Virus record (IMG/VR): IMGVR_UViG_2734482550_000011
Source: a virus
Lineage: Duplodnaviria; Heunggongvirae; Uroviricota; Caudoviricetes
Direction: 5' to 3' (one strand)
DNA length: 8,511 bases
Part shown: piece after piece, positions 1 to 8,511 of the stretch
How the letters are laid out: each line of letters begins with the position of its first letter
Position numbering within the stretch: position 1 is the first letter of the stretch
Translations under genes and position numbers: made by a program
Notes under the pieces: generated by a model
Told to the model about the DNA's origin: nothing
Database searches by the model: none
The model's input: only the letters and a program-made list of their open reading frames with translations

Positions 1-3000
1 CGCCTGCTGGTTCAGATACAGCGTAACGGTGGCTGGGTGACGGAAAAAGACATCACCATTAAGGGCAAAACCACCTCGCAGTATCTGGCCTCGGTGGTGG
101 TGGATAACCTGCCGCCGCGCCCGTTTAATATCCGGATGCGCAGAATGACGCCGGACAGCACCACAGACCAGCTGCAGAACAAAACGCTCTGGTCGTCATA
201 CACCGAAATCATCGATGTGAAACAGTGCTACCCGAACACGGCACTGGTCGGCGTACAGGTGGATTCGGAGCAGTTCGGCAGCCAGCAGGTGAGCCGTAAT
301 TATCATCTTCGCGGGCGCATTCTGCAGGTGCCGTCGAACTATAATCCGCAGACGCGGCAATACAGCGGTATCTGGGACGGAACGTTAAAACCGGCATACA
401 GCAACAACATGGCCTGGTGTCTGTGGGATATGCTGACCCATCCGCGCTATGGCATGGGGAAACGTCTTGGTGCGGCAGATGTGGATAAATGGGCGCTGTA
501 TGTCATCGGCCAGTACTGTGACCAGTCGGTGCCGGACGGCTTTGGCAGCACGGAGCCGCGCATCACCTGTAATGCCTGGCTGACCACACAGCGCAAGGCG
601 TGGGATGTGCTCAGTGATTTCTGCTCGGCGATGCGCTGTATGCCGGTATGGAACGGGCAGACGCTGACGTTCGTGCAGGACCGACAGTCGGATAAGGTGT
701 GGGCCTATAACCGCAGTAATGTGGTGATGCCGGATGATGGCGCGCCGTTCCGCTACAGTTTCAGCGCCCTGAAAGACCGCCATAATGCCGTTGAGGTGAA
801 CTGGATTGACCCGGATAACGGCTGGGAGACGGCGACAGAGCTTGTGGAGGATACGCAGGCCATTGTCCGTTACGGTCGTAACGTCACGAAGATGGATGCC
901 TTTGGCTGTACCAGCCGGGGGCAGGCACACCGCGCCGGGCTGTGGCTGATTAAAACGGAACTGCTGGAGACGCAGACCGTGGATTTCAGCGTGGGTGCTG
1001 AAGGGCTTCGTCATGTACCGGGCGATGTCATTGAAATCTGCGATGATGACTATGCCGGTATCCGCACCGGCGGGCGCGTGCTGGCGGTGAACAGCCAGAC
1101 CCGGACGCTGACGCTCGACCGTGAAATCACGCTGCCATCCTCCGGCACCACGCTGATAAGCCTGGTTGACGGGCAGGGGAATCCGGTCAGCGTGGAGGTC
1201 CAGTCCGTCACCGACGGCGTGAAGGTAAAAGTGAGCCGTGTTCCTGACGGTNNNNNNNNNNNNNNNNNNNNNNNNNNNNNNNNNNNNNNNNNNNNNNNNN
1301 NNNNNNNNNNNNNNNNNNNNNNNNNNNNNNNNNNNNNNNNNNNNNNNNNNNNNNNNNNNNNNNNNNNNNNNNNNNNNNNNNNNNNNNNNNNNNNNNNNNN
1401 NNNNNNNNNNNNNNNNNNNNNNNNNNNNNNNNNNNNNNNNNNNNNNNNNNNNNNNNNNNNNNNNNNNNNNNNNNNNNNNNNNNNNNNNNNNNNNNNNNNN
1501 NNNNNNNNNNNNNNNNNNNNNNNNNNNNNNNNNNNNNNNNNNNNNNNNNNNNNNNNNNNNNCTGGTCAGCACGGCCCGGACGACGGAAACCACTTACCGC
1601 TTCACACAACTGGCGCTGGGGAACTACAGGCTGACAGTCCGGGCAGTAAATGCGTGGGGGCAGCAGGGCGATCCGGCGTCGGTATCGTTCCGGATTGCCG
1701 CACCGGCAGCGCTGTCGCGGATTGAGCTGACGCCGGGCTATTTTCAGATAACCGCCACGCCGCATCTTGCGGTTTATGATCCGACGGTACAGTTTGAGTT
1801 CTGGTTCTCGGAAAAGCGGATTGCGGATATCAGGCAGGTTGAAACCACAGCACGCTATCTTGGCACGGCGCTGTACTGGATAGCCGCCAGTATCAATATC
1901 AAACCGGGCCATGATTATTACTTTTATATCCGCAGTGTGAACACCGTTGGCAAATCGGCATTCGTGGAGGCTGTTGGTCAGCCGAGTGATGATGCATCCG
2001 GTTATCTGGATTTTTTCAAAGGCGAGATAGGGAAAACCCATCTGGCTCAGGAGCTGTGGACGCAGATTGATAACGGTCAGCTTGCGCCTGACCTGGCTGA
2101 AATCAGGACGTCCATTACGGATGTCAGCAATGAAATCACGCAGACCGTCAATAAGAAACTGGAAGACCAGAGTGCGGCAATTCAGCAGATACAGAAGGTT
2201 CAGGTTGATACAAATAATAACCTGAACAGCATGTGGGCTGTGAAGCTGCAGCAGATGCAGGACGGACGCCTTTATATCGCGGGTATTGGTGCCGGTATTG
2301 AGAACACCCCTGACGGCATGCAGAGTCAGGTGCTGCTGGCGGCGGACAGGATTGCGATGGTTAATCCTGCGAATGGCAACACAAAACCGATGTTTGTTGG
2401 TCAGGGCGATCAGATATTCATGAACGACGTGTTCCTGAAACGCCTGACGGCCCCCACCATTACCAGCGGTGGAAATCCATCGGCATTTTCCCTGACTCCG
2501 GACGGAAAGCTGACCGCTAAAAATGCGGATATCAGTGGCAGTGTGAATGCGAACGCCGGGACGCTCAACAATGTCACGGTAAATGAAAACTGTACGATTA
2601 AGGGCATGCTGGAGGCGACTCAGGTCAGAGGTGACTTCGTTAAAGCTGTATCCAAATCATTTCCGAAACAGGCTGGTACGTGGGGTAACACGGAAACACC
2701 AAACGGGACGGTTACAGTCACCATAAGCGATGATCATAACTTTGACCGCCAGATTATTATTCCGCCCATTATTTTTAACGGTATAGCGTATGACGATCCG
2801 GGGAGCGGAAATAACCCAGGAGGCACGCGATACACGGGTTATGGTTTTGAAGTTCGCAAAAACGGCGTATTAATCGCATCCAGAGAAACTAAAGGGGCCA
2901 TTCCCGGTAGTTACAGTGCAGTTATTGATATGCCTAGTGGTGGTGGTAGCGTCACTCTGGAGTTTAAGATTTTCCAGAAAGGCAATCAGGGGGCAGGCAA

Positions 3001-3061
3001 TATCACCGACTGTACGGTGATTGTGACCAAAAAAGCGGCTTCCGGCATCAGTATTCGTTGA
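1..3061 (+). CDS. J: Tail tip host-specificity protein J (central tail fibre), 5'-partial, interrupted by N-run 1252-1561
   Basis: Frame 1 is open from position 1 and reads [33 protein letters not shown]..., which I recognise as closely matching lambda J from about residue 140. After the N-run the same protein continues in frame 2 ([36 protein letters not shown]...) and ends ...[10 protein letters not shown] with TGA at 3059-3061. Track ORFs 37..1725 and 1238..3061 are the two halves. Confidence 0.9.
1252..1561. other. N-run (310 nt), assembly gap or masked sequence inside J
   Basis: Uninterrupted n characters. The J frame changes from frame 1 to frame 2 across it, so the N-run length does not equal the true sequence length modulo 3. 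Confidence 0.95.
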
Positions 3062-3083
3062 AATATTTATAACCCCAATAAAT

Positions 3084-3110
3084 GGCGTCAGGAATGACGC
3101 CTTTTTTATT
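3084..3110 (+). terminator. Rho-independent terminator downstream of J
   Basis: Inverted repeat GGCGTCA (3084-3090), loop GGAA, TGACGCC (3095-3101), followed directly by TTTTTTATT, 23 nt after the J stop. Confidence 0.7.
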
Positions 3111-3131
3111 GCAGAAAAGCGAGAGGTAATT

Positions 3132-3940
3132 ATGCGTAAAGTTTGTGCAGCCATTTTGTCCGCAGCCATTTGCCTGGCCGTATCCGGTGCGCCTGCATGG
3201 GCGTCTGAACATCAGTCCACGCTGAGCGCGGGGTATCTTCATGCCCGGACCAACGTTCCCGGCAGTGATGATCTGAACGGGATTAACGTGAAATACCGTT
3301 ATGAGTTTACGGATACGCTGGGGCTGGTGACGTCATTCAGCTATGCAGGAGACAAGAATCGCCAGCTGACCCGTTACAGCGATACCCGCTGGCATGAAGA
3401 TTCCGTGCGTAACCGCTGGTTCAGCGTGATGGCGGGGCCGTCTGTGCGCGTGAATGAATGGTTCAGCGCGTATGCGATGGCGGGTGTGGCTTACAGCCGT
3501 GTGTCGACTTTTTCCGGGGATTATATCCGCGTAACTGACAATAAGGGGAAAACGCACGATGTGCTGACCGGAAGTGATGACGGTCGCCACAGCAACACGT
3601 CTCTGGCGCACTGACGGTTTCATCGTGGGTGTCGGTTANNNNNNNNNNNNNNNNNNNNNNNNNNNNNNNNNNNNNNNNNNNNNNNNNNNNNNNNNNNNNN
3701 NNNNNNNNNNNNNNNNNNNNNNNNNNNNNNNNNNNNNNNNNNNNNNNNNNNNNNNNNNNNNNNNNNNNNNNNNNNNNNNNNNNNNNNNNNNNNNNNNNNN
3801 NNNNNNNNNNNNNNNNNNNNNNNNNNNNNNNNNNNNNNNNCCCGACCGAATCCGTGGCCATTGATATTGCTTATGAAGGCTCCGGCAGTGGCGACTGGCG
3901 CACTGACGGTTTCATCGTGGGTGTCGGTTATAAGTTCTGA
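3132..3940 (+). CDS. lom: Outer-membrane protein Lom (Ail/Lom/OmpX family, lysogenic-conversion moron); interrupted by N-run, first segment ends at premature TGA 3612-3614
   Basis: ATG at 3132 preceded by GAGAGG (3121-3126). Product MRKVCAAILSAAICLAVSGAPAWASEHQSTLSAGYLHARTNVPGSDDLNGINVKYRYEF... is near-identical to lambda Lom as I recall it, with a signal peptide ending AWA. After the N-run the Lom C-terminus PTESVAIDIAYEGSGSGDWRTDGFIVGVGYKF plus TGA (3842-3940) is read in a different frame. Confidence 0.85.
3603..3930 (+). repeat. Exact 36-bp direct repeat (copies 3603-3638 and 3895-3930) flanking the lom N-run
   Basis: CTGGCGCACTGACGGTTTCATCGTGGGTGTCGGTTA occurs just before the N-run and again at the 3' end of lom. 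The first copy joins lom codon ...SLA directly to lom 3'-terminal sequence and creates an in-frame TGA. Confidence 0.9.
3639..3840. other. N-run (202 nt) inside lom
   Basis: Uninterrupted n characters. Intact lambda lom would need only about 24 nt (WGAGVQFN by my recall) between the flanking visible residues. Confidence 0.95.
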
Positions 3941-3966
3941 TTAGCCAGGTAACACAGTGTTATGAC

Positions 3967-3994
3967 AGCCCGCCGGTTCAGGCGGGCTTTTTTG
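3967..3994 (+). terminator. Rho-independent terminator downstream of lom
   Basis: Stem AGCCCGCC (3967-3974), loop GGTTCA, GGCGGGCT (3981-3988), then TTTTTTG; 27 nt after the lom stop. Confidence 0.75.
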
Positions 3995-4004
3995 TGGGGT
4001 GAAT

Positions 4005-6929
4005 ATGGCAGTAAAGATTTCAGGTGTACTGAAAGACGGCACAGGAAAACCGGTACAGAACTGCACAATCCAGCTGAAAGCAAAACGTAACAGCACCACG
4101 GTGGTGGTGAACACGCTGGCCTCAGAAAATCCGGATGAAGCCGGGCGTTACAGCATGGACGTTGAGTACGGTCAGTACAGCGTTATTCTGTTGGTGGAAG
4201 GATTCCCGCCGTCACATGCCGGGACCATCACTGTGTATGAAGATTCCCGACCCGGTACGCTGAATGATTTTCTCGGTGCCATGACGGAGGATGATGCCCG
4301 TCCGGAGGCACTGCGCCGTTTTGAGCTGATGGTGGAAGAGGTGGCGCGTAACGCGTCCGCGGTGGCACAGAACACGGCAGCCGCGAAGAAATCAGCCAGC
4401 GATGCCAGCACATCAGCCCGTGAGGCGGCAACCCATGCGACTGATGCTGCAGATTCAGCACGTGCAGCCAGCACGTCAGCCGGACAGGCCGCTTCGTCGG
4501 CTCAGTCAGCGTCTTCCAGCGCAGGAACGGCATCAACAAAGGCCACTGAAGCCTCAAAAAGTGCTGCCGCTGCAGAGTCCTCAAAAAGCGCGGCGGCTAC
4601 CAGTGCCGGTGCGGCGAAAACGTTAGAAACGAATGCGGCAGCGTCACAACAATCAGCAGCCACTTCTGCATCCACCGCGACCACGAAAGCGTCAGAAGCT
4701 GCCACCTCAGCCCGGGATGCGTCGGCTTCAAAAGAGGCGGCAAAATCATCAGAAACGAACGCATCATCAAGCGCCAGTAGCGCAGCTTCCTCGGCGACGG
4801 CGGCTGCAAATTCTGCGAAGGCGGCCAAAACGTCCGAGACGAACGCCAGGTCTTCTGAAACGGCAGCGGGACAGAGTGCCTCAGCTGCGGCAGGCTCAAA
4901 AACAGCGGCTGCGTCGTCTGCCAGCGCCGCGTCAACAAGTGCCGGGCAGGCCTCAGCCAGTGCCACCGCCGCCGGAAAATCGGCAGAAAGCGCCGCATCA
5001 TCCGCTTCAACAGCCACAACGAAGGCTGGCGAAGCCACTGAGCAGGCCACGGCAGCAGCGAGGTCAGCTTCCGCAGCGAAGACATCCGAAACGAACGCGA
5101 AAGCGTCGGAAACCCGTGCAGAATCCTCAAAAACGGCTGCCGCATCGTCCGCCAGTTCGGCGGCGTCATCGGCATCATCGGCGTCTGCTTCAAAAGATGA
5201 GGCGACCAGACAGGCGTCAGCAGCGAAGGGCAGCGCCACGACGGCATCCACGAAGGCGACAGAGGCTGCTGGTAGTGCGACGGCAGCNNNNNNNNNNNNN
5301 NNNNNNNNNNNNNNNNNNNNNNNNNNNNNNNNNNNNNNNNNNNNNNNNNNNNNNNNNNNNNNNNNNNNNNNNNNNNNNNNNNNNNNNNNNNNNNNNNNNN
5401 NNNNNNNNNNNNNNNNNNNNNNNNNNNNNNNNNNNNNNNNNNNNNNNNNNNNNNNNNNNNNNNNNNNNNNNNNNNNNNNNNNNNNNNNNNNNNNNNNNNN
5501 NNNNNNNNNNNNNNNNNNNNNNNNNNNNNNNNNNNNNAATCCAGCTAAGCAGCGCGACCAACAGCACGTCTGAAACGCTGGCGGCAACGCCAAAGGCAGT
5601 AAAAGCAGCCAATGACAATGCTGAGAAACGTCTGCAGAAAGATCAGAACGGTGCGGATATCCCTGGCAAAGACACCTTTACGAAAAATATTGGTGCCTGC
5701 CGTGCCTTCGGTGGGTCAGTAAGCACAACAACAGGAAACTGGACGACTGCACAGTTTATCGAGTGGCTGGATTCTCAGGGAGCATTTAACCATCCATACT
5801 GGATGTGCAAGGGTTCCTGGTCTTATGGCAATAATAAAATCATTACTGATACTGGCTGCGGTAATATTCATCTCGCCGGAGCTGTCATTGAAGTAATGGG
5901 GATAAAGTCAGCGATGACGATCCGCATTACCACTCCGACCACATCCAGCGGTGGCGGAACAACCAACGCCCAGTTTACCTATATTAATCACGGAACAGAT
6001 TATTCACCTGGCTGGCGAAGGGACTATAACTCCAGAAATAAGCCAACGGCATCAGAGATCGGGGCGCTACCGTCAGGTGGAACAGCAGTATCATCAGTTA
6101 ATCTGGCTTCAAAAGGTCGGGTAGCCGCGCTGACAGACAATACGCAGGGGGCAGCAGGTCTTGAGTTATACGAGGTGTATAACAACGGATATCCAACAGC
6201 GTATGGAAATATCATTCACCTGAAAGGGATGACAGCCGTTGGCGAAGGTGAGTTACTCATCGGCTGGAGTGGTACAAGCGGTGCTCATGCTCCGGCATTT
6301 ATTCGTTCACGACGGGATACGACCGACGCAAACTGGTCGCCGTGGGCGCAGCTTTACACCTCGGCTCATCCTCCTGCAGAGTTTTATCCAGTCGGTGCAC
6401 CAATCCCGTGGCCATCAGATACCGTTCCGTCTGGTTATGCCCTGATGCAGGGGCAGACTTTTGACAAATCTGCTTACCCGAAACTTGCAGCCGCTTATCC
6501 GTCAGGCGTGATCCCTGATATGCGTGGCTGGACGATTAAGGGCAAGCCCGCCAGTGGTCGTGCCGTATTGTCTCAGGAACAGGATGGCATTAAATCGCAC
6601 ACCCACAGCGCCAGCGCATCCAGTACGGATTTGGGGACGAAAACCACATCGTCGTTTGATTACGGCACTAAATCCACGAATAACACCGGGGCGCATACGC
6701 ACAGTCTGAGCGGCTCTACAAGTTCAGCTGGGGCCCACCAACATAGTCAGACTGGGCCCAGAACGAATAGCGGGAGTCAACCTACTGGAATGTTTCCGGC
6801 AGGGAGTACTCAAGTTAGCGGGACTAATCAGGTTGGTATCAGTGGCTCATTAACCAGTGGCACCTCCCAATGGGTAGGTAAATCATCTTCAGAAGGAAAC
6901 CATACACACTCACTGTCCGGCACAGCAGC
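4005..6929 (+). CDS. stf: Side tail fibre protein Stf (long variant); internal N-run 5288-5537; 3' end lies inside N-run 6930-7191
   Basis: ATG at 4005 (the track starts at an upstream in-frame GTG 3999) preceded by GGGG. N-terminus [26 protein letters not shown]... matches lambda Stf as I recall it, followed by Ala/Ser-rich repeats. After the N-run the protein continues in frame 1 from about 5539 ([22 protein letters not shown]...) to the conserved Stf C-terminal region [15 protein letters not shown]...SHTHSASAS...GAHTHSLSG...[11 protein letters not shown], which runs into the next N-run. Confidence 0.85.
4380..5287 (+). repeat. Imperfect tandem coding repeats (Ala/Ser/Thr-rich, recurring K-T/S-SETNA units) within stf
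   Basis: Recurring units such as [35 protein letters not shown] and [19 protein letters not shown], with matching DNA repeats (for example gaaacgaacgc at several positions). The array continues into N-run 5288-5537. Confidence 0.8.
5288..5537. other. N-run (250 nt) inside the stf repeat region
   Basis: Uninterrupted n characters. Stf frame changes from frame 0 to frame 1 across it. Confidence 0.95.
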
Positions 6930-7191
6930 NNNNNNNNNNNNNNNNNNNNNNNNNNNNNNNNNNNNNNNNNNNNNNNNNNNNNNNNNNNNNNNNNNNNNNN
7001 NNNNNNNNNNNNNNNNNNNNNNNNNNNNNNNNNNNNNNNNNNNNNNNNNNNNNNNNNNNNNNNNNNNNNNNNNNNNNNNNNNNNNNNNNNNNNNNNNNNN
7101 NNNNNNNNNNNNNNNNNNNNNNNNNNNNNNNNNNNNNNNNNNNNNNNNNNNNNNNNNNNNNNNNNNNNNNNNNNNNNNNNNNNNNNNNNNN
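6930..7191. other. N-run (262 nt) covering the stf 3' end and tfa 5' end
   Basis: Uninterrupted n characters. By my recall of lambda, about 60 Stf residues and 32 Tfa residues are missing, about 276 nt, which is compatible with the run length. Confidence 0.95.
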
Positions 7192-7679
7192 TTCCGCCTC
7201 ATACAGGTCTGCCTGCAAACAGTACCGATATTGCACCGCCAGATATTCCGGCTGGTTTCGTGGCTGTTTTCAACAGTGATGAGTCATCGTGGCATCTCGT
7301 TGAAGATCATCGGGGTAAAACGGTTTATGACGTGGCTTCCGGCGACGCGTTATTTATTTCTGAACTCGGCTCATTACCGGAAAATGTCACCTGGTTATCC
7401 CCGGAAGGGGAGTTTCAGAAGTGGAACGGCACAGCCTGGGTGAAGGATACGGAAGCAGAAAAACTGTTCCGGATCCGGGAGGCGGAAGAAACAAAAAACA
7501 GCCTGATGCAGGTAGCCAGTGAGCATATAGCGCCGCTTCAGGATGCTGTGGATCTGGAGATCGCAACGGAGAAAGAAACCTTGTTGCTGGAAGCTTGGAA
7601 AAAGTATCGGGTGTTGCTGAACCGTGTTGATACATCAACTGCACCGGATATTGAATGGCCAGTAGCACCTATAGGGTAA
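7192..7679 (+). CDS. tfa: Tail fibre assembly protein Tfa (chaperone), 5'-partial, start hidden in N-run
   Basis: Frame 0 from 7194 reads [59 protein letters not shown]...[21 protein letters not shown] with TAA at 7677-7679, near-identical to lambda Tfa from about residue 33 as I recall it. The track ORF 7260..7679 is its tail, starting at an internal GTG. Confidence 0.85.
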
Positions 7680-7760
7680 ATTCGTAATGATTACCTAAAT
7701 ACGTTATTCTTTTGTTAAAAAAGTGATTTTGCTATAGGTAGGGAGTATGTTCTTGGATTA

Positions 7761-7795
7761 AGAATAAAAAATCGCCATGAAAGAGCTTCATGGCG
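7761..7795 (-). terminator. Rho-independent terminator for a leftward (minus-strand) transcript
   Basis: On the minus strand, stem CGCCATGAA, loop GCTCT, TTCATGGCG (plus coordinates 7773-7795), followed by ATTTTTTATTCTT. A 9-bp GC-rich stem in otherwise AT-rich DNA. On the + strand the hairpin is not followed by a T-run. Confidence 0.55.
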
Positions 7796-7944
7796 AGTAC
7801 ATAAACGTACAAAATGTGATGAAAGTAGAGTGGCGTAAGCCACTATATTAAGATATGACAATAGCGAAGAAAAGTAAATAACATTTTATGGACGTTTAAT
7901 TGTTAATTATAAAAACTAGAGTGCCCGATATTGTTTATCTTGCT

Positions 7945-8046
7945 TTAAAATAATGTACTCAAACCAAATTTTTGAGCTAAAAGCTCAAATAATATAAATG
8001 CAATAATAATGTTTAATAAGACAATTAGCTTGCTTTGTATTTTCAT
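7945..8046 (-). CDS. Hypothetical 33-aa hydrophobic small protein (MKIQSKLIVLLNIIIAFILFELLAQKFGLSTLF)
   Basis: Minus-strand ATG at 8046 to TAA at 7945, below the track's ORF size cutoff. Basic N-terminus followed by about 20 hydrophobic residues (one predicted TM helix or a signal peptide). It lies between a promoter-like motif and the minus-strand terminator. No clear Shine-Dalgarno; could equally be the signal-peptide remnant of a decayed gene. Confidence 0.2.
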   Translation of the reverse strand: MKIQSKLIVLLNIIIAFILFELLAQKFGLSTLF

Positions 8047-8080
8047 TTCGGAATACTGTTAAGTAACTTTGATGACCCTA

Positions 8081-8109
8081 ACAATAGATCGGAATTTTCT
8101 TAGAGTCAA
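8081..8109 (-). promoter_or_regulatory. Candidate sigma70 promoter for the leftward small transcription unit
   Basis: Minus strand TTGACT (plus 8104-8109), 17-nt spacer, TATTGT (plus 8081-8086), about 35 nt upstream of the small-ORF ATG. Such motifs arise easily by chance in AT-rich DNA. Confidence 0.2.
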
Positions 8110-8428
8110 TGGTCACTGTTTTTGCTTGCAAAGCAAATGTTTTGGTGGTTATAAGTCGTCTTAATATAGTCACGCATGCAACTTGTTCCATGCGGAGATT
8201 AAAGATTGGAATATAACGCGAAGATGGAATTAAATTACATTTGCAATAATTAATTTATTATTACTCAATAATTACCGATATTATTATTGTAAATTAATCA
8301 TTAGAATGCAAAAAGAAATGTAACGGCAAAATAAGAGGACGATAGCTGAGAAAAAAGCGTGCTTTCCCAATCTGGGGCAAATCACGTCTGAATGACACCT
8401 GAAAACAGGTGGTAGCCTCAAGAAGGCT

Positions 8429-8511
8429 GGTGATGCTGCCAACTTACTGATTTAGTGTATGATGGTGTTTTTGAGGTGCTCCAGTGGCTTCTGTTTCTAT
8501 CAGCTGTCCCT
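8429..8511 (+). mobile_element. IS1 insertion sequence, left end (partial, continues beyond the window)
   Basis: GGTGATGCTGCCAACTTACTGATTTAGTGTATGATGGTGTTTTTGAGGTGCTCCAGTGGCTTCTGTTTCTATCAGCTGTCCCT matches the IS1 left terminus as I recall it, including the terminal inverted repeat GGTGATGCTGCCAACTTACTGAT. Confidence 0.85.
8484..8511 (+). CDS. insA: IS1 InsA, N-terminal 9 codons (3'-partial)
   Basis: GTG at 8484 followed by GCT TCT GTT TCT ATC AGC TGT CCC, encoding (M)ASVSISCP, the InsA N-terminus as I recall it. Confidence 0.75.

Follow-up and report, generated by a model that had tools for sequence, protein, structure and literature searches.

The J protein of phage lambda, which binds LamB, is represented by solved structures (PDB 8IYK, 8XCG-8XCK), and the names shaft, fibre and receptor domain used here are those of the lambda J structure paper (PMC11101478). 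In that system, four loops of the receptor domain go into LamB; binding makes the receptor domains splay and the fibre twist, the shaft flips over with partial refolding of residues 841-861, and the tail opens (PMC11101478). Lambda J is also sensed by HepS, a defence protein, through residues 902-933, with F924 as the trigger (PMC13043305).

Other members of the family use a different porin. Phage 434, and a lambda hybrid with the 434 J, have OmpC rather than LamB as receptor (PMC3509688; PMC11101478; PMC12502783), and the hybrid lambda h434 imm21 has been sequenced (PMC9119081). A8 and 1A2 are natural J receptor domains that retarget lambda particles to OmpC (Brodel et al., PMC11338833), and a structure of A8 is available (PDB 9WCA/9WCB). 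Lambda residue 964 serves as the fusion point for receptor-domain grafts, and a J swap from this residue on suffices to make OmpC the receptor in place of LamB, as reported for two natural alleles other than that of 434 (PMC11338833). Four J clusters were described among gut lambda-like phages (Mathieu et al. 2020).

Here we describe the 3′ third of J in a lambda-like prophage of Shigella sonnei. The explanation that best accounts for this locus, at a probability of about three in four, is a modular J with a receptor domain of the phage 434 type, for which OmpC is the predicted receptor.

Layout of the window and comparison of J with lambda

The window, meaning the whole stretch of 8,511 nt that was analyzed, carries the distal tail genes J, lom, stf and tfa of a lambda-like prophage, and comparison of its open reading frames with lambda and E. 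coli MB56 gives the gene order J-lom-stf-tfa of the lambda tail cluster (Table 1). J starts upstream of the window, tfa is followed by an AT-rich stretch and then by the end of an IS1, and four runs of N are present (1252-1561, 3639-3840, 5288-5537 and 6930-7191). The translation of 1559-3058 is a 100% match to a 500-residue “phage tail tip protein, partial [Shigella sonnei]” with 158 database members. The window is matched at 99.9% identity by a second S. sonnei draft assembly (GCA_900159355.1, locus L004), which contains tail genes upstream of J. Since the window comes from an S. sonnei draft genome, matches to complete E. coli genomes do not exceed 97.6% identity. At the site equivalent to the hairpin 3′ of J, a rho-independent terminator is annotated in the records of phages mEp460 and 434.

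Table 1. Features of J and its surroundings in the window.
Feature	Position	Strand	Remarks
J, 5′ portion	1..1251	+	lambda J residues 136-552, hub domains; Pfam FNIII-A_GpJ, Phage-tail_3
310-N run inside J	1252..1561	.	most likely a scaffold gap of estimated size
J, end of first Ig/FNIII-like domain and entire second; lambda-like	1562..1999	+	Pfam Ig_J residues 1-48, Ig_J_second residues 52-152; 95% aa identity to lambda
Block 1: alpha-helical shaft (AHS) and top of central straight fibre, long-A type	2000..2401	+	38% aa identity to lambda
Conserved lower part of central straight fibre	2402..2590	+	90-98% nt identity to lambda
Block 2: receptor-binding domain, Ig-like, phage 434 (h434) type	2591..3058	+	Pfam PF12421 Ig_GpJ_C, residues 363-498, E = 1e-25
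J stop codon TGA	3059..3061	+	
Terminator-like hairpin and T-run 3′ of J	3084..3110	+	
lom (Ail/Lom outer-membrane protein), cut to 160 aa	3132..3614	+	77-nt deletion at ~3608; outside the J mosaic
IS1 end	8429-8511		

The gene is of the lambda gpJ type, encoding the tip attachment protein that forms the trimeric central tail fibre. The Pfam families FNIII-A_GpJ, Phage-tail_3, Ig_J, Ig_J_second, Phage_Tail_Tip and Ig_GpJ_C occur in the order found in lambda and all pass curated cut-offs; within the 499-residue C-terminal part, Ig_J and Ig_J_second cover residues 1-152, Phage_Tail_Tip 206-334, and Ig_GpJ_C, which Pfam labels “C-terminal receptor binding domain”, 363-498. These 499 residues match solved lambda gpJ chains (E = 6e-185), and block 2 by itself matches gpJ receptor domains of known structure (9wca, E = 2e-21; 8xcj, E = 1.7e-14). 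When the blocks are mapped to the lambda J structure, block 1 falls on the alpha-helical shaft with the upper fibre, and block 2 on the receptor-binding domain.

In alignment with lambda (J02459), window positions 1-1251 correspond to lambda J residues 136-552 with 404 of 417 residues (97%) and 95.8% of nucleotides identical, and after the N-run nucleotide identity stays at 93-98% from 1562 to ~1985-2000. The N-terminal and central parts of J therefore track lambda J, as a first-pass annotation made from the sequence had stated. Over the four consecutive segments that follow the N-run (1562-1999, 2000-2401, 2402-2590 and 2591-3058), amino acid identity to lambda is 95, 38, 90 and 36%, respectively. 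The diverged block that the annotation had placed at about 2010-2400 corresponds to block 1, where identity drops at ~1985-2010 and is regained at ~2400; windows of 60 nt there give 0-35% and then 58-67% identity, and 84 nt (28 aa) are inserted at 2072-2155, after lambda residue 836. Between the blocks, the flanking scaffold is kept, as had been claimed. This stretch, 2402-2590, includes the equivalent of lambda residue 964. F924 of lambda is also conserved in the window, in “QIFMNDVF”. Compared with lambda J, the domain order is thus the same, and identity is 95-97% through the hub and the Ig-like domains and 90% in the lower part of the fibre, whereas the lambda shaft is 28 residues shorter and the receptor domain is only 36% identical.

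The divergence of block 2 begins at ~2560-2590 and continues to the stop codon, with nucleotide identity of 32-65% and five indels relative to lambda (+2, +6, +1, -1 and -3 at lambda positions 1010, 1047, 1076, 1103 and 1108-1110). Indel-rich sites of J have been reported at 1012, 1048-49, 1077-78 and 1107 (Maddamsetti et al., PMC6646904), and the indels of the window match these four sites. The view that the last ~150 residues differ from lambda, which would have fallen had they aligned as essentially identical, stands: at the 156 residues encoded by 2591-3058, identity is the 36% given above. The terminal motif KKxALGIS, said to be kept, survives only in part when compared with KKQALGISVV of lambda. 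The 3′ end of J is also richer in AT, again as first described. Its GC content is 0.479 over 2590-3061, against 0.576 in the lambda-like parts of J (z = -4.3), and none of 134 windows of 472 nt slid along the upstream part of J is as low as these last 472 nt (minimum 0.487). GC at third codon positions (GC3) falls from ~0.63 upstream to 0.47 at the J end, and the shift is therefore more than an effect of amino acid composition. The last 471 nt of lambda itself have a GC content of 0.548.

Because the sequence is a gapped draft, in which 36 nt preceding the second N-run recur after it, and because some J proteins of S. sonnei and E. coli in the databases have odd internal duplications, the mosaic might be taken for an assembly chimera of several lambdoid prophages. 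This is scarcely credible and was rejected: both blocks lie within one ungapped stretch, 1562-3638, which is 99.95% identical to the second S. sonnei assembly and collinear at 96-98% with complete genomes, e.g., phi458, cdtI and MB56.

A receptor domain of the phage 434 type

The genome of phage 434 was traced via its repressor sequence, and its J was taken from OL657226. The last 175 residues of the window's J are identical to those of 434 J at 165 positions (94.3%), with no gaps, so that loop lengths are the same, and in both the junction with the conserved fibre lies at about lambda residue 970. The two proteins differ in the shaft, which is of the short lambda type in 434 and of the 28-residue-longer long-A type in the window, and by the 10 substitutions in the receptor domain. 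Receptor-domain types other than that of 434 are at most 42% identical to the window's in an alignment of 13 phages. When phage records were ranked by amino acid identity to this domain, 74 had at least 90%, 169 had less than 60%, and none fell between 60 and 90%; the receptor domain therefore comes as discrete types.

A further comparison is possible with the hybrid lambda h434 imm21 (OM418627), in which the switch from lambda to 434 lies inside J at ~aa 700-765. The window's receptor domain is part of the 434-derived segment of this hybrid. Its J differs nearly continuously from lambda J from residue 974 onward, and the window departs from lambda at nt ~2560-2590, equivalent to lambda residues ~968-975; in both, the module boundary lies at the conserved stretch near lambda residues 964-974. 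Judged by its sequence, block 2 is the classical h434 host-range allele. As block 2 is the 434 allele and 434 uses OmpC, OmpC is the predicted receptor of the window's J. The first-pass annotation had read the exchange of the C-terminal domain as predicting a receptor different from that of lambda, and the identity to the J of an OmpC user supports that proposal. The hybrid also has the 434 side-fibre genes; since it carries these together with the 434 J, the hybrid alone cannot separate the contribution of J from that of Stf. The lambda-type LamB-binding domain (lambda J 985-1132; loops L1-L4) is not matched by the window in sequence or in loop lengths.

The window's receptor domain was also compared with other OmpC binders. 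Identity with the engineered OmpC binder A8 was ruled out by alignment to PDB 9wca and by 42% identity to the A8-like WGPS8, and identity with 1A2 by the DNA in the published supplement and 38% identity to the 1A2-like phage 2G7b. A8 and 1A2 share with the window's domain the fold family (as seen in the 9wca match, E = 2e-21), a junction at lambda 964 and the predicted receptor class, but they are other alleles, as these identities to WGPS8 and 2G7b indicate. A literature search for receptors found none for mEp332, mEp460, Ayreon, Tritos/Perceval, phi458, ev207 or the ECOR-derived PhiR phages, and a search for receptor data on cdtI, ev099 and long-tailed Stx phages found none either. A large receptor-screen preprint deals with GpJ of Drexlerviridae and not with lambda-type domains.

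A 434-type domain could nevertheless have a receptor other than OmpC, such as OmpF, LamB or a Shigella-specific porin variant, through substitutions at specificity hot spots. Several of the 10 substitutions relative to 434 lie at the equivalents of lambda 991, 1004-1009, 1017 and 1099-1107, and among 15 distinct 434-type sequences variation clusters at the equivalents of lambda 991, 1000, 1004-1009, 1017, 1044-1047, 1088-1090 and 1099-1107. A few substitutions at such sites alter receptor use by lambda, and four J mutations suffice for the gain of OmpF (PMC6646904). However, the domain is 94% identical to that of 434 and has no indels, and at least three more natural types, only 35-42% identical to the window's, use OmpC (PMC11338833; PMC12502783), so that OmpC looks like the usual target of the family. 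A different receptor is thus improbable, and OmpC remains our prediction.

Shaft types, module exchange and prevalence

A given type of shaft is not tied to a given type of receptor domain; across phages the two assort independently. This was seen in an alignment of the last 500 J residues from 13 phages and prophages, with 434 compared separately. A short shaft is found in lambda, Evi, Fels-1, 4A7, 2G7b and mEp460, and also in 434; the long-A shaft in the window, phi458, E. coli MB56 and Stx2 phage 1717; and the long-B shaft in 1720a-02, JLK-2012, 2851 and WGPS8. Block 1 of the window has 98-100% amino acid identity to Stx2 phage 1717, phi458 and MB56. The alignment contains at least six receptor-domain types, and the 434 type occurs with short (434, Evi, mEp460), long-A (window, phi458, MB56) and long-B (2851) shafts. 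Conversely, Stx2 phage 1717 has a shaft 98% identical to that of the window and a receptor domain only 41% identical. In phi458, cdtI, Ayreon, ev099 and the long-tailed Stx phages, the 3′ 1500 nt of J are collinear with the window at 95-97% identity, and both blocks are shared, the differences being scattered substitutions only. The first-pass annotation had treated both blocks as one receptor-binding C-terminus; this description fits block 2, but block 1 is a separate shaft module that assorts on its own.

The stretch at 2402-2590, with 71-98% amino acid identity across all 13 phages compared, provides the homology at which the two variable modules are joined. The sharp boundaries, the shift in composition and the reassortment of modules show module exchange: both modules were gained by homologous recombination in the conserved sequence on either side and did not arise by slow drift away from lambda. 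Rapid evolution of receptor-binding loops is known (PMC6646904), and the blocks might in principle have diverged in place from a lambda-like ancestor, by point mutation under diversifying selection and with no exchange. This is very improbable given how sharply the blocks are bounded, the 90-98% identical DNA between them, a GC3 shift of ~0.15, the occurrence of these blocks in other combinations in other phages and the lack of 60-90% intermediates. Modular recombination of J and the 434-type domain had already been documented, and the combination of this domain with a common shaft is ordinary.

The prevalence of these modules was determined in 5426 complete E. coli genomes. DNA of the window's receptor domain (434 type) is present in 2113 genomes, and that of the long-A shaft (block 1) in 3609. 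Lambda's own receptor domain was found in only 98, in all of them at ≥99% identity, and the three genomes listed among these belong to laboratory strains. The allele that diverges from lambda is the common one, and the LamB-binding end of lambda is the rare one. To call the J end of the window “diverged from lambda” is correct as to sequence, but the wording is centred on lambda, since the window's allele is ~20 times commoner than lambda's in E. coli.

The long-A shaft, found in about two-thirds of E. coli genomes, is absent from the studied phages lambda and 434. The 28 additional residues may constitute a functional module that, by making longer the clamp which has to flip and refold upon receptor binding, alters the triggering of ejection, or that changes reach through O-antigen or recognition by defence proteins that sense the neighbouring fibre peptide (HepS), an idea we consider doubtful. 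The residues encoded by 2000-3058 were modelled with AlphaFold2, with near-identical homologues as the sole alignment (pLDDT 42, pTM 0.28). Low-confidence helices appear at fragment residues 14-24 and 32-76 (window ~2039-2071 and 2093-2227) and would be weakly compatible with a longer shaft.

State of the prophage and proposed mode of action of J

The prophage from which this J derives may be defective. In lom, a frameshifting deletion of 77 nt at a CTGGCG microhomology leaves 160 residues and is present in both S. sonnei assemblies; this deletion and the IS1 end are real signs of decay. The evidence from the gapped genes is of another kind. The N-run in J has 310 nt where lambda and E. coli MB56 have 342 nt, i.e., it is 32 nt shorter, which puts the 3′ half of J out of frame with the 5′ half in the sequence as it stands; stf is likewise out of frame across its own N-run (250 vs. 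252 nt). The second assembly has 141 N where the window has 310 N in J. N-run lengths that differ in this way between assemblies are therefore gap estimates without frame information, and do not show whether J has the single open reading frame of about 1130-1165 codons expected of a gpJ-type gene. The proposal that the N-runs are length-preserving masks, and J hence frameshifted, is unproven given the 141 N of the second assembly.

These observations bear on whether J is a non-functional remnant in a decaying S. sonnei prophage, a reading that concerns the activity of J and not its identity and is thus compatible with a modular, 434-type J. The out-of-frame halves of J, the lom deletion seen in two independent assemblies, the frame of stf and the IS1 end speak for it. 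On the other side, the N-run lengths are estimates, and neither half of J has a stop codon within its 417 or 499 codons. We regard loss of function as possible, though on balance unlikely. The same evidence qualifies the earlier suggestion of a different host range “for this prophage”: its non-LamB part agrees with the prediction made here, but the suggestion presumes a working phage, for which the J gap, the lom frameshift and the IS1 end leave room for doubt.

If J is produced, its 3′ third would form the distal part of a trimeric central tail fibre built from interchangeable modules with conserved joints. By analogy with the lambda J-LamB complex, the three copies of the receptor domain would put their distal loops into a trimeric porin, which for the 434 allele is OmpC instead of LamB. 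Contact with the porin would put a twist on the fibre above it, and the tail would open to let the DNA out. The variable module on the proximal side (2000-2401) is a version of the alpha-helical shaft with 28 residues more, the shaft being the part that clamps the fibre in its closed state.

The junctions between modules in this J are the ones at which lambda particles have already been given new receptors for DNA delivery. A list of the natural receptor-domain types with the receptor of each would therefore be useful, although the window contributes no new type. For the gene itself, the annotation “lambda-like J” can be replaced by “J with 434-type, probably OmpC-binding, receptor domain”.

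Assembly gaps and the truncated lom gene

A 77-nt deletion in lom, bounded by two CTGGCG motifs (within 3560-3945), leaves a truncated product of 160 aa with the C-terminal end 'TSLAH*'. The 202-N run that follows is flanked by a 36-nt repeat, and the second copy, downstream of the run, is accompanied by the 3′ end of an intact lom. The sister assembly of Shigella sonnei (L004) shares the lom deletion, but without the gap and without the repeat. Positions 3639-3894 of the window therefore appear to be a scaffolding artefact, derived from a second prophage copy.

The N-runs in J and stf are both shorter than the matching stretches of relatives (310 vs 342 nt and 250 vs 252 nt, respectively), and the reading frame therefore changes across the run in both genes. 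A second assembly of S. sonnei has 141 N at the position of the J run.

Features of the window
Feature	Position	Strand	Detail
N-run in J	1252-1561		
36-nt repeat, first copy	3603-3638		before 202-N run
36-nt repeat, second copy	3895-3930		after 202-N run
stf repeat region	4300-5290		GC ~0.60-0.64
N-run in stf	5288-5537		
tfa coding sequence	7260-7679		
Rfam family IS009 (RF02111) match	7441-7639	+	218 bits, full length
AT-rich stretch	7680-8428		GC ~0.30
33-codon ORF	7945-8046	-	MKIQSKLIVLLNIIIAFILFELLAQKFGLSTLF, within AT-rich stretch
IS1 left end	8429-8511		GGTGATGCTGCCAACTTACTGATTTAGTGTATGATGG..., final feature of window

The stf repeats, tfa and the AT-rich stretch

The repeat region of stf, the side tail fibre gene, is long, of low complexity and rich in Ala, Ser and Thr, with a strong AT skew. 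The IS009 match falls within the coding sequence of tfa, and an AT-rich stretch of ~750 nt lies 3′ of this gene. Matches to the stretch occur in 1343 complete genomes of E. coli; in 280 of these they cover at least 80% of its length, and the best reach 99.6% identity; no annotated features lay over it among the E. coli genomes listed. The product of its 33-codon ORF resembles a small hydrophobic membrane peptide. In phage phi458, the sequence flanking the IS1 insA gene matches the adjoining IS1 end with 100% identity.

Internal duplication and the F924 position in J proteins

In three database J proteins, P0001 and P0002 from S. sonnei and P0003 from E. coli, the shaft and upper fibre are duplicated internally and in frame, with a short motif in common at the junction (…MFVGQ|PSDDASGY…). 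The first copy in P0001 is a different J allele, and the second has the same sequence as the window. These duplications could reflect true illegitimate recombination or misassembly between two prophages.

HepS, a prophage-encoded abortive-infection nuclease, is triggered in lambda by F924 of J (PMC13043305). The equivalent residue is kept in the J protein of the window, in QIFMNDVF (2390-2440), and 7 positions of the surrounding 32-residue trigger peptide differ between window and lambda. Each of the other 13 aligned J proteins from phages likewise has phenylalanine at the lambda 924 position.

Follow-up and report, generated by a model that had tools for sequence, protein, structure and literature searches.

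A two-domain cassette of known fibre families occupies an exchangeable slot in a lambda-type side tail fibre

Introduction

Has the central part of the side tail fibre gene (stf) in the window, the 8511-base stretch of DNA analyzed here, gained a foreign module with a new activity, or is it an ordinary part of a known fibre? The window carries the right end of the tail region of a lambdoid prophage, and the original prediction described, at 5600-6400, a low-GC domain of about 260 aa that was absent from lambda Stf and looked horizontally swapped, possibly with a second binding or an enzymatic activity. The module proved to be real but ordinary and already known; the observation was partly confirmed, and its interpretation was partly supported.

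Gene order and domain architecture

The ORFs of the window are arranged in the order J - lom - stf - tfa (Table 1), as they are in the annotations of lambda, PhiR29_1, and E. coli prophages. The lengths of the four N-masked runs make J, lom, and stf seem frame-shifted across the runs. The 310-nt run stands for approximately 342 nt in relatives, and the 250-nt run exceeds the matching stretch of E. coli NH-21 by 1 nt. The stf frame appears to shift across the masked runs 5288-5537 and 6930-7191, and the stf genes of the relatives are intact. Between these two runs, the stf frame is continuous from 5539 to 6929, and its translation holds the exact sequences that had been quoted in the original prediction.

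Table 1. Features of the tail region, with positions counted from the first base of the window
Feature	Position	Strand	Remarks
J, 3' part	to 3061		ORF
lom	3132-~3940		ORF
Stf N-terminal domain, fibre-to-tail attachment	4005-4406	+	stf starts at 4005; PF08400 phage_tail_N, E 3.2e-72, residues 1-134
Ala/Ser/Thr-rich repeat shaft of Stf	4407-5287	+	runs into masked 5288-5537
Last Phage_fiber_2 repeat, conserved left linker and presumed recombination junction	5539-5604	+	PF03406, E 2.7e-15
Module A, compact alpha/beta fibre domain	5605-6063	+	also present in P2 gpH, Mu and D108 S', and P1 S'
Module B, second small fibre (knob-type) domain, independent shuffling unit	6064-6381	+	64% identical to P1 S'v 47-153
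Collar domain and conserved start of T4 gp37-like HxH needle; right slot junction	6382-6713	+	Collar: PF07484, E 2.2e-12; needle: T4 gp37 2XGF, E 4.1e-59
Variable segment of gp37-like tip	6714-6929	+	runs into masked 6930-7191, where stf ends and tfa starts
tfa, tail fibre assembly chaperone	7192-7679	+	5' end masked; 94% nt identity to lambda tfa
Rfam RF02111 (IS009) match	7441-7639	+	218 bits, E 4e-54, above the gathering score
AT-rich spacer between tfa and IS1	7680-8428		~750 bp, ~30% GC
Strong terminator-like hairpin	7796-7772	-	same strand as the 33-codon ORF
Hydrophobic 33-codon ORF	8046-7945	-
IS1A, left end	8429-8511		starts at 8429
N-masked runs	1252-1561, 3639-3840, 5288-5537, 6930-7191		each length 1 mod 3

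The protein belongs to the lambda-type Stf family; its N-terminal domain, gene order, Collar domain, gp37-like needle, and adjacent tfa were all positive. Ala (110), Ser (74), and Thr (38) make up 222 of the 293 residues of the repeat shaft. A Pfam search with the translation of 5539-6929 retrieved Phage_fiber_2 (residues 1-34) and Collar (residues 286-333), and the sole match between them was sub-threshold, to Gp34_trimer. The gp37-like needle was found in the C-terminal part of Stf, the very end of which falls in a masked run, and the variable segment of the tip is probably the receptor-specificity region.

If the masked runs keep their true length, Stf comprises approximately 1,026-1,030 aa; its close full-length relatives comprise 964, 983, and 1,007 aa. 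The fibre of roughly 1,000 aa that had been proposed is thus plausible, but only about half of the residues gained over the 774 aa of lambda Stf belong to the central module. Approximately 116 residues of the excess lie in the slot that holds the module, and approximately 105 lie in the longer Ala/Ser repeat region. Each additional Phage_fiber_2 repeat adds approximately 44 aa to Stf.

Downstream of tfa, the AT-rich spacer is followed by the end of an IS1A element, the left end of which begins with GGTGATGCTGCCAACTTACTG…. The junction of tfa, spacer, and IS1 was the same in 285 complete E. coli genomes, and in E. coli O78 strain 3 it adjoins ybhB-bioA, i.e., the prophage lies at the lambda attachment site. 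The spacer has no annotated gene in relatives. Its minus strand carries a hydrophobic ORF of 33 codons (MKIQSKLIVLLNIIIAFILFELLAQKFGLSTLF), with the hairpin downstream, that could represent a small membrane peptide or a moron. The RF02111 match lies wholly within the coding sequence of tfa, whose relatives are annotated as "tail fiber assembly protein", and the match probably reflects an Rfam family built on a tfa-like prophage fragment and not a separate RNA gene.

An exchangeable slot in Stf

The segment was delimited by comparison with lambda Stf (KT232076, 774 aa). DNA homology to lambda stf ends at 5603 and restarts at 6394, leaving 5604-6393 as the part of stf with no homology to the lambda gene, and the matches of the lambda protein to the 5539-6929 translation were confined to aa 1-35 and 283-463. 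The boundaries originally given (5600-6400) were therefore almost exact. Likewise, the stretch of approximately 260 aa between the post-repeat motif and the C-terminal region was found in frame as a cassette of 259 aa, extending from the last Phage_fiber_2 repeat to the Collar domain (GAPIPWPSD, from 6382), or 263 aa when FYPV is included. In lambda, the same slot is filled by an unrelated 147-aa segment (VVMDETNRKAPLDSPALTGTPTAP…GAGENSAFPA), which indicates the replacement of a cassette and not an insertion. The description of the domain as absent from lambda Stf thus holds for homology but overlooks the segment that lambda has at this position.

Six Stf proteins were compared over the slot, which was taken from the last PKAVK motif to GAPIPWPSD. 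Four unrelated cassettes were found in proteins that are otherwise near-identical: those of lambda (147 aa), the window type (263 aa), K-12 Rac StfR (416 aa), and E. coli O78 strain 3 (182 aa). The number of alternative cassettes for this slot is at least four. The left breakpoints, at which DNA homology to the window ends, are located at 5603 for lambda, 5622 for O78 strain 3, and 5663 for Rac stfR; the breakpoints coincide with conserved linkers. The comparison with stfR, which had been suggested as a check, revealed a different cassette in the same slot. The proposal of a horizontally swapped module is borne out by the four unrelated cassettes and by the shuffling of the two halves of the window cassette in P2 gpH, Mu S', and P1 S', as described below.

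The cassette of the window was 98.5-100% identical in three Stf proteins and was joined to at least three different tips. In two of the three proteins sharing the cassette, the variable tip was only 34-37% identical to that of the window. The cassette is thus kept while the tips differ, and it assorts independently of the presumed specificity determinant. The tip segment at 6714-6929 differs from those of lambda, StfR, PhiR29_1, and NH-21 (34-37% identity to the last two), and it is a likelier host-range determinant than the flagged module. The prophage of O78 strain 3 shares the attLambda/bio site and the IS1 insertion with the window, yet it has another cassette and another tip, and the cassette and tip of the window match a Qin-site prophage instead, which makes the locus visibly mosaic.

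Base composition

The module (5605-6381) has a GC content of 50.6% (GC2 0.544, GC3 0.467). The corresponding values are 61.8% (0.816, 0.512) for the upstream Ala/Ser/Thr-rich repeats, 53.3% (0.615, 0.489) for the downstream collar and tip, and 50.1% (0.396, 0.518) for tfa. The average GC content of the E. coli genome is approximately 50.8%. The label "low-GC" is correct for the raw contrast with the flanks (61.8% and 53.3%), but the module is close to the E. coli average, and its apparently low GC is a contrast effect; the high upstream GC results from the second-position GC of Ala, Ser, and Thr codons.

The GC3 of the module was not significantly different from that of the repeats (z = -1.05), the collar and tip (z = -0.45), or tfa (z = -0.97). 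A check of GC and codon usage had been proposed; the comparison by segment reproduces the raw contrast but shows no GC3 boundary at the edges of the module. The module lies below the Stf N-terminal domain, lom, and J in GC3 (z of -2.6 to -6.8), and the N-terminal domain itself (GC3 0.604) is similar to J and lom. This pattern places a compositional step near stf codon 134, at the end of the N-terminal domain, and not at the module edges. A low-GC island at the module was considered and rejected, based on the codon-position analysis and the expectation from the amino-acid composition.

These values bear on the idea that the module was acquired recently from a low-GC donor that does not belong to the enterobacterial phage gene pool, and that its composition betrays it as foreign. 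Such an origin would fit the drop in raw GC at the left edge and the more distant homologues found in Vibrio, Aeromonas, and Shewanella phages. We consider it extremely improbable, as the argument from low GC fails on GC3, which is like that of the adjacent stf and tfa (z of -0.45 to -1.05), and Ala/Ser codons account for the upstream excess. Furthermore, the closest relatives are enterobacterial phages with 73-79% nucleotide identity, and the cassette is fixed in E. coli at high identity (see Prevalence of the cassette).

Identity of modules A and B

The segment was split by tblastn and blastp into two units, A and B, with the approximate boundaries in Table 1. A phmmer search of PDB sequences retrieved 8ju3_A (E 5.4e-84; aa 27-211 against 178-362), a chimeric S/S' construct of the phage Mu G(-) tail fibre. 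Module A, which corresponds to residues ~178-340 of Mu S', was positive both for homology to the 8JU3 domain and for the same fold. It is a member of the 8JU3 domain family, the structure of which, in the Mu G(-) fibre S', has already been solved (Mori et al. 2024, Virology 593:110017, as cited in PMC11821841).

Module A was 82% identical to P2 gpH 309-483 and to P1 S'v 215-358, approximately 71% identical to D108 S'v (blastp), and 70% identical to Mu S'v over aa 4-153 (tblastn). At the nucleotide level, its identity to the Mu/P2/P1-type fibres was 73-79%, with enterobacterial phages as the closest relatives. For module B, tblastn retrieved Gifsy-2 Stf, Goslar, Vibrio phages, and gp37 of Acinetobacter phage 133. 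Module B alone had no match among the PDB sequences even at E 10, and its AF2 model (monomer) was of low confidence. The order of the modules is A-B in the window and B-A in P1 S', and in Mu and P2, A is followed by a divergent B-like domain. As A and B are separated or reordered in P2 gpH, Mu S', and P1 S', they are independent shuffling units. PHROG profiles also matched A and B at varied relative positions across tail-fibre families.

The profile searches that had been recommended for the segment retrieved only the 8JU3 domain and tail-fibre families; in Pfam and PHROGs, no other kind of family matched the module, and the Pfam search retrieved no dedicated family for module A. Several Cys residues had been pointed out, and three are indeed present, all of which are conserved in Mu S'. 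Invariant residues in the module alignment include W88, W94, Y96, D104, E118, and R129. An opposite-strand gene or a non-coding RNA in 5600-6400 was also considered and rejected, as only short chance ORFs and no Rfam family were found there.

The suggestion of the original prediction that the module is enzymatic, i.e., a depolymerase, esterase, or other glycan-modifying enzyme as in tailspikes, found no counterpart in these searches. Pfam, NCBIfam, and PHROGs retrieved no enzyme family, and no enzyme fold rose above noise in the structure searches. Apart from the suggestion itself, an enzyme is favored only by the three Cys residues and by the lack of a named Pfam domain, and the missing catalytic family or fold brings this explanation close to refutation; its probability is very small.

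Prevalence of the cassette

The module together with the collar was 97-99% identical at the nucleotide level in seven deposited phages (Salmonella phage SPF_0923, PhiR29_1, PhiR29_2, PhiR68_2, PhiR42_1, PhiR26_1, and mEp460_ev081), in which it is annotated as side tail fibre protein. The 777-nt module was found in 1598 of 5426 complete E. coli genomes, and module A is present in one fibre or another in ~30% of such genomes; at a coverage of at least 80%, the 777-nt module was found in 800 of the 5426 (~15%), mostly with at least 95% identity. The cassette was present at an identity of at least 95% in approximately 1,280 E. coli records. A search of the literature on the PhiR and mEp460 phages that have the same Stf retrieved nothing relevant.

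One of the common long Stf variants has the cassette as a regular component. This finding, combined with the ordinary composition, is essentially the outcome that the original prediction itself had counted against its reading. Mosaicism among lambda Stf, P2 H, Mu S and S', P1 S and S', and T4 gp37 was reportedly described by Haggard-Ljungquist et al. in 1992, Sandmeier in 1994, and Hendrix and Duda in 1992, and the sharing of mosaic tail fibres by these five phages has been part of textbook knowledge from the early 1990s onward. With the identical cassette in public phage genomes, a solved domain structure, and this long-established mosaicism, the module can be regarded as already known.

Proposed role of the cassette

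Homology to known fibre domains, modular shuffling, prevalence, ordinary composition, and the absence of an enzyme signature were all observed directly. The explanation that we consider probable is that of a two-domain cassette with a structural role, which resides in an exchangeable slot and was swapped in by recombination at its linkers. The exchange would occur by homologous recombination at conserved sequences, with the Phage_fiber_2/PKAVK motif as the left linker and the start of the Collar domain as the right linker. Modules A and B may form knob or spacer domains of the distal shaft, presumably trimeric, and would determine how far, and in what geometry, the T4 gp37-like needle stands from the Ala/Ser-rich shaft. 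Receptor recognition would stay in the variable gp37-like tip, folded and assembled with the help of Tfa. That the module is highly conserved in fibres whose tips differ speaks against a role as specificity determinant.

The Ur-lambda Stf was reported to mediate reversible adsorption through OmpC, and an engineered fibre, in which the N-terminus of lambda Stf was fused to the C-terminus of the P2 fibre, was functional (bioRxiv 10.1101/2022.09.30.509847). The functional lambda-P2 fusion indicates that such junctions tolerate swapping and agrees with a modular organization.

The high conservation of the module would also fit a conserved ligand, such as the LPS inner core. Phages P2, Mu G(-), and P1, whose fibres have module A in common, bind LPS, and the invariant aromatic residues W68, W76, W88, W94, Y96, Y148, and W159 could bind sugar; moreover, the module has no dedicated Pfam family. 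These points would be expected if A, B, or both formed a second receptor-binding site of low specificity, for example for conserved LPS core sugars, in a bivalent fibre that combines a lateral glycan contact with a gp37-like tip on a porin. We regard such a second site, which is the main alternative in the form of a conserved-glycan site on module A, as unlikely. A more specific form, in which module A is a candidate lateral glycan-binding site for the conserved LPS core in lambda-, P2-, Mu-, and P1-type fibres, is speculative and quite doubtful. If it were true, these long Stf variants would adsorb in two stages, first through a contact with LPS at mid-fibre and then through contact of the gp37-like tip with a porin, and the four slot cassettes would represent alternative secondary receptor specificities.

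For the structural reading, which we prefer, no new biology is implied. Its value lies in annotation and engineering, for which the PKAVK linker (5603/5604) and the Collar start (~6382-6394) are natural junctions, where Stf proteins that are identical elsewhere exchange four unrelated cassettes.

Comparison with known tail fibres

In Mu S' (gp52), the domain begins exactly at the boundary of the invertible G segment; next come a divergent B-like domain and a C-terminal tip of the Mu type (…INGTWYN), with U' as the chaperone. In the window Stf, the domain is instead followed by module B, the Collar domain, and the gp37-like HxH needle, with a lambda-type Tfa and no inversion site. As module A starts at the Mu G-segment boundary, a relic of an invertible segment was considered and rejected. 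No crossover core of the AAACCNNGGTTT type was found in stf (a single match with one mismatch, at chance level, lies in J), and no invertase gene was found 3' of tfa within the window. Relatives at the Qin and Rac sites do carry pinQ or pinR.

The likeness to P2 gpH (82% aa and 79% nt identity) spans the last fibre repeat and module A in the 736-aa P2 variant, where module A is placed directly after the Phage_fiber_2 repeats, as in the window. P2 gpH differs in its DUF3751-type N-terminus (contractile-tail baseplate), the lack of module B, and its LPS-binding tip of the P2/Mu type. P1 S', in the C(-) orientation, shares both modules with the window, but their order is reversed, they lie in the invertible C segment, and the tip is of the Mu type. 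None of the P2, Mu, and P1 fibres has the module as its C-terminal tip. The window Stf as a whole is not a Mu/P2/P1-type fibre: blastp gave no match to these fibres past modules A and B, where a tip of the Mu/P2 type (…INGTWYN) would lie, and its chaperone is a lambda-type tfa.

The T4 gp37 needle (2XGF) resembles the Collar and HxH region downstream of the module (E 4e-59); it matches this flank only, and the module has no counterpart in 2XGF. Among the lambda-type fibres, the Stf of E. coli O78 strain 3 differs from the window in its 182-aa cassette and in extra fibre repeats. The Stf of lambda (Ur-lambda) shares the N-terminal domain, the Ala/Ser repeats, the Phage_fiber_2 motif, the Collar domain, the gp37-like tip, the adjacent tfa, and the placement after J-lom, and it differs in the unrelated 147-aa slot segment and a repeat region that is approximately 105 aa shorter. 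K-12 Rac StfR (1120 aa) has the same architecture, the same slot boundaries, and a shared left flank, and it differs from the window Stf in carrying the 416-aa cassette in the slot.

Follow-up and report, generated by a model that had tools for sequence, protein, structure and literature searches.

YncL of Escherichia coli K-12 (b4598; NCBIfam NF000537, 'stress response membrane protein YncL') is a stress-induced inner-membrane protein of 31 aa. Heat shock and minimal medium induce its gene; upon production of the protein, the membrane potential is lost in part and the nucleoid becomes condensed, and early production lowers viability (PMC12542507). Small membrane proteins like YncL have newly been linked to sublethal depolarisation and 'metabolic silencing' (PMC12542507). 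In Salmonella, expression of a translational lacZ fusion to yncL (STnc1110) needs sigma-S; the locus in which this orthologue lies had originally been listed among the sRNAs, as STnc1110 (PMC5437024). Among phages, the moron gp15 of HK97 is a diverged copy of YebO, a host small membrane protein, and excludes superinfecting phages (PMC3594210). The same study predicted unannotated small proteins in prophages.

The locus described here lies in an IMG/VR record of the Caudoviricetes (IMGVR_UViG_2734482550_000011), of which one stretch of 8,511 nt, hereafter the window, was analyzed. Like HK97 gp15, it comprises a gene of a host small membrane protein family that forms a self-contained unit among the tail genes of a lambdoid phage. 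A promoter, a terminator and a deviant GC content of its own are further features of the gp15 unit (PMC3594210), which is placed between the gene of the tail assembly chaperone and that of the tape measure protein, whereas the present unit follows tfa (tail fibre assembly gene) and points leftward; moreover, the family of gp15 is YebO and not YncL. Exclusion activity has been demonstrated for gp15, while for the present product it would be a candidate function.

In lambda, the products of the lysogenic-conversion morons lom and bor are outer-membrane proteins or lipoproteins of about 100-200 aa; here, a 33-aa peptide of the inner-membrane type would be encoded instead. A lom gene is also present in the window. 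With the type I toxins Hok, TisB, DinQ, ZorO, ShoB and Ldr, the product would share a hydrophobic character, a length below 50 aa and probably the inner membrane as its place of action. Unlike them, it is matched by no toxin model and is accompanied by no conserved antisense RNA gene, and the structured leader of type I toxins has no demonstrated counterpart here.

An AT-rich block behind tfa and its distribution

The tfa ORF of the window reads 7260..7679, with the stop codon at 7677-7679, and the corresponding place in RefSeq bears the annotation 'tail fiber assembly protein'. GC content is 0.28-0.33 across 7651-8400 versus about 0.50 in tfa and the flanks, and the ORF scan detects no ORF of 60 aa or more beyond the tfa stop (7679) in the remaining window, as the original prediction had it. 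The tract ends at 8428, because the left end of IS1 starts at 8429. Homology between the three genomic contexts discussed below stops near 8257; the conserved segment 8344..8428 is found near the right end in other lambdoid prophages. All features described in the original prediction were located where it had placed them or at most one base away, and their coordinates are listed in the table.

Table. Features of the tract between tfa and IS1 (positions in the window)
Feature	Position	Strand	Remarks
tfa, visible 3' part	7192..7679	+	5' part N-masked; left neighbour of the unit
Intrinsic terminator	7796..7762	-	11-bp stem, 3-nt loop (7796-7772), then TTTTTTATTC to 7762
3' UTR, 148 nt	7797..7944	-	possible sRNA-like 3' end
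YncL-like small membrane protein gene, 33 codons + stop	8046..7945	-	MKIQSKLIVLLNIIIAFILFELLAQKFGLSTLF
5' UTR, ~28 nt	8047..8074	-	start near 8074 predicted from the position of the -10 element
Promoter-like site	8109..8081	-	-35 TTGACT (8109-8104), 17-nt spacer, -10 TATTGT (8086-8081)
Upstream part of the shared block	8116..8257	none	possibly regulatory; no conserved ORF
AT-rich spacer	8258..8343	none	confined to the lambda-attB (bio-side) context
Conserved segment (at least 170 bp), left part	8344..8428	none	interrupted by IS1 here
IS1 left end	8429..8511	+	starts GGTGATGCTGCC...; name from the RefSeq annotation of an identical junction

Comparison of the tract with the ends of related prophages, a check proposed in the original prediction, shows the block in prophages of three contexts (bio side, ydfJ and sit) as well as in three genome records of phages (mEp332, PhiR70_1 and ev099). 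In total, 831 out of 5426 complete E. coli genomes possess it; 2009C-3133 is one natural carrier. In two of the contexts the block is followed by a 3' remnant of tfa, which marks a recombination joint. Among GTDB species genomes, a Tfa-anchored scan found the block absent at 53 tfa loci, lambda-like contigs included, and pattern scans of IMG/VR returned 48 loci, every one from already known clades. Deletion variants (L118) lack the gene, which is to be expected of dispensable cargo.

Following the Juhala/Hendrix definition of a moron as summarised in PMC3594210, the block starts at the tfa stop, hence at a gene boundary, and constitutes extra DNA in comparison with related phages; its GC content (0.28-0.33) deviates from that of the surrounding genes (about 0.50). 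As candidates for a promoter and terminator of its own, consensus matches are present whose positions are conserved in a 78%-identical homologue. The compact leftward moron-like unit that had been proposed is borne out by this foreign composition, by presence and absence among related phages, and by signals kept in position. We consider it probable that the segment from 7680 to about 8257 is a prophage cargo unit ('moron') which follows the last tail gene, is transcribed towards it, and acts by the mechanism outlined below. Our best reading is that the block would encode a YncL-like inner-membrane peptide and represents typical phage cargo, not a new kind of system.

The 33-codon gene and its relation to YncL

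The block was characterized by its sequence signals and their conserved positions, by purifying selection on the ORF, by similarity to YncL and by its distribution. The minus-strand ORF of 33 aa (8046-7945) is present as predicted, and length, start and stop are identical in all three sequence clades. In the encoded peptide, residues 7-24 are hydrophobic with the exception of N12 and E21. Of the differences in the ORF between the window type and L008, the 78%-identical homologue, 11 are synonymous and 7 non-synonymous (pN/pS 0.16; binomial test, p=1.5e-4), and the other five frames are interrupted by stops in this comparison; the intermediate clade contributes a further 5 synonymous changes and 1 non-synonymous change. 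This selection test rests on about 23 substitutions, because diversity is small, with three clades, all from E. coli. Judged by its substitution pattern, the ORF is a real gene of a small hydrophobic protein under purifying selection.

Although the original prediction recognized no specific family, the relationship to YncL can be traced by several methods. The profile NF000537, an equivalog model, matches the three alleles with 25.0, 23.5 and 22.5 bits (E 1e-5 to 7.5e-5), aligning peptide residues 1-28 to profile positions 1-28 of 30. The true YncL of K-12 scores 68.6 bits, and the curated cutoff of the model is 35 bits; hence, by NCBI's rule, the peptide is no YncL orthologue. In a BLASTP alignment with K-12 YncL, which runs without gaps from Met1, 11/28 positions are identical and 18/28 positive (E 2e-7); the identities include S5, V9-L10, N12, A16, L19-F20, L22 and a [KR]-F-G motif. 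The Smith-Waterman score of the two proteins is 60, while shuffles reach 20-23 +/- 4-5 and at most 1 in 20000 attains 60 (z-score about 7-9). The match is specific, because none of 18 control sequences, ten of them shuffled and eight of them unrelated small membrane proteins from nature, gave a match to YncL. We read the peptide as a distant prophage-borne paralogue of YncL, not as an orthologue.

Both proteins have a single hydrophobic span behind a short polar N-terminus, with 31 aa in YncL versus 33 aa here. The gene contexts differ: the present gene is prophage-borne and AT-rich, whereas K-12 yncL sits at the chromosomal position patD-yncL-ortT. K-12 yncL has the Shine-Dalgarno sequence AAGGTGG; ahead of the ATG of the present ORF no Shine-Dalgarno was found in either clade (bases ...AACAGTATTCCGAA-ATG in the window). 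The 148-nt 3' UTR and the canonical terminator also set the present gene apart from yncL. At the DNA level, the similarity of the ORF and the promoter to K-12 yncL does not go beyond that of shuffles, and a resemblance spotted by eye (CCGnnCTAT...TAGGG) is not significant.

Searches of the peptide against Pfam, PHROGs and PADLOC gave no meaningful match. A phmmer search of 1.84 billion proteins recovered only the ORF itself and one variant with a +1 frameshift, in a database of a size at which YncL could not reach significance. A tblastn search of phages with the peptide or YncL returned no match even to the genomes that carry the ORF, for which the low-complexity filter is the suspected cause, and a literature search for the peptide sequence yielded no match.

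Transcription signals and presumed mode of action

The proposed -35/-10 pair on the minus strand, TTGACT-17-TATTGT, was recovered at 8109-8081. By number, promoter-like sites here are at chance level (5 versus 4.1 +/- 2.6 in shuffles). The site is also present in L005, and L008 has TTGACT-17-TATCGT at the homologous position, the sole promoter-like match in its 740 bp. Directly before the -10 element stands a C (TCTATTGT), which would fit the sigma-S dependence reported for yncL. The clean intrinsic terminator of the original prediction (given there as 7761-7795) was likewise identified, with its stem at 7796-7772 and a T-tail to 7762. Terminator-like sites exceed the shuffles (2 versus 0.5), and the strong terminator is kept in position in L005 and L008. 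Its stem is invariant save for one G.U to A-U change, which preserves pairing on the minus-strand RNA only. A further hairpin inside the unit (7971-7989) was considered as a terminator and discarded, as it is not flagged in L008.

We infer that the unit is transcribed and translated, and that its product is inserted into the membrane and exerts a physiological effect. Near 8074, a promoter of the sigma-70/sigma-S type (TTGACT-17-TATTGT) would initiate leftward transcription of an RNA about 310 nt long. From it, a peptide of 33 aa would be translated that crosses the inner membrane once and is distantly paralogous to YncL; the RNA would stop at the strong intrinsic terminator, which may also spare tfa antisense transcription. 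By analogy with YncL, we propose that lysogens produce the peptide and that its site of action is the inner membrane, where it may adjust the physiology of stress or dormancy or else hinder incoming phages.

With this diverged and selected YncL-like copy, which active temperate phages carry and about 15% of complete E. coli genomes contain, hundreds of genomes gain a hitherto unannotated gene. Next to HK97 gp15/YebO, it would be a second natural case of a host small membrane protein that a phage captured and diverged, and could offer a simple experimental handle on the action of YncL-type peptides. The find is incremental and no surprise, because a study of 2012 explicitly foresaw such cases (PMC3594210).

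Toxin control, RNA products and decay as alternative readings

A type I toxin-antitoxin-like locus, in which translation of a membrane-depolarising peptide would be blocked by an antisense or trans-acting RNA or by hok-like pairing of the start with the 3' UTR, is unlikely. It overlaps with the moron model and adds a specific control layer and toxicity. The small, hydrophobic peptide with a short charged N-terminus would suit such a locus, as would its relationship to YncL, which depolarises the membrane and lowers viability if produced early (PMC12542507); furthermore, a missing Shine-Dalgarno and a 3' UTR of 148 nt are unusual in a simple small gene. Within the mRNA, the start region of each of the three clades pairs best with a homologous site in the 3' UTR (transcript position about 194-196), where an A-U to G-C double change, like several changes on one side, re-establishes pairing. 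The candidate helix joins 8055-8060 to 7858-7863 and 8040-8050 to 7865-7873. However, the pairing energy of -8.5 to -10.5 kcal/mol is matched by 28-68% of the shuffled controls; the positions of this candidate pairing are concordant, but its energy is not exceptional, and we do not retain it.

On the plus strand, a promoter-like site (ATGACA/TAACAT, 7855-7884) would yield an RNA antisense to the ORF. It is present in the window and L005 but absent from L008, and a conserved plus-strand terminator was not found either. No type I toxin model of NCBIfam, Pfam or PADLOC matched, and the literature found on yncL does not describe it as a member of a type I pair.

Quite improbable is a second alternative, according to which the functional product is RNA: a regulatory sRNA, made from the 3' UTR or independently, would be supplied by the terminator-proximal ~95 nt, leaving the ORF a secondary or incidental role. 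The terminator-proximal ~80 nt (7765-7845) are the best conserved part of the unit, with 94% identity between clades versus 82% for the ORF, whose synonymous sites differ at 56%; within the linker 7797-7831 (35 nt), 34/35 positions are identical in the diverged homologue. An alifold consensus predicts a hairpin of 5-6 bp in the 3' UTR (GTGGCTTACGCCAC at 7832-7845). The succession of a hairpin, a U-rich single-stranded linker of about 33 nt, a small hairpin and a U-tailed terminator resembles Hfq-type sRNAs, and one-sided changes in stems pair on the minus-strand RNA only. The initial cataloguing of the Salmonella yncL locus as sRNA STnc1110 (PMC5437024) would also be in line with an RNA product.

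These points are opposed by the protein-level purifying selection on the ORF and its homology to YncL. The high 3' identity may reflect mosaic exchange, because L052, a member of the intermediate clade, possesses an L008-type terminator. Furthermore, two clades have a broken U-tail (CUUUCUUAUU), no stem contains a two-sided compensatory change, neither a convincing internal promoter nor an Rfam family was found, and a natural variant (L119) lacks 7833-7912. The Rfam search (E up to 1; window, L001 and L005) hit only IS009, which falls within tfa or its remnants, and tRNA-like fragments, and nothing in the unit. The 94% identity of the terminator-proximal 80 nt would favor the suggested regulatory RNA in the ~150-nt 3' UTR, but mosaic recombination could explain it. 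The anti-sRNAs of EHEC prophages, AgvB and AsxR, were considered as a model and rejected. They are sRNAs of 51-60 nt that occur as convergent pairs at the PR' moron site and share a conserved 3' region of ~42 nt (PMC4104026); the present unit lies after tfa and not after Q/PR', and these features are absent.

A combination of the two readings is very doubtful: a hok-style gated membrane toxin, whose start without Shine-Dalgarno would be closed by the 3' UTR until the mRNA is processed, and whose depolarising peptide together with a trans-acting sRNA of ~95 nt would form an abortive-infection, exclusion or dormancy switch. If it were true, a widespread family of 'stress' small proteins would become part of the warfare between phage and host.

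Finally, it is very improbable that the ORF is a non-functional relic, be it the signal-peptide N-terminus of a decayed longer gene, as had been offered as an alternative, or a chance ORF in H-NS-silenced AT-rich DNA: annotation pipelines do skip it (in the RefSeq rows listed, while phage records call other ORFs), it lacks a Shine-Dalgarno, and AT-rich DNA yields promoter-like hexamers by chance, but we reject decay because stop and length are kept across clades (including the 78% homologue, at pN/pS 0.16), the ORF aligns end to end with the 31-aa YncL, no longer protein with the same N-terminus occurs among 1.84 billion proteins, and no longer gene is annotated over the ORF in the listed rows of the 831 carrier genomes.

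Other ORFs of the tract (48, 37, 35, 26, 24 and 22 aa) were dismissed; in L008 they are absent, broken or only non-synonymously changed. The 37-aa and 35-aa ORFs of 8116..8257 have no counterpart there, and in the 24-aa plus-strand ORF within the 3' UTR 4/4 changes are non-synonymous. No RefSeq feature covers the block among the E. coli genome rows listed. The records of mEp332, PhiR70_1 and ev099 never annotate the 33-aa ORF and call other ORFs; PhiR70_1 has the 37-aa ORF and ev099 one of 55 aa, neither of which is conserved. In an exact look-up among ~15 billion proteins, the 33-aa protein has been called on one contig, and a variant with A24D on one more.

The leftward unit downstream of tfa

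The window represents the right arm of a lambdoid prophage in which J, lom, stf and tfa all lie on the plus strand; complete E. coli genomes have the identical arrangement beside ybhB and bioA, at the attachment site of lambda. GC content, about 0.50 up to the tfa stop (7677-7679), is only 0.28-0.33 beyond it, and the AT-rich tract proposed in the original prediction, together with its minus-strand -35/-10 pair, 33-aa ORF and intrinsic terminator, is recovered in our analysis. The tract ends at 8428 because the left end of IS1 begins at the next base. At the level of sequence, a block of foreign composition carries a selected 33-codon ORF resembling YncL, a stress-induced inner-membrane protein of E. 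coli K-12, between a promoter-like site conserved in position and an intrinsic terminator, pointing against the late operon.

Features of the leftward unit and of the adjoining IS1 end
Feature	Position	Strand	Basis
Promoter-like site TTGACT-17-TATTGT	8109-8081	minus	sequence match
33-codon ORF	8046-7945	minus	ORF reading
Intrinsic terminator, 11-bp stem, T-tail to 7762	7796-7772	minus	hairpin and T-tail
IS1 left end	8429-8511	plus	starts directly after tract end 8428

Three clades were compared: the main type, an intermediate type (91-94% identity) and a diverged type (78%, 22 genomes). The start, stop and length of the ORF are unchanged in all complete copies examined; two short metagenomic contigs have a single base inserted in an A-run. 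The ORF of the window type and that of the 78% type differ at 18 nucleotides, 11 synonymous and 7 non-synonymous (pS 0.56, pN 0.088, ratio 0.16); the binomial probability of so many synonymous changes is 1.5e-4, and the intermediate clade adds a further five synonymous and one non-synonymous. Stops interrupt all five other frames over the ORF, no other ORF of the tract is conserved in the diverged clade, and all four changes in a 24-aa plus-strand ORF across the terminator are non-synonymous. Judged by these comparisons, we consider the 33-codon ORF a genuine gene under selection.

By themselves, promoter-like matches are no more frequent than expected by chance (5 sites versus 4.1 in shuffles); terminator-like sites exceed chance (2 versus 0.5). 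In the 78% clade the terminator is kept, and the homologous TTGACT-17-TATCGT is the only promoter-like match in 740 bp. The C directly 5' of the -10 (TCTATTGT), which the diverged clade shares, is a weak hint that would fit the use of sigma-S. No Shine-Dalgarno sequence precedes the ATG.

Relationship to YncL and predicted role

Where the original prediction had recognized no specific family, the NCBIfam model NF000537 ('stress response membrane protein YncL') matches three alleles with 22.5-25 bits (E 1.3e-5 to 7.5e-5), which is below the NCBI cutoff of 35 bits; residues 1-28 of the peptide align with profile positions 1-28 of 30, and true YncL scores 68.6 bits in the same test. The alignment with K-12 YncL (MNVSSRTVVLINFFAAVGLFTLISMRFGWFI) is gapless from Met1, with 11/28 identities, 18/28 positives and a pairwise E of 2e-7. 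The Smith-Waterman score is 60, as compared to 20-23 +/- 4-5 for composition-preserving and segment-preserving shuffles, of which at most 1 in 20000 reaches this value. None of ten shuffled or reversed versions matches YncL, nor does any of eight unrelated natural small hydrophobic proteins (YohP, TisB, ShoB, LdrD, ZorO, DinQ, YoaJ and MgtS). Given a score under the cutoff, a locus that lacks synteny with that of yncL, and no DNA-level similarity between the ORF and yncL, we call the predicted 33-aa protein a distant paralogue of YncL, not an orthologue.

When YncL is produced, as with YohP, the membrane is depolarised to a sublethal degree, the nucleoid condenses and the cells become more sensitive to pore-forming peptides; heat shock and minimal medium both induce yncL (PMC12542507). 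The Salmonella orthologue lies inside the 'sRNA' STnc1110, and its translational fusion requires sigma-S (PMC5437024); YncL is also a candidate RseP substrate (PMC10470546). In the prophage unit, transcription would start near 8074 and yield an mRNA of about 310 nt, translated without a Shine-Dalgarno sequence. The peptide would insert into the inner membrane and influence membrane energetics in the manner of YncL; such an effect could help a lysogen to tolerate stress or to exclude other phages. We regard the ORF as a genuine, hitherto unannotated prophage-borne gene, lying in a unit of the moron type, for a predicted YncL-like small membrane protein. By its sequence features it belongs with known kinds, namely YncL-type small proteins and morons carrying diverged host small membrane proteins. 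In architecture, the nearest precedent is HK97 gene 15, the first moron described; a divergent version of YebO, a small membrane protein of the host, it is expressed from the prophage and blocks DNA entry of other phages (PMC3594210). Unannotated small proteins in prophages have already been predicted (PMC3594210).

Alternative readings of the unit

A regulatory RNA had been suggested for the untranslated stretch of about 150 nt, and conservation and fold are in line with this: identity between clades reaches 94% in the 81 nt at the terminator end (7765-7845), compared with 82% in the ORF and 63-78% in the remaining UTR, and these 81 nt fold into an sRNA-like series of hairpin, 33-nt open linker, small hairpin and terminator, in which the few stem changes keep pairing only on the minus-strand RNA. 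However, none of the stems shows a two-sided compensatory change, and the U-tail is interrupted in two clades. Moreover, mosaic exchange could explain the high identity, because the intermediate clade carries the terminator allele of the diverged clade. An sRNA-type 3' end is, on balance, unlikely. We also give little credence to a long-range pairing of the start region with the 3' UTR; the pairing is seen at the corresponding site of each of the three clades, and one A-U pair is replaced by G-C through a double change, but its energy is equalled by 28-68% of shuffles.

A type I toxin-antitoxin locus, to which the unit had been likened, is unlikely, as no type I toxin model in NCBIfam, Pfam or PADLOC matches the peptide and no antisense promoter is conserved. 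The EHEC anti-sRNA class was rejected, being located elsewhere in prophages. The other reading offered originally, a decayed signal-peptide remnant, is rejected because the stop is conserved, the ORF is under selection, a 31-aa protein matches it from end to end, and no longer protein sharing the N-terminus occurs among 1.84 billion representatives.

Distribution of the block and its mosaic neighbourhood

The region 7690-8200 is found in 831 of 5426 complete E. coli genomes, with at most four copies each and chromosomal in every case; no annotated feature underlies it among the matches listed in these genomes. Three phages, mEp332, PhiR70_1 and ev099 (two accessions), carry it in their genome records as well; the annotators there called other ORFs over the block, never the 33-codon one. 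Homology between its three prophage contexts (bio side, ydfJ and sit locus) extends from the tfa stop to near 8257. In the ydfJ and sit contexts, a 3' remnant of about 100 nt from another tfa follows, which marks a joint made by illegitimate recombination. Among natural variants, L118 has a deletion that removes the gene and L119 one that removes some of the 3' UTR, and the block is absent from 53 Tfa-encoding loci of species-representative genomes, many of whose contigs resemble phage lambda itself. Hence, from its distribution, boundaries and deletion variants, we conclude that the block is by its sequence optional phage cargo of foreign composition; bounded at the tfa stop and optional among related phages, it occupies the moron position originally envisaged.

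Low-coverage contigs in many unrelated 'species representative' genomes (L059-L073 and others; Chromatium, Pseudomonas, Shewanella, Neobacillus, Streptomyces and other taxa), some of about 48.4-48.5 kb, encode a Tfa 95% identical to the query and most likely reflect contamination of the assemblies with phage lambda or E. coli DNA. Behind the block, the ydfJ and sit contexts hold one or two tfa 3' remnants from other copies in the same orientation (5578-6732 in L005, a ydfJ-type prophage locus; 4578-4677 in L008, the 78%-identical homologue), and this suggests that illegitimate joining has happened repeatedly at the 3' end of tfa, piling up cargo segments.

In strains without IS1 at this place, unannotated DNA runs on for about 1.5 kb up to an AraC-family regulator gene. 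IS1-bearing strains lack about 550 bp of it (L002, with IS1, 5749-6516 versus L001, without, 5749-6299), including a tRNA-Ser-like 3' fragment, so the insertion was accompanied by an adjacent deletion. The fragment (…GGGGGTTCAAATCCCCCTCTCTCCGCCA; L001 5860-5925), outside the window between the AT-rich tract and the regulator gene, we take to be the 3' part of the tRNA-Ser gene serU. ARAGORN finds no full tRNA there, and Rfam gives only sub-threshold T-arm and antisense-trnS matches. It is probably the att-site scar of a serU-integrating element, in which case the prophage end would be composite. The prophage-borne regulator gene (L001 6506-7249) lies 3' of the tract in the bio-side context and in PhiR70_1 and ev099, adjoins IS2/IS3-type transposase fragments, and may be related to the AraC-like acid-resistance regulators of EHEC prophages.

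A segment of at least 170 bp, cut by IS1 in the window (8344-8428; also L001 5654-5800, L006 and L007 4001-4150, and L102 4344-4490), is conserved near the right end of other lambdoid prophages and holds two short hairpins, CACCTG-AAAA-CAGGTG and AGCCT-CAAGA-AGGCT. Elsewhere it adjoins NleG-type effector genes near uspF/ompN, and in strain 042 zinT; about 500 E. coli genomes possess it without the YncL-like block.

Because of four N-masked stretches (1240-1560, 3640-3850, 5280-5540 and 6900-7191), J, lom, stf and the 5' part of tfa appear as artificial fragments in the ORF list. Rfam places a full-length IS009 (RF02111) match within the coding part of tfa (7441-7639, plus strand; 218 bits) and weaker ones in tfa 3' remnants of the ydfJ-type prophage (L005 5572-5647 and 6211-6402); this 'RNA family' apparently corresponds to a segment of coding sequence that tail fibre assembly genes conserve.

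What the first reader, a model, noticed from the sequence alone, without database searches (positions are those of the whole stretch)
8429..8511. IS1 inserted at the prophage cargo position directly after the AT-rich tract
The window ends with a canonical IS1 left end, with insA on the + strand. IS1 favours AT-rich targets and makes 8-9 bp target duplications. Its insertion may have cut off whatever cargo gene or regulatory region originally followed the AT-rich tract, and could supply outward transcription or homology for rearrangements. It also suggests an IS-rich host such as Shigella or certain E. coli lineages.
Basis: partly seen in the sequence, partly recalled or inferred. Interest (0 to 1): 0.4.

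Follow-up and report, generated by a model that had tools for sequence, protein, structure and literature searches.

The report
IS1 copy with flanking deletion in prophage
The last 83 bases of the window are the left end of the common insertion sequence IS1; in related genomes this same inherited copy sits in the cargo region of a lambda-like prophage without the usual target duplication, because DNA next to it was deleted, which is well-known IS1 behaviour.

Summary
Window 8429-8511 is 83/83 identical to the first 83 bp of IS1A of E. coli K-12, covering the 23-bp left inverted repeat, a promoter-like site and the first 9 codons of insA on the + strand. The window stops inside IS1, as nine of 12 related draft contigs do, which points to an assembly break in a repeat.

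The same junction (…AAGAAGGCT|GGTGATGCTG…) is present in 79 of 5,426 complete E. coli genomes. There the element is a complete 768-bp IS1 in the region after the tail fibre genes of a lambda-like prophage, at att-lambda next to ybhB-bioA in most of the examples inspected.

The predicted 9-bp target duplication does not exist. No genome carries IS1 followed by AAGAAGGCT. IS-free relatives, including the phages mEp332, PhiR70_1 and ev099, have 550 bp where IS1 sits. That stretch is non-coding, contains a 62-bp tRNA-Ser (serU) fragment, and lies upstream of a prophage AraC-type regulator that is probably PatE.

With the same left junction there are four right junctions, deleting 550, 741, 1506 or 1560 bp. 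The last two remove the regulator. Other genomes keep the right junction with a different left flank.

This is ordinary IS1 biology: one old inherited insertion followed by adjacent deletions. It says nothing about an IS-rich host. Interest is low.

The parts
8429..8511 (+). Left end of IS1 (positions 1-83 of the 768-bp element); the window ends inside it
   Evidence: 83/83 identical to K-12 IS1A. Annotated as an IS1A family transposase in the complete genomes that share the junction.
8429..8451 (+). IS1 left terminal inverted repeat (IRL), 23 bp
   Evidence: Only match to the IS1 inverted-repeat pattern in the window; 0 matches in 200 shuffles.
8436..8463 (+). Promoter-like site (CTGCCA-16-TATGAT) inside and just after IRL, placed where the insA promoter is expected
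   Evidence: Consensus scan, 9 of 12 matches (the same site in L001). That it functions as the insA promoter is inferred from published IS1 knowledge recalled from memory; it was not tested.
8484..8511 (+). Start of insA (GTG start, 9 codons: M/V-ASVSISCP), cut off by the window end
   Evidence: Position matches the K-12 insA1 annotation. The full ORF in relative L001 gives Pfam Zn_ribbon_InsA and HTH_Tnp_IS1.
8420..8428 (+). AAGAAGGCT, the 9 bp abutting IRL; the candidate original target, but not duplicated at the right end in any relative
   Evidence: Single copy in the window. In IS-free alleles it is followed directly by TGGAATATT or TGAAATATT. No genome has IS1 followed by AAGAAGGCT.
8344..8428 (.). 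About 85 bp of non-AT-rich flank before IS1; a module also found at the cargo end of other lambdoid prophages
   Evidence: In one search, query positions 216-300 (window 8344-8428) match other genomes at 94-100% in the rows listed; two contexts were inspected.
7680..8343 (.). AT-rich non-coding tract between the tail fibre assembly gene and the IS1 flank (context)
   Evidence: GC about 0.28-0.33. Conserved at 98.5-99.2% in the IS-free phages mEp332, PhiR70_1 and ev099.
7192..7679 (+). 3' part of the tail fibre assembly gene (context; its start lies in the scaffold gap 6930-7191)
   Evidence: Aligns to L001 8593-9080, which is annotated as a tail fiber assembly protein.

Best explanation
The window ends in a resident, vertically inherited copy of IS1 that lies in the cargo region of a lambda-like prophage. 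IS1 entered the non-coding spacer between the AT-rich tract and a prophage AraC-type regulator that is probably PatE. In the allele that became common, IS1 replaces 550 bp of that spacer, so there is no target-site duplication. That IS1 itself removed the 550 bp, by intramolecular transposition of one end into nearby DNA (an adjacent deletion), is inferred. The same copy later produced further deletions from both ends. Rightwards these reach up to or through the regulator gene. Leftwards, in the one case traced, they run into prophage lysis and porin genes.

Shown here: the identity with IS1, the complete element in relatives, the missing duplication, the 550-bp difference from IS-free phages and prophages, and the series of nested endpoints. 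Inferred: the transpositional mechanism of the deletions, which side was the original insertion site, and what lies beyond 8511 in this particular genome. The 550-bp-deletion allele is the most probable there, because 67 of the 79 genomes with the left junction carry it. The window stops at base 83 of IS1 because draft assemblies break in repeated IS copies.
For: - Identity: 83/83 to K-12 IS1A.
- Complete element in relatives: 768 bp, with InsA and InsB' domains (Pfam Zn_ribbon_InsA, HTH_Tnp_IS1, DDE_Tnp_IS1; NCBIfam transpos_IS1) and the A6C frameshift motif at IS1 position 307.
- Location: the arrangement is J, lom, tail fibre, tail fibre assembly, AT-rich tract, IS1, AraC regulator, IS3 remnants, then a lambda-type att sequence (recognised by eye) and ybhB-bioA.
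- Junction counts: the left junction is in 79 genomes. Both junctions of the 550-bp-deletion allele are in 67 of the 100 genomes that have either junction.
- No duplication: the left flank is AAGAAGGCT and the right flank is CTTATTGGC. The intermediate that would carry the duplication is found in 0 of 5,426 genomes.
- IS-free state: alleles L014 and L015 and phage mEp332 carry exactly 550 bp between the two flanks. 440 of those bp are shared with a separate O157:H7 prophage module, so the IS-free state is ancestral.
- Nested right junctions: with the identical left junction there are four right junctions, deleting 550, 741, 1506 and 1560 bp.
- Variable left flank: with the 550-bp-type right junction, one genome has IS1 abutting a prophage porin gene, which is a leftward loss of about 3.6 kb relative to L024. 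Another has unrelated DNA on the left.
- Single origin: the copies at this locus share SNPs that distinguish them from K-12 IS1A, at position 262 in all copies and at 444 and 757 in most.
- Assembly break: nine of 12 IMG/VR contigs with the junction stop 31-331 bp into IS1, seven of them within 98 bp. One of these, L012, differs from the window by 3 mismatches.
- Literature: absence of target duplications is attributed to adjacent deletion or IS-IS recombination (PMC11708052).
Against: - The window holds only 83 bp of IS1, so its own right end and right flank were never seen. No complete genome is closer than about 98% to the window's tail fibre region.
- Sequence alone cannot separate a transpositional adjacent deletion from homologous recombination between two IS1 copies.
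- No intermediate with a duplication was found on either side, so the order of events is not established.
- The IS1 copies at the locus are mosaic in their SNPs, which suggests some gene conversion or recombination with other IS1 copies.
Confidence: 0.88

Rival explanations
1. A simple, recent IS1 insertion with a 9-bp duplication of AAGAAGGCT and nothing deleted.
For: AAGAAGGCT abuts IRL, and in IS-free alleles the sequence is colinear right up to that point. The window itself cannot exclude this reading, because it ends at IS1 base 83.
Against: No complete E. coli genome of 5,426 has IS1 followed by AAGAAGGCT TGGAATATT. All 79 genomes with this left junction that were classified have a deleted right side.
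Confidence: 0.03
2. The missing duplication and the lost DNA come from RecA-dependent recombination between two directly oriented IS1 copies that had inserted separately, not from transpositional adjacent deletion.
For: This route gives the same end product and is a recognised cause of missing duplications (PMC11708052). The IS1 copies at the locus have mosaic SNP patterns; for example, L023 and L026 carry the canonical G at position 757. Many carrier genomes have tens of IS1 copies.
Against: It needs a separate second IS1 insertion, in the same orientation, for each of at least four right endpoints and at least two left endpoints. No two-copy intermediate turned up among the genomes inspected.
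Confidence: 0.2
3. IS1 first inserted at the right-hand site (…GTGTCTTA|CTTATTGGC…), and the window's left junction is itself the product of a 550-bp deletion from the left end of IS1.
For: The right junction of the 550-bp-deletion type is at least as widespread as the left one: 101 genomes against 79. Leftward deletions from IRL are documented at this locus.
Against: Neither polarity has an intermediate. The left junction is kept through four different right endpoints, which shows that rightward deletions are at least as frequent.
Confidence: 0.3
4. The IS1 sequence at the window end is an assembly or scaffolding artefact, a chimeric contig end.
For: The window is a scaffold whose N-runs do not have true lengths, and a 38-bp stretch is duplicated across one gap. 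It also ends inside a repeat.
Against: The identical junction is present in 79 closed genomes and 12 independent IMG/VR contigs.
Confidence: 0.02

Closest known systems
IS1 (IS1A/IS1R type) of Escherichia coli K-12
   Same: The visible 83 bp are identical. In relatives the element is 768 bp with a 23-bp IRL and IRR, insA, insB', the A6C frameshift site and the expected InsA and DDE domains.
   Different: There is no 9-bp target duplication at this copy. The copies at this locus differ from K-12 IS1A by 3-8 SNPs, including a G-to-C change inside IRR at position 757 in most.
IS1-promoted adjacent deletions (classical gal/IS1 deletion series; named from memory, not read here)
   Same: One IS end stays fixed while the neighbouring DNA is lost to variable endpoints, the IS is retained and no duplication remains. 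Here there are four right endpoints with one left junction, plus leftward losses.
   Different: The series is seen here as natural polymorphism among E. coli prophages rather than in a selection experiment. The transpositional mechanism is inferred.
IS-free cargo region of lambdoid phages mEp332, PhiR70_1 and ev099
   Same: The same AT-rich tract at 98.5-99.2% identity up to exactly window 8428 in all three. In mEp332, which was read further, the same downstream AraC regulator and IS3 remnant follow.
   Different: They have no IS1. mEp332 carries the 550-bp spacer that the IS1 allele lacks.
PatE/PsrA/PsrB prophage-encoded AraC-like regulators of EHEC O157:H7 (review PMC10877973)
   Same: The gene downstream of IS1 in relatives is a 247-aa AraC-family protein. 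Its best NCBIfam matches are YdeO and GadX, both below the curated cut-offs. It differs by 1 residue from the protein of an O157:H7 prophage at about 0.37 Mb.
   Different: This gene is not in the window. Its identity with PatE (z0321) rests on genomic position and family only and was not checked against the published sequence.

Membership tests
IS1 family insertion sequence | Terminal inverted repeats of about 23 bp (IRL GGTGATGCTGCCAACTTACTGAT) | tested here: met
   IRL is at window 8429-8451 with no mismatch to the pattern, and 0 hits occur in shuffles. IRR was seen only in relatives, where it matches IRL at 17 of 23 positions by hand comparison of the sequence.
IS1 family insertion sequence | Near-identity to a reference IS1 over the available length | tested here: met
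   83/83 to K-12 IS1A.
IS1 family insertion sequence | insA (zinc ribbon plus HTH) followed by insB' (DDE), joined by a -1 frameshift at A6C | tested here: met
   The window holds only the first 9 codons of insA. In relatives with the same junction, Pfam gives PF03811, PF12759 and PF03400, NCBIfam gives NF033558, and A6C lies at position 307.
IS1 family insertion sequence | Element length of about 768 bp with a proper right end | tested here: met
   768 bp in L001, L004, L010, L016, L022, L023, L025 and L026; 767 bp (frameshifted) in L024. This cannot be tested in the window itself.
IS1 family insertion sequence | 8-10 bp (usually 9) direct target duplication flanking the element | tested here: not met
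   The left flank is AAGAAGGCT; the right flank is CTTATTGGC, AATTGGGTG, GTTCTTGCC or CTGACGTCG. No genome has the duplicated form. The flanking deletion explains this, and a missing duplication does not exclude membership for a rearranged copy.
IS-mediated adjacent deletion | The deletion starts exactly at an IS end, the IS is retained, and endpoints vary among relatives that share the other junction | tested here: met
   Deletions of 550, 741, 1506 and 1560 bp relative to the IS-free allele L015, all with the same left junction.
IS-mediated adjacent deletion | Dependence on transposase and independence of RecA | not testable with these tools
   This needs genetics.

The most novel reading that the evidence does not exclude
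The IS1 copy may act as a regulatory switch for the PatE-like AraC regulator. In the 550-bp-deletion allele it separates the gene from the upstream AT-rich, presumably H-NS-silenced tract. In the 741-bp-deletion allele it replaces the promoter region, leaving 15 bp including the ribosome-binding region, so that expression would depend on transcription reading out of IS1. Natural E. coli lineages would then differ in prophage-driven control of acid resistance because of this one IS.
Probability: 0.1. Interest if true: 0.3.

Novelty: already known. Interest (0 to 1): 0.1.

Why it matters
This finding matters little beyond annotation. It explains why the contig ends where it does. It also warns that what follows the junction in this strain cannot be assumed, because relatives carry at least four different right junctions and two of them lack the regulator gene. 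Finally, it gives a clean natural example of one IS1 copy eroding a prophage cargo region from both of its ends. A possible effect on a PatE-like acid-resistance regulator is the only biologically interesting thread, and it lies outside the window.

Tried and rejected
- The junction was searched in genome contigs and gave no hit, so the source contig could not be extended. IMG/VR gave 12 contigs, but nine stop inside IS1.
- The count for the 741-bp-deletion right junction is unusable, because the tool joined the two 90-bp pieces of 550-bp-deletion genomes into one place. The figure of 128 is therefore not a count of that allele.
- The difference between 79 genomes with the left junction and 101 with the right one was first put down to a 1-bp deletion at the junction in strain D10. 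The combined query showed that real left-only and right-only classes exist.
- ARAGORN finds no tRNA in the 550-bp segment. It is a 62-bp 3' fragment of serU and not a gene. The Rfam hits there (tmRNA, a plastid UTR) reflect that tRNA-like fragment.
- The repeat finder did not report the IS1 terminal repeats, which are imperfect, and found no flanking direct repeat.
- The PatE paper (PMC3416394) is not held in the library, so identity of the regulator with PatE rests on a review and on genomic position.
- No complete genome matches the window's tail fibre region at more than about 98%, so the right junction of the source strain could not be predicted from a clonal relative.

Full report
**1. 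The observation**

The last 83 bases of the window (8429-8511) begin with GGTGATGCTGCCAACTTACTGAT and run on through GTGGCTTCTGTTTCTATCAGCTGTCCCT. I fetched the annotated IS1A of E. coli K-12 MG1655 (NC_000913.3 19796-20563). The 83 bases are identical to its positions 1-83.

A degenerate pattern for the IS1 terminal repeat matches the window only at 8429-8451 on the + strand, with no hit in 200 shuffles. From the K-12 annotation, insA starts at IS1 position 56, which is the GTG at window 8484. The window therefore carries nine insA codons on the + strand. A promoter-like site lies at 8436-8463.

One correction: the roughly 85 bp directly in front of IS1 (8344-8428) are of ordinary composition. 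The AT-rich tract proper is about 7680-8343.

**2. Surroundings**

The window reads as the end of a lambdoid prophage tail module: the host-specificity protein J, lom, a long side tail fibre gene and a tail fibre assembly gene that ends at 7679. About 750 bp without a convincing gene follow.

In the complete genome of E. coli O78 strain 3 (locus L001) the same arrangement continues as follows: a full IS1, an AraC-family regulator, remnants of an IS3-family element, a lambda-type att sequence (recognised by eye), and then ybhB-bioA. That places this prophage at att-lambda.

The window is a scaffold. Its four N-runs do not have the true lengths when compared with the near-identical IMG/VR contig L012, which differs by 3 mismatches. 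One gap in lom is flanked by a duplicated 38-bp stretch.

Nine of the 12 IMG/VR contigs that contain the exact junction stop 31-331 bp into IS1, seven of them within 98 bp. The window's end at IS1 base 83 is therefore best read as an assembly break in a repeat. This is an inference.

**3. Extension and the target duplication**

- The 166-bp junction (83 bp of flank plus 83 bp of IS1) is present in 79 of 5,426 complete E. coli genomes.
- In all relatives examined the element is a complete IS1 of 767-768 bp with a proper right end.
- It has intact InsA and InsB' domains and the A6C frameshift motif at position 307.
- There is no duplication. The left flank is AAGAAGGCT, and the right flank in the common allele is CTTATTGGC.
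- A query made of the IS1 right end followed by AAGAAGGCT plus the sequence that follows it in IS-free alleles found no genome.

**4. What was interrupted**

An artificial "empty site" query found genomes in which both flanks lie 550 bp apart with no IS1 (loci L014 and L015). The isolated lambdoid phages mEp332, PhiR70_1 and ev099 match the tract up to exactly window 8428, and mEp332 carries the same 550 bp.

The 550 bp hold no ORF above 69 aa and no complete tRNA. They do contain an exact 62-bp copy of the 3' part of tRNA-Ser(CGA) serU at L015 3411-3472. That fragment is exactly where homology begins to an O157:H7 prophage that carries the same regulator (98.9% over 1.87 kb). I read it as an old attachment-site scar at the edge of the regulator module. 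Because the O157:H7 module and the IS-free lambda-like allele share 440 of the 550 bp, the IS-free state is ancestral and the IS1 allele is the derived one.

The regulator is 247 aa long. Its best NCBIfam matches are YdeO and GadX, both below the curated cut-offs. It differs by one residue from the O157:H7 protein. It is probably the PatE type of prophage AraC-like acid-resistance regulator described in PMC10877973. That identification rests on position and family only.

**5. A deletion series**

A combined query for both junctions found 100 genomes with at least one of them. Of these, 67 have both, and the rest fall into left-only and right-only classes.

With the identical left junction I found four right junctions:

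- 550 bp deleted (L001, L016). This is the common allele.
- 741 bp deleted (L004, L024). IS1 ends 15 bp before the regulator's ATG.
- 1506 bp deleted (L023). The regulator is gone.
- 1560 bp deleted (L022). The deletion runs into the IS3 remnant.

With the 550-bp-type right junction, the left flank can differ. In L025 it is the 5' part of a prophage porin gene, a loss of about 3.6 kb of lysis genes, iss/bor, the tail fibre assembly remnant and the AT-rich tract relative to L024. In L026 it is unrelated DNA.

The copies at this locus share SNPs against K-12 IS1A, at position 262 in all copies and at 444 and 757 in most. This fits a single origin. The pattern is mosaic, however.

**6. Mechanism**

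The pattern has four features: one end of the IS fixed, variable endpoints in the adjacent DNA, the IS retained and no duplication. This is what IS1-promoted adjacent deletion (intramolecular transposition) produces. IS1 is the classical example of it; that attribution is established knowledge recalled from memory.

PMC11708052 lists adjacent deletion and IS-IS recombination as the two usual causes of missing duplications. Recombination between two separately inserted IS1 copies gives the same product and cannot be excluded from sequence. It is less parsimonious, because each endpoint would need its own second insertion in the same orientation.

Which junction marks the original insertion also cannot be decided, because no intermediate exists in the data.

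For this window's genome the most probable continuation is the 550-bp-deletion allele. It accounts for 67 of the 79 genomes with the left junction, and the nearest complete relatives that carry IS1 have it. This remains a guess.

**7. Possible consequences (inferred, not tested)**

A 10-of-12 promoter-like site (TTGGCA-18-TATACT) lies in the 206 bp retained upstream of the regulator in the 550-bp-deletion allele. It is lost in the 741-bp-deletion allele. IS1 points toward the regulator gene. Read-through or hybrid-promoter effects and interruption of silencing are possible, but no evidence was gathered for them.

**8. Comparison, novelty and verdict**

This is IS1, with all family features met except the target duplication, whose absence the flanking deletion explains.

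The host inference is not supported. A query half made of this IS1 end finds matches in 4,997 of 5,426 E. coli genomes, with a median of 10 places, almost all to the IS1 half. Carriers of this junction range from 3 to 40 places.

The finding is real, correctly recognised and ordinary. It is wrong about the duplication, the loss of a cargo gene in the common allele, and the host.

Novelty: already known. Interest: 0.1.

Noticed in passing
window 1252-1560, 3639-3840, 5288-5537, 6930-7191: The four N-runs are scaffold gaps and not masked sequence of true length. Against the near-identical contig L012 they are off by +32, about -256, +2 and -12 bp. The 38 bp at 3601-3638 are repeated at 3901-3938 across the gap inside lom, which is an unmerged overlap.
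   Followed up: partly
window 7758-7885, - strand: A weak MicC-like Rfam match (22.8 bits, E 0.83; 25.5 bits in the IS-free allele L015). It ends in a strong intrinsic terminator at 7796-7772 with an 11-bp stem and a T-run. This could be a prophage-encoded small RNA in the AT-rich tract. It is far below the gathering score, so it is only a lead.
   Followed up: no
window 7945-8046, - strand: A 33-aa hydrophobic ORF (MKIQSKLIVLLNIIIAFILFELLAQKFGLSTLF) overlaps a terminator-like hairpin at 7989-7971. It is conserved in the IS-free allele (L015 2817-2918). It may be a small membrane peptide or toxin-like gene.
   Followed up: no
window 8344-8428: The 85 bp before IS1 recur at 94-100% identity (rows listed) at the cargo end of other lambdoid prophages. 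Examples are after three DUF1076 (NleG-like) genes near uspF/ompN in strain 97-3250, and near zinT in EC17CM6. They partly overlap a small ORF annotated as 'capsid protein'.
   Followed up: partly
L015 3411-3472 (IS-free allele; absent from the window): An exact 62-bp copy of the 3' part of tRNA-Ser(CGA) serU marks the left border of the AraC-regulator module shared with an O157:H7 prophage. It looks like an attachment-site scar of a serU-integrating element now embedded in a lambda-like phage genome.
   Followed up: yes
L001 10586 (IS1 position 757, inside IRR): Most IS1 copies at this locus carry a G-to-C change inside the right inverted repeat (GTTCGAGTC instead of GTTGGAGTC). In one search only 95 records reach 99% identity or more, which suggests the change is rare among other IS1 copies. 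Whether it affects transposition is unknown.
   Followed up: partly
L016 3322/3323 (strain D10): One complete genome has a 1-bp deletion exactly at the flank/IS1 junction (AAGAAGGC|GGTGATG). This is either a real change or a sequencing error.
   Followed up: no
L023 (ETEC1746), L014 (S43): The tail fibre assembly, AT-rich tract and IS3-remnant block also occurs in prophages at other chromosomal sites: next to intS and tRNA-Arg in L023 (where the regulator is deleted), and next to paoD in L014 (where it is present). This shows modular exchange of this cargo region among prophages.
   Followed up: no
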